Source: Bacilli bacterium | Lineage (GTDB): Bacteria > Bacillota_I > Bacilli_A > RFN20 > CAG-826 | Direction: 5' to 3' | Length of the DNA stretch: 64,000 nt | Assembly (NCBI GenBank): GCA_024408565.1 | Contig: JAKSUW010000002.1 | Span: 31,993-95,992, forward strand | Shown: positions 1 to 64,000 of the stretch, piece after piece | How positions within the stretch are numbered: the stretch's first letter is position 1 | Layout: each line of letters opens with the position of its first letter | The notes under the pieces: model-generated | What the model saw: only the letters and a program-made list of their open reading frames with translations | Database searches by the model: none | Told to the model about the DNA's origin: nothing | Made by a program: the position numbers and the translations under genes

Positions 1-699
1 GATAATGACATCCATTTTGCCTGACGGGCATTCTTTTGCATCTAAGCCTTCAATTGCTTCTTGCGCGGTATTACGCGCAATTTGATTAATATCTAAGGTT
101 TTAAAATAATCCATGTTACCCGTAGTGCCTGGAATAGCAAAGGCGCTTTCGTGTTGGTCGCCACGGCTAGCTTCCGCGCGGAACACTAAACGAGTATGTT
201 CGCGGGAGTCTTTGACATGTAAACCATCACTATTATAAATTTCGATTTTTTTCTGATCACCGACAAAGGATACAAGAGCGCGTGTTACTAATGGTGAAAC
301 TTCTTTCATCGCTTGAGTTGCTTGTTTTAAAACGGCAATTTTTTCTTGAATTGGTGTTTTAAAATAAGCGCCATCGTTGGGATTAATGTTTTTTACTCGT
401 TGATTGATAAAATCACGGCATTCCACGACTTTTTGTCCATGAAAACCATTCGCTAATTTTTGGGCGAGCGCGATTAAGCGGCCCCCTTTTAAATCATTGG
501 TGTAACCATAAACACTATGATCACCTTTTAGTAAACGAATACCAACGCCGGAAGAAGATACATTCGCAACGCCTTCAAGCACGCCATTATCAAGATTAAT
601 TGCGTTTTTCTTTTCTTCTTCGTAATAAAGTTCAGCAAAATCGGCGCCTGAAACGAGGCCCGCTTCTAAGACTTGTTTAGCGAGTTTTTTACTAATCAT
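1..699 (-). CDS. TldD/PmbA family (peptidase U62) protein, N-terminal part; gene runs off the window start
   Basis: Minus-strand frame open to position 1. N-terminus MISKKLAKQVLEAGLVSGADFAELYYEEEKKNAINLDNGVLEGV... resembles the TldD N-terminus (E. coli ...DYGDLYFQ...). ATG at 699..697, overlapping the stop of the upstream gene. Confidence 0.55.
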   Translation of the reverse strand, partial: MISKKLAKQVLEAGLVSGADFAELYYEEEKKNAINLDNGVLEGVANVSSSGVGIRLLKGDHSVYGYTNDLKGGRLIALAQKLANGFHGQKVVECRDFINQRVKNINPNDGAYFKTPIQEKIAVLKQATQAMKEVSPLVTRALVSFVGDQKKIEIYNSDGLHVKDSREHTRLVFRAEASRGDQHESAFAIPGTTGNMDYFKTLDINQIARNTAQEAIEGLDAKECPSGKMDVII

Positions 700-1885
700 T
701 GGTGTAATTGTCGAAATATCCTTGGACTAAAATAATCGGCGTACCCTTATCGCCTGAACCACTAGTGAGATCACACAATGAACCTAATAAATCGGTGAGA
801 AGACGCGGAGTAGTGCCTTGTGTCGCCATCGTGCCTTTTAAATCTTTGGCTTTATTTTTAATTGATTGAGAAATAGCCGCTTTTAATTCTTCGCCTTTTA
901 AATCTTTGAAGTCATTGTCGGCAAGATATTTAAGTTTTAATTCGTTTGGCGTACCGATTAAACCATCAGTGTGGAAAGGCGAAACAACCGGATCGGCTAA
1001 TTCCCAAATTTTTCCTTGGGGATCTTTGAAAGCGCCGTCACCATAAACCATCACTTCAACGTGTTTACCGGTTTTTTTAAGGATGTCATTTTGAATTTTC
1101 TCCACTAATCCTTGTGCGTCACGGGGGAATAATTTAACAGTAGTTTCAGTAGCTTTATTAGTGCCTAAAAGACCATAATCTTTGTTATAGCCACTCCCGT
1201 TAATAGAACTAGTTAATATGTCATCAAGTCCTAAAACAATCTGTGCACCCGCAGCTTTTAATAAGCGCTTAGTTCTTGCACGAGTGTGAATATCGCAAGT
1301 TAAAATTTTCTTTGTGTAATTAAGAATTGCTTTTGGCTGATTAGCGAAAATTACTTCAGCGGTCGCGCCTTCACCTTCAATTAATTTAATGTAGTATTCG
1401 ATATAATCCACGCCAGTAAATTCGTGTTTACGGAAACCAAATAATTGCCGATACCGTTCAAGTGTTAAGACATCGGAATAAGGATTAATGCCTTTCGCAT
1501 CTAAGTCATCATAGGTTAATAAGGAATTACCAACTTCATCACTTGGATAAGAAAGCATTAGAATAATTTTCTTAGCACCACGCGCAATACCTTTTAAAAG
1601 TACGCTGAAGCGGTTCCGTGAATAAATCGGAAAGATAACACCGATGGTGTCGCCACCAAGTTTGTTTTTAATATCTTGACCAATAGCATCGATACTAGCG
1701 TAGTTACCTTGAGCCCGTGCCACGACAGATTCAGTAACCGCGATGACATCTTTATCACGTAAAGAGAAATGATCAGTTTGGCCCGCGGTCAAAACACTAT
1801 CGACAACAATTTGGGCTAGGTTATCGCCCTCTTTGATAATAGGGCAACGAATTCCTCTTGAGATTGTTCCAACGTTTCGAGCCAT
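692..1885 (-). CDS. CofE-like protein (F420-0:gamma-glutamyl ligase superfamily, long ~400-aa Firmicute type); function unknown
   Basis: 397 aa. GIRCPIIKEGDNLAQIV...DKDVIAVTESVVARAQG matches the CofE N-terminal signature (P-LIKEGDDLAELI...GDVLVV.S.VISKAEGR). AAGGAG RBS 8 nt upstream of the ATG at 1885. Confidence 0.4.
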   Translation of the reverse strand: MARNVGTISRGIRCPIIKEGDNLAQIVVDSVLTAGQTDHFSLRDKDVIAVTESVVARAQGNYASIDAIGQDIKNKLGGDTIGVIFPIYSRNRFSVLLKGIARGAKKIILMLSYPSDEVGNSLLTYDDLDAKGINPYSDVLTLERYRQLFGFRKHEFTGVDYIEYYIKLIEGEGATAEVIFANQPKAILNYTKKILTCDIHTRARTKRLLKAAGAQIVLGLDDILTSSINGSGYNKDYGLLGTNKATETTVKLFPRDAQGLVEKIQNDILKKTGKHVEVMVYGDGAFKDPQGKIWELADPVVSPFHTDGLIGTPNELKLKYLADNDFKDLKGEELKAAISQSIKNKAKDLKGTMATQGTTPRLLTDLLGSLCDLTSGSGDKGTPIILVQGYFDNYTND

Positions 1886-1966
1886 TATTTTCTCCTTACT
1901 ATTTCTGCAGCGTATTATTTTACCATACTGGTAAAAAAGTGAGAATTATTTTCATTGATATATAAA

Positions 1967-2044
1967 TTTATATTTATAAATAAATATAGATAAATATTCG
2001 CGTCATCCCAGTGTTAATTTGCATATTTACTATATGAGGAGGGG
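1967..2044 (+). repeat. Copy 1 of a ~75-nt intergenic repeat: AT-rich quasi-palindromic core TTTATATTTATAAATAAATATAGATAAATATT + ATTCGCGTC + spacer + TACTATAT + GAGGAGG
   Basis: Near-identical 38-nt core also at ~38083-38120 (1 mismatch). The whole element recurs inverted at ~58975-59050. Ends in an SD-like GGAGG 7 nt before an ATG (2049). Confidence 0.6.
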
Positions 2045-2112
2045 ATTTATGGTCCGCTTCTTAGGAGTCGTCGAATTGGGGATCGACACGTGTGGCAAGA
2101 AAAGGAGGCGCG

Positions 2113-2175
2113 ATGAGCGACACTCTCATCTTGTTAATATTGGTGTTGTTGTTAGCGATCGTTATTAAGGGCTAA
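2113..2175 (+). CDS. Hypothetical 20-aa hydrophobic micro-ORF (MSDTLILLILVLLLAIVIKG) in the ABC-operon leader
   Basis: ATG preceded by AAAGGAGG (4-nt spacer). Single predicted TM helix. Stop followed 7 nt later by hairpin GGATGGG-acaaa-CCCATCC. Overlaps an alternative 39-aa ORF (2049..2168, MVRFLGVVELGIDTCGKKRRRDERHSHLVNIGVVVSDRY) that is also RBS-preceded. Confidence 0.2.
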   Translation: MSDTLILLILVLLLAIVIKG

Positions 2176-2182
2176 CAAAAAA

Positions 2183-2201
2183 GGATGGGACAAACCCATC
2201 C
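2183..2201 (+). promoter_or_regulatory. GC-rich hairpin (GGATGGG/CCCATCC, loop ACAAA) right after the micro-ORF stop
   Basis: Perfect 7-bp inverted repeat read in the sequence. No U-run follows, so not a classic intrinsic terminator. Confidence 0.4.
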
Positions 2202-2257
2202 TAATCAACCCAAATATATTTTACCATACCTCTGTCGAAACTCAAGCCCTCATCTCC

Positions 2258-2275
2258 CGGCGCCTCCGGGCGCCG
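2258..2275 (+). promoter_or_regulatory. Strong GC hairpin (CGGCGCC-tccg-GGCGCCG) 12 nt upstream of the ABC start codon
   Basis: 7-bp all-GC stem, in a genome that is ~36% GC. No SD sequence between it and ATG 2287. Confidence 0.4.
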
Positions 2276-2286
2276 CTACAAATGTT

Positions 2287-4326
2287 ATGTATCGATTAGT
2301 TAATGTTAGCAAACAATATAGTAAGCAAAACGTCTTACACCATGTGACCCTTACTTTTCCTACGCACGGTTTAGTAGCGATTGTGGGTAAATCAGGGTCG
2401 GGGAAGTCGACTTTATTAAATTTACTTTCAGGAATCGACCATCCCACAACTGGTACAGTGATGTATGGTGGCGATGATTTAAACAAATTTAATGCGGCAG
2501 AACTAAAAACCTATCAAAATGAAAAACTTGGTATTTTATTTCAACACTTTAATCTCTTTAATGATTTAACAAGTATGCAAAATGTGGTGATACCAGCACT
2601 TATTAAAGGCGAGAAGAAAGCAAAAGCGTATGAATCCGCTGCTAAATTATTTAAGCAATATCATTTGGAGAATTTAAAAGAACAAAAATATGGAACATTA
2701 TCAGGTGGAGAAAAACAACGAGTGGCGTTATTACGCGCTTTGATTAATCATCCAGAAGTGATATTAGCTGATGAACCAACCGGTGCACTGGATAGTAAGA
2801 ATAGCATCTTAGTGATGGATGAACTTAAGAAACTAGCGAAAGATTATTTAGTCATTGTCGTTTCCCATAATGATGCATTAATTCGTCAATATGAGGATTA
2901 CCGTATTAATATCGTAAACGGGAACGTGAGTCCTCTATCAGCGGTACCGACACAAAAGAAAATTGTTAAACATCAACGGCATAGCAATCATCTTTTAATG
3001 CAAACATTTTTAAAATTGCATTTAAGTAAGCATCGTGTTCGTAACTTAATTAGTTTAGCTGCGATTAGTTTCTCCACACTAAGTTTTTTATTATCAGTGG
3101 GTTATATTAACGGCTCAAACGCTTCACGAGCAAAGTATGAGCAAGAATCACTCCTATATAACTCGGCCACCATCGCTAAGAAAACCATTATTGAATTGCC
3201 AAATTCGCCAATTAAAATTTCTAAATTATCTCGACCAAACGACGAGGAATTAACGTTTTTGACGGATGAACTAGCAAGTGTAGAAGTGGTGAATAATTAC
3301 CAAACCGTTTTTCCAAACGCACCAGTTTTTATCTTTGATCAACAGGAAATTAATGATATCGATTTTGCTCCTGTTTATGATTTCCATATTTATCAAGATT
3401 TATTAATCACTGGGAAAATGCCATCACCAAATTTTCAAGAAATTATTGTTAATACCGAATTTATCAATCGTTTCGGATACCAAAAAGAAAATATTATTGG
3501 TCGTAATTTGCGGCTATCAAGTATTGTGACGATTAATAGCAAAGTTGGTAGTGATTATATAAAAGATATCATTTCTTATTCGGATGAATTAACGATTACC
3601 GGTGTAGTGGAAGAGTTTGCCTATCTTAATATGCCGCGCGTTTATTATTCATATTTGGGTTTACAGCATAAATTGAAAAACACTTTACTTGTTAATTACT
3701 CGCATGCGCTTGGCTATAACGCGACAATAGATGAATTAGTGAGCAACGCGACAAGTGATGATCCTAACAGTGGCTATGCCTATTACTTATTTATAAAAGA
3801 TATCAAAGAAATGAATCGCTTATACCAATTAAAAGTAGAGCACGATCGATTAAACGACTTTGATATTGCCTCAACTACTTATTTAATCGCGGGGTCTTAT
3901 GAAGATATGACTAATATCATCGCCACCTCACTAGTGGTTTTTCTAATTTTGACGCTGTTAGCGACACTTACAATTATCATTATTGCTTCTTATTCTAACT
4001 ACACGCAAAACAAGCAAGAAAGCGCGATTTTATCGGTTTTAGGAGCCAAGCGAAATGATATATTTAGCATTTTTAATGCAGAAAATTTATTAGTTGCAAT
4101 TGTCGGTTTACTCCTTGCGTTTATTTTGGCGTTCCCAATGCAATTATTAGCCAACCAAATTATCGCGAACGCTTTCCATCTAACAAATTTAATTGTGGTG
4201 CCGTTTATTAGCTATTTGTCACCACTAATCATATTGTCGGTTTTGCTACTTACTTCGTTAGCGGCTTTTATTCCTTTTATGTTTTATGAGAAAAATTATA
4301 TTTTGGAGGAATTAAAAGACGAATGA
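2287..4326 (+). CDS. MacB-type fused ABC transporter: N-terminal ATP-binding domain + FtsX-like permease with a ~270-aa extracytoplasmic domain
   Basis: Walker A GKSGSGKST, signature [15 protein letters not shown], Walker B ILADEPT. One TM after the ATPase, a large hydrophilic domain, then three C-terminal TM helices (MacB/FtsX topology). I place the start at M of MYRLVNVSKQY (in frame with track ORF 2185); the upstream 34 codons are Pro-rich translation of the GC hairpins. Confidence 0.8.
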   Translation: MYRLVNVSKQYSKQNVLHHVTLTFPTHGLVAIVGKSGSGKSTLLNLLSGIDHPTTGTVMYGGDDLNKFNAAELKTYQNEKLGILFQHFNLFNDLTSMQNVVIPALIKGEKKAKAYESAAKLFKQYHLENLKEQKYGTLSGGEKQRVALLRALINHPEVILADEPTGALDSKNSILVMDELKKLAKDYLVIVVSHNDALIRQYEDYRINIVNGNVSPLSAVPTQKKIVKHQRHSNHLLMQTFLKLHLSKHRVRNLISLAAISFSTLSFLLSVGYINGSNASRAKYEQESLLYNSATIAKKTIIELPNSPIKISKLSRPNDEELTFLTDELASVEVVNNYQTVFPNAPVFIFDQQEINDIDFAPVYDFHIYQDLLITGKMPSPNFQEIIVNTEFINRFGYQKENIIGRNLRLSSIVTINSKVGSDYIKDIISYSDELTITGVVEEFAYLNMPRVYYSYLGLQHKLKNTLLVNYSHALGYNATIDELVSNATSDDPNSGYAYYLFIKDIKEMNRLYQLKVEHDRLNDFDIASTTYLIAGSYEDMTNIIATSLVVFLILTLLATLTIIIIASYSNYTQNKQESAILSVLGAKRNDIFSIFNAENLLVAIVGLLLAFILAFPMQLLANQIIANAFHLTNLIVVPFISYLSPLIILSVLLLTSLAAFIPFMFYEKNYILEELKDE

Positions 4327-7070
4327 TATCACTTAATAAGATTTCCAAACGTTATAAAAATCCGGTGGTAAATAATTTTTCTTATACCTTTAAAAACCGT
4401 GGATTAATCGTGGTTTTAGGGAGCAGCGGTTCAGGAAAGAGCACACTTTTAAACCTTATCAGTGGAGTTGATTTAGATTACCAAGGAGAGATCCAACTAG
4501 ATGGCACTAATTTACGACTTTTAAATCTAACCGAACAAAGTAGTTTTCGTCTTAACCAAACCGGTTATGTTTTCCAAGATTTTAAATTACTAAATTTACT
4601 CAGTGTGAAGGATAATGTTTTGTTTAATTTAGACGCAATTGCTTCCGTAAGTAAAAGCATGAAAGAAGAGATGCTTGACCGGGCACTTAATTATGTTGGT
4701 TTAATGCCCAAAAAGAATGTAGCGGTGAAGTCATTAAGTGGGGGAGAAAAACAACGGGTGGCAATCGCTCGTGCAATTGTGACTGAACCGAAATATTTAT
4801 TGTGCGATGAACCAACCGGAAATCTCGATGATAAGACGGCTATTCAGATTTTTGAATTATTAAAAAAATATAGCGAGACTCATCTAGTCATAGTAGTGTC
4901 ACATGACCAAGAAAAATCATATAGTTATGCGGACGAAATCATTCATTTACAAGATGGGGAAATTCAAACAGTTGAAAAACTACATCCGATTGATGAAAGA
5001 AAGTTACCGAACGCCAAAATTGAAAAGAAAAAATGGCCGAGATTATCACTTAATTTATTGTTGCGAGCTGGCGTTAGAAAAATGAAAGAGAAAAAATGGC
5101 GTTCAGCCTTTGTTAATCTCTTGTCTTCTAGTTCGCTACTCGCATTAGGGGTCGGAGTGATGATTGCCACTACTCTACGCAACCAAATTATTGAATCTTT
5201 CAATAACGTTGTGGAGGAAAATGAGATTCTTGTTAGTAAACGGAACGCTGACCCTAATCCTTATTCTTATTACATCTCTACACCGGAAGATGAAGTGCGT
5301 ACTTTATATGAAGAATACGGTGATTATTGTTATGACATGGGTGTTATGTATCTTAATAATTTCAATACATTTTTTACAACTTATGACCGTGTGAATCTTC
5401 GTTATATGGAAGATTTTAAAGTGCCACTTCCCTCTTTTCATAGCGCGCTATTTGTGAATTATGTTTGGCCGGAAGAAAAAATAATTAATCGTTTTTATCC
5501 AGATTTTTCCGGTAAGTTAAGTATCGATGAAGTCATTATTGGTATTACGTATAGTCAAATGGTTACGCTTTGTCAATCACTCCAAATTCAAAGGTCTTTC
5601 GAAGCCCTAGGAGCATATCTTGAAGCGAAGGAAATTATGTTGTCACTAGAAGTTGCTAATGCCGATTGGGAATATGAAGACAAACAAGTTATGCGCTTAA
5701 AGGCAGTTTATAACTCAAGTGTTCCTGAGGTATACCATACAAACCATTATTTTAATCAGAACCTATTTGAAGAGAAGATGCGATTCCCAATTACTTTAGA
5801 TATCAATGCGACTGATTTAGCACCATTTACTTTAAAGAAAGTATTTACCCTCCACACGATTGAAGCACCAACTAATTTAATTGAAGAAGTCACTTATGAA
5901 GCACGTTTTAACGATATTTTATTAGAACGGAGTGAAAACTTTTTAAAAGATACATGTGTAACAACCGATAGCTGTTTACGAAATGTTTTACTAGTATTCA
6001 CCTTAGACAAAAATACAGTTAATGTTTCTGACATCATTTACTTTAAGCGGGTGGCGAACGCAATCAAAGCTTATTACCCATCAACTTATGGTGGTTATCA
6101 AATGCATAGCAGTGGGTTACTAGCGGGTTTTGTCAGTAACATTGGTTTTTCTTTTGATGAAGAGAAAATTGTCGCGGTCGGTGATTATTTCGCTAAACAA
6201 ACAGAGGGAGAAATGGAAGATTTTCCAGGAGTCGCTATCGGCAGTATGACTCGTTTTAATAATCATGGCGTATTGTTTTCGAGTGACTTATCAAATATTG
6301 AACAAGGTGAAGCGCCAACTAGCTATGACGAAATTGTTTTGTCTACGGGATTAATCGATTATTTAGGCATAAAGACTAATCCGATTGGTGAAAAACTTTA
6401 TTATTGTATGTATTCTTCAACTCTTGATGCTGTCATCATTCATGAATTTGTGGTGACGGGTATCGTCAATAATCCACAAAATTATCTTTACCATTTTCCC
6501 TTATTCACTATTTCCTTTTTCCGTGATCGCTTAGGTGTTTCTTCTTTTAATTTATTACCAACTTCGTTAGTTTTAACTTTTGATGAAGGCGTAAACATGG
6601 ATTTGTTGGTTAGCGATTTATCCGCCGCTTTTAAAGATTATCAATTTACCTCGCCACTTGTTGAAATTGGCAAAACGGTTGATGAAGTAATGAGCTATGT
6701 CAAAACGATTGCCTTTATTTTTATTGGTGTAACACTAGTCGTTACAATTATGCTTTTATCACTCATTGCTTATTTAAATACATTAGAAAATAAAAAAGAT
6801 GTCGGTTTACTAAAACATCTTGGTCATCCACGGGAAACCATTATGCAATATATGCTCTCTCATACTTTAGTGATGTCGTTAATCGCTACTGGATTAGCAG
6901 TACTAGAAATGCTCGTCTTACAAATCTTTATGTCGGGTGCGATGGCTAGTCTTTTCGGTGGTGGGACCATTTTAAACATTTCACCATTACCGTTCCTTAT
7001 TATTGTGGTGGTCGGCCTATCATTGCCGTTATTAATTACCGGAATTATTACGCGTTTGTCGCTTCATTAA
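4323..7070 (+). CDS. Second MacB-type fused ABC ATPase/FtsX-like permease (915 aa) with a ~500-aa extracytoplasmic domain
   Basis: Walker [33 protein letters not shown] ~residue 260, long hydrophilic domain, three C-terminal TM helices. ATGA overlap with the previous gene, so probably a heterodimeric partner. Confidence 0.8.
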
Positions 7071-7739
7071 ATCTTTAATGTCTTCGATGCATTCACCTAG
7101 ATGTTTGTGGACACGATAGGCATTTTTTGATAGTTCAGGATCAACGACGGATGTGCCATGAACAAGAATACATTTAATGTTTGCTCTAGTCGCACTCAAA
7201 AGACCAGATTCGGTATCTTCAATAGCGATAGCTTCTTCGGGCTTAACATTAAAAGCGGCAAGAGCGATCTGGTAAGGATACGGATTAGGTTTAGTGAGAT
7301 GACATAATTCTTTTGATACGGTATGTTCAAAATCATTTGGGTTAATGCCGCCATCGGAAATCATCCGATTAATCAATTTTTTGTCAGAGCAAGAGACTAA
7401 TCCCATATGCAACTTTTGTTCTTTGACAAAATTTACTAATTCTACCGCTCCGGGGCGGGATGCAAAACGATGTGTTTTTTCGATTTGGTCAAAATGTTTA
7501 CGGTAAGCGCAAGTAATGTCAAAAATCTTGGCATCAGGAAATTGTTTTTTAATACGTGAAAAAGTTGATTGATCCGAATGGCCAGAAAGTTCATCGTAAT
7601 AATATTTATTAGCTTCTTCATCGCTTACCGTACTATTCGGTTCAAGTTCACGATAAGTTTGTAACCACGCTAGGGCGTAAAGCGGTTCGGAGTCTACTAA
7701 AGTACCATCGACATCAAACAACACGACTTTAATACTCAT
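7032..7739 (-). CDS. HAD-IA family hydrolase (beta-phosphoglucomutase/phosphatase-like)
   Basis: N-terminal motif I VVLFDVDGTLVDSE, 235 aa. Its 3' end overlaps the convergent ABC gene by 39 nt. Confidence 0.7.
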   Translation of the reverse strand: MSIKVVLFDVDGTLVDSEPLYALAWLQTYRELEPNSTVSDEEANKYYYDELSGHSDQSTFSRIKKQFPDAKIFDITCAYRKHFDQIEKTHRFASRPGAVELVNFVKEQKLHMGLVSCSDKKLINRMISDGGINPNDFEHTVSKELCHLTKPNPYPYQIALAAFNVKPEEAIAIEDTESGLLSATRANIKCILVHGTSVVDPELSKNAYRVHKHLGECIEDIKDLMKRQTRNNSGN

Positions 7740-7823
7740 GGTATTATTCTATTCTTATTCTATTTTTATCTCCAATAAAGTTAGACTTTAATAAAAAATA
7801 ATAATTGTTATAATTATTATACG

Positions 7824-8936
7824 ATGGCACTTAAGGCAGGAATTGTTGGTCTACCAAATGTCGGCAAATCGACACTTTTTAACGCAATTACTAACTCCCA
7901 TGTTGAGGCTGCTAACTATCCATTTGCGACGATTAATCCTAACACTGGGGTGGTTATGGTGCCTGATCAACGTTTAGATTTTTTAAGTCAAGCCTTTAAA
8001 CCCAAGAAAACGATTTATGCGACCTTTGAATTCTATGATATTGCTGGTTTAGTGAAAGGCGCTAGTAAGGGCGAGGGATTAGGTAACCAATTTTTAGCCC
8101 ACATTCGTGAATGCGACGCGATTGTCGAAGTCGTGCGGTGTTTTGATAACCCCGATATTATCCATGTTGAGGGCTCTGTTGATCCTAAACGCGATATTGA
8201 AACAATTAATTTAGAACTCGCGATGGCGGATTTAGATACGGTGAATAAACGCCTAGCCAAAGTTGAAACTAAAGCAAGAACGAGTAAAGACAAACAATCA
8301 TTATTTGAATGTAGTGCGCTTAAGAAAGTGAGTGAAGCACTTAATCAAAACAAGAGCATTCGTAACCTTACTTATACAGAAGATGAGTTTAATTATCTAT
8401 TTAAAGAAATTCACCTTTTATCATTAAAACCAATTATTTATGTCGCCAATGTAAGTGAAGATGATTATGCTAATTTAAATAATGCGAAATATCTCAAAGT
8501 GGTACAAGATATCGCGAGTGAGGAACACGCTCAAGTGATTCCAGTATCGTGCGAAATCGAATACCAAATTTCGACTTTACCACCAAACGAACGCAAAGAA
8601 TTTTTAGCTTCACTTAACCAAACTGAATCGGGCTTAGATAAGTTAGTGAAGGCAAGTTATCAACTTTTAAATCTGTCGACTTTCTTTACGGTTGGTGCCG
8701 ATGAATGTCGCGCTTGGACGTTTAAAAACGGAATGTTAGCACCTGATTGTGCTGGTATCATTCATACCGATTTTAAAAAAGGTTTTATTAAAGCCGAAGT
8801 TTATTCTTATGACGACTTTAAAACGCTTGGTAGTGAACAAGCGATTAAAGAAAGTGGTAAATTAAGAATGGAAGGAAAGGAGTATAAATTTCAAGATGGC
8901 GATGTAGTCTTCTTTAAATTTAATGTTTCAAAATGA
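7824..8936 (+). CDS. ychF: Ribosome-binding ATPase YchF
   Basis: [24 protein letters not shown]-domain, C-terminal TGS-like domain, 370 aa. Confidence 0.9.
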
Positions 8937-9412
8937 TTAGAATCGGTTTTGCCAAAGACATTCATAAATTAGTTGCGAAGCGTAAACTCATGCTTGCGGG
9001 TATTCACATTCCCTTTCCGAAAGGCGAGCAGGCCCATAGCGATGGCGACGTGATTATTCACGCGGTGAGTGAAGCACTCTTAGGCGCACTAGCGCTTGGT
9101 GACTTAGGAACCCATTTCCCCGATACTGATTCGGCTTATAAAAATATGGCGGGGAAAATTATTTTGTCGCGGGTCTATACTTTAATTAAGAAAAAAGGAT
9201 ATTATATCCAAAACATCGATATTTCCGTGGAATTAGAGAAACCAAAGTTAGCGAAATACATCAATAAAATGCGGCAATCTTTAGCGGATATTTTAAAAAT
9301 TAAATTATCCCAAGTTTCCATTAAAGCCAGCACCAATGAAGGTTTAGGTGAAGTTGGACATGCGCAAGCGGTGATTGCAAACGCAATTGTGTTATTAAAG
9401 AGCGAGAAATAA
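8933..9412 (+). CDS. ispF: 2-C-methyl-D-erythritol 2,4-cyclodiphosphate synthase (MEP pathway)
   Basis: RIGFAKDIHKL (Asp/His zinc ligands) and HSDGDVIIHAVSEALLGALALGDLGTHFPDTD align with E. coli IspF ([32 protein letters not shown]). ATGA overlap with ychF. Confidence 0.8.
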   Translation: MIRIGFAKDIHKLVAKRKLMLAGIHIPFPKGEQAHSDGDVIIHAVSEALLGALALGDLGTHFPDTDSAYKNMAGKIILSRVYTLIKKKGYYIQNIDISVELEKPKLAKYINKMRQSLADILKIKLSQVSIKASTNEGLGEVGHAQAVIANAIVLLKSEK

Positions 9413-9414
9413 TT

Positions 9415-11037
9415 ATGGCGATTGAACAAACAATTAAAATAAAAATTAGTGAAGCCTTAAAGCATCTCGATATTCAAATCGATATCAACCAAATTAATAT
9501 TGATCATTCAAAAGACCCCGCGCATGGTGATTATGCAAGTAACATCGCTTTTAAGGTCAATAAAAACTTGGGGCCGACACCAATGGACACCGCAAAGAAG
9601 ATTATCGAACATATTGATCAATCGTTATTTAGTAAAATCGAAATTGCGCGTCCGGGTTTTATCAATTTCTTCCTTAAATCAGCGTCATTATCAAATGTAA
9701 TTGATGAGATTATTAAGCAAGATAAAAAATACGGAAAGGGAACTGACAAAAAAACTAAAATTAATATTGAATTTGTGAGCGCTAACCCAACGGGGAATCT
9801 CCATGTGGGTCACGCTCGCTGCGCGGCGTATGGCGATGCGTTAGCGCGTATCATGTCGTTCGCCGGTTATAACGTTACACGTGAATATTATGTGAATGAC
9901 GCAGGTAACCAAATTAAAAATCTGGGTGAATCCATTTATCAACGTTACATCGAACTTTTCGGTCAAAAGGCGGTGATTCCGCAAGATGGATATATGGGCG
10001 AAGATGTCAAATTACTCGCTCAAGCATTTAAGAAAAAATACGGTGATAAATTATTGGATCACTCAGAGAAAAATCTTGCTCTCATTACCCAAGAAGGCAT
10101 GATGCAAGAACTCGAAAACATCAAAAAAGATTTAAAACATTTCCGGATTGTATTCGATGTATTTTCCTTTGAGTCAACAATTAGGGCGAGCGGAGCCATT
10201 GAACAAGCGCTGAAGGAATTAGGAAAATATATTTACCAAGATGGTGAGGCGAAAATTTTAAAGACAACCACGTTCCTGGATGATAAGGATCGGCCAATTG
10301 TAAAAAGCAATGGTGATTATACCTATTTCTTGCCAGATATCGCATATCACTACAATAAAATGAGCCGTGGTTTTGACCAATTAATCGACGTTTTAGGCGC
10401 CGATCACCATGGTTATATTAATCGGATGAAGAGCGCCTTAATGATGAAAGGTTACGCAGCTAACACCTTAGATGTTCCACTTATTCAAGTGGTGCGTTTA
10501 ATGGATAATGGACAAGAAGTGAAGATGAGTAAGCGAACGGGTAATGCAATTACTTTAAAAGAATTATGTGATGAAGTCGGCGTCGATGCCGTACGGTATT
10601 TCTTTGTGGCAAGAAGCAACACTTCACACTTAGATTTTGATTATGCATTAGCGAAATCGAAGAGCAATGATAATCCAGTTTATTACGCTCAATACGCTCA
10701 CGCTCGTTTGTCGAATGTTTTAGCGATGGCAAAGAATTACCAAATTGATCAAACTGGTGCATTATTAAAAGAGCCATCGGAAATTAATCTACTTAAGGCA
10801 CTACAAGAATTCCCAGTGGTAGTCGAGACAACTGCGAAGAGTAAAGAAGTTCATAAGATGGCGTTATATGTTCATAACCTAGCGACTTTAATTCATAGTT
10901 TCTATAATTCTTGTCGCGTGATTGATGAAAAAGAATTACCGCTTACTTCTGCACGGCTTGGTTTAGTCTTAGCGAGTAAGATTGTTTTACGAAACGCGCT
11001 TGATTTAATTGGGGTTAGTGCCCCTGAAAAAATGTAG
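9415..11037 (+). CDS. argS: Arginyl-tRNA synthetase
   Basis: Class I HIGH region ANPTGNLHVGHAR, KMSKRTGN (KMSKS), anticodon-binding C-terminal domain, 540 aa. Confidence 0.95.
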   Translation: MAIEQTIKIKISEALKHLDIQIDINQINIDHSKDPAHGDYASNIAFKVNKNLGPTPMDTAKKIIEHIDQSLFSKIEIARPGFINFFLKSASLSNVIDEIIKQDKKYGKGTDKKTKINIEFVSANPTGNLHVGHARCAAYGDALARIMSFAGYNVTREYYVNDAGNQIKNLGESIYQRYIELFGQKAVIPQDGYMGEDVKLLAQAFKKKYGDKLLDHSEKNLALITQEGMMQELENIKKDLKHFRIVFDVFSFESTIRASGAIEQALKELGKYIYQDGEAKILKTTTFLDDKDRPIVKSNGDYTYFLPDIAYHYNKMSRGFDQLIDVLGADHHGYINRMKSALMMKGYAANTLDVPLIQVVRLMDNGQEVKMSKRTGNAITLKELCDEVGVDAVRYFFVARSNTSHLDFDYALAKSKSNDNPVYYAQYAHARLSNVLAMAKNYQIDQTGALLKEPSEINLLKALQEFPVVVETTAKSKEVHKMALYVHNLATLIHSFYNSCRVIDEKELPLTSARLGLVLASKIVLRNALDLIGVSAPEKM

Positions 11038-11113
11038 GTAATAGTTTGTAAAACTATTGACAAGTTAAATTTTATAGGTAATCTATTAAAGCGAAAGAAG
11101 ATAAGGAGGCACT

Positions 11114-11470
11114 ATGGCAACGAATAAATCGATGATTGACATTGCTTATGATGCGATGCAAGAAAAGAAGACAATTACTTTTTCGGTTCTTTGGAATACA
11201 ATTGCGAAGAAACTAAATTTAACCGATGAAGAAAAAGAAAAGAAAGTTGCTGCATTTTATACACAACTTTCACTTGATGGTCGTTTTGTCGCATTAGGTA
11301 ATAATAAATGGAGTCTACGCGATCGTTTACCATATGACAAGATTCACGTTGATTTAAGTGATATCTATAACGATATGGAAGAAGAAAGCGAAGACGAAGA
11401 AGACGAGGAAGCCGAGGGCGGCGAGGCTCAAGAAAAGAAAGAAAACGCCGCGAACGAAGAAGCTGCTTAA
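11114..11470 (+). CDS. rpoE: RNA polymerase delta subunit
   Basis: HARE-HTH N-domain FYTQLSLDGRFVALGNNKWSLRDRLPYD (cf. B. subtilis [28 protein letters not shown]) plus an acidic E/D-rich tail. RBS AAGGAGG. Confidence 0.8.
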   Translation: MATNKSMIDIAYDAMQEKKTITFSVLWNTIAKKLNLTDEEKEKKVAAFYTQLSLDGRFVALGNNKWSLRDRLPYDKIHVDLSDIYNDMEEESEDEEDEEAEGGEAQEKKENAANEEAA

Positions 11471-11487
11471 CATAAGGAGGATATATT

Positions 11488-12384
11488 ATGTTTAGAAAAT
11501 TAAAAAATCATTTTGCTGGGATTCCTAGCAATCTCGTGAGCATGAAGGAGATGCTCATTAAAGCGCGTAACGAGCACTACGCGGTTGGTCAATTCAATAT
11601 CAATAACGTTGAATGGGTCGGTGCCATCTTAGATAAGTGTCAAGAATTAAAGGCCCCAGTCATTTTAGGCGTCTCTGAAGGCGCGATGAAATATATGGGT
11701 GGCTGGAACACAGTCGTTGGCATTTGCCGCGGCTACATCAAAGACAAACACATTACGGTTCCAGTGGCAATCCATCTTGACCATGGTTCGTCATTTGAAG
11801 CATGCAAAGCTGCGATTGATGCAGGCTTTACTAGTGTCATGATCGATGCGAGCAAAAAACCGCTTGAAGAAAACATCAAAATTGTGAAGAGCGTGGTTGA
11901 TTACGCCCATAAGTTTGGTGTGAGCGTGGAAGCGGAACTTGGTCACGTCGGTGGTCAAGAAGATAACGTGGCGAGCCAAGGTGTTTTATACGCCGATCCC
12001 GCCGAATGCGTGAAGCTTGTCGATGCGACTGGCGTTGATTGCTTAGCACCCGCTTTAGGTAGTGTCCATGGTCCATATCATGGTGAACCAAAACTCGGTT
12101 TTGATGAAATGGCGCATATTAATAAATTATGTAATATTCCATTAGTGTTACACGGTGGTTCAGGTATTCCTAACGAGCAACTTCGCAAGGCGATTGATCG
12201 TGGGACAGCCAAAATTAACGTGAACACTGAGTGTCAACAAGAATGGACAAAGATTGTCCGTGATGTCATCGCGAAAGACGCGAAAGTTTATGATCCACGG
12301 AAGATTATTGGTCCAGGTAAAAAAGGAATTGCCGACGTTGTCGTTGCCAAATGCAGCGTCTTTGGTTGCAATAACAAAGCGTAA
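11488..12384 (+). CDS. fba: Fructose-bisphosphate aldolase, class II
   Basis: Class II FBA motifs (VILGVSEGA..., AIHLDHG, LHGGSG), 298 aa. Confidence 0.9.
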
Positions 12385-12386
12385 GG

Positions 12387-13166
12387 ATGTGGGAGAAGGA
12401 GCTAGCGGCGGCTATTAACGCTGGCGAGCTTGCTAAGCGAATCGTTTTGCAAGTATATAAAAGCCCCTTCCACGTTACTTATAAGAAAGATAAATCTCCC
12501 GTTACAGAAGCAGATAAAAAGAGCGATGCGGTAATCCGGAAATACTTACACGAGAAATTTCCGACGCACGCTTTTTTAACTGAAGAAAGTGTTGATGACC
12601 CCTCGCGGTTTAAAAACGACTATGTGTGGGTAATTGATCCACTCGATGGCACTTGTGACTTCGTGGATAAAAACGATGAATTCACGATTAACATCGCTTT
12701 AGTTTATAAACATAAAGTAGTGGTGGGCGTTGTAGTAGTGCCCGTCACTAATGAAATTTATTATGCAAGTGATCACGGTGGTGCTTTCTATTCCATTAAT
12801 GGCACTGTCCGAGAAATTCACGTGAACCGGAAACAGAAAGATCTCAAAATAATGATTTCGCGTTCGCATCATGGTAAACCGGAAGAGGCCATGATTAAGA
12901 AATATGGCAAATTAATTAAAACGCGACAAGAAGTCGGTGCAGCCATTAAAGCGTGTATCATCGCGAAAGGCCAAGCGGAATTATCACTCCGTCTTGACGA
13001 CGGAACGAAAGAATGGGACACTGCCGCTGCCCAAATTATTGTTAAAGAGGCGGACGGTCTATTTGTGCTTCCAAACACCCATCAATGGATGACTTATAAC
13101 CGAAAAGACGTAGTTAATCGCGATGGTTATATTATCGCTAACCGTCGGTCAAATATTTTAAAGTAA
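12387..13166 (+). CDS. Inositol monophosphatase family protein (SuhB/CysQ-like)
   Basis: FLTEES...WVIDPLDGT metal-binding motif, 259 aa. Confidence 0.7.
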   Translation: MWEKELAAAINAGELAKRIVLQVYKSPFHVTYKKDKSPVTEADKKSDAVIRKYLHEKFPTHAFLTEESVDDPSRFKNDYVWVIDPLDGTCDFVDKNDEFTINIALVYKHKVVVGVVVVPVTNEIYYASDHGGAFYSINGTVREIHVNRKQKDLKIMISRSHHGKPEEAMIKKYGKLIKTRQEVGAAIKACIIAKGQAELSLRLDDGTKEWDTAAAQIIVKEADGLFVLPNTHQWMTYNRKDVVNRDGYIIANRRSNILK

Positions 13167-13541
13167 TTATTTATTAAGTTTTTCCAATACTTTGAGTGTT
13201 TCGTTACTGATAACGTGTTCGATTAAGCAACAATCGCGTTCAGCAGTTTTTGGACTAACACCGATATCAATGAGTGATTGACGGATAATGATGTGGCGGT
13301 GATAGATTTTTTTCGCCGCTTCACGCCCCGCTTTAGTCAAAACCACATCTTCGTAACGAGATTTTTCAACGTATTTAAGTTTTGCTAAATCATTAAGCGC
13401 ACGAGTGACCGCGGGCTTACTGACTTTTAAGAAACGTGCGATGTTAATCGAGTGGAGAGCTTTTTTCTTTAATTCCAAAATTAAAATTGCTTCCAAATAA
13501 TCTTCTAAAGATTTAGTAATCTTTTTCATCATCTTTATCAT
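13167..13541 (-). CDS. DtxR/MntR-family metal-dependent transcriptional regulator
   Basis: LEDYLEAI...INIARFLKVSKPAVTRALNDLAKLKYV...VVLTKAGREAAKKIYHRH matches the DtxR-family HTH and dimerisation region. Divergent from feoAB. Confidence 0.8.
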   Translation of the reverse strand: MIKMMKKITKSLEDYLEAILILELKKKALHSINIARFLKVSKPAVTRALNDLAKLKYVEKSRYEDVVLTKAGREAAKKIYHRHIIIRQSLIDIGVSPKTAERDCCLIEHVISNETLKVLEKLNK

Positions 13542-13570
13542 ACATTATTTTATTTTTGATTGCATTTTAG

Positions 13571-13598
13571 TTGACACAACGCGCATTATTATTAGAAT
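13571..13598 (+). promoter_or_regulatory. Putative sigma-A promoter for feoA-feoB (TTGACA-16-TAGAAT)
   Basis: Hexamers read directly in the 85-nt divergent intergenic region. Confidence 0.4.
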
Positions 13599-13605
13599 AT
13601 TAAAT

Positions 13606-13621
13606 GTTAACGTTGGTTAAC
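13606..13621 (+). promoter_or_regulatory. Dyad GTTAAC-gttg-GTTAAC between promoter and feoA start; candidate operator for the adjacent DtxR-family regulator
   Basis: Two palindromic hexamers 10 bp apart (one helical turn), overlapping the RBS region 6 nt before ATG 13627. Confidence 0.3.
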
Positions 13622-13626
13622 TTTTT

Positions 13627-13896
13627 ATGAAAAAACAGAAGAAATTATTACTGCGTAGCGGGCAAGATGGTCATTTATCTGATCTACGTCGGGGACAAAA
13701 ATGTGTTGTCCTAAATTTTCATAATGATAACGCCGCGCTCCGTCGCCGTTTACTAGACATGGGCATTACGCGCGGGGTAGTAATTGAAATTAAAAAGATT
13801 GCACCTTTGGGTGATCCAGTCGATATATCATTACGCGGTTATGAACTATGTATTCGGAAAGCGGATATGGAGGGAATCGATATTCGCGTGTTATGA
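13627..13896 (+). CDS. feoA: Ferrous iron transport protein A
   Basis: FeoA SH3-like domain (LSDLRRGQKCVVLNF...GITRGVVIEIKK). ATGA overlap with feoB. Confidence 0.8.
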   Translation: MKKQKKLLLRSGQDGHLSDLRRGQKCVVLNFHNDNAALRRRLLDMGITRGVVIEIKKIAPLGDPVDISLRGYELCIRKADMEGIDIRVL

Positions 13897-15914
13897 AAAT
13901 CGCGTTGTTAGGTAATCAAAACTCAGGCAAAACTTCCCTTTTTAACGCGTTAACTGGCTCTAACCAAAAGATTGGTAACTGGCCTGGTGTCACCATTGAC
14001 CGGATTGAAGGAAAAATTAAAAAACATGATGCGACCATCACTGATTTACCAGGAGTTTATTCATTATCACCATACACAAGTGAAGAAGCTATTTCGCGTC
14101 ACTTTGTTTTGGAAGGAAAGCCTGACCTTATTATTAATATAGTAGATGTTACGAGTCTAGAACGGAGTCTTTATCTTACCACTCAATTACTCGAACTTAA
14201 TACGGATGTTATCGTAGTGGTGAATATGATCGACCTCCTTGAAAAGAAAGGGATTAAGATTAATCTTAAAGGTCTATCGGAAGCGATGGGTGTCACAATG
14301 GTACCGGTTTCGGCCAAAACAGGTGATGGTATCGACCGTTTATTAAACATAATCTTCCGTCATAAATATAAAAAGAATAAACACCAAAAGATTTATCCAT
14401 ATGATGTTGAGACATTTATTCAAAACGTCATGATGGCACAGAAGTGCGATCGTTTTGCAGCGGTAAAAGTTTTAGAAGAAGACTTGGAATTTAGAGTCCT
14501 TATGAACGAAGAAACAAAAAAAGCGCATACGGATATTGAAAATAAATATCGGATGGATGGTGAACAATTAGTCGCATCACTACGTTATGAATATATTGAA
14601 AAATTAAAGAAAGACTTTGTACAAATCAAACGCCGGAAGATAACCAAGAGTGACCGTGCGGACAGCATTTTCCTACATAAAATTTGGGCCATTCCAATTT
14701 TTATTGTCATGATGATGGGCGTATATTTTTTGTCCATCGCGGTCGTCGGTGGACTTACTTCTAACTTAATTTCTGCAGCTTTTAACGGTGCAAAAACACT
14801 CGAACTAGACTTTATCTTTACTAAGGTCATCTTTGATCATCCGGTGGCTGGTTTAGGGCCATTGCTTGGCAATTGGTTAAAGAGTGTCGGCGCATCACCT
14901 TGGTCCGTTTCGTTGGTGGTTAATGGTATTGTGGGTGGCGTAAGTGCGGTGGTATGTTTTGTGCCGCAGCTAATGATGCTCTTTTTGTGTTTAGGCATTC
15001 TTGAGACAACCGGTTATATGTCGCGGATTGCTTTCTTCTTAGACCGGATTTTCCATAAGTTTGGTTTATCAGGAAAATCACTTATTCCCTTCATCGTGGG
15101 CGCGGGTTGTAGTGTACCGGGCGTTATGAGCACACGGATTATTGAAGATCCAAACGAAAAGAAAGCCACAATTGCTTTAGTGCCGTTTGTGCCTTGTAAC
15201 GCTAAGTTACCAATCATTTCATTAATTTGCTCTGTTTTCTTTGGCGGTTACGCTTTCTTATTTGCCTTACTCTTCTACTTCATGGCCATTATTTTAATTT
15301 TAGGTAGTGCGATTGTTTTAAAGAAGATTTTAAAACGGAAGGAACATTCGACCTTTATTAGTGAATTGCCTAGTTATAAGGCTCCTGATTTCCTTTATAT
15401 TGGTCGCGATGTGGGAGATAAAACAGCTGCTTTCTTTAGACGAGCGGGAACAGTGGTTGTCTTTTTCTCAGTAATTGTGTGCATCCTTACTTCTTTCACT
15501 TGGGATTTTAAATATGTTGATAATGTTTCAATCACAGTCAACCAATCAATGCTAGCGGGTATTGGTAATGCCTTTTCGTGGTTCTTTTATCCAATGCTTG
15601 GTGGACACGGCGGAGAATGGATGTGGGTAGCAAGTGTCTCAAGTATTCAAGGCTTAGTGGCCAAAGAACAAGTCATCTCATCTTTGAGGGTTATCGAAGC
15701 AGCGGGTGGTCCATCAATCCAACAACTATTCACTCCACTTGGTGCGTTTGCTTACGCTACCTTTAACCTATTTTCAATCCCGTGTGTTGGTACTATCAGT
15801 ACAATCCATGGCGAATTAAGATCGTGGAAGAAGACTGGACTTATTATGCTATGCGAAATTGTCGTTGCTTGGCTCTTAGCTAGTTTTATTGGTATTTGGG
15901 GAGCGTTATTATGA
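13893..15914 (+). CDS. feoB: Ferrous iron transporter B
   Basis: N-terminal G domain MKIALLGNQNSGKTSLFNALTG, DLPG, NMID, then a polytopic gate domain. Start placed at the internal MKIAL of the track ORF. Confidence 0.9.
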   Translation: MKIALLGNQNSGKTSLFNALTGSNQKIGNWPGVTIDRIEGKIKKHDATITDLPGVYSLSPYTSEEAISRHFVLEGKPDLIINIVDVTSLERSLYLTTQLLELNTDVIVVVNMIDLLEKKGIKINLKGLSEAMGVTMVPVSAKTGDGIDRLLNIIFRHKYKKNKHQKIYPYDVETFIQNVMMAQKCDRFAAVKVLEEDLEFRVLMNEETKKAHTDIENKYRMDGEQLVASLRYEYIEKLKKDFVQIKRRKITKSDRADSIFLHKIWAIPIFIVMMMGVYFLSIAVVGGLTSNLISAAFNGAKTLELDFIFTKVIFDHPVAGLGPLLGNWLKSVGASPWSVSLVVNGIVGGVSAVVCFVPQLMMLFLCLGILETTGYMSRIAFFLDRIFHKFGLSGKSLIPFIVGAGCSVPGVMSTRIIEDPNEKKATIALVPFVPCNAKLPIISLICSVFFGGYAFLFALLFYFMAIILILGSAIVLKKILKRKEHSTFISELPSYKAPDFLYIGRDVGDKTAAFFRRAGTVVVFFSVIVCILTSFTWDFKYVDNVSITVNQSMLAGIGNAFSWFFYPMLGGHGGEWMWVASVSSIQGLVAKEQVISSLRVIEAAGGPSIQQLFTPLGAFAYATFNLFSIPCVGTISTIHGELRSWKKTGLIMLCEIVVAWLLASFIGIWGALL

Positions 15915-16096
15915 GCATTGCCGACATCATTATTCTTATAATCATCATAATCATTCTGCTTTCTATTATCTTTTTCACACAAGTTTATCCGCGTCTTAAA
16001 GGTCGCCATGGTGCATGTGTTAATTGTCCCATCGGAAAAGAGAAAAAAATTAAGCGGGCGTTAAAGGCTTATCGAAAAAAGAATCATAAAGATTAG
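15911..16096 (+). CDS. FeoB-associated Cys-rich small membrane protein (FeoC-like of Firmicutes)
   Basis: 61 aa: one I/L-rich TM helix followed by CVNCPIGKEKK. ATGA overlap with the feoB stop. Confidence 0.5.
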   Translation: MSIADIIILIIIIIILLSIIFFTQVYPRLKGRHGACVNCPIGKEKKIKRALKAYRKKNHKD

Positions 16097-17733
16097 CGTG
16101 TATTATTGACGTGAAATCTTTCTTTTGGGAAACCAGTAGATGTATGCACGTCAATGCGTACAAGTTCAGCGTTATCGTAGTCGTCTTGTTCTAAACGATG
16201 GTCAATTGATTTTACATTGGAAAAATATAGATTACCTATTTCGCTATCAGCAACATCTTCGCTAGTAAAAACTGAAACAATTTTCTTGGTATTAAACTTG
16301 GCGGTGATATTGTTAAAATGGATGTCATCGATAGTGCCAGCACTCTTATGACCGGCATAGTCTCTTATGTTAATGTTACAAATGGCGGGGTTATTACTAT
16401 AATAAATTTCCATGTTATTAAAATGGATATCGGAAAAGGTAGAAGGAGCGCTACCCATACTGATTTCGCAACTGCCAAGATGATCTGACCATTCACCCAT
16501 TGCAAAACCCACTGAGTTATCAACAAAGTGGACGTTTTTAATATCTTTAACACTTTCATAGATGCAACCATACGCGTTCGCTTTATCAGTCCACACTGTG
16601 TTATAACGATACAAAAGATTATCAGCGCCTTCGCCAACATCGTTAGTGGATTTAGCTTCGATTGCATCATCGCCAGTATGGACAAAATTATGTTCCACTA
16701 ATGAATCACGACAATTAGATAACATGATGCCATCAGAATACATCCGGTAACCTAGTAAAAGACAATGATCGACATAAACGTTATCACAATCCGTAAAACA
16801 TAGTGTCCACGTATGAGAATTAATTGTAATTAATCCGCTGATATTGATGCCGCCTTTATGTGAATAATCAAAAGACATCGGATTTTTGATTTTTTCATCG
16901 CCGCCCATACATTGTGAAAAATCGATTAATCCATGGCCACAAATTTTACCGTTTTCGCCATTAAAATAAATTAACGGATCGTCCTTTCTATCACCAATTG
17001 CTGGATCATCATCATAAACCATCGCGGTAAAACCGGGTTCAAAATAGATAACGCTGTTACTTGGTAAAACAATTTTGGTTAATTTGTAGTGGCCAGCTTT
17101 GAAATAATAGACGGTATGTGTATCTTTAAACGCTAATTCTTCGCCAAAATAGGTGCCGGGTTGAATAGTTTGCGTTTTATAACCATCGGGTACGACTAAA
17201 GGAGTATAAGGCGCAACGAATAAAGTAAATCCTTTATCCGGCTCTTCATCAAAAGCAAAACTATAATCGCCATATTTAGTGATAGTCGCTTTCACTATTC
17301 CAGTGTTTGGATTAAAAGTTGGTATGACTCCACTTTTTTCTGGCAGCACAACGACACTTTTTTTATCTTTGGTTAATAATTCTAGTTCTACGTCTAATCG
17401 CGATGATTCTAAGTTTTCGACATCAACATACGCGAAAGAGTGAAGATTAGATTCACATAAGGCAGTATAGGTTTCGATTTTTTGCCCGTTAATTTTTAAT
17501 GTATGATATTTATCTTTTACATAACCATAGTCGCGGCGTCCGTTATAATGCTCACCCGGTCTAATATCACGACTAGCATAAAAATCATCAAACTCCTCTA
17601 AAGGAATTTCGGTGGCGTCATTAAAGACGATTGGGTGGATAGTGCATTTTTCGTTATTAGCACAATTCATGAGTAAAGGAATAGCCAATAATGGTAAGAA
17701 GAACAATCGAAGTTTTTGTGATTTCATAAACAT
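16093..17733 (-). CDS. Secreted or lipoprotein right-handed beta-helix (pectin-lyase-fold) glycoside hydrolase-like protein
   Basis: Signal peptide MFMKSQKLRLFFLPLLAIPLLMNC. Beta-helix-type motifs CGHGLIDFS, YSDGIML, TGDDAIEAKS (GH28-like residues but in a different order). 546 aa. Confidence 0.45.
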   Translation of the reverse strand: MFMKSQKLRLFFLPLLAIPLLMNCANNEKCTIHPIVFNDATEIPLEEFDDFYASRDIRPGEHYNGRRDYGYVKDKYHTLKINGQKIETYTALCESNLHSFAYVDVENLESSRLDVELELLTKDKKSVVVLPEKSGVIPTFNPNTGIVKATITKYGDYSFAFDEEPDKGFTLFVAPYTPLVVPDGYKTQTIQPGTYFGEELAFKDTHTVYYFKAGHYKLTKIVLPSNSVIYFEPGFTAMVYDDDPAIGDRKDDPLIYFNGENGKICGHGLIDFSQCMGGDEKIKNPMSFDYSHKGGINISGLITINSHTWTLCFTDCDNVYVDHCLLLGYRMYSDGIMLSNCRDSLVEHNFVHTGDDAIEAKSTNDVGEGADNLLYRYNTVWTDKANAYGCIYESVKDIKNVHFVDNSVGFAMGEWSDHLGSCEISMGSAPSTFSDIHFNNMEIYYSNNPAICNINIRDYAGHKSAGTIDDIHFNNITAKFNTKKIVSVFTSEDVADSEIGNLYFSNVKSIDHRLEQDDYDNAELVRIDVHTSTGFPKERFHVNNTR

Positions 17734-17805
17734 CTGATATTGTCATTATACAATAGAATACCCAATATAATAAAAAGTCATTGTATGATATCTTCATTAA
17801 GTACT

Positions 17806-17815
17806 GTGCTAAAAT
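17806..17815 (+). promoter_or_regulatory. Extended -10 element TGcTAAAAT 7 nt upstream of ATG 17823; leaderless mRNA predicted
   Basis: No SD between the -10 and the ATG. The ATG begins a classical lipoprotein signal peptide. Confidence 0.4.
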
Positions 17816-17822
17816 GGTACGT

Positions 17823-18161
17823 ATGAAAAGAGCCTTTGTCTTAGCGTGTTTATCATTCTTAGCGCTTTTTAGTTGCGCAAGGATTAATTATTACAAATTA
17901 ACTTGTACTTGCGATGACCATTGCGATGTTATTGACGCACCAGAAACTGTCCCAGATAACAAAGATTTGATTTTAGATTTTAAATGTTATGATGATTATC
18001 AAATCGCTTGTGAAGATTGCACCATTAAAGTGGGAAATAGGGAGTTACATTGGGGCACGACATACGAATTTGATGAAGAAAAAAATCAATTATTTATCAG
18101 TTATCAATATATCGAAGGCGATATCGTTATGGATATGCACACATGTCCACCAAGCAAATAA
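17823..18161 (+). CDS. Small Cys-rich lipoprotein, hypothetical
   Basis: MKRAFVLACLSFLALFSCAR (lipobox LFSC), 8 further Cys in a ~90-aa mature part. The track ORF starts at TTG 17781, but the promoter geometry favours 17823. Confidence 0.5.
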   Translation: MKRAFVLACLSFLALFSCARINYYKLTCTCDDHCDVIDAPETVPDNKDLILDFKCYDDYQIACEDCTIKVGNRELHWGTTYEFDEEKNQLFISYQYIEGDIVMDMHTCPPSK

Positions 18162-18170
18162 TAACTATCG

Positions 18171-19097
18171 ATGAATAAAAATAAAAAACGCTTTACTCCT
18201 AAACACCGACATACACCGGTTCTTTTCACCTTCAATATTAAGGAAGAAGGTCGTTTGCTCGCGTATCTATATAGTCATATTCAAGTGATTCCTAAAGGCA
18301 AGATTAAATCGATGCTTGAACATCGACAAGTCTTAGTCAATGGAGCGCCAGTCACCCGTTATGACTATTTATTAAGCAAAGAAGATGTGGTGAAGATTAC
18401 GAAAACCGCGTTTAAAGATCATCGAGCAATGTCGTTGCCGTTCAATATCGTTTATGAAGATAAAGATTTTATTGTAGTAGATAAGCCAAGTGGTTTATTA
18501 AGTGTTGCAAGTGACCGTGAAAACAAGCGGACCGCCTACCGTTTCGTGAGTGACTATATTTATAACAAGGATAAGCACGCACGGATTTATATTGTTCACC
18601 GTTTAGATGAAGATACATCGGGCATTTTAGTGTTCGCTAAAGACGCTCATTTAAAGGACGCTTTGCAATTAGGTTGGCAAACCTTAGTGAAGAAAAGAGG
18701 ATACTATGCGATGGTCGAAGGCCATATGCGTGATCAAGCGGGAACCTTAGTGAATTATCTAAAGAAAAATAAGATTAATTTAGTGTATGTGACTGATGAT
18801 AAAGTGAATGGTAAGAAAGCCATTCTTCATTACAAAGTGATTGCTACTGATAAAAAGTATTCATTATTAAATGTTAGTCTAGAAACTGGACGACAAAATC
18901 AGATTCGTGTTCAATTAGGGCATATTGGTCATTTCGTTTTAGGTGATGATAAATATGGTGAACCAGATAATCCGATGCACCGTTTAGCGTTGCACGCTTA
19001 TTTATTGGAATTTATGCATCCAATTACGCATAAAATCATGCGGTTTAATTCACCGATGCCAAAAGAATTTAAGGCCGTGATGCCAATCAAACAGTAA
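18171..19097 (+). CDS. rluD: RluA/RluD-family 23S rRNA pseudouridine synthase with N-terminal S4 domain
   Basis: VVDKPSGLLSV...HRLDEDTSGILVFAKD catalytic motif, 308 aa. Confidence 0.75.
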   Translation: MNKNKKRFTPKHRHTPVLFTFNIKEEGRLLAYLYSHIQVIPKGKIKSMLEHRQVLVNGAPVTRYDYLLSKEDVVKITKTAFKDHRAMSLPFNIVYEDKDFIVVDKPSGLLSVASDRENKRTAYRFVSDYIYNKDKHARIYIVHRLDEDTSGILVFAKDAHLKDALQLGWQTLVKKRGYYAMVEGHMRDQAGTLVNYLKKNKINLVYVTDDKVNGKKAILHYKVIATDKKYSLLNVSLETGRQNQIRVQLGHIGHFVLGDDKYGEPDNPMHRLALHAYLLEFMHPITHKIMRFNSPMPKEFKAVMPIKQ

Positions 19098-19632
19098 TAA
19101 CTGGATTCTTTTTAGCTTTAACCATTTTGACAACGTAAACGACAATACATGTGGCGGTAATACCCATGATGATTCCGCTTACGATATACGGTACCATAAT
19201 GGTAACGTTGTCCACTAATTTAATTTGGTTAGGATCCTCGATTTTGTACCAAATCTCAAGATGTTGCCCTTCATGCATCCCTGCATAATACGATCCTAAT
19301 TCTTTATCTATATACGATGTTTCGTCAACAGTATAATCGACATAGACAATCATTTCTTGCTGGCCAGCACGCCAATCTTCTTCTATGCGCCTAATCACTG
19401 CGTCAGTAGTCGCATAGCCATCCGTATTATTAATCACAGTAGCAAAGACAATCATCATTGCAGTGGCGATAGCGAAAACAATCGAACAAATAATAATGCC
19501 GAATTTCGGTTTCACATACGAAAAACTTGAATAGGTGTGAAAAATTTTCTTTTTCGGTTTTTTCGGTTTTTCTGGCTCAACCGGTTTTTGTTCGTTTGGT
19601 TTTTGGTTTTTTGTAAAATTGTACGATGCCAT
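19087..19632 (-). CDS. Hypothetical membrane protein (two TM helices flanking a beta-rich domain; DUF3592-like)
   Basis: Lys/Pro-rich N-terminus. TM helices at ~45-67 and ~150-172. 11-nt convergent overlap with rluD. Confidence 0.4.
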   Translation of the reverse strand: MASYNFTKNQKPNEQKPVEPEKPKKPKKKIFHTYSSFSYVKPKFGIIICSIVFAIATAMMIVFATVINNTDGYATTDAVIRRIEEDWRAGQQEMIVYVDYTVDETSYIDKELGSYYAGMHEGQHLEIWYKIEDPNQIKLVDNVTIMVPYIVSGIIMGITATCIVVYVVKMVKAKKNPVITV

Positions 19633-19706
19633 AACAATAATATTATACCTAAAAAAATGTAATTTTTAATGAAATCAAGGGAATAATATACTAAAATAAA
19701 AACACT

Positions 19707-21260
19707 ATGAAAGAGTGGGGCCGTACGTTCCTTAACGCAGCATTATCTACTTTTCCAGTCGTCATCATTGTGGCGATTTTAAACTGGAGTGGTTTAGCTA
19801 GCTTTAATGACATCGCGACTTTAAATGGTAATGGCACATGGCTCTTTATTTCTGGAGCCATTTTGCTTTATTTTGGAATTGCTTTCTTCTCGATTGGCAC
19901 TGATAACGCAATGAGTAAAATCGGTGAACACGTTGGCGGTACGATGACGGCACATAAAAACTTATTTGCCCTTGTCTTTATTGTCTTTTTACTTGGTTTG
20001 TTCGTGACCATCGCTGAACCTGATTTGAGCGTACTTGCTGGGCGATTAGAGCCGGCAATTAACTTTTTCTTATTTATCGCTTTGGTAGGGATTGGTGTTG
20101 GCATCTTCCTTGTGATTGGCGTTTTAAGAATTCTCTTACAAAAGAGTCTGAAGGTTTGGATTTTAGCTTTCTACGCTTTAATTTTCGCATTAGCGTGTTT
20201 AGTTGATGAAAGCTTTATTCCATTAACATTCGATAGTGGCGGTGTCACGACGGGTCCAGTTACCGTTCCGTTTATCATTGCCCTTGGTGTTGGTATTGCT
20301 ACAAGCCGGGCGGGCAAAAGTAGTAACGCCGACTCCTTTGGTCTTACTGCCTTCTGTTCCATTGGTCCATTAATTGTTGTTTTAATTTTTGGTTTATTTA
20401 CACCTCCTCTAGAGGGAACGGTCCCAGATTATAACATCGTCTCGGTGGGCGATGCTTTATTACATTCCCTAGGCACTTCGGCTATGAATGTAACAATTGC
20501 TATGGCTCCCGTGTTAGTCTTCTTCTTTATTTATAATGCGATTGTTATTCATTTACCGAAAAAAGAAATTATTCGTATTATTGTTGGACTCGTTTATACC
20601 TATATTGGATTAGTCTTATTCTTAACCGGCGTTGAAGGAGCGTTCACACCAATTGCGGATGCGCTTGGCCAAGTGTTAATGGATAAAGATCATGCGCAAT
20701 GGATGCTTTTATTAGTAGCTGGTTTAATTGGTTTAGTGGTGGTGCTTTGTGAACCAGCGGTTCAAGTTTTAGTTAAACAAGTTGAACAAGTAAGCGATGG
20801 TCGAATTAAAAAAAGACATATGTTAATTGCTTTATCCCTTGGTATTGCTACTGGCGTAGTATTAGCGGTGGTACGTATTTTGTATGGCTTCTCATTATTT
20901 TATTATGTTGTTCCAGGTTATATTATTGCCTTGGCGTTGACCTTTGCGGTTCCTGATATTTATGTTGGTGTCGCCTTTGACTCAGGTGGCGTCGCAAGTG
21001 GTCCGATGACAAGCGCTTTTATTTTGCCGTTTGCCCTGAGTATTGGTAAAGCGTATTGCGTGGCGCATCCAGACATTGATGCCGGGCGTTATATTATGAC
21101 AAACGCTTTTGGTACCGTTGCAATGGTCGCGATGATGCCATTAATTGTTATTCAATTATTAGGTCTTAATGCGACACTTGAAGAAAAGCACATTCAACGG
21201 GTGGCTAGACAACGCGTTCGGGTGGCGAACGATAATCAAGTTATTCATTTTGGAGCATAA
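19707..21260 (+). CDS. DUF1538-family polytopic membrane protein (internal duplication)
   Basis: Two repeats each carrying FDSGGV(T/A)(T/S)GP(V/M)T... (FDSGGVTTGPVTVPFIIALGVG and FDSGGVASGPMTSAFILPFALSIG). ~12 TM helices, 517 aa. Confidence 0.6.
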   Translation: MKEWGRTFLNAALSTFPVVIIVAILNWSGLASFNDIATLNGNGTWLFISGAILLYFGIAFFSIGTDNAMSKIGEHVGGTMTAHKNLFALVFIVFLLGLFVTIAEPDLSVLAGRLEPAINFFLFIALVGIGVGIFLVIGVLRILLQKSLKVWILAFYALIFALACLVDESFIPLTFDSGGVTTGPVTVPFIIALGVGIATSRAGKSSNADSFGLTAFCSIGPLIVVLIFGLFTPPLEGTVPDYNIVSVGDALLHSLGTSAMNVTIAMAPVLVFFFIYNAIVIHLPKKEIIRIIVGLVYTYIGLVLFLTGVEGAFTPIADALGQVLMDKDHAQWMLLLVAGLIGLVVVLCEPAVQVLVKQVEQVSDGRIKKRHMLIALSLGIATGVVLAVVRILYGFSLFYYVVPGYIIALALTFAVPDIYVGVAFDSGGVASGPMTSAFILPFALSIGKAYCVAHPDIDAGRYIMTNAFGTVAMVAMMPLIVIQLLGLNATLEEKHIQRVARQRVRVANDNQVIHFGA

Positions 21261-21262
21261 CG

Positions 21263-21703
21263 ATGGCCTTCTTTAAACGTAAAGCAAAAACACAAACCAA
21301 TCATTTGCCACAAAAGGCGTTTGACGCGAACGAAAAACATCCCGGTTTTAAATTATGTTTATTTTTAATGAAGAAAGGGCATGGTGTTCCAACGAATGAT
21401 TTATTGTTAGAGAATGGGGTTAATTTAACATTATTGCTCTATGCCCAAGGAACGAAGAACGCGACCTTTGCGTCTTTATTTAGCGGTAATGAAACTAACA
21501 CTAGAGAAGCAATTTTCGCTTTAGTTCCCCATAATAAAGTCACAAGAGTACGGGAAGCGTTTATTGAGCGATTTTCGCGTTATCCTGAAGGTACATGCAC
21601 TCTTTTAACTTTTGAAGTTTCAGCATTAGCTGGAGTCTTAGCGTATAAATTCTTAACAGATTATGAAGGAGCAGAAAAGTATGGTGAGAAAAAAAGTGAC
21701 TAA
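21263..21703 (+). CDS. P-II-like (GlnB-fold) small regulatory protein, long variant
   Basis: KLCLFLMKKGHGVPTNDLLLENGVNLTLLLYAQGT...REAIFALVPHNKVTRVREAFIERF fits the beta-alpha-beta x2 P-II/DUF190 pattern. GGAG RBS. Immediately follows the DUF1538 gene. Confidence 0.45.
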   Translation: MAFFKRKAKTQTNHLPQKAFDANEKHPGFKLCLFLMKKGHGVPTNDLLLENGVNLTLLLYAQGTKNATFASLFSGNETNTREAIFALVPHNKVTRVREAFIERFSRYPEGTCTLLTFEVSALAGVLAYKFLTDYEGAEKYGEKKSD

Positions 21704-22043
21704 CACTAAACCGGTGGCGAAACAAGCCGAAACCAATGCAATCTTTTGTATTGTTAATCGTGGTTTTACCGACTTAGTGATGGCGGCCGCGCGGAAAGCG
21801 GGTGCAGCGGGTGGAACCGTTATTCACGCTCGGGGCACAAGCAATAAACAAATTGAAAAATTCTATGGCTTAGCGGTCTCTCCTGAAAAGGAAATTGTGA
21901 TTATTGTGGTGAAGAAAGAAATCACCGATAAGATTCTTTTAGCGATTAACGCCGAAGCAGGTTTAGATTCACCTGGCCAAGGGATTGCGTTTGCTTTGCC
22001 AGTCTCTAGTTATTACGGAATTAATTTCACCAATCGCCTTTAA
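21681..22043 (+). CDS. P-II family (GlnB-like) protein
   Basis: AIFCIVNRGFTDLVMAAARKAGAAGGTVIHARGT...EKEIVIIVVKKEITDKILLAINAEAGLDSPGQGIAFALPV is a typical P-II-fold signature. Overlaps the previous gene. Confidence 0.55.
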   Translation: MVRKKVTNTKPVAKQAETNAIFCIVNRGFTDLVMAAARKAGAAGGTVIHARGTSNKQIEKFYGLAVSPEKEIVIIVVKKEITDKILLAINAEAGLDSPGQGIAFALPVSSYYGINFTNRL

Positions 22044-22894
22044 TTTGCGCGGTGATATAAATTATAAACGTCACGTTTAGGCAAGTTGAGCAAATCACTT
22101 GCCTTTTTAATTGCGTCTTTCGTACTCATGCCCATGTTTTCTAAATTTTGGACCAATGAAATAATGTCTTTTGGTTCCATGAATTTTTCTTGTTCGTTGT
22201 TATGACCTTCGACGATAATGACCATTTCACCTTTCAAGGTGGCTTGTTCTAATTTTACTAATTCCTCAAGGTTACCACGGATGAATTCTTCGTGGAGTTT
22301 AGTTACTTCACGTGCGATGACCGCTTTTCGTTTACCAAGAATTTCGAGCATATCTTTAAGCGTTTTCAAAATCCGGTGGGGTGCTTCATAAAAGATTAAG
22401 GTTTCACTCTTTAAATAAAGGTGGCGGAGTTCTTCTTTACGGACACTGGTTTTCGCGCTTAAAAAACCATGAAAGTAAAAGTGGGCAGTGTCTAAGCCTG
22501 AGGCAATAAGGGCGTCTAGTGCAGCGTTAGGGCCACTCACGGGGGAAATATTAATGTCGTTTAAAATACATTCTTTAACAAGAATATAGCCAGGATCAGA
22601 GATACAAGGCATACCGGCATCAGACATATAAGCGACTTGCTTACCGTCTTTTAATAAACGTACGACTTCTTTGGCCGCAACGGTTTCGTTATGTTCGTGA
22701 CAAGAAATAAAAGGTTTTTTAATTTGGTGATGAGCGAGAAGTTTGCCACTGACCCTTGTGTCCTCCGCCACAATATAATCCATCGCTTTAATAATTTCGA
22801 TGGCCCGTGGAGAAAGTTCTTTCATATTGCCAATCGGGGTGGCAATAAGATAAAGGATTGGGTGTTTATGATCAAAATTAAGTTCCCGTTTCAT
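22040..22894 (-). CDS. rsmI: 16S rRNA (cytidine1402-2'-O)-methyltransferase
   Basis: Tetrapyrrole-methylase fold: LYLIATPIGNMKELSPRAIEIIKAMDYIVAEDTR. 284 aa. Confidence 0.85.
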   Translation of the reverse strand: MKRELNFDHKHPILYLIATPIGNMKELSPRAIEIIKAMDYIVAEDTRVSGKLLAHHQIKKPFISCHEHNETVAAKEVVRLLKDGKQVAYMSDAGMPCISDPGYILVKECILNDINISPVSGPNAALDALIASGLDTAHFYFHGFLSAKTSVRKEELRHLYLKSETLIFYEAPHRILKTLKDMLEILGKRKAVIAREVTKLHEEFIRGNLEELVKLEQATLKGEMVIIVEGHNNEQEKFMEPKDIISLVQNLENMGMSTKDAIKKASDLLNLPKRDVYNLYHRAN

Positions 22895-23694
22895 CGTCTT
22901 TGTTTTAAGTCCTTGAGGTTAATAAACACGATGCCCTCTGGCCCTTCGCATTTAATATTTTTTGACACAATATTAAAGCCTAAAACCTTATAGGTTTTTT
23001 TATCTTTAGTAATGGTGGAGCCGATTGGTGGGAACGCTTTGGCTTCTTTACTATAAGTTTCATCTTCGTAGAGTAAACAACACATTAATTTACCACACGC
23101 GCCAGATAGCTTCGCCGCGTTAAGTGAGAGTTGTTGATTTTTCGCCCGGTTAATTGAAATGCCATCAAAGCTTTTTAAGAACGTTGCGCAGCATAAGGCG
23201 CGTCCACATGGACCGATGCCGCCCGTGGCTTTTGCTTTATCGCGCGCCCCGATTTGGCGGAACTCAATCCGGGTATGAAGACGTCCGGCTAAAACACGTA
23301 ATAGTTCACGGAAGTCAACGCGGTTATCGGCGGTATAAGTGATAATAATTTTACTTGAGTCTAGAACATATTCCGCGAACAAGAAATTCATTTCAAGTTT
23401 CAATGCTTTTGCTTCTTCTTCAGCAATTTTTAATGCTTTCTTGGCGCGTTTAATATTATCTTCGTATAAATGAATTTCGGTGGTGTTAGCGCGTGCAATA
23501 ATCAAAGAGAAATCGGCTTTACTCGGAAAAGATTCAATATTAACTGGTTCACCAGCGACACGGCCTACTTCTTCGCCACGTTCAGTCGCAACCAGAACAT
23601 ATTCATCAAGTTTTAAGTCTTCGATATCCGTCGCAAAAAGAGCGGGTTTACCAAGTTTAGTGTAACGAATCGGAACAAGATATTTCTTCACCAT
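22891..23694 (-). CDS. ricT: PSP1-domain protein YaaT/RicT
   Basis: PSP1 C-terminal domain with a Cys cluster (GPCGRALCCATFL...CGKLMCCLLYE). Conserved position between holB and rsmI. Confidence 0.75.
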   Translation of the reverse strand: MVKKYLVPIRYTKLGKPALFATDIEDLKLDEYVLVATERGEEVGRVAGEPVNIESFPSKADFSLIIARANTTEIHLYEDNIKRAKKALKIAEEEAKALKLEMNFLFAEYVLDSSKIIITYTADNRVDFRELLRVLAGRLHTRIEFRQIGARDKAKATGGIGPCGRALCCATFLKSFDGISINRAKNQQLSLNAAKLSGACGKLMCCLLYEDETYSKEAKAFPPIGSTITKDKKTYKVLGFNIVSKNIKCEGPEGIVFINLKDLKQRR

Positions 23695-23696
23695 AA

Positions 23697-24665
23697 CTAC
23701 TCCTTTGTTAAATAGATAGCTAAATGTTCATAGATACTAGCGAGGGTGATATTTAAATCAATTTGGCTACGGAGATTCATCACTTCGAGTAATGAGTTCG
23801 TCGGGTGTTTTAAACGCGTCGCTAAATCTTTAATTATCTTATCATAACTAGTTAAGAATATCTTTTCCCCGTTACTCGCCCGCACTACATCTTGTAAGAA
23901 ACTCGCTAATAAATCAAAGAAAAAACGAGCGTCTTCTTTATCGTGTAGATTGGGGATAAGTTCAGTTTCAACGGTATATAACAAATCTTGTTGGTTATTA
24001 AGATGCTCGATAAAGTGATTAAAGATTTCCTTTATCATTAGATAGTTTTCATCATTTATTTTTTCGCGAATACTCATCGCGTCGTTATAAAAATAGGAGA
24101 GAATTTCCACATCATCAACTGGTAGATCTTTAGCGTCCTTAATGACCTCTTCCCGTGGAATCAGTTTTAAGGTCAAACGTTGACTACGAGAAACAATCGT
24201 TGGGAGAACACGCGATTCGTTTTGGGTGGTTAAAAAAGCGTAAGTATCTTTACCTGGTTCTTCTAAGAATTTTAAGATTGAATTAATGGCTTCGATGGTA
24301 GCGTTCTCCACTAAGTGGAGAATATAGATAACTTTCCCATTATTTTCCATCGCGGTGCGTGAGAAGGTTTCCATAATGCGGTCAACTGAATCTTTTTTAA
24401 TACTATCGGTCTCGCCATCACAAATAATTAGATCAGCGTATTGATTATTATCGACACGGCGACAAGTAGTGCACTCATTACACGCGAAAGGATAAGGATG
24501 CTCACATAATAAAGTCTTCGCTAAATAAAGCGCGGTCTCTTTTAAAGGAGTGCCGTGTTCACCCACAAGTAAAAAGGCGTGGGATAATTTATGGTTTTTA
24601 ATTGCATTAGCAAAAGTTTGATAAAGAATGGGTTGTTTAGCTTTTAAATATTCTTGATTGACCAT
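23697..24665 (-). CDS. holB: DNA polymerase III delta' subunit
   Basis: HAFLLVGEHGTPLKETALYLAKTLLCEHPYPFACNECTTCRRVDN (AAA+ clamp-loader fold with zinc module), 322 aa. Confidence 0.8.
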   Translation of the reverse strand: MVNQEYLKAKQPILYQTFANAIKNHKLSHAFLLVGEHGTPLKETALYLAKTLLCEHPYPFACNECTTCRRVDNNQYADLIICDGETDSIKKDSVDRIMETFSRTAMENNGKVIYILHLVENATIEAINSILKFLEEPGKDTYAFLTTQNESRVLPTIVSRSQRLTLKLIPREEVIKDAKDLPVDDVEILSYFYNDAMSIREKINDENYLMIKEIFNHFIEHLNNQQDLLYTVETELIPNLHDKEDARFFFDLLASFLQDVVRASNGEKIFLTSYDKIIKDLATRLKHPTNSLLEVMNLRSQIDLNITLASIYEHLAIYLTKE

Positions 24666-25288
24666 TACTTCTTCTTTAAGCGTTTCTTTAAGGCTTTATA
24701 AACGGCGTCTAAAGTTTCATCCGGGGTTTTACTTGCATCAATCACCACAAAACGTTTGGGGTAGCGTTTCGCGAGTGATAAGAATGTTTTCCGCACGGAA
24801 CGATGGAAAGTAAGTTTTTCTAAATCTAAGCGGTTAACTTCACGGGCTTGGTTTTTAGCAATCCGTGCGAGGCCAAGTTTTGGATCAATATCAAATAAGA
24901 AAGTCAGATCGGGGAAAGTACCTTCAGTCGCAAACATATTCATTTTTAGCACAGCGTCGATACCTAAACCACGCGCACCACCTTGATAGGCTAACGAAGA
25001 ATCTAAGTAACGATCACAAATAACGATTTTGCCCGCTTTAACATTTGGCCAAACTTTTTCCACTAAGTGTTGGCGTCGCGCGGCGGCGTAAAGTAACGCT
25101 TCTGTGCGTTTATCCATCTTCGTATTCTTTTTATCTAAGATGACATTCCGGATTTCTTCACTAATGGGAGTGCCACCGGGTTCCCGGGTTAATAAAACAC
25201 GATACCCATCTTTTTCTAACCGTGTTTTAAGGCGTTTAATACAAGTGGTTTTGCCACTTCCTTCGCCACCTTCAAATGTAATAAACAT
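24665..25288 (-). CDS. tmk: Thymidylate kinase
   Basis: MFITFEGGEGSGKTT P-loop, DRY motif (ICDRYLDSSLAYQG), 207 aa. Confidence 0.9.
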   Translation of the reverse strand: MFITFEGGEGSGKTTCIKRLKTRLEKDGYRVLLTREPGGTPISEEIRNVILDKKNTKMDKRTEALLYAAARRQHLVEKVWPNVKAGKIVICDRYLDSSLAYQGGARGLGIDAVLKMNMFATEGTFPDLTFLFDIDPKLGLARIAKNQAREVNRLDLEKLTFHRSVRKTFLSLAKRYPKRFVVIDASKTPDETLDAVYKALKKRLKKK

Positions 25289-25289
25289 A

Positions 25290-25886
25290 CTAAAGTTTCT
25301 TCCTTCCTTCGAGGGCCTTAGCGATGGTTAAACTATCTGCATAATCAATATGACCACCCATTGGTAGTCCATAGGCTAAGCGGGTTACCTTCACATTTCG
25401 TCCCTCTAATAATTTTGCAATATATAACGCGGTGGTTTCTCCATCGACCGTTGGGTCGGTGGCTAAAATCACTTCGTGAATGTCATCTTGTTCAATCCGT
25501 TTTAAGAGACTAGCGATATTTAAATCTTCAACGCCTTTACCTTTAATCGCACTAATCGTGCCATTTAAAACATGGTACATACCTTTATAAGTATTAAGTG
25601 ATTCAAAATGATAAACATCTTTGGGGAAAGATAAGACAATAATCGTGTGATGATCACGGCTATTATCTTTACATATTTCGCATTGGTCTTCTTCGGTATA
25701 TAAACCACAAACGGGGCATTGGTGAATCTTCTTTTTAATATCGGCTAAAGCCGCCGCGAATTCATCCACGACTTCAATATCCATACCTAAAACCGCATAC
25801 GCCATCCGTTCGGCGGATTTCCGTCCGACACTCGGTAGACGCGCAAATGCGTCAATAAGACGTTGAAGCGATTTTAAATCTTGCAT
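25290..25886 (-). CDS. recR: Recombination protein RecR
   Basis: HhH motif, C4 zinc finger CPVCGLYTEEDQCEIC, Toprim domain. 198 aa. Confidence 0.9.
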   Translation of the reverse strand: MQDLKSLQRLIDAFARLPSVGRKSAERMAYAVLGMDIEVVDEFAAALADIKKKIHQCPVCGLYTEEDQCEICKDNSRDHHTIIVLSFPKDVYHFESLNTYKGMYHVLNGTISAIKGKGVEDLNIASLLKRIEQDDIHEVILATDPTVDGETTALYIAKLLEGRNVKVTRLAYGLPMGGHIDYADSLTIAKALEGRKKL

Positions 25887-26188
25887 TAGATACCAAGTCC
25901 TTCTTTTCTACCAGTTAATTGAAGATTAATTTCTTCTTTCGCTTGATCGATTTTACTGAAGGCTTCGTTAATTGCCATCGTAATCATTTCTTCAAGCATG
26001 TCTTTATCGTCTTTATTTAAGGCGTTCTCGTCAATTTTCACTTCTTTCACGGTTTTATTACCCATCACCGTTACTTTGACCGCTCCACCTTTTTCAACGG
26101 TAAATTCTTGACTCGCTAAAGCCGCGTGGGCTTTTTGGAGCTCGCGTTGAATTTTTTGTGCTTGCATTAGCATCGCCTGCATGTTCAT
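25886..26188 (-). CDS. ybaB: Nucleoid-associated protein YbaB/EbfC
   Basis: 100 aa, MNMQAMLMQAQKIQRELQKA..., conserved between dnaX and recR. Confidence 0.85.
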   Translation of the reverse strand: MNMQAMLMQAQKIQRELQKAHAALASQEFTVEKGGAVKVTVMGNKTVKEVKIDENALNKDDKDMLEEMITMAINEAFSKIDQAKEEINLQLTGRKEGLGI

Positions 26189-26190
26189 AG

Positions 26191-27807
26191 TTAGTCCTCC
26201 TTAATAATGACTTCTTCTTTTGCGGGTAGTTTATTAATTTGTCGTAGGTTTAGGAAAAGTTGTCTTAAACGGACTTCTTCACCTCGACTTAAAGCGTAGA
26301 CAAATACTTTACGTTTTAAGATTGCCTCAACGATTTTGGCAATATTAGTTTGATTCGCTTTGATGTTCACCTTATGCGCTAAACGTTCAAAATCGTAATT
26401 TAAAATCAAAATATGTTCGGTAATGATATAAGGGGTGCCATCTAAAAGTAACGAAGCGTATTTACCAGTTTTAGGAGACGCCGCTAGTGATTGTAAGGTC
26501 ATCGCCCATTTATCTAGTAAGTCAATTCGTTCTTCTTTATTGCCGCTTACCATAATCTTAATGATGGTCTCATCATCAAGATGATGCATATCTCCATCGA
26601 TCGCTAAAGGCGCTAGATCTTCTTTTACTTCAATTTTAGCGGGTTGAGGAGCTGCTTCTTTTTTGGGTTCTACTTTTTTAATAACAGCGGGTTTTACTTC
26701 TGCTTGAACAGGTGGGACATCTTTTACCGTCGGAGTTAAGGTGACTAATTTTAATAACGTAATTTCAAAGAGTGAACGTGGATTAGCGACAATCTTAAAT
26801 TCGTTTTCAGCATCAAGTAAGATATTAATCATTTCGTTCACTTGATTGATATTGAAGTGGGGCTCTAATGTTTTAATTTCTTGTTCACGCAGGACACTTA
26901 ATAAATCAGTGTCAGTCGTGGTATAGAACACTAATAAATCTTTTAAGATATCGATTAAGGAAATGGTAAGACGCTTAATATCCACGCCACCGGCTAAGAA
27001 GTAATTCGCACGATTTAAAACGCTACTCGTGTTTTTATTAGCGATATCAATAAGAAGCGCAATCTTTTCTTCTAATGAGGCAATACCAAATAAATCTAAA
27101 ACATCTTTTTCGGTAATTTTTTTGTTGGCATAAGATAATACTTGATCAAGCATCATTAGGGCATCCCGCATTCCGCCATCAGCAATACTCACAATCGGTG
27201 TTAACGCCTTTGTATCATACTCAACGCCTTCTTTATCTAAGACCTGCATTAAATATTCAACCATTGCGCTTTCTTCAATTTTAGCGAAGTCATAACGTTG
27301 GCAACGAGAAAGAATCGTGGGTAAAACTTTATGAGGTTCAGTAGTGGCTAAAATAAAGACGACATGCGCGGGTGGTTCTTCAATGGTTTTAAGTAACGCG
27401 TTAAAAGCGCTCGTCGACATCATATGTACTTCATCAATGATGTAGATTTTATATTTCCCCTTAATTGGAGCAAACTTAACTTTTTCAATTAATGAACGAG
27501 CATCTTCTACGCCATTATTACTCGCCGCGTCAATTTCAATGATATCAGGATGAGCGCCATTATTCGCGCTTTGGCAGTTATCACATTGGTTACAAATTTC
27601 ACCGTTCCCCTTCTCGCAGTTTAAAGCTTTAGCGAATAATTTCGCCATCGTGGTTTTACCAGTTCCACGGGGGCCACAAAATAAATAAGCGTGAGCGATT
27701 TTACCCGTCTTTAAAGCGTTGCTTAAAGTTTGCACAATGGCCTTTTGTCCAGCGACTTCGTCAAAGCGTGTTGGACGATACTTACGGTACAAGACTTTGT
27801 AAGACAT
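26191..27807 (-). CDS. dnaX: DNA polymerase III subunit gamma/tau
   Basis: YRKYRPTRFDEVAGQ...LFCGPRGTGKTT, zinc module CEKGNGEICNQCDNC. 538 aa. Confidence 0.9.
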   Translation of the reverse strand: MSYKVLYRKYRPTRFDEVAGQKAIVQTLSNALKTGKIAHAYLFCGPRGTGKTTMAKLFAKALNCEKGNGEICNQCDNCQSANNGAHPDIIEIDAASNNGVEDARSLIEKVKFAPIKGKYKIYIIDEVHMMSTSAFNALLKTIEEPPAHVVFILATTEPHKVLPTILSRCQRYDFAKIEESAMVEYLMQVLDKEGVEYDTKALTPIVSIADGGMRDALMMLDQVLSYANKKITEKDVLDLFGIASLEEKIALLIDIANKNTSSVLNRANYFLAGGVDIKRLTISLIDILKDLLVFYTTTDTDLLSVLREQEIKTLEPHFNINQVNEMINILLDAENEFKIVANPRSLFEITLLKLVTLTPTVKDVPPVQAEVKPAVIKKVEPKKEAAPQPAKIEVKEDLAPLAIDGDMHHLDDETIIKIMVSGNKEERIDLLDKWAMTLQSLAASPKTGKYASLLLDGTPYIITEHILILNYDFERLAHKVNIKANQTNIAKIVEAILKRKVFVYALSRGEEVRLRQLFLNLRQINKLPAKEEVIIKED

Positions 27808-27892
27808 AAAATATTAACAATATTTTAACAAAAATTAAAAGATTGGGAGAACTTATTTAAAAGTAGGTCAAGATGGCAACTAACTAACTTGA

Positions 27893-29029
27893 TTAAATTT
27901 GATTAAATTCGTAAGTGATGTGACGAGAGAACGAATGCTCTCTATTAATAAATAACTTTTCGATTGATTTTTGTTCGGTTGTAAAGAAGTTGTAAGGTTC
28001 AATAGTAATGGCTGCGTATTGTGTATCTTCTTCGCCAGCATTCATTTTTTGTCCTTTAACTGGCCAGCAGTTGGCGTACAAAATGACAGCGTCAGAGTCT
28101 TCGGACGTAACATTTAATGAGTAACCATTTCCCTTTAATTCAACATTCACGGTTTTGGGTCCAGTGGCTTCAGCATTATCACCAAAATACCAAATATGGT
28201 CATAGCCATTAGAAGCTGGATCTAGTGTTGCCACTGCCGCAAGATCTTCTTTACTAATTTCTTTTCCATTCCGAAAATCCCATAGGCCTCTACCTTCTCT
28301 TGGATCTTCGCCTACGCTTTTAGTTCCGACAACGGTTTGGCAGCCATCATCGTCATATTTTGCTAGTTTATCAGCGTTAATGGTTAATGTATGGCTCGTT
28401 AAATCCCCGCCACCTAATCTAAAGAATGTATGCATAGATAAGTCAACTGGAGTTAAGCCAGATGCACCAGCATCCATCACAACATCTAATTTAGCTTCTT
28501 CTTTATAGACTTTATACGTGTACTTAACATTTAAAGTCTCAGGGAATCCAGATTCACCAGGTCCGGAAACATATTTAAATATAACTTCATAATATTTATT
28601 TTTTTCAACAACCTCGTGGGTCCAATCTTTGGTGCTTAAACCATTCGTACCACCATGGAGACAGTTGTTCTTTCCGCGTTGGGTTTCGTTAATCTCGAGT
28701 TGATATTCTTTCTCACCAATACGCAATTTACCATCAGGGAATCGACCTGCGACTCTACCTAGACATGTTCCATAATAGTTGTTGCCAACAAAAACATTTT
28801 TATCTTGTGGGTGATAAGTCATATATTTATTTTTGAGTTTAATTGAATAAATTGAGGCACCCCGATCACAGAAGGTTACTTCGAACCCTTTATTATTCTT
28901 AACTGTGAAGAATAAGCTATCGACATTGCTGCTACCGCAACTAGTCATAGTGACTAAAGCACCAGCAGTTAAAACCAGCGCACCAAAACGTAATGTTTTG
29001 GATTTTGTTATATTTGCTTTCATACACAT
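27893..29029 (-). CDS. Lipoprotein with aldose 1-epimerase (galactose mutarotase)-like domain
   Basis: Signal + lipobox LVTMTSCGSS. GRVAGRFPDGKLRIGEKEYQLEINETQRGKNNCLHGGTNGLSTKDW matches the mutarotase motif (G..aNRI..g.f...g..y.L..N.g.n.LHGG). 378 aa. Confidence 0.6.
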   Translation of the reverse strand: MCMKANITKSKTLRFGALVLTAGALVTMTSCGSSNVDSLFFTVKNNKGFEVTFCDRGASIYSIKLKNKYMTYHPQDKNVFVGNNYYGTCLGRVAGRFPDGKLRIGEKEYQLEINETQRGKNNCLHGGTNGLSTKDWTHEVVEKNKYYEVIFKYVSGPGESGFPETLNVKYTYKVYKEEAKLDVVMDAGASGLTPVDLSMHTFFRLGGGDLTSHTLTINADKLAKYDDDGCQTVVGTKSVGEDPREGRGLWDFRNGKEISKEDLAAVATLDPASNGYDHIWYFGDNAEATGPKTVNVELKGNGYSLNVTSEDSDAVILYANCWPVKGQKMNAGEEDTQYAAITIEPYNFFTTEQKSIEKLFINREHSFSRHITYEFNQI

Positions 29030-29096
29030 TAATTATACAAAAATAATTACTATCTAATTAGACATTTTTCTTTGTTGCACTAAAATAGATAACGCA

Positions 29097-29918
29097 ATGG
29101 AACAATTAGTTATTAAAAATCTCCACGTTAAGGTGGACCAAAAAGAGATCCTTAAAGGAGTGAATCTCACCATCAATCAAGGCGATAATGTGGCCTTACT
29201 AGGACCGAATGGTCATGGTAAATCCACTTTATTATTTGCGATTATGGGTCATCCAAAATATATCATCACCAAAGGCTCGATTACTTTTAATAAAAAAGAT
29301 ATTAAGAAATTAAGTGTTGATGAAAGAAGCAAATTAGGTTTATTTTTAGGCTTCCAAAATCCAAGCGAAGTTCCAGGGGTTGTAAATAGCGACTTCTTAA
29401 AGAACATTATGAATGTGCGTCGCGATAAGCCAATGTCCTTATTTACTTTCTATAAGGAATTAGAAAACGCCTATAAAGTAATGGGTATTCCTTTTAGTAT
29501 GGCTAATCGGAATCTTAACGAAGGCTTTTCCGGTGGTGAAAAGAAGCGGAACGAAATTTTACAAATGAATTTACTTAATCCTCGTTTATCAATGTTAGAT
29601 GAAATTGACTCGGGCTTAGATGTTGACGCAATTAACGTGGTTGCCAAGGCAATTAGAGAAAAACACCAAGCGGGGATGAGCTTATTAGTTATCTCCCACT
29701 ACGCGCGACTCTTTAATTTAATTAAACCTAATCGCGCGGTCATTATGGTTAACGGCAAGATTGTCTTAGACGGCAAACCCGATTTAATTAAGCGTATTGA
29801 TAGTGAAGGCTATGAATGGATTAAGAATGAATTAGGAATTGAAATTAATAAAGTTGAAAACAAGACCGTTAGTATCGGTGCTTGTGCGACTAAAGTGGCT
29901 TTACAAGGAAAGAAATAA
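29097..29918 (+). CDS. sufC: Fe-S cluster assembly ATPase SufC
   Basis: LGPNGHGKSTLL, FSGGEKKRNEILQM, typical SufC. 273 aa. Confidence 0.9.
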   Translation: MEQLVIKNLHVKVDQKEILKGVNLTINQGDNVALLGPNGHGKSTLLFAIMGHPKYIITKGSITFNKKDIKKLSVDERSKLGLFLGFQNPSEVPGVVNSDFLKNIMNVRRDKPMSLFTFYKELENAYKVMGIPFSMANRNLNEGFSGGEKKRNEILQMNLLNPRLSMLDEIDSGLDVDAINVVAKAIREKHQAGMSLLVISHYARLFNLIKPNRAVIMVNGKIVLDGKPDLIKRIDSEGYEWIKNELGIEINKVENKTVSIGACATKVALQGKK

Positions 29919-30628
29919 TGAAATTAATCGTTAAAAAGAACGAAGATAAAACTATCACATTAGGGAAAGATATTAAAGATTCTCTCTTTTTAACTGTGGA
30001 AGAAAACGCTAAGTTAGTTTTAAAGTTTGCAGTGTATCAAAAAATGCCCGCTATTAATCTCACGGTTCATTTAAAGAAGAACGCGAATCTTGAAGTGGTG
30101 TACGCAGATTTTTCAAGTGGCAAAAATAAAGTGAGCGCCGCCATTAATCTAGATGAAAGTGGGGCGAACGCTACTTGGCATCTTGCGAGTTTAGCGAGTG
30201 AACAAGACCAAAAAGAATTTAATATTTCTTTTATTCACGAAGCTCCTCATACTCAAGCGGATATGCAAAATTATGGGGTGGCGTTAAACGAAGCCCGTTT
30301 AGTGTTTTCGGGAGTTAATCATATCAAGAATAAAGCGAAGAAAAGTAACACCAATCAAAGCGCGAAAATTATTGTGTTTGATGAAAAAGCGAGTGGTAAA
30401 GCCAATCCCATTTTACGGATTGATGAACATGATGTCTTAGCGAGTCACGCGGCGATTGTTGGTCGCTTAAACGACGATCATTTGTTTTATTTAAAATCGC
30501 GTGGGTTAAGTGAAAAGGAAGCTAAAACTCTGATTGTTTATGGCTATTTAACACCGATTGCAAAGCACTTTGATAAATTAACCCAAACGAAAATAACTCA
30601 TCTTATTGAGGAGAAATGTCATGTTTGA
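29918..30628 (+). CDS. sufD: Fe-S cluster assembly protein SufD (short form)
   Basis: Position between sufC and sufS. C-terminal SufBD beta-helix motif (ILRIDEHDVLASHAAIVGRL). 236 aa. Confidence 0.7.
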   Translation: MKLIVKKNEDKTITLGKDIKDSLFLTVEENAKLVLKFAVYQKMPAINLTVHLKKNANLEVVYADFSSGKNKVSAAINLDESGANATWHLASLASEQDQKEFNISFIHEAPHTQADMQNYGVALNEARLVFSGVNHIKNKAKKSNTNQSAKIIVFDEKASGKANPILRIDEHDVLASHAAIVGRLNDDHLFYLKSRGLSEKEAKTLIVYGYLTPIAKHFDKLTQTKITHLIEEKCHV

Positions 30629-31844
30629 TGTGAAGAAAATTCGTAAAGATTTCCCAATGCTAAAGCAAACGATGCAGCATCATCCGTTAGCCTTCTTTGA
30701 TAACGCTTCTACGACCTTTAAACCACAATGTGTGATTGACGCGATTAATTTATATTACACAAAAGAAACATCAAATTCGCATCGTGGCGACTATGATCTT
30801 TGTTATCACGTTGACCAAGAAATAGATGCAACTCGTCAATTAGTGGCGAAATTTATTCACGCGGATCCAACCGAGATTGTTTTTACTAGTGGCGCTTCAA
30901 TGTCGATTAACTTAGTGGCGTTTGGTTACGCGGCTAAATACCTTAAGAAGAATGACGAGATTTTATTAACTGAAGCTGAACACGCGAGTAACGTTTTACC
31001 TTGGTATAAAGTGGCGCAAATGACGGGAGCGAAAGTTAAATTTATTCCTTTAAATAAAGAAGGTCGTTTAACCTTAGAAAATGTGAAAAAAGTGACTAAC
31101 AAAAAGACAAAGATTATTGCGATTGCCCAAGTGACGAATGTTTTAGGCTATTTAGTGCCGATTAAAGAGATTACTAAATTTGCGCATCACCATGGAATTA
31201 TCGTGGTTTGCGATGGAGCGCAGTCAGTGCCACATCGCTACACGGATGTGAAAGATTTAGATGTCGATTTCTTGTCTTTTTCGGGGCATAAAATGTGTGG
31301 ACCAACCGGCATTGGTGTTTTGTATGGAAAATTTGCTCTTTTAGATAAGACGGATCCCTTAATGACAGGTGGAGGAATGAACTCACGTTTTGATATGTGT
31401 GGGGCAGTGGAATATTTAGCACCGCCAATGAAGTTTGAAGCAGGAACACTTAACATCGCGGGTATCTATGGCTTAAAAGCAGCCGTCACTTATCTAATGA
31501 AACTTGGCATGAAGAATATTGAAAAATATGAATCAACACTAAGACAATATTTATTAACTCAATTGAAGAAAATGCCGGACATTATTATTTATAATGAGCA
31601 TGCGGAGTCAGGCATTATTACGATTAATAAAACTAAAGTGTTTGCTCAAGATGAAGCGACATATTTAAATAGCCAAGGTATCGCGGCGCGGAGTGGACAA
31701 CATTGCGCGAAGATCTTAAATAAATTTTTAAATACACCGGCAACGATTCGTTTATCACTTTATTTTTATAACACCAAAGAAGAATGCGATCGCTTAATTA
31801 AAGCACTTAAGAAAGGAGATTATTTAGATGCCTATTTCGCTTGA
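30621..31844 (+). CDS. sufS: Cysteine desulfurase SufS
   Basis: Class II aminotransferase fold: FFDNASTTFKP, PLP-lysine region SFSGHKMCGPTGIGVLY, active-site Cys in RSGQHCA. Start at internal MFDVKKIRKDFPML. Confidence 0.85.
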   Translation: MFDVKKIRKDFPMLKQTMQHHPLAFFDNASTTFKPQCVIDAINLYYTKETSNSHRGDYDLCYHVDQEIDATRQLVAKFIHADPTEIVFTSGASMSINLVAFGYAAKYLKKNDEILLTEAEHASNVLPWYKVAQMTGAKVKFIPLNKEGRLTLENVKKVTNKKTKIIAIAQVTNVLGYLVPIKEITKFAHHHGIIVVCDGAQSVPHRYTDVKDLDVDFLSFSGHKMCGPTGIGVLYGKFALLDKTDPLMTGGGMNSRFDMCGAVEYLAPPMKFEAGTLNIAGIYGLKAAVTYLMKLGMKNIEKYESTLRQYLLTQLKKMPDIIIYNEHAESGIITINKTKVFAQDEATYLNSQGIAARSGQHCAKILNKFLNTPATIRLSLYFYNTKEECDRLIKALKKGDYLDAYFA

Positions 31845-32268
31845 CGCTAATATGATGCGGGCCATCATTATGGACCACTACCAAAACCCGCAACACAAGA
31901 AAACACCCAAGAGTGGTTATTTAAGTATTCATAGTAAATCCGAAAACTGTATTGATGATATTAATGTTTACTTAAAAGTAAATAAAGGCATTGTAGTAGA
32001 CGCTCTTTGGGACGGAATTGCTTGCACGATTTCAACTGCGAGCACTGATATCTTATGTGAATTAGTGATAAAGAAAAAAGAAGCGGACGCGAAAAAGATT
32101 ATTCGTGAATATTTTAAGATGATTAAAGAAGAAAAATTTGATGAGGATTTATTAGGCGAAGCCATTGCCTTTATTAATACCGCTAAACAAGCTGCCCGAA
32201 TCAAATGTGCAACCATTGGCGCCCACGCCCTTGAGGATTTATTAGATCATAAACATGAAAAAAAGTAA
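31828..32268 (+). CDS. sufU: Zinc-dependent sulfur transferase SufU
   Basis: HYQNPQHKK...SENCIDDI...[11 protein letters not shown]...[10 protein letters not shown] carries the three conserved Cys and the Asp of SufU. GGAG RBS. Confidence 0.75.
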
Positions 32269-33655
32269 GTTAAATCTCACACGTGAATATAAATACGGTT
32301 TTAAAGATCAAGATACCGCTGTTTTTAAAACGCCTAAAGGTTTAAATGAAAAAATTATTCGCGAAATCTCGCGATTAAAACACGAACCACAATGGATGTT
32401 AGACTTCCGTTTAAAGTCTTACCAAGCGTTTAAGCGTCTGCCTTTGCCAAAGTTTGGCCCTGATTTATCAAAACTAGATTTTGCCTCTTATACTTACTTT
32501 ATTCGTCCCAGTGATAAAGTTGAAAGAAAATGGGAAGATGTCCCAGAAACGATTCGGAATACTTTTAAAAAGATCGGGATTCCCGAAGCGGAACAAAAAT
32601 ATTTGGCGGGTGTCACCACGCAATACGATAGTGAAGCGGTTTACCATAATATGCTTAAAGAAGTTGAAGATAAAGGTGTCATCTTTTTATCAACGGACCA
32701 AGCGTTACAAATGTGTCCGGAGATTATGAAGAAATACTTTAATACGGTAGTGCCTTATACCGATAATAAATTCGCCGCCCTTAATGGTGCAGTGTGGTCC
32801 GGTGGTTCGTTTATCTATGTACCAAAAGGTGTGAAATTAGAAAAACCATTACAATCTTATTTCCGTATTAACAATGAGAAATCAGGACAATTTGAACGGA
32901 CGCTTATTATCGTGGATGAAGGAGCGGATGTTCATTATATTGAAGGCTGTACCGCGCCGATTTATAGTAAAGATTCATTACACGCAGCGGTCGTCGAAAT
33001 TGTCGTTTTAAAAAACGCGAAATGTCGTTACTCAACCGTTCAAAACTGGTCCACCAATATTGTGAACTTAGTCACGAAACGGGCGAGTGTCTTTGAAAAC
33101 GGTAGTATGGAATGGATTGATGGTAACATCGGTTCATTAGTGAATATGAAATACCCGGCTTGTATCTTAAAAGAGCAAGGTGCGAGCGGTACTTGTATTT
33201 CAATTGCCGTGGCGGGTAAAGGTCAATACCAAGACGCGGGTGCCAGGATGATTCATTTAGCACCTAACACGCACTCAACCATTATTTCTAAATCAGTGGT
33301 GAGTGGAGGTGGTGTCGCTAATTACCGCGGCACGGTTCGTCACCACAAAAACGCGATTAATTCACGGAGTCACGTCGAATGTGACACTTTAATTTTGGAT
33401 GAAATATCTAAGAGTGACACGATTCCCAATAACGAAGTATTAAATAACGAAAGTTTTATCGAGCACGAAGCGACGGTGAGCAAGATTAACGAAGATCAAC
33501 TCTTCTATTTAATGAGTAAAGGAATGAGTAAAAAAGATGCGACCCAATTAATTATCATGGGCTTCATTGCCCCGTTCTCAAGAGAACTCCCGATGGAGTA
33601 CGCGGTAGAGTTAAATCAATTAATTAAATTAGATATGTCAGATAGTATCGGTTAA
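32255..33655 (+). CDS. sufB: Fe-S cluster assembly protein SufB
   Basis: 466 aa. SufB-type beta-helix with conserved ...[18 protein letters not shown]. Confidence 0.9.
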
Positions 33656-33888
33656 TCGCGACTCATCCGGTTTTCTTCTTTCTTTTTCTTATCATGTAAA
33701 CGCATCTGATAGAAGATAAAACACACGAGATCAATTAAACCTAAACAAAAAATAATGACTCCAGCGGCCATCAAAGGAAAACTCGCTGAATGAGCTTTAC
33801 CTAAACTCGCGCCGGTCACAAATAAAATAAGTCCGAGCAGGAGCAAGATAATCGTAGAGTAGAGTAAGGCTTGACGAATTTTATTCAC
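33652..33888 (-). CDS. Hypothetical small membrane protein (2 TM)
   Basis: 78 aa, two hydrophobic helices, K/E-rich tail. No recognisable family. Confidence 0.35.
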
Positions 33889-33931
33889 GAATTAATTATA
33901 ACAAAGATATAATTAAATAAAGAGGAACTAT

Positions 33932-34531
33932 ATGAATAAAATCTTTCATTACTTAAAGGCATGGTATTGTCTTTTTCCGTTGATGCTTGTCACACTAGTG
34001 GCAAACTTCGTTGGTTTTGTGATCCGTTGTCAAGAAAGCGGATTTCTCACTAGTGCGTTTTTAGAATTTCTCATTCTCGCAACTCTCTATGTGGTATTAG
34101 GTTACGCTTTAATTAAAAATCATTGGCGACTCTTTGCCGCTTTGGTGTTAGTTATCTTTGCAGTTGATTCGTTAGAATTCTGGAAAGAATCAGCCAATGA
34201 ACTAGTCGCGATTATTCAAGAGACAGAAATCGAACATTATGGTTTACAAGTTACCGGCTTTACTTTGCAACTTTTAGCCTCTTTATTAACTGTCTTTGCT
34301 TTAGTAGTTTATATTCTTGAGATTTACACTAACTACGAAAACGAATCGCTTTTTACTTGGGGCAAAAGCGCTCATTGTCTGGCCGCCCTCATTTGTATTT
34401 TAGTGTTTGTGGTGCGAGCGATTTGGTCAGGCATTGTTCATGAAGCGTTCGCAGATCTTCCTTATACGGTTGCCTATACCTTCGCTCCGTTAACGGTCTT
34501 ATCACTTTCTTTAAACGTTCAAGAAGAATAA
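33932..34531 (+). CDS. Hypothetical polytopic membrane protein (~5 TM)
   Basis: 199 aa. Hydrophobic segments throughout. No recognisable motif. Confidence 0.45.
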   Translation: MNKIFHYLKAWYCLFPLMLVTLVANFVGFVIRCQESGFLTSAFLEFLILATLYVVLGYALIKNHWRLFAALVLVIFAVDSLEFWKESANELVAIIQETEIEHYGLQVTGFTLQLLASLLTVFALVVYILEIYTNYENESLFTWGKSAHCLAALICILVFVVRAIWSGIVHEAFADLPYTVAYTFAPLTVLSLSLNVQEE

Positions 34532-34558
34532 TTCTTCTTTTTATAGTAAAATATCAAT

Positions 34559-37500
34559 ATGAAAAAATATTTTACTTTATTAGGCGCTTTAACTGTTGCG
34601 GGCGTCTTAGTTTTGTCTTCGTGCGGTCATAACCCACGGCAACCAGCAACACCGGTGATTGAGGATGAGAAAGAACCGGAATTTGCTGATTATGTTTATT
34701 TAAGTGATCTACAACCATCAAAAGTTGTTAGTGGTAGTGATAAACATAACTTCTTAGGCGTTGATGCTGGATTAACTGCAACCGGCGGTACCCACCAATT
34801 AGCCTTATTAACGGATAAAGAAAATAATATTGCCACTGTCTATCAAAAAGGTATTATTCTCCATGCGGGTAAAGACGCTCAAGTTGTTTACAATATCACT
34901 AATATGGGCGCAACTCGTTTAACGGGTATCTTTGGTATTAACGCGAATGTTAGTGACACTAGTAGTGCGGCTAAATTAAAAATTGTTGTAGATAATGAAA
35001 CCCTATATGAAAGTCCGCGAGCACTAACTCCACTTGATTTAGCGATCAATGTTGCGGTTACTATTCCAGTAGATGCGAAAGAGTTAACAATTATGATGAT
35101 TGATGATGGGAATCACGCGGATAGCCACGCAATCTTCGCGACTCCTCGGCTGTATGCGAATTATTATGATCTTGACGCCTACGAAATTAATAAAGATACA
35201 GTTACTGATTATCGTGGTGTCCACCGTAACTCCACTCCATCTGCTCAATTAAAACTTGAGACTGTTTATAAAGCGAATTTTAATAACGACAATTACTATC
35301 CGATTAGTCGTCGTTTCCAACACGGTTTTGGCTTACATACCTTTGATAAAGATGAAGCAGGAACAGAAGATAAAGGTACTAGTTCATACACTATCAATCT
35401 ACCAAACACTGGTACGGCTAATCGTCGCTTCACTGCCTTCTTTGGCAATTCCAGTGATCAAAGTACCGACAGTAATCCAACCTTAAAATTTGAAGTAACT
35501 GAAAATGAGGCTTCTAGTTTTTCAACAACAAAAAATTTAAAAGACCCAGCAATTAATATTAAAAAAGGAAGCTTTATTGATATTGCATTAAAACCAAATA
35601 CTACCTCTTTAACTTTCAAAACTACCGGGGTGGACGAAAAAGGAAAATCAGGCAGTTCATGTCATCCAGTATTAGTAATGCCAAGAGTATATGTCCCTGA
35701 TTTCGATCTTAGTAAACCATATCAATTTGATTTAAATGCGGCCTCTCCATATCTTAAACCTGGTGAATCGTTAAATTATCAAGCGCTTTATAAAGATTAT
35801 AAGGGCAATGTGCATGATATTTCTAATGATGATGATCTAAAAATTTATTTAACAGAAGAGGCAAAACCATCATTTATTGTTAGTGGTAAAGATGTTATTG
35901 CTTTAGACATAGGAGGGCAAGAGCAAGGCAAAGGTGAGTTAAACTTCGAATATCAAGGCGTGAGTCAAATTGTCGGGATATTAACTAATGATGATGGTTT
36001 AGAGCGCACATCATTAGTGTCGCCTGATGGTAGTAACACCATTACAGTGGAATTAGTTGATGGTGCACCTTACTATTCAATCACCCATGGACAAGAAGCG
36101 ATTGTCCGGGCTTCGCCACTCGGTTTTAAAGCTGTAGTTAATAAAACAGATGCTGAGACTTTTGATTTTACAGAAGGATTATCACTACAAAGTAAGACGA
36201 CCGCTCAACATATTCATGAAACATACTCAATGGTAAGTGGTAAATATAGTGAATACATTAATGACTATAATACACAAGATGTAACATTTAAAAACGCCAA
36301 AGGGAAATCTATTACTATTGAATTAAGAGCCTATAACGATGGTTGTGCTTTCCGTTATTCGTTTGGTGATGGTGTCACCGCCTTTACCTTCAATAATGGT
36401 GAAGCCACCGAAATGCATTTAGATCCTAATAGCCTACTTTATTTCCAACAATCGCGAAACTTCCATAAATATAGTGGTTCACACGAAGAAATTTATTATG
36501 TTGAACGTAATCCCGCTCCTTATCCAGATTGGGATGGCACATATGTTGATAGTGGTACGAAACCTCAAGAGTCAGGACAAATGAATGTTCCGGCTGGTAT
36601 TCAAATAAACGGTATGTTAATGCCCTTCTTATTTAAGACGGTTAACAACACGAGCGTAGTAATGAGCGAAGCGGGTTTAGATGGTTCTTATGCTGGTTCA
36701 ATGGTTAATCGAATCTATTCGACTGATAATTGTTCGGCGTATAAAATTAATGTTCCACCTCAAGATTATTATCACTATATGAATACAGAGCCTGGCTATC
36801 AACGTGCGCACTATAATTTCACGTCGCCTTGGCGGGCCTTTGTGATTGGCACAGAAAAGACGATGGTCGAAACCACAATGATTGAAAATTTAGCGCCAGC
36901 CCAAGATATGACGACTGATTTCTCTTGGGTGAAACCAGGAGTTACTTCTTGGAGTTGGATGAGCGGAGTAAATACTTCGCCTGATGCTCAAGAATATCAA
37001 GGGCGCGAAGATGTTATTCGCAATCAAATCGATTTAGCTGCGCGGATGGGCTGGAAATATTACATTCTTGATGAAGGTTGGCCTAACCGTGTTACGACTG
37101 AAGAAGCAATACAACGAGGCTATGTTAGTGAATATGCCGACCACTTCCCCGGGAAGTTCCCAATCCCCGGTCCAGAAGGATTCCGCGATTATACACCAGA
37201 AGTAATGGCGTACGCGAAAAGTAAAGGCATTGGTTTAATTGCCTGGATTCATGTTGGTCAATTTAATGATCCAACTAATAACTATGAACAAATGGAAAAA
37301 TTAATTTCTAGTCTTAAGGATGTGGGCTTTGTTGGTGTGAAAGCTGACTTCTTTGATAGTGAAAGTCAATTCACGATTGATCTCGAAAATCGCTTATACG
37401 AATGTTTATTAAAACATAAAATGATTGCCAATCTTCACGGGGCGAATAAGCCGACTGGTGAACGTCGTCATTATCAAAACGTCATTAACCGCGAAGGCGT

Positions 37501-38080
37501 TTGGGGTGAAGAGACGAACCATATTTATACCGAGAATTCCGCTTGCCAAGTTTATATTCGCGCTTTAACTGGTCCGACTGATTTCACTCCTTATATTTAT
37601 CCGGCGAGTCGGAGTGATACCACGATGGGACAACAATTAGCGTATCCAGTCGCCTTTGAATCAGGGTTAACCTGTTTTGCAAGCTCAATTGAAGAATTCG
37701 ATGGCCTTGATGATAATCTCAAAGATTACTATTATGCTTATCCTACAGTTTGGGCGAACACTCATTATTTAAGCGGCAATGTAAACGAAGGTTTAACCGT
37801 CGCAAGAGAGAGCCGCGATGGTCGCTATTATGTTGGCGGCTTTAATAGCTACGCGAAAAACGAAATAATTAAACTTGATTTCTTAGACCCGAATAAAACC
37901 TATGAGGCTAAGATTTACACCGATGGGGCGAACACTCGCTCGGTCCACTATAACACTGTAAAAGTGCGCTATGGAGAAGGGATTAGCATTCATATGAACC
38001 ATAATGGTGGATTTGCTATTAAACTAACACCTGTCCATAACGACAGCATCCAAAACGCCCAATTAGCGTTCCTTAACTAA
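34559..38080 (+). CDS. Large surface lipoprotein: N-terminal NPCBM-like carbohydrate-binding module + clan GH-D (GH27/GH36/GH97-like) alpha-glycosidase TIM barrel
   Basis: Lipobox LVLSSCGHN. YVYLSDLQPSKVVSG... fits the NPCBM start motif. TIM-barrel strand motifs VTSWSWMSG, GWKYYILDEGW (GH27 IDDCW-like) and GFVGVKADFFDS (KxD nucleophile region). 1173 aa. Confidence 0.55.
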   Translation: MKKYFTLLGALTVAGVLVLSSCGHNPRQPATPVIEDEKEPEFADYVYLSDLQPSKVVSGSDKHNFLGVDAGLTATGGTHQLALLTDKENNIATVYQKGIILHAGKDAQVVYNITNMGATRLTGIFGINANVSDTSSAAKLKIVVDNETLYESPRALTPLDLAINVAVTIPVDAKELTIMMIDDGNHADSHAIFATPRLYANYYDLDAYEINKDTVTDYRGVHRNSTPSAQLKLETVYKANFNNDNYYPISRRFQHGFGLHTFDKDEAGTEDKGTSSYTINLPNTGTANRRFTAFFGNSSDQSTDSNPTLKFEVTENEASSFSTTKNLKDPAINIKKGSFIDIALKPNTTSLTFKTTGVDEKGKSGSSCHPVLVMPRVYVPDFDLSKPYQFDLNAASPYLKPGESLNYQALYKDYKGNVHDISNDDDLKIYLTEEAKPSFIVSGKDVIALDIGGQEQGKGELNFEYQGVSQIVGILTNDDGLERTSLVSPDGSNTITVELVDGAPYYSITHGQEAIVRASPLGFKAVVNKTDAETFDFTEGLSLQSKTTAQHIHETYSMVSGKYSEYINDYNTQDVTFKNAKGKSITIELRAYNDGCAFRYSFGDGVTAFTFNNGEATEMHLDPNSLLYFQQSRNFHKYSGSHEEIYYVERNPAPYPDWDGTYVDSGTKPQESGQMNVPAGIQINGMLMPFLFKTVNNTSVVMSEAGLDGSYAGSMVNRIYSTDNCSAYKINVPPQDYYHYMNTEPGYQRAHYNFTSPWRAFVIGTEKTMVETTMIENLAPAQDMTTDFSWVKPGVTSWSWMSGVNTSPDAQEYQGREDVIRNQIDLAARMGWKYYILDEGWPNRVTTEEAIQRGYVSEYADHFPGKFPIPGPEGFRDYTPEVMAYAKSKGIGLIAWIHVGQFNDPTNNYEQMEKLISSLKDVGFVGVKADFFDSESQFTIDLENRLYECLLKHKMIANLHGANKPTGERRHYQNVINREGVWGEETNHIYTENSACQVYIRALTGPTDFTPYIYPASRSDTTMGQQLAYPVAFESGLTCFASSIEEFDGLDDNLKDYYYAYPTVWANTHYLSGNVNEGLTVARESRDGRYYVGGFNSYAKNEIIKLDFLDPNKTYEAKIYTDGANTRSVHYNTVKVRYGEGISIHMNHNGGFAIKLTPVHNDSIQNAQLAFLN

Positions 38081-38082
38081 AT

Positions 38083-38155
38083 TTTATATTTATGAATAAA
38101 TATAGATAAATATTCGCGTCTTTTTGGCCTCCTTTACGTATATATAAATAGGAGG
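38083..38155 (+). repeat. Copy 2 of the ~75-nt intergenic repeat
   Basis: TTTATATTTATGAATAAATATAGATAAATATTCGCGTC + TTTTTGGCCTCCTTTACGTATATATAAATAGGAGG. The 3' half aligns with the reverse complement of copy 3. CCTCCT/AGGAGG can pair as a hairpin. Confidence 0.6.
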
Positions 38156-38196
38156 TCAGTAAAAAAGTTTAGTTATTACCTATTCACATTTATGTT

Positions 38197-38225
38197 TTGC
38201 GAATTAATAACCATTGTTATATAAT
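38197..38225 (+). promoter_or_regulatory. Putative sigma-A promoter of rpsF-ssb-rpsR (TTGCGA-17-TATAAT)
   Basis: Hexamers read in the sequence ~85 nt upstream of the rpsF ATG. Confidence 0.5.
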
Positions 38226-38310
38226 CTACTCACGCAATTAAAAGTTAGTTGCTCGCTCTCTTGCTATTAATAAATATTAATAATAGCCAGATGTCCAAAG
38301 GAGGGAAAGT

Positions 38311-38601
38311 ATGAAAAAGTACGAGATTATGTACATCTTAAAGGCAGATCTTGATGACGCTGCCCGCAAGAAAGAAGTTAGCAAACTTCACGAAATTCTA
38401 ACGAAAAACGGAGCGAAAATCACGAAGGTTGACGAGTGGGGAGTCAAAGACTTTGCCTACGAAATCAAAGACCAAAAGAAAGGTTACTACGTGGTGTTAA
38501 AAGTCTTAACTGACGCTGCCGTTTTAAATGAATTTTCTCGGTTAGTTCGCATTGATGAACATGTGATTCGTTATCTAATTACTGTTGCACACGGTAATTA
38601 A
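38311..38601 (+). CDS. rpsF: 30S ribosomal protein S6
   Basis: MKKYEIMYILKADLDD...GVKDFAYEI, 96 aa. RBS AAAGGAGGG. Confidence 0.9.
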   Translation: MKKYEIMYILKADLDDAARKKEVSKLHEILTKNGAKITKVDEWGVKDFAYEIKDQKKGYYVVLKVLTDAAVLNEFSRLVRIDEHVIRYLITVAHGN

Positions 38602-38621
38602 AAGCAATGGAGGAAAATTCA

Positions 38622-39047
38622 ATGATTAATCGTGTAGTTTTAGTGGGTCGCTTAACGCGTGACCCGGAACTCAGAAAAACTAATAGCGACGTGGCCGTCG
38701 CTTCGTTTACGCTTGCGGTCGATGACCGGAGCAAAAACGCGGAAGGGAAACAAAATACCAATTTTATTCCCGTCACCGTTTGGCGTGAACAAGCCACGAA
38801 CGTTTGTAAGTTTGTCCGGAAAGGTTCACTCGTCGGAGTGGATGGACGGATTGTCCAACGGAGTTTTGAAAGAAAAGACGGCACTAAAGCCTCAGCCTTA
38901 GAAGTCGTCGCGGATTCGGTGAAATTCTTAGAGCCAAAAGGCGCGAAGAATAACGCGGAAGCCCCGAAAGATGACATCAACCAAGTCGAACCCGAAGAGA
39001 AAGAAATGAAGGGTGTCGACATTGTCGATGATGATTTACCTTTCTAA
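38622..39047 (+). CDS. ssb: Single-stranded DNA-binding protein
   Basis: MINRVVLVGRLTRDPELR OB fold. Acidic C-terminal tail DDDLPF. Confidence 0.9.
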   Translation: MINRVVLVGRLTRDPELRKTNSDVAVASFTLAVDDRSKNAEGKQNTNFIPVTVWREQATNVCKFVRKGSLVGVDGRIVQRSFERKDGTKASALEVVADSVKFLEPKGAKNNAEAPKDDINQVEPEEKEMKGVDIVDDDLPF

Positions 39048-39070
39048 ATTAAATTAAGGAGAATGTACAT

Positions 39071-39298
39071 ATGGGATTTAAGAAAATTAGACCACATAAG
39101 AAATCATGCTACTTTAAGAAGAACCACATCACCTTTATCGATTATAAAGACGTGGATCTCTTACAAAGATTTATTATGCCAAACGGGAAGATTATGCCTA
39201 GCTACATGTCAGGCACTTCCGCGAAGTATCAACGCCAACTCGCTAAGGCGATTAAGAATGCGCGTTATATGGGTTTATTACCTTACTTAGCGGACTAA
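39071..39298 (+). CDS. rpsR: 30S ribosomal protein S18
   Basis: [26 protein letters not shown]...[25 protein letters not shown], 75 aa. Confidence 0.9.
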
Positions 39299-39317
39299 TT
39301 AAACGGCAAAACGAAAA

Positions 39318-39346
39318 ATAGTCTACTTCAGTAGGCTATTTTTTTA
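39318..39346 (+). terminator. Rho-independent terminator after rpsR
   Basis: 9-bp stem ATAGTCTAC/GTAGGCTAT (one G-U), loop TTCA, followed by TTTTTTT. Confidence 0.7.
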
Positions 39347-39430
39347 TGCGTTTAATGCGGTAATAACGCTATATCTTTGTTTTCTTTTTACTAAAAAGAA
39401 ATACTAGGGTATAATAGCAATTACCCCCTT

Positions 39431-41455
39431 ATGAAAAGAACGTATCGGCGAATTCGTATTTACTTCACTATCTTTGCGGTAGCGGAACTTTTAGCCATTA
39501 CCTTTTTATCCCTTTTTTATCACTTTAACTGGTTTAATTTTCAAGATGTCTTTACTGGGCTAAACGCATTAGCGGCGGTGTTAGTAGTTATCGCGGTTAA
39601 TATCATTGCACTTGGTTTTACCATCATGCATTTATATTATCTCCGCCAAAAGAGCGATCTCCACGCTGCCGAACTCATTGGTAGCGATATCCAAGAAGCT
39701 TATAACTTTGGCATGATTGGTTTAGCAATTGTTGATGATGAAGATACCGTCTTATGGACCAACGAACTATTCCATAGTCGGGGGATTAAAATCCTTGATG
39801 AAAATATTTTTGCGTGGAGTCCACGCTTAAAAGAATTAAAGAACGCCGCACCTAACTTCATGGTGCGGATTAACCATAATTCCCGTTGCTACGAAGTCAA
39901 ATACCTTAAAGAAGCGAAACTCTACATCTTTAAAGACATCACTGAACTTGAATCAGCGACCACTTACGCGAAAGAAAAAGCACCAGTGGTGGGCTTAATT
40001 ATTATCGATAACTTATCCGATGTCGCGGATAGTAGCGATGATAGTAATGACACGATTAGTAAAATCCGGAACGAAATCTTTGAATACGCGAAAGCGCACC
40101 GGCTTTTATTAAGACGTTTCCGGAACGATGCTTATTTCGCGGTGTGCGATTTTACCGCACTTGAATCAATGCTTAAAGACCAATTCTCCATTATCGAGAA
40201 TGTCCGGAAGATTGGCGCTAAAGAAGTCACGCCACCAACTTTATCAATTGGTTTTGCCTATGACTTCCCGGATGTTAATAAATTAAACGAAATGGCTAAT
40301 GATGCGATTGATATTGCGATGAGCCGTGGTGGTGACCAAGCGGTGGTCTCGCGTTATGGAGCGGAACTGGCTTTCTATGGCGGACGGACCGAAGCCTCTG
40401 AGACAAGAAACAAAGTGAAGGTTCGGGTTTTAGCGGACTCTTTAATTGCGAGTATTAAGTTAGCGAAGTCCGTTTTAGTCTTAGGCCATGCGGATGCCGA
40501 TATGGACGCTTTAGGTAGTTGTCTAGGAATTAAGGCGATGTGTGATCATTTAGAAAAACCATGTCGCATTGTCTATGATCCAAAAATGATTGAAAGAAAA
40601 GCCCGCGCGGCCTTTATTAACTCCTTCACTCGTGAAGAAATTAACAAGATGATTATTCCGCCGAAAGAAGCGGCTGATAAAGTTAAGAGTACCACATTAG
40701 TGATTTTAGTTGATTGCCACCGGCCGAGTCTCTCCTTAGCACCTAAGCTCTTAGATAAAGCCGATAAGATTGTGGTTATCGATCATCACCGGCGGAGCAA
40801 AGAATTCGTGGAGGATCCTGTGTTTACCTATATTGAACCAAGTGCCTCTAGTGCTTCCGAATTAATTAGTGAATTAATCCACTACGCTTCGCTTAACCCA
40901 CATATTAAGATCCCCCCTGCTTTCGCGACGATTATGCTTTCGGGTATCTTCCTTGATTCCAACTTCTTTAAAACCAAGACGACTGGTATTCGGACCTTTG
41001 AAGCTAGTATGTTATTAAAAGAATTTGGTGCGGATAACGCCCAAGCGGATGACTTCTTAAAAGATGAATTTGAAGAATATTCATTAATTACCCAAATTGC
41101 TTCAACTTTAAAGACGCCCCATGTCGGTGTTGTCTATTGTATGGCTAGCGAAGAAGACATTGTGGAACCCGCTACCTTAGCGAAGGTTGCTAATCAATGT
41201 ATGCAAATGAAAGGTGTCAATGCTGCGTTTGTTATTGGTAAGGTGAACGAAGATGAATCCCGCATCTCTTGTCGGAGTGATGGCACGATTAACGTTCAAC
41301 TCTTAGCCGAAAAGATGGGAGGCGGTGGTCACTTCTCAGCGGGTGCCGTCCCCTTAAAGAACAAGAGCATTCATGAAGGCGAAGTTTTATTACTTGAAAT
41401 CTTAAGAGACTATTTAAAACAAGCCACCGCGACCGTGGTTAAAGGAGAAAAATAA
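39431..41455 (+). CDS. gdpP: c-di-AMP phosphodiesterase GdpP (YybT): two N-terminal TM helices, PAS/degenerate GGDEF region, DHH-DHHA1
   Basis: DHH motifs VLGHADADMDALGS and VVIDHHRR. DHHA1 GGGH (MGGGGHFSAGA). Conserved position before rplI-dnaB. Confidence 0.8.
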   Translation: MKRTYRRIRIYFTIFAVAELLAITFLSLFYHFNWFNFQDVFTGLNALAAVLVVIAVNIIALGFTIMHLYYLRQKSDLHAAELIGSDIQEAYNFGMIGLAIVDDEDTVLWTNELFHSRGIKILDENIFAWSPRLKELKNAAPNFMVRINHNSRCYEVKYLKEAKLYIFKDITELESATTYAKEKAPVVGLIIIDNLSDVADSSDDSNDTISKIRNEIFEYAKAHRLLLRRFRNDAYFAVCDFTALESMLKDQFSIIENVRKIGAKEVTPPTLSIGFAYDFPDVNKLNEMANDAIDIAMSRGGDQAVVSRYGAELAFYGGRTEASETRNKVKVRVLADSLIASIKLAKSVLVLGHADADMDALGSCLGIKAMCDHLEKPCRIVYDPKMIERKARAAFINSFTREEINKMIIPPKEAADKVKSTTLVILVDCHRPSLSLAPKLLDKADKIVVIDHHRRSKEFVEDPVFTYIEPSASSASELISELIHYASLNPHIKIPPAFATIMLSGIFLDSNFFKTKTTGIRTFEASMLLKEFGADNAQADDFLKDEFEEYSLITQIASTLKTPHVGVVYCMASEEDIVEPATLAKVANQCMQMKGVNAAFVIGKVNEDESRISCRSDGTINVQLLAEKMGGGGHFSAGAVPLKNKSIHEGEVLLLEILRDYLKQATATVVKGEK

Positions 41456-41904
41456 TGAAAGTCATCCTTTTAGCCGACGTCAAAAATTTAGGGAAGAAAG
41501 ATCAAATCGTCACCGTGAGTGATGGTTATGCGATGAATTACCTGTTGCCGCGTAAACTCGCTGTGCAAGTAACCGCGACTTCGCAAGCCATCCTTAATCA
41601 ACAAAACGCTGCCCGTGAACAAGCATTTAACCAAAATAAGGCACACGCCTTAGAAGATGCGAAGAAACTAGTGAATATTGTTTTAGAATTTAAAGCGAAA
41701 GCAGCCCCCGATGGTCGAATGACTGGAACCATCTCACCCGTTCAAATCGAAAAGAAATTATTTGATGAACACGCGATTAAAATTGATAAGCGGAAATTTA
41801 TTGATAAGTATCCGGTGAACGCGTTTGGAACTTCACGCCTAAAGATTGAACTATTTAAAGGCGTGATTGCGACCGTGAATGTGCATGTGAGTGAGGAGAA
41901 GTAA
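41455..41904 (+). CDS. rplI: 50S ribosomal protein L9
   Basis: MKVILLADVKNLGKKDQIVTVSDGYAMNYLLP, 149 aa. Confidence 0.9.
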   Translation: MKVILLADVKNLGKKDQIVTVSDGYAMNYLLPRKLAVQVTATSQAILNQQNAAREQAFNQNKAHALEDAKKLVNIVLEFKAKAAPDGRMTGTISPVQIEKKLFDEHAIKIDKRKFIDKYPVNAFGTSRLKIELFKGVIATVNVHVSEEK

Positions 41905-41905
41905 G

Positions 41906-43441
41906 ATGGCCGTAAGTTACGCGAAATTACCCCATAACCCCGAAACCGAAAAAGCGACTCTCGGTTCAGTTTTAATGTCAAAATCCGCTTGTGATGAAAC
42001 TTTATCCACTTTGCAAGTGGAAGATTTCTTTGATGAGAACCACCGGAAGATTTATCAAGCCATTATTAACGTCAACGCGAAAGGCAACGCGGTGGATGTT
42101 CAAACAGTCACTGAAGAATTAAAGAATTTAAAAGCCTTAGAAGATGTTGGTGGGGTTGATTATCTTTATGAATTAACTCAATCAATGTTATCACCTGATA
42201 ACGTTAAAGAATATAACGCGATTCTTAAACAAAATGCGAACCTTCGGAATCTCCTTTTAGCCATGAAAGATATCGAAGAAGATTATCTTAAACGCGATAT
42301 TGATGATTACACTGCCTTTGTAGGCCAAGTGCAAAAGAAAATCGATAAGATTTGTGAAGAAAGAAAGATCTCTAACTTCGCCAGTAGTAAAGAAATTGTT
42401 GATAAAGTGCAACAACAAATCTACACCATTGCGGAGCGGCGGAAAGACCGCGATTGGACTGGTGTTGATACGGGCTTTGGTTTATTAAACTACTACACCA
42501 ATGGCTTACAACCACAAAACTTAATTATTGTTGCTGGCCGACCAGGTTTAGGTAAGACCGCCTTCGCTTTACAACTCGCCTTAAACGCGGCGATGAAAGA
42601 TAAAGTACCCGTGGCTATCTTTGAAATGGAAATGAGTGCGGTTATGCTTTATTCACGTCTACTTTCTAACTTAAGTGATGTAAAGAGCCGGGATATTTTA
42701 AGCGGCAAGTTTGAAACGAAACAAAAAGTGGCGATTAACGAAAACCTTGAGAAATTAGCGAAATTAAAAATCTTCGTCGATGAATCAAGTGCCTTAACGA
42801 TTTACGATATTATCGCGAAAGCCCGGAAATTAAAGAGCGAACAACCGGATTTAGGTTTAATTATTATCGACTACCTTGGTTTAATTGCCTCCGATGCGAA
42901 AAGACGGGGTCGTTATGATTCACGGCAACTCGAAATTCAAGATTACACCCGTTCTCTCCACGAGTTAGCGCGTGATTTAAATATCCCCATTGTCTTACTT
43001 TGTCAGCTCAACCGGAAAGTTGAAGACCGTGGTGAAGGTGGAACACCCCGTTTAAGTGATCTACGTGAATCGGGCGCGATTGAACAAGACGCGGAGATTG
43101 TTTTACTTCTCCACCGGGATGATTATGGTCGTAACGAATTAGTGGAAAAACATGAACGCGAGAAAGCAAAAGCGAAAGATATGTCACCCGAAGCTCGTCG
43201 TGATTTAGTCGCGGTTGCCCAAAAGCGAGTCGAAGAAGAAAACGCGAAAGCGAACCAAGACGAAATGAAAAAGAATTCGCCGATTCTCCATGTCATTATC
43301 GCGAAGAATAGAAACGGCGAAAGTGATCGGACCGTCGATTTAATGTTTGAAAAAGAATATTCTCGGTTCCGGGATGTAAGTAAAGAATACCGCGAACGGA
43401 AGAAACAAATTCTCGGTGCGGATTATTTAGACGAAGAATAA
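41906..43441 (+). CDS. dnaB: Replicative DNA helicase (DnaB family; DnaC of Bacillus)
   Basis: N-terminal primase-interacting domain, Walker A GRPGLGKT, RecA-like core. Contains a ~40-aa K/E-rich insertion between HRDDY and IIAKNRNG. Confidence 0.9.
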   Translation: MAVSYAKLPHNPETEKATLGSVLMSKSACDETLSTLQVEDFFDENHRKIYQAIINVNAKGNAVDVQTVTEELKNLKALEDVGGVDYLYELTQSMLSPDNVKEYNAILKQNANLRNLLLAMKDIEEDYLKRDIDDYTAFVGQVQKKIDKICEERKISNFASSKEIVDKVQQQIYTIAERRKDRDWTGVDTGFGLLNYYTNGLQPQNLIIVAGRPGLGKTAFALQLALNAAMKDKVPVAIFEMEMSAVMLYSRLLSNLSDVKSRDILSGKFETKQKVAINENLEKLAKLKIFVDESSALTIYDIIAKARKLKSEQPDLGLIIIDYLGLIASDAKRRGRYDSRQLEIQDYTRSLHELARDLNIPIVLLCQLNRKVEDRGEGGTPRLSDLRESGAIEQDAEIVLLLHRDDYGRNELVEKHEREKAKAKDMSPEARRDLVAVAQKRVEEENAKANQDEMKKNSPILHVIIAKNRNGESDRTVDLMFEKEYSRFRDVSKEYRERKKQILGADYLDEE

Positions 43442-44190
43442 TGAAGTTTTATATTTTCGCGAGTGGTTCAAAAGGCAACGCGACTTTACTTACTGATGGA
43501 GCGGTCCATATTTTAATTGATCTTGGGATCTCGAAAAAACAATTAGTCGAGCATCTTGCGAAACTTGATTTATCCTTAGATGATTTAGATTTTATTTTGT
43601 TAACGCATGAACACACTGACCACACGAAAGGACTCGAAAATATCAATAATATTGATATCTATGGTGGTGAGAATACATATTTTGCGAATAATTACCATGT
43701 TATTAAACCATATCAACCGTTTCGCTTTCGGCAATTAAGTATTACTCCCATCGCGTTAAGTCATGATGCCCACAACCCTTTAGGTTTTATTTTTAAAAAT
43801 GGCAAAGAAAAATTAGTGTATATTACCGATACTGGTTTTATTAGTGAAAAGAATATGCAGCTAGCGAAAAACGCTGACTACTTTATTATTGAATCAAACC
43901 ACAACCGGGAGATGTTATTAAAGACGCATCGTCCAACGTATGTCAAAGACCGGATTATGTCGGAGTTTGGTCATTTAAGTAATGAAGACTGCGCTTTATA
44001 TTTAAGTGAGATGATTGGACGGAATACGAAACAAGTCTATTTAGCGCATATCTCCATGGAAGCAAATACTTATGAACTCGCGAAAGAAACATGCGTGGCG
44101 TTTTTAAAGAAGCGGCGGGTTGCATTAGATCATTTATTAATTACGGTCGCGAAACAATTTAGCGCGTGTAAGGGTGGTTATGAAGATTAA
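43441..44190 (+). CDS. walJ: MBL-fold metallo-hydrolase (YycJ/WalJ-like)
   Basis: LLTHEHTDHTKGL (HxHxDH motif). Position upstream of rlmH as in Bacillus (yycJ ... rlmH). Confidence 0.65.
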   Translation: MKFYIFASGSKGNATLLTDGAVHILIDLGISKKQLVEHLAKLDLSLDDLDFILLTHEHTDHTKGLENINNIDIYGGENTYFANNYHVIKPYQPFRFRQLSITPIALSHDAHNPLGFIFKNGKEKLVYITDTGFISEKNMQLAKNADYFIIESNHNREMLLKTHRPTYVKDRIMSEFGHLSNEDCALYLSEMIGRNTKQVYLAHISMEANTYELAKETCVAFLKKRRVALDHLLITVAKQFSACKGGYED

Positions 44191-44638
44191 GTTATTAGTA
44201 GTGGGCACCTTAAAAGAAAGATATTTAAAAGACGCGATAAATGAATATCTTAAGCGTCTAAGTAAATACGCGCATATGGAAATCATTGAAGTGAAAGAAG
44301 AAAACGACACCAAAAGTAACGCGAAAACATTAGAAGGCGAATATTTATTAAAGAAGATAGATGCGCGTGATTATGTTGTCGCGTTAACACTAAACGCAAA
44401 AGAATACACAAGCGAAGCTTTAGCGGTATGGCTTGATAAGACATTAACCAAAGCCCGTGGTAATTTAGTGTTAGTGATTGGTGGTTCACTTGGTTTATCT
44501 AATTCACTACTTTCACGAGCGAATGACACATTGTCTTTATCAAAGTTAACCTTTACTCATCAGATGACGCGGTTAATTGTGTTAGAACAACTTTATCGCG
44601 CGTTTAAAATTAATCACCACGAGAAATACCATAAATAG
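44180..44638 (+). CDS. rlmH: 23S rRNA (pseudouridine1915-N3)-methyltransferase RlmH (SPOUT)
   Basis: MKIKLLVVGTLKERYLKDAINEYLKRL...LVIGGSLGL, ~152 aa. Confidence 0.85.
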   Translation: MKIKLLVVGTLKERYLKDAINEYLKRLSKYAHMEIIEVKEENDTKSNAKTLEGEYLLKKIDARDYVVALTLNAKEYTSEALAVWLDKTLTKARGNLVLVIGGSLGLSNSLLSRANDTLSLSKLTFTHQMTRLIVLEQLYRAFKINHHEKYHK

Positions 44639-44669
44639 GCGGTTAGAATTATTCTTAATTCTAAAAATG

Positions 44670-44697
44670 TTGTTATTTTATTAGCAAAAACTATAAT
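44670..44697 (+). promoter_or_regulatory. Putative promoter TTGTTA-16-TATAAT ending 6 nt before the yhhQ ATG (leaderless transcript predicted)
   Basis: Hexamers read in the sequence. No SD before ATG 44704. Confidence 0.4.
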
Positions 44698-44703
44698 AAT
44701 GAT

Positions 44704-45519
44704 ATGCAAAAAGTTTTAACTAAATTAAAATCAATGTTTTGGGGCGATGAACCTTTTCATCGTTCACATTCTACATTGTTTTTAGCGTATGTCGCCATTT
44801 CGACTTTAATGGTAATTTTATCATTAATTTTAGCCCAATTTTCTATGCCGTTTTTTGGCTTAAAAGTTCAAGGATTCCCAATTTTAATCGCCGCTAGTAT
44901 TATTACTTATCCTGTTACTTATATCGTGAGCGATGTAATCAGTGAGTGCTATGGTTTTAGCGCTTCGATTAGAACAGTATGGTTAACTTTTGCCGCGAAT
45001 TTAACTTTTGTTTTGTTTTTAATGATTGGGGCCGTCTTACCGGTTCCCCCCGGATCAAGTTTTGAAATTGTCCAAAAAGGCTTAATTGATTTAATGGGTT
45101 TTGGCTTTCTAAAAGACGGCAAACAAATTGGTGCGTTAGGTGTTTTATTTGCCTCTTTCTTAGCGTTTATCGTTGGCCGTTGGACGGATAGCATTATCTT
45201 CGCTATCTTTAAAAGAAAAGCGGAAAAGAAAGATAGTAAAGGTCTATTTGTGATGCGGGCGGTGGTATCGAGTGTAGTAGGTGAACTAGTTGACTGCGCT
45301 ATCTTTATGCCGTTACTTTATTTATTTACGAATCAATATGGCGATACGGTTAATAGTTTTTGGCAAGTGTTATGCATTATCCTAACATTTACCGCCTTAA
45401 AATTAGTGTATGAAATTGTAGTCTTACCGATTACGATGATTTTGACAAAGAAAACCAAACAATACGAAGCTAAATATCAAGCAAGTATTAAGCCACATAA
45501 ACAAGTAGTAACCAAATAA
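44704..45519 (+). CDS. yhhQ: YhhQ/DUF165-family queuosine-precursor (preQ0/preQ1) transporter
   Basis: ITYPVTYIVSDVISECYGF core motif of the YhhQ family. ~7 TM helices. 271 aa. Confidence 0.65.
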   Translation: MQKVLTKLKSMFWGDEPFHRSHSTLFLAYVAISTLMVILSLILAQFSMPFFGLKVQGFPILIAASIITYPVTYIVSDVISECYGFSASIRTVWLTFAANLTFVLFLMIGAVLPVPPGSSFEIVQKGLIDLMGFGFLKDGKQIGALGVLFASFLAFIVGRWTDSIIFAIFKRKAEKKDSKGLFVMRAVVSSVVGELVDCAIFMPLLYLFTNQYGDTVNSFWQVLCIILTFTALKLVYEIVVLPITMILTKKTKQYEAKYQASIKPHKQVVTK

Positions 45520-45533
45520 GCCTAGATTAATAT

Positions 45534-45872
45534 ATGGATTATCCTGAGTGGTCACAATATCCTAAGCACAATGATTCGAAGTCTTATTTATGTCCAGGCT
45601 ATATTTTAAATCAGGATGCACGCTTTATTATGGAAGGTGCATTTTATACTCAATTATCTAATCTCAAGAGCTTATATCCTGAACGCTACGATGAGATTAT
45701 TAACGCGATTAACCAAACCGTCATCAAAAATAAACGAGTGTTCTTTACTTTAGATATCGAACACCCCTTTATTGATTTGCCTAATTACATATATTTAGAG
45801 ATTACTGATATTCTTGATCCCCTCCGCATCTTTGTCGAAGATAAGTCACGGGGTAGTGATTATGGGGACTAG
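45534..45872 (+). CDS. Hypothetical protein (112 aa), 14 nt downstream of yhhQ
   Basis: No recognisable motif. Soluble. Confidence 0.35.
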   Translation: MDYPEWSQYPKHNDSKSYLCPGYILNQDARFIMEGAFYTQLSNLKSLYPERYDEIINAINQTVIKNKRVFFTLDIEHPFIDLPNYIYLEITDILDPLRIFVEDKSRGSDYGD

Positions 45873-45921
45873 TTTTTTAAATATTATGTTATAATATTAA
45901 AGTTATACAAGGAGTAACCTT

Positions 45922-47049
45922 ATGAAAAAGATGAAATTATTTCTCGCGCCATTACTAGTGCTTCCATTTCTTGCGAGTTGTGGCGGTAATAGTCAATCTG
46001 AAGGTTTCGTGACTGCTACTGAGTTTGAAAGAGCTTTGTCATTTTATGATGCCGAAACTGGAAAGAAACCTGTCCAATTTCTCCAGTCTAAAATGACAGT
46101 GAGTCTTGCCGGAACCGAATATATGTCGCATCAAGTAGAATATTCTCCTACGATTTATCATTCTATTTTAATTCAAAATATAATGACTACGACATATGTT
46201 GAAGATTTTATAAAGAAAAATGATGATAGTTCGTACTATAAAGCATCACGATTGGACAAAAAAGATGATAAATACGGGTTTAATAGAGCTACCGCCGATG
46301 AATTCGGAATACCGACAGTTGATGAAAATATTTGGAAGATGCTTAAGGACCAGGGAATTGGCTACGATAAGTTTAAGTTTGCTAGTGGAGTATTCACTGG
46401 CAATGTCACCATTGTCATCCCTGAGTATCCACAGCCGATTCCTTCAGCCATGACTATTAAGTTTAACGAAAAGAAAGCTGAAAAAGTTGTGTTTGACATG
46501 AGTGAAGCGATGAAAATGGATGCTGTAATGACTCAAACTTACACATACAAAGAGGTGTCGCCTACATTTCCAGAGATGCCTGATAAATTCCAAATGACAT
46601 TCTATGAGGAAGGCGGCTCTGAACCAATTGCCGGTATCACTCAAACCGTTACAATAGATAGTCCCACATTTACATTCCCTGCACACCCATCTAGATCTAA
46701 TTCAGAACAATGGTATAGTGAAGATTTGGACGAATATTATAATCCAGGTACTGTATTGGATTTATCAATAACGGAATCGGGATTACGTGATTATAAGTTC
46801 GAATGGAAAGAACACCCTGTTGAAGAATACACATTCACATTTTATGAAGCAGATGGGGAGACGGTATTTATTACAGACAAAGTTCATCCTGGCGAGTCCT
46901 TTGAATTCCCAGAAGGGCCGACAGAAACGGAAGGATATGCGTGGTATTACGTTAGCAAATGGGAGAGGGGATACGCCAATGTTGGAGCAACTTGGACTAT
47001 TGTGTCAGGAATGGGCGATGTTAATTTTACATGGGCGAAATATGAGTAG
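45922..47049 (+). CDS. Hypothetical lipoprotein (375 aa)
   Basis: MKKMKLFLAPLLVLPFLASCGGNSQS lipobox. RBS AAGGAG. Confidence 0.55.
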   Translation: MKKMKLFLAPLLVLPFLASCGGNSQSEGFVTATEFERALSFYDAETGKKPVQFLQSKMTVSLAGTEYMSHQVEYSPTIYHSILIQNIMTTTYVEDFIKKNDDSSYYKASRLDKKDDKYGFNRATADEFGIPTVDENIWKMLKDQGIGYDKFKFASGVFTGNVTIVIPEYPQPIPSAMTIKFNEKKAEKVVFDMSEAMKMDAVMTQTYTYKEVSPTFPEMPDKFQMTFYEEGGSEPIAGITQTVTIDSPTFTFPAHPSRSNSEQWYSEDLDEYYNPGTVLDLSITESGLRDYKFEWKEHPVEEYTFTFYEADGETVFITDKVHPGESFEFPEGPTETEGYAWYYVSKWERGYANVGATWTIVSGMGDVNFTWAKYE

Positions 47050-47079
47050 TAATTATTTGTCATCTACTCGTCAGCAATG

Positions 47080-47101
47080 AATGTTTTAAAGAAACATTTT
47101 T
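47080..47101 (+). terminator. AT-rich hairpin AATGTTT-taaag-AAACATT + TTTT between convergent genes; weak terminator
   Basis: 7-bp stem with a single G-C pair. U-run only on the plus strand. Confidence 0.35.
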
Positions 47102-47126
47102 AATGGTAGATTAATTTTTACTAAAA

Positions 47127-48266
47127 TTACTTAGGCGCGGGTGTATATCTTAATGTCCGCATACTACACCACATAACTCTGACACCTAAGATTAAGACAA
47201 ACATCATCATTGCTAATGGTTTTAATAAGAAACCAAATAAAGCAATAAGACCGGCTGTTAAGGAACAATAATAAGAAATCTTTTGGCAATCCCAGAAACT
47301 ATAAATCCGGAATGGGTTATTCTTACCACGGGTTAATAAGAAGACCATTAAGCCCATAAAGAGTAAGACACCAACGTTCACACCAATCATAATGCCAGTA
47401 GAACGCCAAGCGCCATTCCAACGCGTAACATTATAGACTTGATCCCAGAACGGAATCCACTTATCAGCAACTTTTGCAGGGTCAAGTGTTGCTAAAGCAT
47501 CATAAATTCCTAAAGTTTCAAAAAGATCACCATTTGGAGTGCTTAAATAGTCGCCACCAACGGAACCCATAATGGAACTATTGCCACGTTGGAAGATATA
47601 ACCATAGATGTTCTTCTTACCAAAGAAGATACAAGAAGTACTACGAGCTAATTTAACTGGATCGCCAAAGTCTTCAGTAGTCTCTTTTCTTGTTTGTTTA
47701 TACTGGAGCCATTTTTTTTCTGGGTGTTCTTCATCCTCACTAGCCCACGGATTAGTGTTATTTAACAAGGCGGTGACATGATCATTAAAGGTTTTATCAT
47801 CCTTGTCTTCAGTTAAGTCGTAAACTTCTAAACACCTAATTGAGTCATATTCTGTGTCTTCTCCATTAGTATAATGGTAATATTTTACGTTAGTATAGTT
47901 CCAAGTTACTTGAGTTTTCTCGTCTTCACTCAGCGTAACATCTTTTTCGCCATCTACAAATACGTTTTTACCCTGAGAAATAGTTAGTGTTTTGTCGGAA
48001 TTAATAGTTATTTTGGCTCCGCCGTTTTCGGCAGTGTAACAAAAATTATATAATCCAGGTTTAAAGTTGTAAGTAATTTCGGAACTGACCCAAGCGCTAC
48101 CACGTTGTTGAAGATTAGTCACTGTCATCGGTAAAACCGAGAAAAAGAGAGCAACTAAGGCAAAGACAACCGCGATGATATTGTATTTCTTCTCACGGGT
48201 TCTCGCGGCCTCAACGCAAGCGTTGTTTGATACTAATGATCTTAAAAGAAGCTTTAAATGTTTCAT
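47127..48266 (-). CDS. Hypothetical membrane protein (N-terminal TM, ~250-aa extracytoplasmic domain, 2-3 C-terminal TM)
   Basis: 379 aa. No recognisable family. Confidence 0.45.
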   Translation of the reverse strand: MKHLKLLLRSLVSNNACVEAARTREKKYNIIAVVFALVALFFSVLPMTVTNLQQRGSAWVSSEITYNFKPGLYNFCYTAENGGAKITINSDKTLTISQGKNVFVDGEKDVTLSEDEKTQVTWNYTNVKYYHYTNGEDTEYDSIRCLEVYDLTEDKDDKTFNDHVTALLNNTNPWASEDEEHPEKKWLQYKQTRKETTEDFGDPVKLARSTSCIFFGKKNIYGYIFQRGNSSIMGSVGGDYLSTPNGDLFETLGIYDALATLDPAKVADKWIPFWDQVYNVTRWNGAWRSTGIMIGVNVGVLLFMGLMVFLLTRGKNNPFRIYSFWDCQKISYYCSLTAGLIALFGFLLKPLAMMMFVLILGVRVMWCSMRTLRYTPAPK

Positions 48267-48401
48267 GTAGGTATTAGTATATTATTTTACGAAAATAATT
48301 TCAATTAGTAATTGTTTGACAAACTAATTCCATTAGTGATATTGTTTTAAGGCACACTTTCTTTGGGTCCGCTGGTGATCCAAGGCAGGAGGAGAAAGAT
48401 T

Positions 48402-48617
48402 ATGAAAAAGGACATTCATCCAAATTATCAACGTTGCAAGGTGACTTGTGTTTCTTGCGGTAACACCTTTGAAACGGGTTCCGTTTTAAAAGAAATTAAG
48501 GTCGATACTTGTAGCAATTGTCACCCCTTCTATACGGGTAAACAAAGATTTGTTCAAGCCGCTGGCCGGGTGGACCGTTTCAATAAGAAGTACGGTTTAA
48601 AGAGTAAGGCCAACTAA
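48402..48617 (+). CDS. rpmE: 50S ribosomal protein L31 (zinc-ribbon type)
   Basis: [21 protein letters not shown]...[12 protein letters not shown] has four Cys. RBS GGAGGAG. The track ORF starts upstream at 48363. Confidence 0.9.
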
Positions 48618-48643
48618 TTCTAAAAGAATTAAAGATAAGAAAT

Positions 48644-48666
48644 GCGGCAAAGGCCGCTTTTCTTTT
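48644..48666 (+). terminator. Rho-independent terminator after rpmE
   Basis: GCGGC-aaag-GCCGC followed by TTTTCTTTT. Confidence 0.75.
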
Positions 48667-48704
48667 ATATAATATATAAATAGTTAGAAAAGGAGTTTTC
48701 TCAT

Positions 48705-50285
48705 ATGAAGACAAGATTCTATATTACCACCCCTATTTACTATCCTAGTGGTAACGCCCATATCGGTCACGCCTATTGCACGACCATTTGTGATATCTTA
48801 GCCCGTAATAAACGGTTACGGGGTTTTGAAACCCGTTTTTTAACCGGAACGGATGAACACGGACAAAAAATTAAAGAACACGCCGCGAAGGCGGGCAAAG
48901 AACCGCAACCATACGTTGATGAGATTGTGGCCAGCTTCCAAAAGCTTTGGCGGTTAATGGAAATTAGTAACGATGATTTTATTCGTACCACCGAACCGCG
49001 CCATATTAAAGTCGTTCAAACGATGTTTTCTAATATGCTTAAGAAGGGCGACATCTATTTAGGCACCTATAAAGGTTGGTATTGTACTGAATGCGAAGCC
49101 TTCTGGACTGATATTCAGGCTGGTCCAGAACACTTATGTCCGGATTGCCATCGACCAGTGCATGAAGCAAGTGAAGAAAGTTATTTCTTTAAATGCTCTA
49201 AATACGTTGATGAGCTTTTAAAAGCGTACAAAGATAATCCCAAGCTTTGCTTCCCCGCGAGTCGGATGCACGAAATGGTAAACACTTTTATTAAGCCGGG
49301 TTTACAAGATTTAAGTGTCTCACGGACCAGTAACGATTGGGGCGTTACGGTTTTAGAGAATCCAAAACATACGGTTTATGTTTGGCTAGATGCGTTAGCG
49401 AACTATTTATCTGCGTTAGGCTATGGAAGCGAGAAAGAAGAGTTATATAAAAAATTCTGGGAAGACGAGAAGACCGAGATTATTCATATCATTGGGGCGG
49501 ATATTTCCCGTTTCCATTGTATTTATTGGCCAATGTTTTTGATGAGTGCGGGTCTTCGTTTACCTGATCGGGTGTTTGTGCACGGCTTATTAAAAATTAA
49601 AGATGAGAAAATGTCTAAATCAAAAGGTAATGTGGTTTCGCCTTACCCATTAGTAGAGAAATATGGTGTCGACGCGGTTCGTTATTATTTAGCGCGTGAA
49701 GTCACCTTTGGCCGCGATGGTGAATTTACTCCGGAGCAATTTGTGGAACGACTCAATGTTGATTTAGCGAACCAATTAGGCAATTTATTAAACCGGACTG
49801 TTTCGATGATTAATAAATACTTTAATGGTGAGATCCCTGCTTACAAAGCAGGTGTCACGAAATTTGACACCGAAATTGAGAATATGATTTTAGGCACGAT
49901 TAAGCAATACGAGATTCATTTCGATGATTTACAAATCACTGAAGGAGTAACTGATGCGATGAACTTAGTCGCTCGGGCGAATAAGTATATTGATGAGACC
50001 GCTCCATGGGTATTAGCGAAGGAAAATGAGTTAGATGAACTCGCCGCAGTGATGTCGCATTTAGCGAATGTACTTTATGTCGCGGCGATTCTTCTTTCCC
50101 CAGTTTTAGTACATAAAGCCAACGAAATTTTAGATCAATTAAATGTTCCCACTAGCTTACGGAACTATCAAAGTATCCAGAAAGTGGGGGTCATTGAGAA
50201 ATTTAAAGTGAATAAGGGTGCACAGCTTTTTCCGCGCTTAGATGTTAAGGCGGAAATCGAATATATTAAAGGACTAATGAAATAA
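48705..50285 (+). CDS. metG: Methionyl-tRNA synthetase (short form, no C-terminal tRNA-binding domain)
   Basis: PIYYPSGNAHIGHAY (HIGH), zinc knuckles CTEC...CPDC, KMSKSKGN. 526 aa. Confidence 0.95.
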   Translation: MKTRFYITTPIYYPSGNAHIGHAYCTTICDILARNKRLRGFETRFLTGTDEHGQKIKEHAAKAGKEPQPYVDEIVASFQKLWRLMEISNDDFIRTTEPRHIKVVQTMFSNMLKKGDIYLGTYKGWYCTECEAFWTDIQAGPEHLCPDCHRPVHEASEESYFFKCSKYVDELLKAYKDNPKLCFPASRMHEMVNTFIKPGLQDLSVSRTSNDWGVTVLENPKHTVYVWLDALANYLSALGYGSEKEELYKKFWEDEKTEIIHIIGADISRFHCIYWPMFLMSAGLRLPDRVFVHGLLKIKDEKMSKSKGNVVSPYPLVEKYGVDAVRYYLAREVTFGRDGEFTPEQFVERLNVDLANQLGNLLNRTVSMINKYFNGEIPAYKAGVTKFDTEIENMILGTIKQYEIHFDDLQITEGVTDAMNLVARANKYIDETAPWVLAKENELDELAAVMSHLANVLYVAAILLSPVLVHKANEILDQLNVPTSLRNYQSIQKVGVIEKFKVNKGAQLFPRLDVKAEIEYIKGLMK

Positions 50286-50287
50286 TT

Positions 50288-51139
50288 ATGAAAATTGCTC
50301 TTTCGGCGGAAACAACCATTGACTTAACTCCCGCCTTACTTCAAGAATACGATATCCATATCGTCCCCTTCTCAGTTATTTTAGGTGATCAAGCTAAACT
50401 CGACGGAGAGATGAGTAACCAAGACATCTTTGATTATGTGGCTAAAAATAATAAGCTCCCCAAGACGAGTGCGGTTAATCAATTTCAATACGAAGAACAT
50501 TTTAAAAAACTCTTAGAGAATTATGATGCGGTGATTCATTTATCTTTATCAAGTGAGATATCAAGCGCGTATCGTAACGCTTTACTAGCGGCGGAAGAGT
50601 TTAATGGTAAAGTTCATATCATTGATTCTCGTTCTCTTTCGACGGGAATCGCTCTCTTAGCCTTTTACGCGCACGACCTAATTACGCAGGGCTTAGACGA
50701 TAACGTAGTAGTGGAGAAAGTGAAAGCCCGGATCCCATCAATTCAAATTAGTTTTGTCATCAAACAATTAGATTATCTTTATAAAGGTGGTCGCTGTTCA
50801 AAACTCGCGATGTTTGGTGCGAATATCTTCCATATTTGCCCCCAGATTATTATGAGTGATGGCAAGATGGCACCAGGTAAAAAATACCGGGGGCTTTATC
50901 AAAAAGTTGTGGCGGATTATATTGACGACACCTTAGCCCAATTTAATCATCCAGATTTAGAACGCGCCTCGATTACTTACTCTAGTCTCGATGATGAAAA
51001 GGAGATTGTCGAGATGGTGAAAGCGAAGTTAACTGCGCGTGGCTTTAAGCGTATTTATCAAACCTACGCGGGTGGTACAATTACCTGCCATTGTGGGCCC
51101 AACACCATTGGAATTGCCTATTTTAACGATCATGAATAA
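50288..51139 (+). CDS. degV: DegV-family fatty-acid-binding protein
   Basis: MKIALSAETTIDLTPALLQEYDIHIVPFSVIL, 283 aa. Confidence 0.85.
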   Translation: MKIALSAETTIDLTPALLQEYDIHIVPFSVILGDQAKLDGEMSNQDIFDYVAKNNKLPKTSAVNQFQYEEHFKKLLENYDAVIHLSLSSEISSAYRNALLAAEEFNGKVHIIDSRSLSTGIALLAFYAHDLITQGLDDNVVVEKVKARIPSIQISFVIKQLDYLYKGGRCSKLAMFGANIFHICPQIIMSDGKMAPGKKYRGLYQKVVADYIDDTLAQFNHPDLERASITYSSLDDEKEIVEMVKAKLTARGFKRIYQTYAGGTITCHCGPNTIGIAYFNDHE

Positions 51140-53294
51140 TTTACCGGCGGTTAATCTTTGCTTATACCAAGAACGTGTCAAACGTGGTCAATCTTTAAAG
51201 GTGGCAGCGCACGGGATTGGGATTAACAAGATTCGCTTAAATTTAATCGAAAAAGGTTATTTAGCAGTTAGTAAAAAACTTGAACCGAAGTTTATTAAAT
51301 ACTACGGTTTAGCACCAGATTTCTTTACTAAGCACTCTAACTATGTTGAACCGCTTAAAGATAAACAAACAAAACCAACTAAGCCTAGTAAAATGAATAA
51401 AGTCTTAACCCATAAGGCTACTAAATGGGTCTTAGGTGGTTTAATGGTGGTAACCGCGGTAACACTTGGTGTTGGTATTTATTTAAACTATGAACCTTAT
51501 ATTCATCCGCGAGCACCGTGGACTGAAAACTTTACGACTTTCCATGAGAAATTCATGAACGATGAAGACACCTATGAAGATAGTGGCGATCTCGTTTTGT
51601 TCGACCATCGGTATGTAAATGTATATGAAAAAGAGAAATATAGTGAGGGACATACTTTAGAGGTTACGGCCGCTCTTTATGGGAACGATAATAATTCATC
51701 CAATACTAATTTTAGGTTTGATTACTATATCCCAGATGAAGGAATTAATGATTCCTTGGCTAACGCGGTGTTCCAAGTCCTTTGTTACAATAACCACATC
51801 ATCGCGTTTACGGATTATGTTACAGATGAAATTAGTGTTTCTGCCGCGACATGTTTTATCGAAAACGATGAATATAATCTCCGCCCATTCTTTTATACCG
51901 ATGTGAATGGCGAATTAAAAAAAGCGCTCCCCGGGTCTTTAATTCATCAAGAAGTCAGCGATTTTATTAAAAGTAACCTTCCCGGTATGTTTGCTGTTTA
52001 TAGCAGAAATGTATTAGCAAAAAAAGGCTGGGCGTACACAAATATCAATGATCTACTACGCGACATCCAAAAGATTTCAAAGGCGTATGTTAAAAATGTC
52101 GGCTTGGCTTTTGATATGACCTTATATAGCGCGCTTATTTTAGCGTTATCGGCTTGTATGCTTGGTTTATCTTTAATGACGGTTCGACGTAGTAAGAAGG
52201 CGACAGTCGCAATCAATAAGAGTAATGATAAAATTTCTGCCGCAGCTATCGCGTTACCATCGCGTAGTCTCCCTAACGATACACGGGTGCCATTAGTGGT
52301 ACCAGAGTTTGCTTTGCGTATTATTGGGATTGCGATTTTAGCATTATTCGCGGTGAGTTTAAACTTAGCAATTTTTTGGCGACTAAACGTTGATTTCATT
52401 AGTGTGCCAGAGCGAGTTGATCGTCTACAAAACCTATCGAGTAATATTCTTATTGCGGCAATTACTCTCTTCTTCTTTTTAAAACTTGATATCTATCATA
52501 AAAAGAGCCAAAAAGAATTAGCGAGTGATGTCTTTATTCTCTTTATGGGTGGCTTAGCGTTCTATATAGTTGAAGTTGTTCTTTATACGACTGCGGTGCG
52601 CGAATTTTCTTATTCCGCGAATATCTTTAATTCGCTTTTTGTGATTATTACTACCTTCTTACCTGGCAATATCCTTTGGAACTTGATGTTCTACTCGTTG
52701 ATTTTCTATTTCTTATTTTCAACACCAGAAAAGTATAAGAATCAACCCGCGAAAATATTACGCTTCCGGTTATTGAGCCTTCTTCCAACGCTCTTCTTAC
52801 TGTTTGCACTAATTTACAAAATCGTTATTGAGCCGGTTGCACCAGCACCGTATTTTATTTCCGTTATTTTCTTTACTAAAGGCGTACTCATGACTTTATT
52901 CGCGATTGTTTATTTATATGGTATATATTTCTTACAACTTCATTATCGGCATAAATATGGTGATAGTAACGCTAGTTTAATATTTGAATCTCGTCGCTAC
53001 GCTTTTGCTAAAAATATTATGGCTTCATCAATCATCGTGGTTTTATTCTTAATTGATTTACTCTTCCGGTTTATAATGCCCGATAACGTTTTAATGTTAG
53101 GTAATAACTGGGCAATCATTTTATTAGTACCGTTTATTATGTTCTATCACCCACATTTAGGTAAACGTAGTAACAAATTAGACACTTTATTCTTGGCTTT
53201 ATACGCTCTCTTTTTCGCAGGTGCTTATCTTGGAGCGATTAACCAAATTCTCTCGCTTTTCGATTTTACTGAATTAGTGGAGATTTTGCATTAG
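51132..53294 (+). CDS. Membrane protein, paralog A: N-terminal XRE-type HTH, 1 TM, ~250-aa extracytoplasmic domain, C-terminal ~9-TM domain; unknown family
   Basis: HTH_XRE-like LYQERVKRGQSLKVAAHGIGINKIRLNLIEKGYL. TM at ~125-147, hydrophilic domain, then many TM helices with motifs LPGNILWNL and PHLGKRS. Start at the internal MNNLP of the track ORF (8-nt overlap with degV). Confidence 0.6.
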   Translation: MNNLPAVNLCLYQERVKRGQSLKVAAHGIGINKIRLNLIEKGYLAVSKKLEPKFIKYYGLAPDFFTKHSNYVEPLKDKQTKPTKPSKMNKVLTHKATKWVLGGLMVVTAVTLGVGIYLNYEPYIHPRAPWTENFTTFHEKFMNDEDTYEDSGDLVLFDHRYVNVYEKEKYSEGHTLEVTAALYGNDNNSSNTNFRFDYYIPDEGINDSLANAVFQVLCYNNHIIAFTDYVTDEISVSAATCFIENDEYNLRPFFYTDVNGELKKALPGSLIHQEVSDFIKSNLPGMFAVYSRNVLAKKGWAYTNINDLLRDIQKISKAYVKNVGLAFDMTLYSALILALSACMLGLSLMTVRRSKKATVAINKSNDKISAAAIALPSRSLPNDTRVPLVVPEFALRIIGIAILALFAVSLNLAIFWRLNVDFISVPERVDRLQNLSSNILIAAITLFFFLKLDIYHKKSQKELASDVFILFMGGLAFYIVEVVLYTTAVREFSYSANIFNSLFVIITTFLPGNILWNLMFYSLIFYFLFSTPEKYKNQPAKILRFRLLSLLPTLFLLFALIYKIVIEPVAPAPYFISVIFFTKGVLMTLFAIVYLYGIYFLQLHYRHKYGDSNASLIFESRRYAFAKNIMASSIIVVLFLIDLLFRFIMPDNVLMLGNNWAIILLVPFIMFYHPHLGKRSNKLDTLFLALYALFFAGAYLGAINQILSLFDFTELVEILH

Positions 53295-53316
53295 AATATT
53301 TACGCAGTAAATAACT

Positions 53317-55554
53317 ATGGCTAACACGAAAAAGTCTTACGCAATCAATCGGTTATTATACCGGGCACGACTCGACCGCCACGAAACTTTAAAACGGGCG
53401 GCTCATTCAATGCACATACACCGCCTCCGTTTAAAGTTAATCGAAAACGGTTATTTAGATGTGCCAAAAAAATTACAACAACGCTTTATTGATCACTATC
53501 ATCTTCCGAAAAACTTCTTTACGGTAAACTCGACTTATTCTGAACCAATCAAAGAAGATCTTGAGAAGAAAAAAGATATTATTCGGATTCGTAAACTCGC
53601 TAACTCACGGCGGCTTCGAGTAGTTTGCGGAATTGCCATTGGCGCTAGTGTCGTTACTTTAGCCCTCGGTATTTTTTATGCGAACCGAAACGCTCGTGCT
53701 CCTCGCGAAGCCTGGAGCAAGGATTTTATTACTTTCCGTGAAGCGATAATGAAAGAGGGTACTCAAGGCTATAGTGAATCGTTTAATGATAATTATTATT
53801 ACATTCCTAAGGAAGGGTACACGTTTACATTAGATGTACCAGACTATCGTACGATACAACTAGATGGCGAGATTCAAACTATTCTTTACGAGAAAGAAGT
53901 TAATGCCGCTGATACAAATATTTATTGTAAGTTTACTACGCCAGAATCATCGAACGAAATTGAACACGACCCATCTTTTACGATTACTATGGAAGTGACT
54001 TGCTATAACAAAAAGAAAATTGTGTTCATCTCCTACATTGAAGAGAATATGACTGGTGCGATTACTGTTCCTTCCGCTAACTGCATAATTGAGGATAGAG
54101 GTAAATTTAATTTAAGACCATTTCGCTACAACAGAGCCACTCGTTCAGATAATATTGCCCAAGTTGGCGACAAACATTATGAAAAATTAAGAATATGTAT
54201 GGAGCAACTCCTACCGCAATTTATTGAGAAATATAATAATGATTATTTACCTAGTTTCCATTATTTACAGTATAAAGATTTTTATGATGTGATTGATGAT
54301 GTTGGCGTGATTTCGCGTAATTACATTTTGAATTTACGATTAGGCTTTCATATGACTTTATCGAGTGCTTTGGTTTTTGCTTTTGTTAATGCTCTTATGT
54401 TCCTCTCCTTTGCAGTTCCAGCGAACAAAAAGGTAGAGATTTCCGAAAACGTCAATATGGCTTCAGGAAATAGTAAAGAGGGTATTAATTTCTCGGCCTC
54501 TAGTCTTGCCTTGCCTGGGCGTAGCCACGTGAACGACATTAAAGTTCCGCTTATTTTCCCAGAATTCCTTTTGCGGTTTTTAGGTTTATCCATTATCTTA
54601 CTATTCGCGGTGGCCCTTAACCTATCCGTTTATTGGCAGCTTAACATCAGTATGATTGTTCCCAACGCTACCATCACCGCAATCAGTAATTTATCAAGCA
54701 ATATGCTTATCGCGGGAACCACGCTTCTCTTCTTCTTGCGTCTCGATGTATTCTCCCGAAAGAATCGGGTCGATTTATTGACTAATATTTTCTGGTACTT
54801 TATCTATGGTCTTGGTTTCTACGTAATCGAGGTTGTACTCTACTCTACCTTTATGCGCGAATTTGCTAATACACAAAATATGTTGACTAAACTCGGCTAT
54901 TTTATTGCCACATACCTACCGGGTAATATCTTCTGGAACTTAACGATTTACTTCGTCATCTTCTATTTCTTGTTTATTACGCCAGCGCGTTTCCAAAATA
55001 AACCTCATTCATCCTTAGTTAAGTTTAGATGTTGTAGTTTAATCCCAACCGCGGTGTTGATATTCTCTTTTATCTTTACCTATGTTATTTCACCAATGAC
55101 AAATGCCCCGTATATTTTGACTTGCGCCTTCTCGACTGGTAGTCTTGCTATTTCTTTATTCGCCTTACTTTACATGTATACAACTTATTTCTTTCAAGTT
55201 TATTGCATTCGTCGTTATGGGAAAGATGTCGCCACGATTTACTTTTATTCAAAACGCTTTTCGTTTACCAAGAATGTGTATGCATCAATTATTATTACTT
55301 TGATTGTCATCGCAGACTTATGTTTCCACTTCTTAATGCCTAATAATGTTCTAGGTTTAGGTAACAGCTGGATGATTATGGTTTTAGTGCCACTTATCTT
55401 ATTCTATTTCCCCCATATTGGCTCACGGAGCGCTCGTTGGGATAATGTTTGTGAACAACTTTATAGTCTTTTCTACTTAGGCGCGTATCTAGGTGCGGCC
55501 ATCCAAGTTTTAACCTTATTTGATATGAGCGCGTTACTCGAACTCATCCATTAG
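53317..55554 (+). CDS. Membrane protein, paralog B (tandem duplicate of 51132..53294), same architecture
   Basis: LYRARLDRHETLKRAAHSMHIHRLRLKLIENGYL (HTH_XRE-like), ...YLPGNIFWNL..., ...PHIGSRS. Alignable with paralog A over its whole length. 745 aa. Confidence 0.6.
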   Translation: MANTKKSYAINRLLYRARLDRHETLKRAAHSMHIHRLRLKLIENGYLDVPKKLQQRFIDHYHLPKNFFTVNSTYSEPIKEDLEKKKDIIRIRKLANSRRLRVVCGIAIGASVVTLALGIFYANRNARAPREAWSKDFITFREAIMKEGTQGYSESFNDNYYYIPKEGYTFTLDVPDYRTIQLDGEIQTILYEKEVNAADTNIYCKFTTPESSNEIEHDPSFTITMEVTCYNKKKIVFISYIEENMTGAITVPSANCIIEDRGKFNLRPFRYNRATRSDNIAQVGDKHYEKLRICMEQLLPQFIEKYNNDYLPSFHYLQYKDFYDVIDDVGVISRNYILNLRLGFHMTLSSALVFAFVNALMFLSFAVPANKKVEISENVNMASGNSKEGINFSASSLALPGRSHVNDIKVPLIFPEFLLRFLGLSIILLFAVALNLSVYWQLNISMIVPNATITAISNLSSNMLIAGTTLLFFLRLDVFSRKNRVDLLTNIFWYFIYGLGFYVIEVVLYSTFMREFANTQNMLTKLGYFIATYLPGNIFWNLTIYFVIFYFLFITPARFQNKPHSSLVKFRCCSLIPTAVLIFSFIFTYVISPMTNAPYILTCAFSTGSLAISLFALLYMYTTYFFQVYCIRRYGKDVATIYFYSKRFSFTKNVYASIIITLIVIADLCFHFLMPNNVLGLGNSWMIMVLVPLILFYFPHIGSRSARWDNVCEQLYSLFYLGAYLGAAIQVLTLFDMSALLELIH

Positions 55555-55592
55555 CATAAATAAATTTTATTTATGATATAATCAAACTACTT

Positions 55593-56075
55593 ATGACTGA
55601 GCCAAGAAAAGATATTATTAGTTGGGACGAGTACTTTATGGGGATTGCTTTACTAAGCGCCTTAAGAAGTAAGGATCCAAGTACCCAAGTTGGTGCATGT
55701 ATTGTCGACACGGATAAAAAAGTGGTGTCAATTGGCTATAATGGCATGCCCCGGCGGTGTGATGAAAGTCAATTAACCTGGAATAAAAACGAAGGTCTTG
55801 ATAGTAAATATCTTTATGTTTGTCACGCGGAATTTAACGCGATTTTAAACACCAAAGGTGGTCATTCCTTAAAAGATTGCACTCTTTATGTCACGCTTTT
55901 CCCGTGTAATGAATGTGCGAAGGCGGTTATTCAAACCGGGATTAAAGAAATTGTTTACTTATCGAATAAATATAAAGACACGACCGGCGTCCAAGCGAGC
56001 GAAAAACTTCTACGCCTCGCGGGTGTGAAGATTCGTCAATACCAAGGGAGAGACATTACCTTCCAAGTTAAATAA
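55593..56075 (+). CDS. comEB: dCMP deaminase (ComEB-like cytidine/deoxycytidylate deaminase)
   Basis: HAEFNAI ... PCNECAKAV zinc-binding motifs. 160 aa. Confidence 0.8.
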   Translation: MTEPRKDIISWDEYFMGIALLSALRSKDPSTQVGACIVDTDKKVVSIGYNGMPRRCDESQLTWNKNEGLDSKYLYVCHAEFNAILNTKGGHSLKDCTLYVTLFPCNECAKAVIQTGIKEIVYLSNKYKDTTGVQASEKLLRLAGVKIRQYQGRDITFQVK

Positions 56076-56147
56076 GCTAGATAACTTTCTCAATTACTGA
56101 GATACTCGTGGAACTTCCATCTTTGTCCATAGGGGAAACGCTAAAGA

Positions 56148-56966
56148 ATGAAACCAATTATTAAATTAGAAAATGTGACATATAGTTACCGCCCATCGGT
56201 AGAGGTTTTAAAGCACATTAATCTCACGATTAATCCGGGCGAAGATATTGCCATTATTGGTCATAATGGTTCGGGTAAATCGACTTTAGGAAAGTTAATC
56301 ATTTCTTTATTAAAACCAAGAAGCGGCCGGCTACTCTTTAACGGTATTGAAATTAATCACAAGAACGATAATTTAATTCGGGCGAAGACCGGAATTGTAT
56401 TTCAAAACCCGGATAATCAATTTGTGGGTGTTAGCGTCGCGGATGACATTGCTTTTGGTTTAGAGAATCAATGTGTTCCACACGAAAAGATGGAAGAGAT
56501 AATAAAAACTTACGCCGAGAAAGTTGGCGTTTTAGATTTATTAAACAAAGCACCAGAAAATTTAAGTGGTGGACAAAAACAACGGGTCGCATTAGCGGGT
56601 ATTTTAGCGATGCTACCCGATTTAATTGTGTTTGATGAAGCGCTTGCGATGCTTGATCCAAAGGGTAAACAAGAAATTAGTGAATTAATTAATGCAATTA
56701 AACAAGAGCATCCCCGATTAACCATTATTCGGATTACTCATGATTTAGATGAGGCTTTTCATAGTCAAAGAGTGATTGTTTTAGACTATGGTGAGATTGT
56801 TTTAGATGACACACCAGCAAAAGTCTTTCAGGAAGAAGCGACTTTAAAGCGTCTTGGTTTAAAGACACCTTTTATCGTGGAATTAAATAACGCCTTAATG
56901 AAGGCGGGTTTAATTAAAGAACACGAATATCAACCTCATAAGTTAGTGGAGAAGTTATGCAAATAG
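56148..56966 (+). CDS. ecfA1: ECF transporter ATPase EcfA1
   Basis: GHNGSGKST, LSGGQKQRVALAG, typical EcfA. 272 aa. Confidence 0.85.
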   Translation: MKPIIKLENVTYSYRPSVEVLKHINLTINPGEDIAIIGHNGSGKSTLGKLIISLLKPRSGRLLFNGIEINHKNDNLIRAKTGIVFQNPDNQFVGVSVADDIAFGLENQCVPHEKMEEIIKTYAEKVGVLDLLNKAPENLSGGQKQRVALAGILAMLPDLIVFDEALAMLDPKGKQEISELINAIKQEHPRLTIIRITHDLDEAFHSQRVIVLDYGEIVLDDTPAKVFQEEATLKRLGLKTPFIVELNNALMKAGLIKEHEYQPHKLVEKLCK

Positions 56967-57805
56967 ATTTTCAGCATGTTAACTTTAGCTATAACTTAAA
57001 AACAATCTTCCGGGTGGACGCTTTAAAAGATGTTAATTTGGCGATTGACACTAATGAAGTAACTGCAATTGTTGGTAAGACGGGTTCAGGGAAATCCACT
57101 TTAACCCAATTAATTAATAAATTATTAACACCAAGTGATGGAGCGGTTAAAATTGATCAATTTATTAATACGCCTAAGAAACGTGCTCACCGTAAACAAC
57201 TACAAGCGTTAAGAAGCGAGATTGGTTTCTTATTTCAATTCCCCGAAAACCAATTATTCGCTGATACTGTTTTAAAAGATGTCGAGTTTGGAATTCGTAA
57301 TTTTCATCCAAAAGATCAAGACTACGAGAAGAAAGCCAAAGCGGCGTTAAAGTTAGTGGGGCTTGATGAATCTTTCTATGAACGGTCCCCGTTTGATTTA
57401 AGTGGTGGCGAAAAGAAACGAGTGGCAATCGCGGGTGTCTTAGCCTATCAACCCAAAGTCTTAATTCTTGATGAACCGACCGCTGGACTAGATGAAATGA
57501 GTAAACGTGAACTGATGGAATTATTTAAAAAGATTCACCAAGAAGGCGTGGGAATTATTCTTGTGACTCATGATATGGATATTGTGCTTAAGTACGCGAG
57601 TAAAGTTGTGGTAATGGATGATGGCGAGATTAAAAAGATTGGTTCCCCACAAGCAATATTACAAAATGAAGTGGAACCATATCATTTAGCGACACCTAAT
57701 GTTTATCATTTCGCTCATCAATTAATCGCACAAGGCAAAAAGATTGACTTAAATCGGGTCAAGGATGTCACAACCCTCGTCGAGGAGATAAAACGCCATG
57801 GATAA
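56957..57805 (+). CDS. ecfA2: ECF transporter ATPase EcfA2
   Basis: GKTGSGKST, LSGGEKKRVAIAG. Overlaps ecfA1 by 10 nt. Confidence 0.85.
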   Translation: MQIDFQHVNFSYNLKTIFRVDALKDVNLAIDTNEVTAIVGKTGSGKSTLTQLINKLLTPSDGAVKIDQFINTPKKRAHRKQLQALRSEIGFLFQFPENQLFADTVLKDVEFGIRNFHPKDQDYEKKAKAALKLVGLDESFYERSPFDLSGGEKKRVAIAGVLAYQPKVLILDEPTAGLDEMSKRELMELFKKIHQEGVGIILVTHDMDIVLKYASKVVVMDDGEIKKIGSPQAILQNEVEPYHLATPNVYHFAHQLIAQGKKIDLNRVKDVTTLVEEIKRHG

Positions 57806-58655
57806 ACGGATTCTTGGTAAGTATGTGCCTTATGATACCGTGATTCATCGCCTTGATCCGCGGTTAAAGATTATGGCGATGATTATGCTCATGGTTTCCA
57901 TCTTTTTAAGCTATGGTAGTTGGACCATGATGTTTACCTTATCCGGGATTAACTTAGTGGTGATTGTGGCTTTAATGTTTATTAGTAAGGTCAGGATTCG
58001 CGACCTTATTTGGCAACTGAAGAGCTTATATATTTTAATTATTCTTCTCATGATTATTAATATCTTTTTACCACCCGCTCATAGTGTTCATATAATTGGT
58101 AAAATCGGTAACCTTAATATATATGCAGAATCCTTCTTACAAACGGGCAAAATTATTATTCGTTTAATGGAGATGCTAGCGGTAGCGATGATATTAACTT
58201 CATCCACTACGCCGCAACAATTGACCCAAGGCTTTTCTTGGTTTACGCGGCCGTTAAAGAAAATTAAATTCCCGAGTGAAGAGATTGCGATGACAATTTC
58301 TTTAGCTTTGAGATTTATCCCAACTTTATTAGAAGAAACAGAACGACTTTATAAAGCTCAATCAAGTCGTGGGGTGGACTTTAAACATGGTAGCCTCATG
58401 ATGAAAATTAAAGGTATCACCTCATTAATTGTTCCTTTATTTGTCGCTTCGTTTGCGATGAGCGATGATTTAGCGTTCGCGCTGGAGGCGCGTGGCTATA
58501 ATCCACGTGGCACTCGCACTAATTACCGGGAATTACATTGGTCAACTAAGGACACAATTTGTTTAATCTTAGTCACTCTATTTATGACTGGTTTCATTAC
58601 TTTAACGGCAATGAAGTTCGATTTTATTAAATTAATTTTCCCATTAGTTTGGTAA
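57798..58655 (+). CDS. ecfT: ECF transporter transmembrane component EcfT
   Basis: RLDPRLKI... EcfT coupling motifs (ALEARG). 285 aa. Confidence 0.85.
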   Translation: MDKRILGKYVPYDTVIHRLDPRLKIMAMIMLMVSIFLSYGSWTMMFTLSGINLVVIVALMFISKVRIRDLIWQLKSLYILIILLMIINIFLPPAHSVHIIGKIGNLNIYAESFLQTGKIIIRLMEMLAVAMILTSSTTPQQLTQGFSWFTRPLKKIKFPSEEIAMTISLALRFIPTLLEETERLYKAQSSRGVDFKHGSLMMKIKGITSLIVPLFVASFAMSDDLAFALEARGYNPRGTRTNYRELHWSTKDTICLILVTLFMTGFITLTAMKFDFIKLIFPLVW

Positions 58656-58967
58656 CTTCTTAAGACCGTTATAGTCTAGACGCGCTTCAATTCTATCAAT
58701 CCGTGTTTCAAGGCCATCAATCCGCGCATTAACTTGTTTAAACCCGGCGTTCATTTCGCTTCTTAAGCTATTTAGGCCATTACTAAGCCCATCAATCTTT
58801 TCGACTAACTGAGCCATGGTTATTCTCTTTGTCTTCTTTTTCATCACTGTCTTGCCGGGTGTTCCTTTAACTTTATAATACACCTTAAGAAATACATCTA
58901 GTGGACATTTTTTTAAAATCTCCATTACTTTTAATGCATTCATGAATTCACTCTGATATTTATCCAT
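58644..58967 (-). CDS. Hypothetical protein with C-terminal coiled coil (107 aa)
   Basis: Translation uses the GGAGG of repeat copy 3 as its SD (GGAGG-aatttt-ATG). C-terminal heptad-like region ...LSNGLNSLRSEMNAGFKQVNARIDGLETRIDRIEARL. Confidence 0.4.
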   Translation of the reverse strand: MDKYQSEFMNALKVMEILKKCPLDVFLKVYYKVKGTPGKTVMKKKTKRITMAQLVEKIDGLSNGLNSLRSEMNAGFKQVNARIDGLETRIDRIEARLDYNGLKKLPN

Positions 58968-58974
58968 AAAATTC

Positions 58975-59050
58975 CTCCTACCTTTATATACGTAGGAAGA
59001 GCATCTAAAGACGCGAATTTATTAATATATTTATAAATAAATATAGAAAA
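58975..59050 (-). repeat. Copy 3 of the ~75-nt intergenic repeat (inverted orientation)
   Basis: The reverse complement reads TTTTCTATATTTATTTATAAATATATTAATAAATTCGCGTCTTTAGATGCTCTTCCTACGTATATAAAGGTAGGAGG, collinear with copy 2. The forward strand also contains the exact 22-mer TATATTTATAAATAAATATAGA of copy 1. Confidence 0.6.
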
Positions 59051-59068
59051 TTGGTATATAGTAATGTT

Positions 59069-59806
59069 ATGCGTTATCTAGCAACTACAAGTTACTTTGG
59101 GATGAATTATGTTGGTTGGCAAGTTCAACCAAGTAAAAATAGTATTGAAGAAAAAATTGAGAAACTTCTCTCTTCAATTTTAAACGAGAAGATTAATATT
59201 ATTGGTTCAGGACGAACTGATAAAGGTGTTCACGCTTACGCGCAGACCTTTCACTTTGACAGCAAGAAAGAAATTAAGGATGTTAAACATTTAGTGTATG
59301 CGCTTAATCGTCTCTTACCAAAAGATATCTATATTAAATCCTTAAAACCAGTGCGTGATGATTTTCACGCTCGGTTTAGTGCGATTAAAAAAGAATATCT
59401 ATATAAACTTTATTTAGGTCAGGATCGTCCTTTCTATACAAGAACCCATATGATTATTAAAGACCCACTGGATTTAAAGTTATTAAAAGATGCCGCTAAA
59501 CTCTTTATTGGTAAACATAATTTTCAAAATCTCACTAGTAAAGAACGGGACGATAAGAACTTTATTCGCACAATCTATGATATTAAAGTGAAGAAAATAA
59601 AGGATGAAGTTATTATTACCGTAATTGGTAATGCCTTTATGCGTTATATGGTTCGTGATATCGTGGGTGAAATGGTGATGGTGGCGAGTAAAAAGAAAAG
59701 TCTTAATCAATTAAAGAACATCTTTAAAGGACCACGAAAGATTACTAATATCAAGGCCCCAGCGGAAGGCTTATATTTAAAGAAAGTCTATTATGCCAAA
59801 GATTAA
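59069..59806 (+). CDS. truA: tRNA pseudouridine(38-40) synthase TruA
   Basis: MRYLATTSYFGMNYVGWQVQP...GSGRTDKGVHAYAQTFHFD (catalytic Asp in RTDKGVHA). The track ORF starts at TTG 59051; the ATG at 59069 is the more likely start. Confidence 0.85.
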   Translation: MRYLATTSYFGMNYVGWQVQPSKNSIEEKIEKLLSSILNEKINIIGSGRTDKGVHAYAQTFHFDSKKEIKDVKHLVYALNRLLPKDIYIKSLKPVRDDFHARFSAIKKEYLYKLYLGQDRPFYTRTHMIIKDPLDLKLLKDAAKLFIGKHNFQNLTSKERDDKNFIRTIYDIKVKKIKDEVIITVIGNAFMRYMVRDIVGEMVMVASKKKSLNQLKNIFKGPRKITNIKAPAEGLYLKKVYYAKD

Positions 59807-60590
59807 TTATTGTTATCATTCCCACACTTATCGCTGTGGTCACGCTAAAGGAAGTGACGAAGATTATATTAAGGCTGCACTTAAGTTTGGTTTAAAGAAT
59901 TATGGCGTGTCTGATCACGTGATTTTACCTGGTTATTCGCAACCCGGAATGCGTGGGGCGGGTTATGAATTAGATGGTTATTTATCATCAATTCGCGCCT
60001 TAGCGAAAAAGTACGCGAAGCAGCTAAATGTTTATGTTGGTTTTGAATGCGAATACATGCCCGAGTTTCTTGATTATTATCGTGACTTACTAGCGACCCA
60101 TAAGGTTGATTATTTAATTCTTGGCCAACATATGTATCTAGAAGATATGAGTGTTCGTTGGTACATGGATTTTGATTCTGAAACTGCGGTCAAAAAATAT
60201 ACTGAGCATTTAATCTTAGGCATGAAGACAGGCTTATTTAAATATGTGGCGCATCCGGATTTATTTATGGGCTTTTCATATCATTGGGGCGAGGTGGAAA
60301 AGGCATGCGCTAAAAAGATAATTGATACGGCAATCGAGTGTAAGATGCCGCTAGAAATCAATTTATGTCACGCACGAATTTACGGGAAGCGAATGATCGC
60401 GGGATATTATTCTTATTACCAATATCCCTTTACGCCATTTTGGGAGATGGTTGCCAAAAGTAAAGCCAAAGTGGTGGTGGGATTTGACGCTCATCTACCC
60501 GCGGATGTTGCTAAACCAGGTATTGAGATTCTTGAAGATGTTATTAAAGAAACCGGTGTGAAGGTTGATTTTGATTACAAGATTAATTAA
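59793..60590 (+). CDS. PHP-domain phosphoesterase (histidinol-phosphatase HisJ family)
   Basis: CYHSHTYRCGHAKGS...VSDHV metal-binding His motifs. 265 aa. Confidence 0.65.
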   Translation: MPKINYCYHSHTYRCGHAKGSDEDYIKAALKFGLKNYGVSDHVILPGYSQPGMRGAGYELDGYLSSIRALAKKYAKQLNVYVGFECEYMPEFLDYYRDLLATHKVDYLILGQHMYLEDMSVRWYMDFDSETAVKKYTEHLILGMKTGLFKYVAHPDLFMGFSYHWGEVEKACAKKIIDTAIECKMPLEINLCHARIYGKRMIAGYYSYYQYPFTPFWEMVAKSKAKVVVGFDAHLPADVAKPGIEILEDVIKETGVKVDFDYKIN

Positions 60591-61249
60591 CGATTACCGC
60601 TTTTGATACGGCCGTTTTCCATTTTAATAATACGCTTCGCCAAAGCACGAGCTTCCACTAAATCATGGGTCACAATGATGGTGGTTATCTTATTCTTTTT
60701 AATAATATTTTTAATTAAGGAACGAAGAGCGGTACGGGCTTTAGCGTCTAACGCATTACTTAATTCATCAATTAAAAGAATCGGGCGATTTTGCACTAAA
60801 GCGGTCGCGATTTCACTCCGCCGTCTTTCTCCTAATGATAATTCATTGGGTTTCCGTTTTAATAGATGAGTAACATCGGTAAGTTTCGCAATGGCGTTCA
60901 CCCGTTTAGCAATATCTTCTTTGGTTAATTTGGGTCGGATGGTGGTTAAAGGTAAAGCAATATTCTTATATACGGATAAATGAGGGTATAGAGTGCTTTT
61001 TTGAAATAGCATACTCGCCATTGGTGTTTGGTTGGTTTTAATGTCAACACTTTCACCATCAATAGTAATCTTTCCTTCATCGGGTAATTCTAAGCCGGCA
61101 ATTAAACGAAGCAAGGTAGTTTTCCCACATCCAGAGGGACCCATTAACGCGACTGTTTCAGCATCTTTAATTGTTAAAGAAACACGCGAAAGAGCGTGGA
61201 TATTAGGTTCATAACTTTTGCTCACATTATCTATGATAATCTTTGGCAT
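60587..61249 (-). CDS. Orphan ABC transporter ATP-binding protein (no adjacent permease)
   Basis: GPSGCGKTTLL, variant signature LSLGERRR, LLIDELSNALD. 220 aa. Confidence 0.75.
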   Translation of the reverse strand: MPKIIIDNVSKSYEPNIHALSRVSLTIKDAETVALMGPSGCGKTTLLRLIAGLELPDEGKITIDGESVDIKTNQTPMASMLFQKSTLYPHLSVYKNIALPLTTIRPKLTKEDIAKRVNAIAKLTDVTHLLKRKPNELSLGERRRSEIATALVQNRPILLIDELSNALDAKARTALRSLIKNIIKKNKITTIIVTHDLVEARALAKRIIKMENGRIKSGNR

Positions 61250-61288
61250 AAAACTACCAATATTATAGCATTAGGTTAAAATATAAAT

Positions 61289-61909
61289 ATGGAGAAAGTT
61301 AATTATTTTTTAGCGGGCGAAAAGATTATTAAAGGCTTTACCCATCGTCCATCATTACTCATGCATGTTTGTTGTGCACCTTGTTCTTGTTATCCTCTAA
61401 CTTATCTTATTCAATATTTTGATGTTGCTCTTCACTATAATAATTCCAATATTTATCCTAGAAGCGAATGGGAATTAAGACGAAAAGAATTGATTAAATT
61501 CGTGAGTGATTTTAATCGTGATTACAAGGCTAATGTTAAATTAATTATTAAAGATTATAATCACGAAGAATTTATGAAAGATCTAGTACCTCTTAAAGAT
61601 GAACCCGAACGCGGTAAAAGATGTATTCTTTGTTATACAAAGCGGATGAAAGAAGCGTGGCAATACGCGGAAGATAATCATTTTGACTATTTCACAACCG
61701 TGATGACTATTTCTCGACAAAAAGACTCACAAGTTTTAAACGAAATTGGTAAGAAGCTACAAAGCGAATTTAAACACACTAAATACTTCTATAGTGACTT
61801 TAAGAAGAATGATGGGATTCTCAAGGGGCAAAAGATTCGTGATCATTATGGTCTATATCAACAAAATTATTGTGGCTGTGAATATAGTCAAAGAAGGGAC
61901 AAACAATAA
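61289..61909 (+). CDS. queH: Epoxyqueuosine reductase QueH (DUF208)
   Basis: LLMHVCCAPCS motif and further Cys (CILC, CGCEYS) typical of QueH. 206 aa. Confidence 0.75.
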   Translation: MEKVNYFLAGEKIIKGFTHRPSLLMHVCCAPCSCYPLTYLIQYFDVALHYNNSNIYPRSEWELRRKELIKFVSDFNRDYKANVKLIIKDYNHEEFMKDLVPLKDEPERGKRCILCYTKRMKEAWQYAEDNHFDYFTTVMTISRQKDSQVLNEIGKKLQSEFKHTKYFYSDFKKNDGILKGQKIRDHYGLYQQNYCGCEYSQRRDKQ

Positions 61910-61972
61910 CTACTTGCACCGGTAAAAGAATATGCTATGATTATTAAACTGATAGTTTAAGGTATAATTAAA

Positions 61973-62119
61973 ATGAGAAAAAAGATTATTTTGATTTGCG
62001 AAACTTGCCTATCACGTAATTACGAAACCACTCGCCCCGAAGGGAGTACCGAGCGGTTCAGTATTCGGAAGTATTGCCCGAAATGCAAAAAGCATACAAT
62101 CCATAAAGAGAGTAAGTAA
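61973..62119 (+). CDS. rpmG: 50S ribosomal protein L33 (not in the ORF track; 48 aa)
   Basis: [48 protein letters not shown] has the C4 zinc-ribbon L33 signature. Precedes secE-nusG as usual. Confidence 0.85.
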
Positions 62120-62133
62120 AGGAGGAAAAGAGC

Positions 62134-62337
62134 ATGGTTGGTCCAGTTCAATACACTCGCCAAGTGGTCAAAGAAGCAAAACGTGTTCGTTGGCCAAAGA
62201 AAGATTCTTTAGTGTCCACGATTTTAACGGTAGTGGTTGTTTCTGTTTTCTTTGCTTTACTTTTAACTTTAGAAGATTTAGCGGCGGGTACTTTACTTCA
62301 ACAATTACAAAACGCCTTTAAAGGATGGGGAATCTAA
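62134..62337 (+). CDS. secE: Preprotein translocase subunit SecE
   Basis: 67 aa, single TM, KEAKRVRWPKKDSL motif. RBS AAGGAGG. Confidence 0.85.
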   Translation: MVGPVQYTRQVVKEAKRVRWPKKDSLVSTILTVVVVSVFFALLLTLEDLAAGTLLQQLQNAFKGWGI

Positions 62338-62339
62338 TT

Positions 62340-62918
62340 ATGGATAATATCAACGAAACAAAGCAATGGTATATTGTTAACACCTATAGTGGTCACGAGA
62401 ATAAAGTCGCCGATAACTTAAAACGGACAATTGAATCCTTAAGTTTACAAAATGTTATCTTTGACATTATCGTCGCCGAACAAGATGAGCCAGAAAGAGA
62501 TAAGAAGACTGGTTTACAAAAAGTGGATAAAGAAGGTAAACCCAAATTTAAGAAGAAGAACCTCTATCCTGGTTACATCTTTGTCGAAATGATTATGACC
62601 GAAGATAGTTGGTATATTGTGCGTAACACTCCAGGGGTGACTGGTATTGCGGGTAGCTCTGGTGGTGGTCAAAAGCCAAGTCCAGTAAGCCGTGAAGACA
62701 TGGAACCAGTCTTAAAGCGAATGGGCCGTGTTGATAATACGATGTACTCTCGTTATAACGTGGGCGATATGGTCCGCGTCATTAATGGTCCGCTCGCGGG
62801 ATCTGAAGGTAAGATCTTATCAATTGATAAGGTGACTGGTGTCTGCCGCATTGAGACGACATTCTTTGGCCGCTCGACACCAACCGATGTTGATTTCGCG
62901 GATATCGAACGGATATAG
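62340..62918 (+). CDS. nusG: Transcription termination/antitermination factor NusG
   Basis: WYIVNTYSGHENKV (NGN domain), C-terminal KOW (GDMVRVINGPLAGSEGKI). Confidence 0.9.
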   Translation: MDNINETKQWYIVNTYSGHENKVADNLKRTIESLSLQNVIFDIIVAEQDEPERDKKTGLQKVDKEGKPKFKKKNLYPGYIFVEMIMTEDSWYIVRNTPGVTGIAGSSGGGQKPSPVSREDMEPVLKRMGRVDNTMYSRYNVGDMVRVINGPLAGSEGKILSIDKVTGVCRIETTFFGRSTPTDVDFADIERI

Positions 62919-62925
62919 TTTGTGA

Positions 62926-63765
62926 ATGCGTGCATTTAAAACTACACTCAAGAATAAATTTCCAAAATTATTTAAAATCTACCAAAAATTTGACGCAAAG
63001 TTGTCGGCGTTTTTGCATAATCCAAAGAAAATGTCAAAACTAATTCAGTCTTCTTATCCACAAATTTTATCGTATCAAGAAACCATCGAAAAACTTCAAC
63101 AAGGCGCCAGTATCAGTCGATTAGGTGATGGCGAATTTAAATTAATCTTAGGTAAGAGTATATATTTTCAAAACAAAAACCAAGAACTAAAAAAACGTTT
63201 AGTCGAAATTTTAAATAGACCGTCGACTGATAAATTATTGATTGCAATACCACAATGTCATGCTGGGTTAAACTTCATTAGTAAACCAATAGAGAATTAT
63301 AGTTATGTTGATAGATTTTGGCTCAAGTACTATCGGAAAATTAGTAAATACTTTACGCAAAAGCAATACGCTAATGCTAATATTTCACGAACTGAAGCTT
63401 TTAGCGTTGTTTCTTTAAGCGATTTCCGATCGATTTGGAATAAGCGTAAAGTTGTTTTTGTTGTTCCTCAGGATGGCCATTTTGTATTTGATAAACGCAT
63501 ATTTGGTAATATAAAGCGTCCACGATACATCTATTGTCCGAAGGACTGTGCTTTTGACGCCTATAAGACCATATATGATAAATGTATAGCATTTAATAAA
63601 GACGTGTTATTTATTATTTGTGCTGGACCTACTGCTACCGTGTTAGCGGCTGATTTATCGGATTTAGGTTACCAAGCATTAGACCTAGGCCACCTAGCGA
63701 ATTGCTACCGATATTATTTAAAAGAGACCGATATTCCTGAAAAAGAATTTAAATGGAAAGCTTAA
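62926..63765 (+). CDS. DUF1792 / GT-D-type glycosyltransferase-like protein
   Basis: SRLGDGEF (R-x-G-D-G-E, the DxE motif at the N-terminus of DUF1792 GT-D domains), 279 aa. Confidence 0.45.
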   Translation: MRAFKTTLKNKFPKLFKIYQKFDAKLSAFLHNPKKMSKLIQSSYPQILSYQETIEKLQQGASISRLGDGEFKLILGKSIYFQNKNQELKKRLVEILNRPSTDKLLIAIPQCHAGLNFISKPIENYSYVDRFWLKYYRKISKYFTQKQYANANISRTEAFSVVSLSDFRSIWNKRKVVFVVPQDGHFVFDKRIFGNIKRPRYIYCPKDCAFDAYKTIYDKCIAFNKDVLFIICAGPTATVLAADLSDLGYQALDLGHLANCYRYYLKETDIPEKEFKWKA

Positions 63766-63769
63766 TGAT

Positions 63770-64000
63770 ATGCTAAAACAAGGCACGATTATTCATGGCA
63801 AATGTACTTCTTATTCTAATGAAGGCGAAGGCGTTATTCATCACGATAAAGAAGTAATTTTTGTTAAAGGCTTATTAGTTAACGAAGAAGCAGAAGTAAT
63901 CATTAATTATAAGCGAGCGGGTATTAGCTACGCTTCCATTAAAAAACTTTTAAAGTTATCACCGAAACGGATCAAACCAAAGTGTCCAGTTGCGACGGCG
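63770..64000 (+). CDS. TRAM-domain RNA (uracil-5-)-methyltransferase (RlmD/RumA-like), N-terminal part; continues past window end
   Basis: MLKQGTIIHGKCTSYSNEGEGVIHHDKEVIFVKGLLVNEEAEVIINYKR... is a TRAM OB-fold, followed by the start of a Cys cluster (KPKCPVATA). Confidence 0.55.
   Translation, partial: MLKQGTIIHGKCTSYSNEGEGVIHHDKEVIFVKGLLVNEEAEVIINYKRAGISYASIKKLLKLSPKRIKPKCPVATA

Follow-up and report, generated by a model that had tools for sequence, protein, structure and literature searches.

The leader of an ABC exporter operon in the metagenome-assembled genome 'Bacilli bacterium' contains a segment (1969-2275) that appears, from comparison with related sequences, to be a candidate type I toxin-antitoxin-like cassette of a new family, a reading whose chance of being right we put at about even. 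Positions refer to the window, which is the whole 64,000-nt stretch of DNA analysed here. Among relatives, the gene for a short hydrophobic peptide (ORF2), the arrangement of an upstream leader ORF (ORF1), and a promoter and a terminator on the minus strand are conserved, and the copy number of the cassette changes. The cassette is flanked by a minus-strand F420-ligase-like gene (692..1885) and then by two plus-strand ABC genes (Table 1). GCA_024408655.1, from horse faeces, is a near-identical relative of this genome. The original prediction had described two micro-ORFs of 39 aa (2049..2168) and 20 aa (2113..2175), each led by an SD, and three hairpins (2070-2087, 2183-2201, and 2258-2275), and all of them lie where it placed them. 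Its local GC content of ~55% was overstated: the value is 47.8% over 2040-2286 in a window of 38% GC, and 56% is reached in 2049-2112 only.

Table 1. Features of the cassette and its surroundings, with positions in the window.
Feature	Position	Strand	Description
Promoter of the F420-ligase-like gene (692..1885)	1917..1945	-	TTCTCA-17-TAAAAT with TG; outside the cassette
AT palindrome, perfect	1969..1988		TATATTTAT-AA-ATAAATATA; 5' boundary of the cassette in every relative
SD1	2036..2044	+	GAGGAGGGG, 4 nt before ATG1; SD1 and ATG1 present in 11/11 complete units
ORF1, leader ORF, 39 codons	2049..2168	+	Kept in position, not in sequence
Stem-loop, predicted	2051..2116	+	ORF1 codons 2-5 pair with the SD2/start region
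Hairpin 1	2070-2087	+	GTCGA/TCGAC; apex of the 2051..2116 stem-loop
SD2	2101..2108	+	AAAGGAGG, before the ORF2 ATG
ORF2, candidate toxin gene	2113..2175	+	20-aa single-helix hydrophobic peptide MSDTLILLILVLLLAIVIKG
Antisense RNA, predicted, ~36 nt	2176..2211	-	GGGUUGAUU tail, terminator hairpin, U6
Hairpin 2	2182..2202	-	Putative intrinsic terminator: AGGATGGG-tttgt-CCCATCCT, then TTTTTT
Antisense promoter, extended -10 type	2218..2245	-	TTGAGT-16-(TATGg)TAAAAT
Hairpin 3	2258..2275	+	CGGCGCC/GGCGCCG, all-GC stem; 3' end of each unit
ABC1	2287..4326	+	Fused ABC ATPase-FtsX permease
ABC2	4323..7070	+	Fused ABC ATPase-FtsX permease

Orthologues of ABC1 were gathered by protein searches, contig look-ups, and one genome scan. 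The cassette was found upstream of ABC1 orthologues that are only 50-59% identical (loci L006, L007/L011, L010, L012, L013, L014, L017, and L019). In nine genomes it sits immediately upstream of ABC1, but because the sampling was anchored on ABC1, with the cassette sought next to this gene only, such a stable position may instead point to a functional connection with the exporter. The order of elements in a unit is the AT palindrome, SD1 with ATG1, SD2 with a hydrophobic ORF of ~20 aa, an A-run with a hairpin, the minus-strand extended -10 box, a GC hairpin, and ABC1. Apart from hairpin 1 and the sequence of ORF1, these elements have been retained in place and in structure in seven lineages, although their sequences have turned over.

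Few SDs of the window are as strong as SD1 and SD2. When all ORFs of 15-35 aa on both strands of the window were considered, 12 were strongly hydrophobic, and an SD precedes only the one at 2113..2175. With 14 hydrophobic residues in 15, ORF2 exceeds the criterion of Fozo et al. (10/15). The peptides encoded across the units are MSDTLILLILVLLLAIVIKG, MNETIIILLIVLLLVVLAKG, MLDTILLMVVLTLLIELISRR, (M)IDRLIIILVLLVLLALNR, MNKLIILLLVVYLLIDKLSGK, and MSELTCLLLVIYLIIKELSC. Over four pairs, the substitutions in ORF2 at codon positions 1/2/3 number 17/5/26, and its nucleotide alignment displays an invariant T with a period of 3, at the second position of hydrophobic codons. Because of this codon-position pattern and the periodic T, we consider that ORF2 is under constraint at the protein level. 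Conservation of the micro-ORFs, which had been put forward as a check, is thus borne out for ORF2 by substitutions of the coding type, and for ORF1 in position but not in sequence. Profile searches with the ORF2 peptides in Pfam and NCBIfam gave no match at E<=10 to Fst/Ldr, Ibs, Hok, TxpA, or any other named toxin family, and returned two non-toxin noise matches only. A peptide homology search with extended frames gave no match at E<=10.

On the sense strand, hairpin 2 reads GGATGGG/CCCATCC (2183-2201) and begins 7 nt past the ORF2 stop codon. The 42 nt past this stop codon, hairpin 2 included, fold at -13.5 kcal/mol (z = -9.3 versus shuffled sequences). The hairpin is present in 12 of the 12 units, 4-11 nt after the ORF2 stop codon, and because the A-run is on its 5' side in every one of them, we regard it as an intrinsic terminator of the minus strand. 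The corresponding T-run, which occurs beside the hairpin on the minus strand only, had been missed by the original prediction. The stem sequences are unrelated between lineages. Within closer comparisons, a C-G pair is exchanged for G-C in a compensatory manner between units 0 and 1 of L019, the window and L001 differ in the loop only, and L007 and L010 differ by a G·U to A-U change. The covariation score of 0.45, against 0.21 in shuffled alignments, was reached by 0 of 500 shuffles, in an alignment of imperfect register with 67% of cells paired. A covariance model comprising the promoter and hairpin 2 (R1) recovered exactly the 12 units in 162 kb of sequence, with L001 recovered from outside the training set, and found no further cassette there. 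A weak extra match of R1 (L018, 265-321) was rejected as an ordinary promoter with a 5'-UTR hairpin.

The antisense promoter of the window lies 15 nt upstream of hairpin 2. In 11 of the 12 units, a minus-strand TGnTAnnnT motif precedes the hairpin by 13-19 nt, and a consensus promoter scan independently detected the promoter in the window, L006 (11/12 matches), L014, and L017. The strict pattern TRTGnTAWWAT occurs five times in the window, and at least three of the other four occurrences closely precede the starts of annotated genes. From the minus-strand promoter and terminator, an antisense RNA of 34-41 nt is predicted across the units. This RNA would pair over its full length with the 3' UTR of ORF2 and overlaps neither ORF2 nor its ribosome-binding site, and its target ends ~75 nt before the ABC1 ATG. 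Duplex prediction revealed no consistent complementarity of its 5' tail to the translation start regions (z -3.2 to +1.6).

These results bear on two of the regulatory devices in the original prediction. Leader-peptide attenuation, its main idea, is not supported, with a sense-strand hairpin and U-tract between the micro-ORFs and ABC1 in 0 of 12 units: the U-tract of hairpin 2 is on the minus strand only in all 12, and hairpin 3 has none in the window. A riboswitch or another known cis-regulatory RNA is not supported either. Rfam gave nothing at gathering score in the window, seven homologous loci yielded nothing at E<=1, and conservation outside the promoter and hairpin signals consists of the 3-nt coding periodicity only. 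Of the hairpins that it had listed, hairpin 2 proved to be conserved in all units, but hairpin 1 is not found beyond the closest relative.

In all 11 complete units, ORF1 passes through SD2 and stops 3 to 62 nt past the ORF2 start codon, and all three relative frames of the two ORFs are seen among the units. The stop and start codons overlap as GTGA in L012 and L019, and ORF1 is fused in frame with ORF2 in L006 and L014. Because ORF1 always runs through SD2, its arrangement suggests that translation of ORF2 is coupled to that of ORF1, which is the simplest reading of the sequences. The predicted fold of the window leaves SD2 unpaired with a probability of 0.02; SD2 is predicted to be paired likewise in L010 and L017 but not in L006, and its sequestration is unremarkable against shuffled sequences in half of the units. 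The translational control that had been proposed survives in a weaker form, in which ORF1 looks like a coupling leader for ORF2 and not for ABC1.

The copy number of the cassette varies. L019 carries three tandem, diverging units before one ABC operon. Every one of them has an antisense promoter, a terminator, and a 3' hairpin of its own, and the last is devoid of a canonical ORF2 start. L012, whose ABC1 is 72% identical to that of L019, has one unit. In L018, a clean loss of ~250 nt has joined the palindrome/promoter module directly to ABC1; the ABC1-ABC2 pair of this locus is intact, and its ABC1 shares 76-77% identity with its counterparts in L007 and L017, which have the cassette. The deeper relatives L015, L016, L020, and L049 have no cassette, a short DUF951-ABC1 spacer, and an intact ABC1, and their gene order FTHFS-DUF951-ABC1-ABC2 is ancestral. 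The tandem copies, the clean loss, and the absence from deeper relatives indicate that the cassette is a lineage-specific insertion that can be duplicated and lost. L008 has a hydrophobic mini-ORF 33 nt before ABC1, unaccompanied by an antisense promoter or hairpins. Searches of 1886-2290 by blastn and tblastx against the rest of the window for paralogues returned the palindrome module only. A protein-pattern scan of a metagenome contig collection gave no match, and the DNA pattern of the palindrome matched only unrelated AT-rich marine and viral sequences, and no cassette, in metagenome and viral collections. The synteny upstream of the ABC operon in this genome is unlike that of all relatives, and the spacer is a product of rearrangement.

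The ATG at 2287 is supported as the start of ABC1 by the NCBI model of 679 aa and by an N-terminus, MY(R/K)LVNVSK, that is kept in homologues. It is not preceded by an SD, as had been observed before; yet this is ordinary here, since the SD is absent at the majority of the genes (long ORFs) of the window (36 of 60). Many of these SD-less genes have a TATAAT box 6-15 nt 5' of the ATG, which suggests that their mRNAs are leaderless. ABC1 has an SD in L008, L015, L016, and L049 and none in the cassette-bearing loci; the ABC1 of L018 is also SD-less.

A type-I-toxin-like hydrophobic peptide, which had been listed as an alternative in the original prediction, is the reading favoured by the comparative evidence. 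In the mechanism that we infer for it, which includes the expression of the antisense RNA, a toxic action of the peptide, the way in which it is repressed, and any influence on the ABC genes, the cassette would sit as an insertion between the promoter region and the first gene of the ABC-FtsX operon. The sense transcript would begin near ATG1, include both ORFs and hairpins 2 and 3 (in this direction, hairpin 2 is no terminator), and probably continue into ABC1-ABC2 in this genome. Such co-transcription is likely because a promoter scan of the window recognised no sense-strand promoter between the cassette and ABC1. The product of ORF2 would be a 20-residue transmembrane peptide, with SD2 held in a stem with the first codons of ORF1. 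We propose that, with SD2 locked and ORF1 running through it, ORF2 would be translated only along with ORF1, in a mok/hok-like manner. The strong convergent promoter (2245..2218) would give rise to the ~36-nt RNA, which would end at hairpin 2 and pair with the 3' UTR of ORF2. By analogy with Gram-positive 3'-overlapping type I systems, this RNA would drive cleavage or decay of the peptide mRNA, or silence it otherwise.

Searches for type I toxins have relied on tandem duplication, small transmembrane peptides, and polar C-termini (PMC2887945). ORF2 encodes a small (<60-70 aa), hydrophobic, intergenic peptide with a predicted transmembrane stretch and a polar C-terminus, and the units are both duplicated in tandem and patchily present (three in L019, one in L012, and none in L018). 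An opposite-strand promoter and an intrinsic terminator, from which the antisense RNA is predicted, are conserved in 11-12 of the 12 units. The predicted peptide mRNA of ~227 nt is inside the typical range of 150-400 nt and has anti-SD pairing and a 3' stem-loop. Against the type I reading, the predicted RNA of 34-41 nt is below the 60-200 nt typical of type I antitoxin RNAs (PMC8594479), the peptides fit no toxin family, and the mini-ORF of L008 is found without an antisense promoter or hairpins. That the predicted RNA reaches neither ORF2 nor its ribosome-binding site and shows no consistent pairing with the start regions, that SD2 sequestration is unremarkable in half of the units, and that no sense promoter of the window meets the scan criteria also count against it. 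A functional antisense RNA of 48 nt, composed of a tail, a hairpin, and a U-tract, is known from pMV158 (PMC4485353).

In Gram-positive type I systems, the antisense RNA is on the 3' side, and leader ORFs are found in Hok and Ldr (PMC8594479). The cassette resembles Fst/RNAII, SprA1/SprA1as, TxpA/RatA, and BsrG/SR4 in its small hydrophobic peptide gene, and Fst and SprA1 also in its convergent 3'-side cis-antisense RNA (predicted here) that does not cover the ORF. Further features that it shares with the Gram-positive 3'-overlapping systems are a folded toxin mRNA, in which the SD is paired and a stem-loop closes the 3' end, tandem duplication, and patchy presence among relatives. Unlike these systems, it matches no toxin in Pfam/NCBIfam and no antitoxin RNA in Rfam, its peptide has only 20 aa, its predicted RNA has 34-41 instead of 60-200 nt, its terminator is not bidirectional, and no second complementarity to the translation start region was detectable. 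It further differs from them in possessing a leader ORF and in lying within the leader of an operon instead of forming a locus by itself.

Features in common with hok/mok/sok and Ldr are a leader ORF that overlaps the toxin gene from upstream and to which toxin translation is coupled (proposed here), tandem or multicopy units, and a toxin SD sequestered in the mRNA fold (predicted here). However, the target of Sok is in the 5' leader, at the start region of mok, whereas the antisense gene of the cassette is 3' of the ORF; moreover, Hok has ~50 aa and no sequence similarity to the peptide, and the host of the cassette is of the Gram-positive type. The size and composition of the peptide and the tandem repeats are reminiscent of Ibs/Sib (Ibs has 18-19 aa and is almost purely hydrophobic). 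Sib covers the whole ibs ORF, in contrast to the predicted RNA of the cassette, which stops at the stop codon, and the cassette is not a member of this family. SIB_RNA (RF00113) gave a weak full-length alignment on the antisense strand (21.2 bits, E 0.16), which is far below the gathering score of 56; we treat it as a chance match because it was not reproduced in the seven homologous loci (no match at E<=1).

In pMV158 RNAII, too, a 5' tail that is short and single-stranded is combined with a single terminator hairpin and a U-tract, and the target is an intercistronic stretch of a polycistronic mRNA. RNAII, of 48 nt, serves plasmid copy-number control and acts on the translation start of the downstream gene, whereas the target in the cassette is ~75 nt upstream of ABC1, just past the peptide ORF. 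Like KdpF and AcrZ, the cassette provides a short single-helix peptide as the first cistron before transporter genes, but unlike them, it is missing from some orthologous operons, is duplicated in tandem, and has its own antisense RNA gene and leader ORF. If the cassette is a type I system, it would represent a new family with an unusually small RNA.

The main alternative, in our view rather unlikely, is that the product of ORF2 is a small membrane protein partner of the ABC-FtsX exporters. A KdpF-, AcrZ- or PSM/Pmt-like peptide of this kind would be an accessory subunit, regulator, inducer, or substrate; it would be co-transcribed with ABC1-ABC2 because it is a part of the exporter machine, and the leader ORF and antisense RNA would merely tune stoichiometry. 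The cassette is directly upstream of ABC1 wherever it is found, across 50-59% identity of ABC1, the likely co-transcription suits a partner, and L008 has just a hydrophobic mini-ORF before ABC1. Type VII (MacB/FtsX) ABC systems act on membrane-embedded substrates, which also counts for a partner. The linkage is, however, less informative than it appears because the sampling is biased to ABC loci. The cassette is dispensable: ABC1-ABC2 is intact in L018 despite its loss, and the deeper relatives have never carried it. Also against a partner, three diverging copies precede a single ABC operon in L019. ORF2 does not behave as an obligate small subunit of the KdpF kind, being absent from L018, L020, L015, L016, and L049. 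We consider it doubtful, and less probable than a partner, that the cassette serves above all to regulate the ABC operon in cis, as its leader, with an irrelevant peptide product. Translation of the upstream ORFs, the convergent promoter, and hairpin 3 would then set read-through and ABC1 translation, the promoter acting via transcriptional interference or antisense-guided processing. The cassette does lie between the only plausible upstream promoter region and ABC1, and RNAII of pMV158, a mini antisense RNA directed against an intercistronic region, controls a downstream gene (PMC4485353). The lack of an SD at ABC1 in the cassette loci, as opposed to the distant L008, L015, L016, and L049, would also fit, but the cassette-less L018 breaks this pattern and SD-less starts are the norm in this genome. 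A sense-strand terminator/antiterminator pair is absent, the antisense target stops well short (~75 nt) of the ABC1 ATG, and only the last of the tandem units abuts ABC1. The second-position T of ORF2, which marks constraint on the peptide at the amino-acid level, also speaks against an irrelevant product.

The peptide and the pumps might also form a single toxin-exporter addiction module, with type I RNA control and immunity by efflux, although we think this improbable. If it were true, a membrane-toxic 20-aa peptide would share an RNA with MacB/FtsX-type pumps that extract it from the membrane, and the miniature convergent RNA would split or tune the transcript. The role of protein-level 'antitoxin', or immunity factor, would fall to the exporter, leaving the cell addicted to the operon. 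That the micro-ORFs and hairpins are chance patterns or decayed remnants in a rearranged spacer is scarcely credible. The rearranged origin of the spacer and the lack of conservation of hairpin 1 and of the ORF1 sequence would agree with it, but all other elements are kept in position and structure across seven lineages, and the comparison effectively refutes it.

If the type I reading is confirmed, the cassette would add a type I toxin-antitoxin family from uncultivated gut Bacilli with reduced genomes (metagenome-assembled genomes from horse faeces and other gut sources). To judge from PMC2887945, PMC8594479, and PMC4485353, type I systems seem to be undescribed in this lineage. The cassette would join traits that have so far been separate, namely an Ibs-sized peptide, a Hok-like coupling leader ORF, and an antisense gene on the 3' side, as in Gram-positive systems, reduced to about 36-40 nt. 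In addition, it would be a type I module resident in the 5' leader of a housekeeping-type ABC exporter operon, which raises the question of whether the expression of the host operon is now dependent on, or regulated by, a selfish cassette. For annotation, the lesson is that a hairpin beside an A-run should be read on the opposite strand.

Hairpin 1 is weak when considered alone. Hairpin 3 belongs to the unit and not to ABC1, because each of the three tandem units of L019 ends with it, and it probably serves the peptide mRNA as its 3'-terminal stem-loop or as a leaky terminator. Perfect 8-nt complementarity exists between SD2 (2104-2111) and hairpin 3 (2260-2267). The AT palindrome, which is repeated three times in the window, may be an operator or a recombination site. 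A 13-nt direct repeat (1916-1928 and 2217-2229), one copy of which is the -10 region of the promoter of the F420-ligase-like gene, was considered as a target-site duplication and rejected, because both copies are TATGgTAAAAT -10 cores of minus-strand promoters. Promoters with this core are the strongest type in the genome. On the sense strand of the window, no promoter for the cassette meets the scan criteria. In L017, 6 nt separate the end of a TTGATA-16-GATATT promoter from ATG1, suggesting that ORF1 is leaderless there; this arrangement has no clean equivalent in the window.

The cassette comprises two micro-ORFs, ORF1 and ORF2, and a predicted minus-strand antisense RNA gene, and lies 5' of ABC1, the first of two fused ABC ATPase-FtsX permease genes. 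An AT palindrome module forms the 5' boundary of every cassette found in relatives (loci designated by L numbers). The module spans ~90 nt, occurs in three copies within the window, and is built from a perfect AT palindrome (TATATTTAT-NN-ATAAATATA), an A-run or TTCGCGTC, and a hairpin that sequesters a Shine-Dalgarno (SD) sequence. Symmetric variants of the palindrome exist, such as TACATTTAC-TA-GTAAATGTA in L014, and a small bidirectional terminator lies 3' of the palindrome in other genomes. In L004 (UBA1719; 1938-5191 compared), a single palindrome-containing spacer lies between the divergently oriented S6-SSB-S18 operon and FAD-protein/F420-ligase/TldD cluster, whereas in the window (1-2050 versus 38080-38310) the S6-SSB-S18 and F420-ligase blocks are separated by 36 kb, each retains one copy of the module, and the FAD-protein gene is absent. 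Therefore, the rearrangement breakpoints coincide with the module. The module could serve as an operator or a recombination hotspot.

Coordinates of the palindrome copies, 13-nt repeat copies, coiled-coil genes, and example gene starts
Feature	Position	Strand	Locus
Palindrome module copy	1964-2050	+	window
Palindrome module copy	38080-38160	+	window
Palindrome module copy	59050-58960	-	window
Palindrome	2487-2506		L004
Palindrome			L007, L010, L012-L014, L017-L019
13-nt repeat copy in the predicted promoter of the F420-ligase-like gene	1916-1928	-	window
13-nt repeat copy in the predicted promoter of the putative antisense RNA	2217-2229	-	window
Coiled-coil family member	58644..58967	-	window
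Coiled-coil family member	2392..2661		L007
Coiled-coil family member	851..1159		L017
Coiled-coil family member	1119..1409		L018
Example starts, gene starts without SD	7824; 17733 (-); 19632 (-); 44704; 55593; 61249 (-)		window

We also observed a family of coiled-coil proteins of ~90-107 aa with the C-terminal motif NARLDY..NLKDLP; no Pfam family was found for it, and PHROG gave weak coiled-coil matches only. Direct repeats of the palindrome module flank the coiled-coil gene in L007, L017, and L018, where its arrangement resembles that of a cassette insertion just 5' of the micro-ORF unit.

The two copies of an exact 13-nt direct repeat, TATTTTACCATAC, correspond on the minus strand to the extended -10 element (TATGgTAAAAT) of two predicted promoters, one serving the F420-ligase-like gene and the other the putative antisense RNA. 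On the plus strand, the SD of ORF2 (GGAGGCGC, 2104-2111) shows perfect complementarity with the 5' arm plus loop of hairpin 3 (GCGCCTCC, 2260-2267). This pairing may constitute a long-distance SD lock resembling those of the hok and aapA1 mRNAs. Such complementarity is inconsistent between units, and several other units carry a short anti-SD-like stretch directly 3' of hairpin 2 (2183-2201 in the window).

An SD is absent in 36 of the 60 window genes, and many window genes have TATAAT 6-15 nt 5' of the ATG, a sequence pattern suggesting that leaderless or near-leaderless mRNAs are widespread in the source organism. The ABC1 frame is open for 34 codons 5' of its ATG at 2287 (2185-2286), beginning at an ATG within hairpin 2. 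This upstream extension was not found in the four orthologous loci examined (L010, L012, L013, and L014) and is probably due to chance. The ABC1 start ATG is replaced by ATT in L012 (~2287) and L019 (~912), two independent assemblies of one sub-clade, in the context …ATT TAT AAG, corresponding to (M)YK…; all other orthologues have ATG. In the micro-ORF units of the same two loci, an in-frame ATT fits the peptide lengths found elsewhere better than an upstream GTG as the start of ORF2. The ATT codons could reflect either non-canonical initiation or decay. In L017, the second ABC gene (3555..4148) is shortened to 197 aa and directly followed by a PmbA/TldD gene. Not every cassette carrier has an intact two-exporter operon.

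Follow-up and report, generated by a model that had tools for sequence, protein, structure and literature searches.

A four-block intergenic cassette as a candidate promoter of a competence-type regulon in uncultured gut Bacilli

To our knowledge, competence boxes are known in detail for a few cultured groups only, namely streptococci (ComX), Bacillus (ComK), Staphylococcus and Listeria (σH), and Pasteurellaceae and Vibrio (CRP-S). The ECom-box of the streptococcal ComR/Rgg regulators spans 20 bp and is palindromic, two 9-nt arms enclosing a 2-nt centre; it is followed by a T-tract and the −10 element. We know of no conserved upstream element described for cin-box promoters. In Bacillus and Staphylococcus, sigH is located downstream of cysS and trmH. 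The streptococcal SigX promoter has the form TTTTT-(0–9)-TACGAATA-(17–25)-ATG (PMC6001120; PMC9300618). Genes comEA, dprA, ssbB and radC are among those preceded by it (PMC6001120), and accessory bacteriocin and exporter genes are part of streptococcal competence regulons (PMC9300618). The σH consensus is RMAGGRWWW-N11–12-RRMGAAW; in Listeria this σ factor drives the comG, comE and coiA operons from promoters whose boxes are conserved and whose spacers are polymorphic (PMC4754846). The K-box of Bacillus subtilis ComK consists of two AAAA-N5-TTTT boxes (PMC3536758) that are 8, 18 or 31 bp apart.

A scan based on sequence alone now yields an apparent equivalent of such boxes for an uncultured horse-gut lineage of Bacilli related to Mollicutes. 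The window, by which we mean the whole stretch of 64,000 nt that was analysed, contains a dispersed intergenic cassette (Table 1) that is best read as a competence-regulon promoter, a known class of which it would be a lineage-specific variant. With a probability of roughly 0.6, we take this repeat to be the promoter shared by the genes of a natural-competence-type regulon that is specific to the lineage.

Table 1. Coordinates of the three cassette copies in the window and of the features that surround them
Feature	Position	Strand	Remarks
Copy 1 block A, TATATTTAT-AA-ATAAATATA	1969–1988	+	Perfect palindrome
Copy 1 block B, ATTCGCGTC	1996–2004	+	7 nt after palindrome; proposed −35-region element
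Copy 1 block C, TATTTA, −10-like	2024–2029	+	19 nt past B
Copy 1 GAGGAGG (predicted SD/start region) and ATG	2036–2051	+	GGAGG 2038–2042, ATG 2049
Leader from copy 1 to the ABC genes	2050–2286	+	237 nt
Two fused ABC-ATPase/FtsX-permease genes (MacB or bacteriocin-exporter type)	2287–7070	+	Real start ATG 2287
Copy 2 block A, TATATTTAT-GA-ATAAATATA	38085–38104	+	
Copy 2 block B, ATTCGCGTC	38112–38120	+	
Copy 2 B–C spacer	38121–38138	+	Versus L028, 7 of 17 compared positions differ, length equal
Copy 2 block C (ACGTATATA) and TA-GGAGG	38136–38155	+	TATATA 38139–38144, GGAGG 38151–38155
rpsF promoter, ordinary σ70 type, TTGCGA-17-TATAAT	38197–38225	+	Downstream of copy 2
rpsF-ssb-rpsR operon, first genes past copy 2	38311–39298	+	ssb 38607–39047
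Copy 3 block A, TATATTTAT-TT-ATAAATATA	59026–59045	−	
Copy 3 block B, ATTCGCGTC	59010–59018	−	
Copy 3 block C (TACGTATATA) and GTA-GGAGG	58974–58993	−	TATATA 58990–58985, GGAGG 58978–58974
Small coiled-coil protein gene, 107 aa	58644–58967	−	ATG 58967; downstream of copy 3

The three copies are located where the initial annotation had placed them (~1967–2044, ~38083–38155 and ~58975–59050), and on inspection and alignment all of them consist of four blocks at set spacing. Block A (TATATTTAT-NN-ATAAATATA) is an AT palindrome whose two 9-nt arms are perfectly inverted, block B the sequence ATTCGCGTC 7 nt past it, and block C a T-tract followed by nCGTATnTA; the cassette ends in TA-GGAGG, 12 nt after the start of TATnTA, usually with an ATG 5–8 nt further on. 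The core had been described as quasi-palindromic with one mismatch. It is indeed an AT core, but the repeat itself is perfect, and the mismatch of copy 2 falls within the free 2-nt centre. Because the palindromic block A reads alike on both strands, the orientation of copy 3 is set by blocks B and C and the gene. Block C of copy 1 is the weakest of the three and lacks CGTAT, and that of copy 3, TACGTATATA, is one mismatch away from TACGAATA. The ATG codons of copies 1 and 3 follow GGAGG at 6 nt, and GGAGG is positioned to act as SD as had been suggested for these copies; ATG 2049 opens a short, putative ORF. Encoded in the leader that separates copy 1 from the ABC genes are a hydrophobic 20-aa ORF (2114–2176) and two hairpins (2182–2202 and 2259–2279). 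Copy 3 lies between ecfT and truA. No σ70-type promoter was called inside the three copies, and no Rfam family matched the window at gathering threshold.

Chance does not account for these similarities. The palindrome pattern with up to three mismatches occurs at exactly three sites of the window, compared with 0.28 expected, and none of 100 shuffles reached three. Exact ATTCGCGTC is found in the window only at the three copies. When 596 Gb of genomes were searched for the 18-base composite ATAAATATA-N7-ATTCGCGTC, 11 sites were located in one metagenome-assembled genome (MAG), JAKSUV01 ('Bacilli bacterium Horse_feces342'), and seven singletons elsewhere; by our own calculation, which assumes uniform base composition, about 17 hits are expected by chance in this amount of sequence. 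Viral contigs gave no match to the composite pattern, and the ten matches in metagenome contigs are attributed to chance because all of them lack the left arm. The tests on palindrome, box and composite therefore refute low-complexity AT sequence as the cause of the similarity, a caveat raised in the initial annotation. The cassette is real, non-random and functional-looking.

JAKSUV01 represents a sister species of the window genome (coding DNA ~90% identical across 5.5 kb). The wider search for further copies that had been proposed was productive, with 14 of them present in this MAG. An HMM of the cassette core detected two further degenerate copies in the MAG loci and no further one in the window, and one more JAKSUV01 copy has B, C and SD without palindrome A. 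An orthologue of copy 2 was reached via the exact RpsF protein in Logan contig L028, which comes from a third genome and is 93% identical; this brings the total to 18 copies (3 in the window, 14 in the MAG, 1 in L028). Judged by these searches, the cassette in its exact form does not extend beyond a single species group of uncultured gut Bacilli.

Anatomy statistics refer to the 17 copies carrying block A, the MAG copy devoid of it being left out; about half of all copies stem from paralogues of a single gene family and so do not count as independent. The gap between blocks A and B is always 7 nt of variable AT-rich sequence (N7), and that between B and TATnTA is 18–19 nt and pyrimidine-rich. 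Blocks A and B, CGTAT-TA and TAGGAGG carry much information, N7 and the first 10 nt of the B–C spacer almost none. Likewise, blocks A, B and C are near-invariant and N7 and the B–C spacer are unrelated among non-paralogous copies, which makes the conservation block-wise. The palindrome centre mostly measures 2 nt (3 nt in L004, L007a and L011; 1 nt in L009). Folded as a DNA hairpin or cruciform, palindrome A reaches −2.5 to −4.8 kcal/mol, which is no better than shuffled sequences, and a structural role for it is therefore unsupported.

The same block-wise pattern is seen within a single orthologous locus. Comparison of copy 2 with its L028 counterpart revealed 39 of 40 identical positions in A plus B and 17 of 18 from C to the SD, as against 10 of 17 in the B–C spacer, whose length is unchanged; the 41 nt past the SD are 83% identical, and the σA promoter with its leader is identical at 114 of 114 positions. 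Such a footprint would be predicted for a pair of recognition blocks with an intervening sequence of which only the length is important, and it matches the one described for σH promoters of Listeria (PMC4754846). The GGAGG of copy 2 had been called orphaned, and it is indeed followed by neither ATG nor ORF, but the copy is situated 190 nt upstream of rpsF-ssb-rpsR and has this promoter-like conserved footprint. The intergenic region of copy 1 is 98–99% identical to that of JAKSUV01, its leader (2050–2286) 98%, and the flanking coding sequences 89–92%.

As a repeat of ~75 nt that occurs between genes and ahead of unrelated ones, the cassette resembles MITEs, REP elements and mobile promoters, and a MITE/REP-like element was the interpretation favoured at the outset. 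An element of this kind would have spread by transposition or recombination and would carry its outward promoter by chance. Blocks A and B, identical over many loci, are more uniform than regulator sites usually are, which would suit this explanation, as would the copy without block A and the different sites of small-gene cassettes (flanked by ecfT and truA in the window, located past rplM-rpsI in L011); the latter shift is equally compatible with duplication and movement of a whole gene plus its promoter. We nevertheless regard a mobile origin as very unlikely. MITE and REP elements are conserved over their whole length and the cassette by blocks; N7 and the B–C spacer have nothing in common between non-paralogous copies, so these are not recent duplicates of one 75-mer. 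The flanks share nothing, similarity ends a few Ts upstream of the palindrome, and the T-run/palindrome end and the GGAGG end are not inverted repeats of each other. Since only the blocks are conserved, and neither terminal inverted repeats nor target-site duplications were found at the copies, the cassette is very probably not a MITE. In addition, every copy is strictly oriented toward a gene and placed at a fixed distance from it, copies 1 and 2 occupy orthologous positions in genomes that have diverged by 7–10%, and the composite pattern had no match in viral contigs and, chance matches aside, none outside this lineage in the genomes and metagenome contigs searched. What stood of the early interpretation is a promoter/short-leader/SD cassette dispersed before non-homologous genes.

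The downstream genes argue for a common function. They were read in the MAG from 8-kb loci around the pattern hits; comG, comF, coiA and recA are outside these loci. The cassette precedes comEA-comEC-holA in L015 (comEA called by SLBB and HHH_3 domains and TIGR01259; comEC by TIGR00361 with E 3e-44 and by ComEC_N-term above cutoff), and in L009 dprA directly after rnhB (TIGR00732 above cutoff). In L004 it is followed by a gene for a 59-aa membrane protein and radC, in L005 by a C39-peptidase ABC exporter gene, and in L007 by genes for a thioredoxin-like lipoprotein and then pcrA/uvrD. L003 contains the copy 1 orthologue, followed by two genes of the ABC/FtsX fusion type. Late competence genes that carry the cassette are comEA-comEC, dprA and radC within the 8-kb loci and ssb in the window. 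[quoted passage not shown] The earlier view that a single regulon fits less well is contradicted by the cassettes before comEA-comEC, dprA and radC in the sister MAG. The DprA protein P0001 is 98% identical to DprA of JAKSUV01.

The MAG encodes eight members of the small coiled-coil protein family (L001, L007, L008 and L011), several of them in tandem arrays, and the paralogues examined in these arrays each possess their own cassette as well as terminator-like hairpins. The family is narrow and shares the C-terminus GFKQVNxRIDGLExRIDRIExRLDYNGLKKLP. No record was obtained in an exact look-up of the 107-aa protein, and searches of Pfam, NCBIfam and PHROGs with the small proteins returned only sub-threshold coiled-coil matches (DUF16, XhlA, HSBP1). 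Several other products matched Mycoplasma-named families (ComEC_MAG0480, ComEA_MAG0490, Mbov_0121 ABC), which suggests that the lineage is related to Mollicutes.

In the promoter that we propose, block C would be the −10 element and block B, 18–19 nt upstream of it, the −35-region element, and both would be read by a divergent alternative σ factor similar to ComX or σH. Palindrome A, centred ~57 nt upstream of the start, may be the site of a dimeric regulator or else an UP-like element. Transcription would begin at the first G of GGAGG, 12 nt after the start of TATnTA. The resulting leaders would be very short and start with the SD, like those of streptococcal late competence genes. In 13 of the 17 copies, TA-G is placed exactly 12 nt past the first T of the hexamer; L004 and L009 keep this distance though their real SD is located 10–35 nt further downstream. 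Counting against the promoter is that block C is weakest ahead of the core genes comEA (TACATATTTT) and dprA (CTCTATTTA). Copy 1 is predicted to drive its leader and the two ABC/FtsX genes and copy 3 the 107-aa gene, and copy 2 may constitute an added, inducible promoter ahead of the housekeeping promoter of rpsF-ssb-rpsR that raises SSB when the regulon is on. The putative regulon would thereby cover DNA uptake through comEA-comEC and DNA processing and recombination through dprA, radC and ssb, together with peptide-export ABC systems and small coiled-coil proteins.

Among described promoters, the cin-box is similar in several respects. Here, too, a T-tract leads directly into an 8-mer at −10, which in the best copies reads TACGTATA as compared with TACGAATA of streptococci, and these copies, with T-tract-TACGTATA-19-ATG, are one base away from a cin-box. 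The T- or pyrimidine run ends 0–2 nt before nCGTAT in most copies, exceptions being L004, L015 (A-run) and copy 1. Box and ATG are 19–21 nt apart in standard copies, as in a cin-box and within its range of 17–25 nt, and the predicted leader is accordingly very short. The kinds of genes downstream are the same (comEA, dprA, radC, ssb, bacteriocin-type exporters). By contrast, the exact cin-box 8-mer TACGAATA (TTNCGAATAA) is present at −10 in none of the 17 copies. The best match to TACGAATA has one mismatch in 4, two in 7 and three in 6 of them, and the streptococcal GAAT core is GTAT here, with CGTAT in 11 copies and CGAAT in none. Moreover, the best-conserved parts of the cassette are the 20-nt palindrome and the 9-mer in the −35 region.

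With σH promoters of Listeria, Staphylococcus and Lactobacillus the cassette shares a two-block architecture, which there belongs to a small, fast-evolving σ factor and precedes comE/comG-type operons. By our own count, CGTC of block B and CG of block C are offset by 21–22 nt, exactly as AGGA and GAAT are, and boxes are kept between strains where spacers are polymorphic. A σH-like gene is present at the sigH locus of a relative (L032; DprA 66% identical), where a divergent σ70-family gene with a weak SigH match is found downstream of cysS-trmH; the search for orthologues of this protein gave only two matches, neither of them in the species studied here. On the forward strand of the 17 copies, the σH consensus is represented neither by AGGA at −35 nor by GAAT at −10. 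A σH promoter on the reverse strand (−10 GCGAAT, −35 AGGA) was considered and discarded, as it fits none but copy 2 and the paralogous small-gene cassettes and is directed away from the genes. Likewise, an ECF-type reading with CGTC of block B as −10 was rejected, there being no AAC-type −35 at 16–17 nt.

Block A invites comparison with activator sites. Like the K-box, it is an AT-rich symmetric site upstream of a putative late-competence core promoter, but its polarity, a T-tract followed by an A-tract, is the opposite, and no K-box with up to one mismatch was consistently placed in the 17 copies. Similar in architecture is the ECom-box, given the 9-2-9 palindrome and the T-tract and −10 that follow. 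There is no sequence similarity between the two, however, and ECom-boxes adjoin the −10, where they substitute for a −35, and have a few early genes under their control (comS, comX, bacteriocins), whereas 35 nt separate palindrome A from the putative −10 and the palindrome belongs to the late genes themselves.

Regulation might alternatively act on RNA. The pyrimidine tract before block C is complementary to the SD, and the predicted hairpin has a minimum free energy of −9 to −18 kcal/mol and RNA z-scores of −3 to −5 in about 11 of the 17 copies. If it forms in an RNA, the start must lie upstream of C, contrary to a start at GGAGG. Blocks A and B would then be the promoter, with the start at or just after B, and a 45-nt leader hairpin with CGUAUAUA in its loop would sequester the SD and serve as a translational gate, either thermometer-like or opened by a factor, or as a 5′ stabiliser. 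In a variant of this model the start stays at GGAGG and the hairpin silences only read-through transcripts from upstream genes, similar to IS10, in which such silencing acts against outside transcription. Besides the z-scores (−3 to −4.9 in the ~11 copies), such models gain from L004 and L009, in which other pyrimidine stretches (CCTCTT and TTTTTCTCT) pair with the displaced SD, and from copy 2 of L028, which folds better (−15.1 versus −13.9 kcal/mol) despite seven changes in the spacer and seven after GGAGG. The complementarity behind the CCTCC...GGAGG hairpin of the initial annotation is real, but its register is not conserved: the stem shifts by 0 to 10 among copies, the arms being simply T/C-rich versus A/G-rich, and a fixed-column hairpin around C was rejected because the register varies by copy. 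The hairpin is missing from copy 1, L005 and L015 (comEA), its z-scores are non-significant in sibling species, and Rfam contains no match. Moreover, a loop is not expected to hold TATnTA at 18–19 nt from B and 12 nt from G, and no canonical −10/−35 is rightly placed upstream of B. On balance, we consider control at the RNA level rather unlikely.

A promoter or operator with the properties described might alternatively belong to a regulon outside competence, e.g. a stationary-phase or stress regulon of a σH-like factor or one for bacteriocins or fratricide, in which the cassette would be the operator of a repressor or activator and the uptake genes only some of the members. Many members do in fact fall outside the uptake genes, such as those for the small coiled-coil proteins, for two ABC exporters and for the thioredoxin-like lipoprotein with pcrA, and σH regulons of other Firmicutes mix competence genes with others (PMC4754846). 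The members that can be named represent the classical competence core, however, i.e. comEA-comEC, dprA, radC and ssb of the streptococcal list (PMC6001120), and bacteriocin and exporter accessory genes are found in streptococcal competence regulons as well (PMC9300618). We judge this alternative, which differs from the preferred explanation mainly by its label, to be improbable.

If the cassette is indeed the promoter of a competence-type regulon, these organisms are predicted to take up DNA. The regulon members listed would then include small coiled-coil proteins of a new family as well as leader peptides that are small and hydrophobic. The cassette might also be of use as a compact inducible promoter and as a route to its cognate regulator. 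For annotation, the lesson would be that intergenic 'repeat families' can be regulon promoters instead of mobile elements. What sets the cassette apart from known ones is an unusually long and rigid upstream part together with one block that varies by species. It would gain in interest if regulation through the palindrome/GC-box module proved mechanistically new, or if these bacteria were shown to be transformable.

The variation by species emerged from sibling MAGs that were reached via homologues of the 107-aa protein. Before homologous small genes, they keep the half-sites ATATTTAT/ATAAATAT, T-tract-CGTAT(T) and TAGGAGG at 12 nt. Block B is replaced by CTCCGTGAGTC (JAKSUY01, two copies), by AAGTGCGGG (JAKSUZ01) or by nothing obvious. 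A further site, TACATTTAT-TT-ATAAATGTA, precedes dprA of JAKSVA01 (protein 61% identical) at 73 nt, compared with 78 nt in the MAG JAKSUV01; it is the 9-2-9 palindrome of block A altered symmetrically in its two arms, and no second site of this kind occurs in 14 kb of JAKSVA01. From the sibling palindromes and the JAKSVA01 site it follows that block A is cross-species and tied to dprA and that block B is species-specific. It is tempting to speculate that palindrome A and the species-specific GC box B make up a previously undescribed mode of competence control in Mollicutes-related gut Bacilli, in which a dimeric master regulator acts with a fast-evolving σH-like factor whose −35 specificity, i.e. 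block B, is re-set in each species, and whose regulon includes the small coiled-coil family. We put this forward tentatively, as a possibility short of even odds. If it holds, these uncultured gut bacteria with small genomes would be naturally transformable, and the cassette would offer a direct handle to predict or induce the transformable state. The palindrome centre, whose length varies intraspecifically from 1 to 3 nt and reaches 6–8 nt in one sibling, is awkward for a rigid dimer. In more distant relatives, the available sequence upstream of dprA in L031 (75% identity) ends short of the place where A and B are expected, and neither block is present upstream of dprA in L032 and L033 (62–66% identity). 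The L033 gene is preceded by a different AT palindrome.

Copy 1 of the cassette, the repeated promoter-like unit of palindrome A, box B, T-tract block C and SD, is followed by a leader that runs up to the true start of the two ABC/FtsX genes and holds a short hydrophobic ORF and two hairpins (see table). Compared with the MAG of the sister species, the ORF carries a single, synonymous difference, and in both hairpins the differences are confined to the loops. The arrangement may be that of a leader peptide or resemble a type I toxin. A similar build is found in the dprA leader of a relative whose DprA is 75% identical (L031); this contig stops short of the place upstream of dprA where blocks A and B would be expected. 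A further short ORF lies downstream of the cassette copy at locus L005 of the MAG. Its stop codon overlaps the start of a gene for a C39-peptidase ABC exporter (ATGA), and its product may be a pheromone-like peptide or a coupled leader.

Features of the window, of loci in the sister-species MAG (L001, L005, L008) and of contigs from relatives (L031 to L033)
Feature	Location	Strand	Remarks
Leader, copy 1 to ABC genes	window 2050-2286		three features inside; true ABC start is ATG 2287
Hydrophobic 20-aa ORF	window 2114-2176		MSDTLILLILVLLLAIVIKG; strong SD
Hairpin	window 2182-2202		intrinsic terminator when read on the minus strand
Hairpin	window 2259-2279		GC-rich
dprA leader	L031 1-300		C-block-like TATATAT, GGAGG, short ORF, 15-aa hydrophobic ORF (MILLLLLLLIVSIKS), terminator hairpin in reverse orientation
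20-aa ORF	L005 1135-1197	minus	MPNPICTIECYRLLLFWREK
Tandem arrays of small coiled-coil genes	L001 560-1980; L008 3990-5300
Cassette copy without palindrome A	L008 5250-5305	minus	retains B, the spacer, C and SD
Divergent sigma-70-family gene, 199 aa	L032 14629-15195		downstream of cysS and SpoU-type methylase
Different AT palindrome, 18 nt	L033 9877-9894		TTAATAATTAATTATTAA; 106 nt upstream of dprA

In the coiled-coil gene arrays, every unit is made up of a cassette, a gene encoding 91-114 aa and a pair of conserved hairpins (CCTCACCTTGA...GTGAGG; CTCCCCT...AGGGGAG). The gene family, which received no above-threshold assignment in Pfam, NCBIfam or PHROG, is restricted to a few sibling 'Bacilli bacterium' MAGs. 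Its 107-aa member on the minus strand of the window separates ecfT from truA and shares 12 nt (58644-58655) with the 3' end of ecfT. The palindrome of copy 3 ends only 5 nt before a TTG and 21 nt before an ATG, both candidate starts of truA.

The copy lacking the palindrome, in which unrelated AT-rich sequence takes the place of A immediately after the upstream gene, is a natural 'A-less' variant of the cassette. The palindrome upstream of dprA in L033, which comes from a more distant relative, may represent the equivalent operator of changed specificity. The sigma-like protein of L032 matched the ECF superfamily with an E value of 4e-9 and, weakly, SigH (E 2.5e-5); it is evolving fast, given that a word-based search yielded only two homologues.

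Elsewhere in the window, at 51039-55554, two paralogous genes for proteins of about 750 aa lie side by side (repeat families D2 and D15); in each product an HTH-like segment at the N-terminus precedes a large membrane part.
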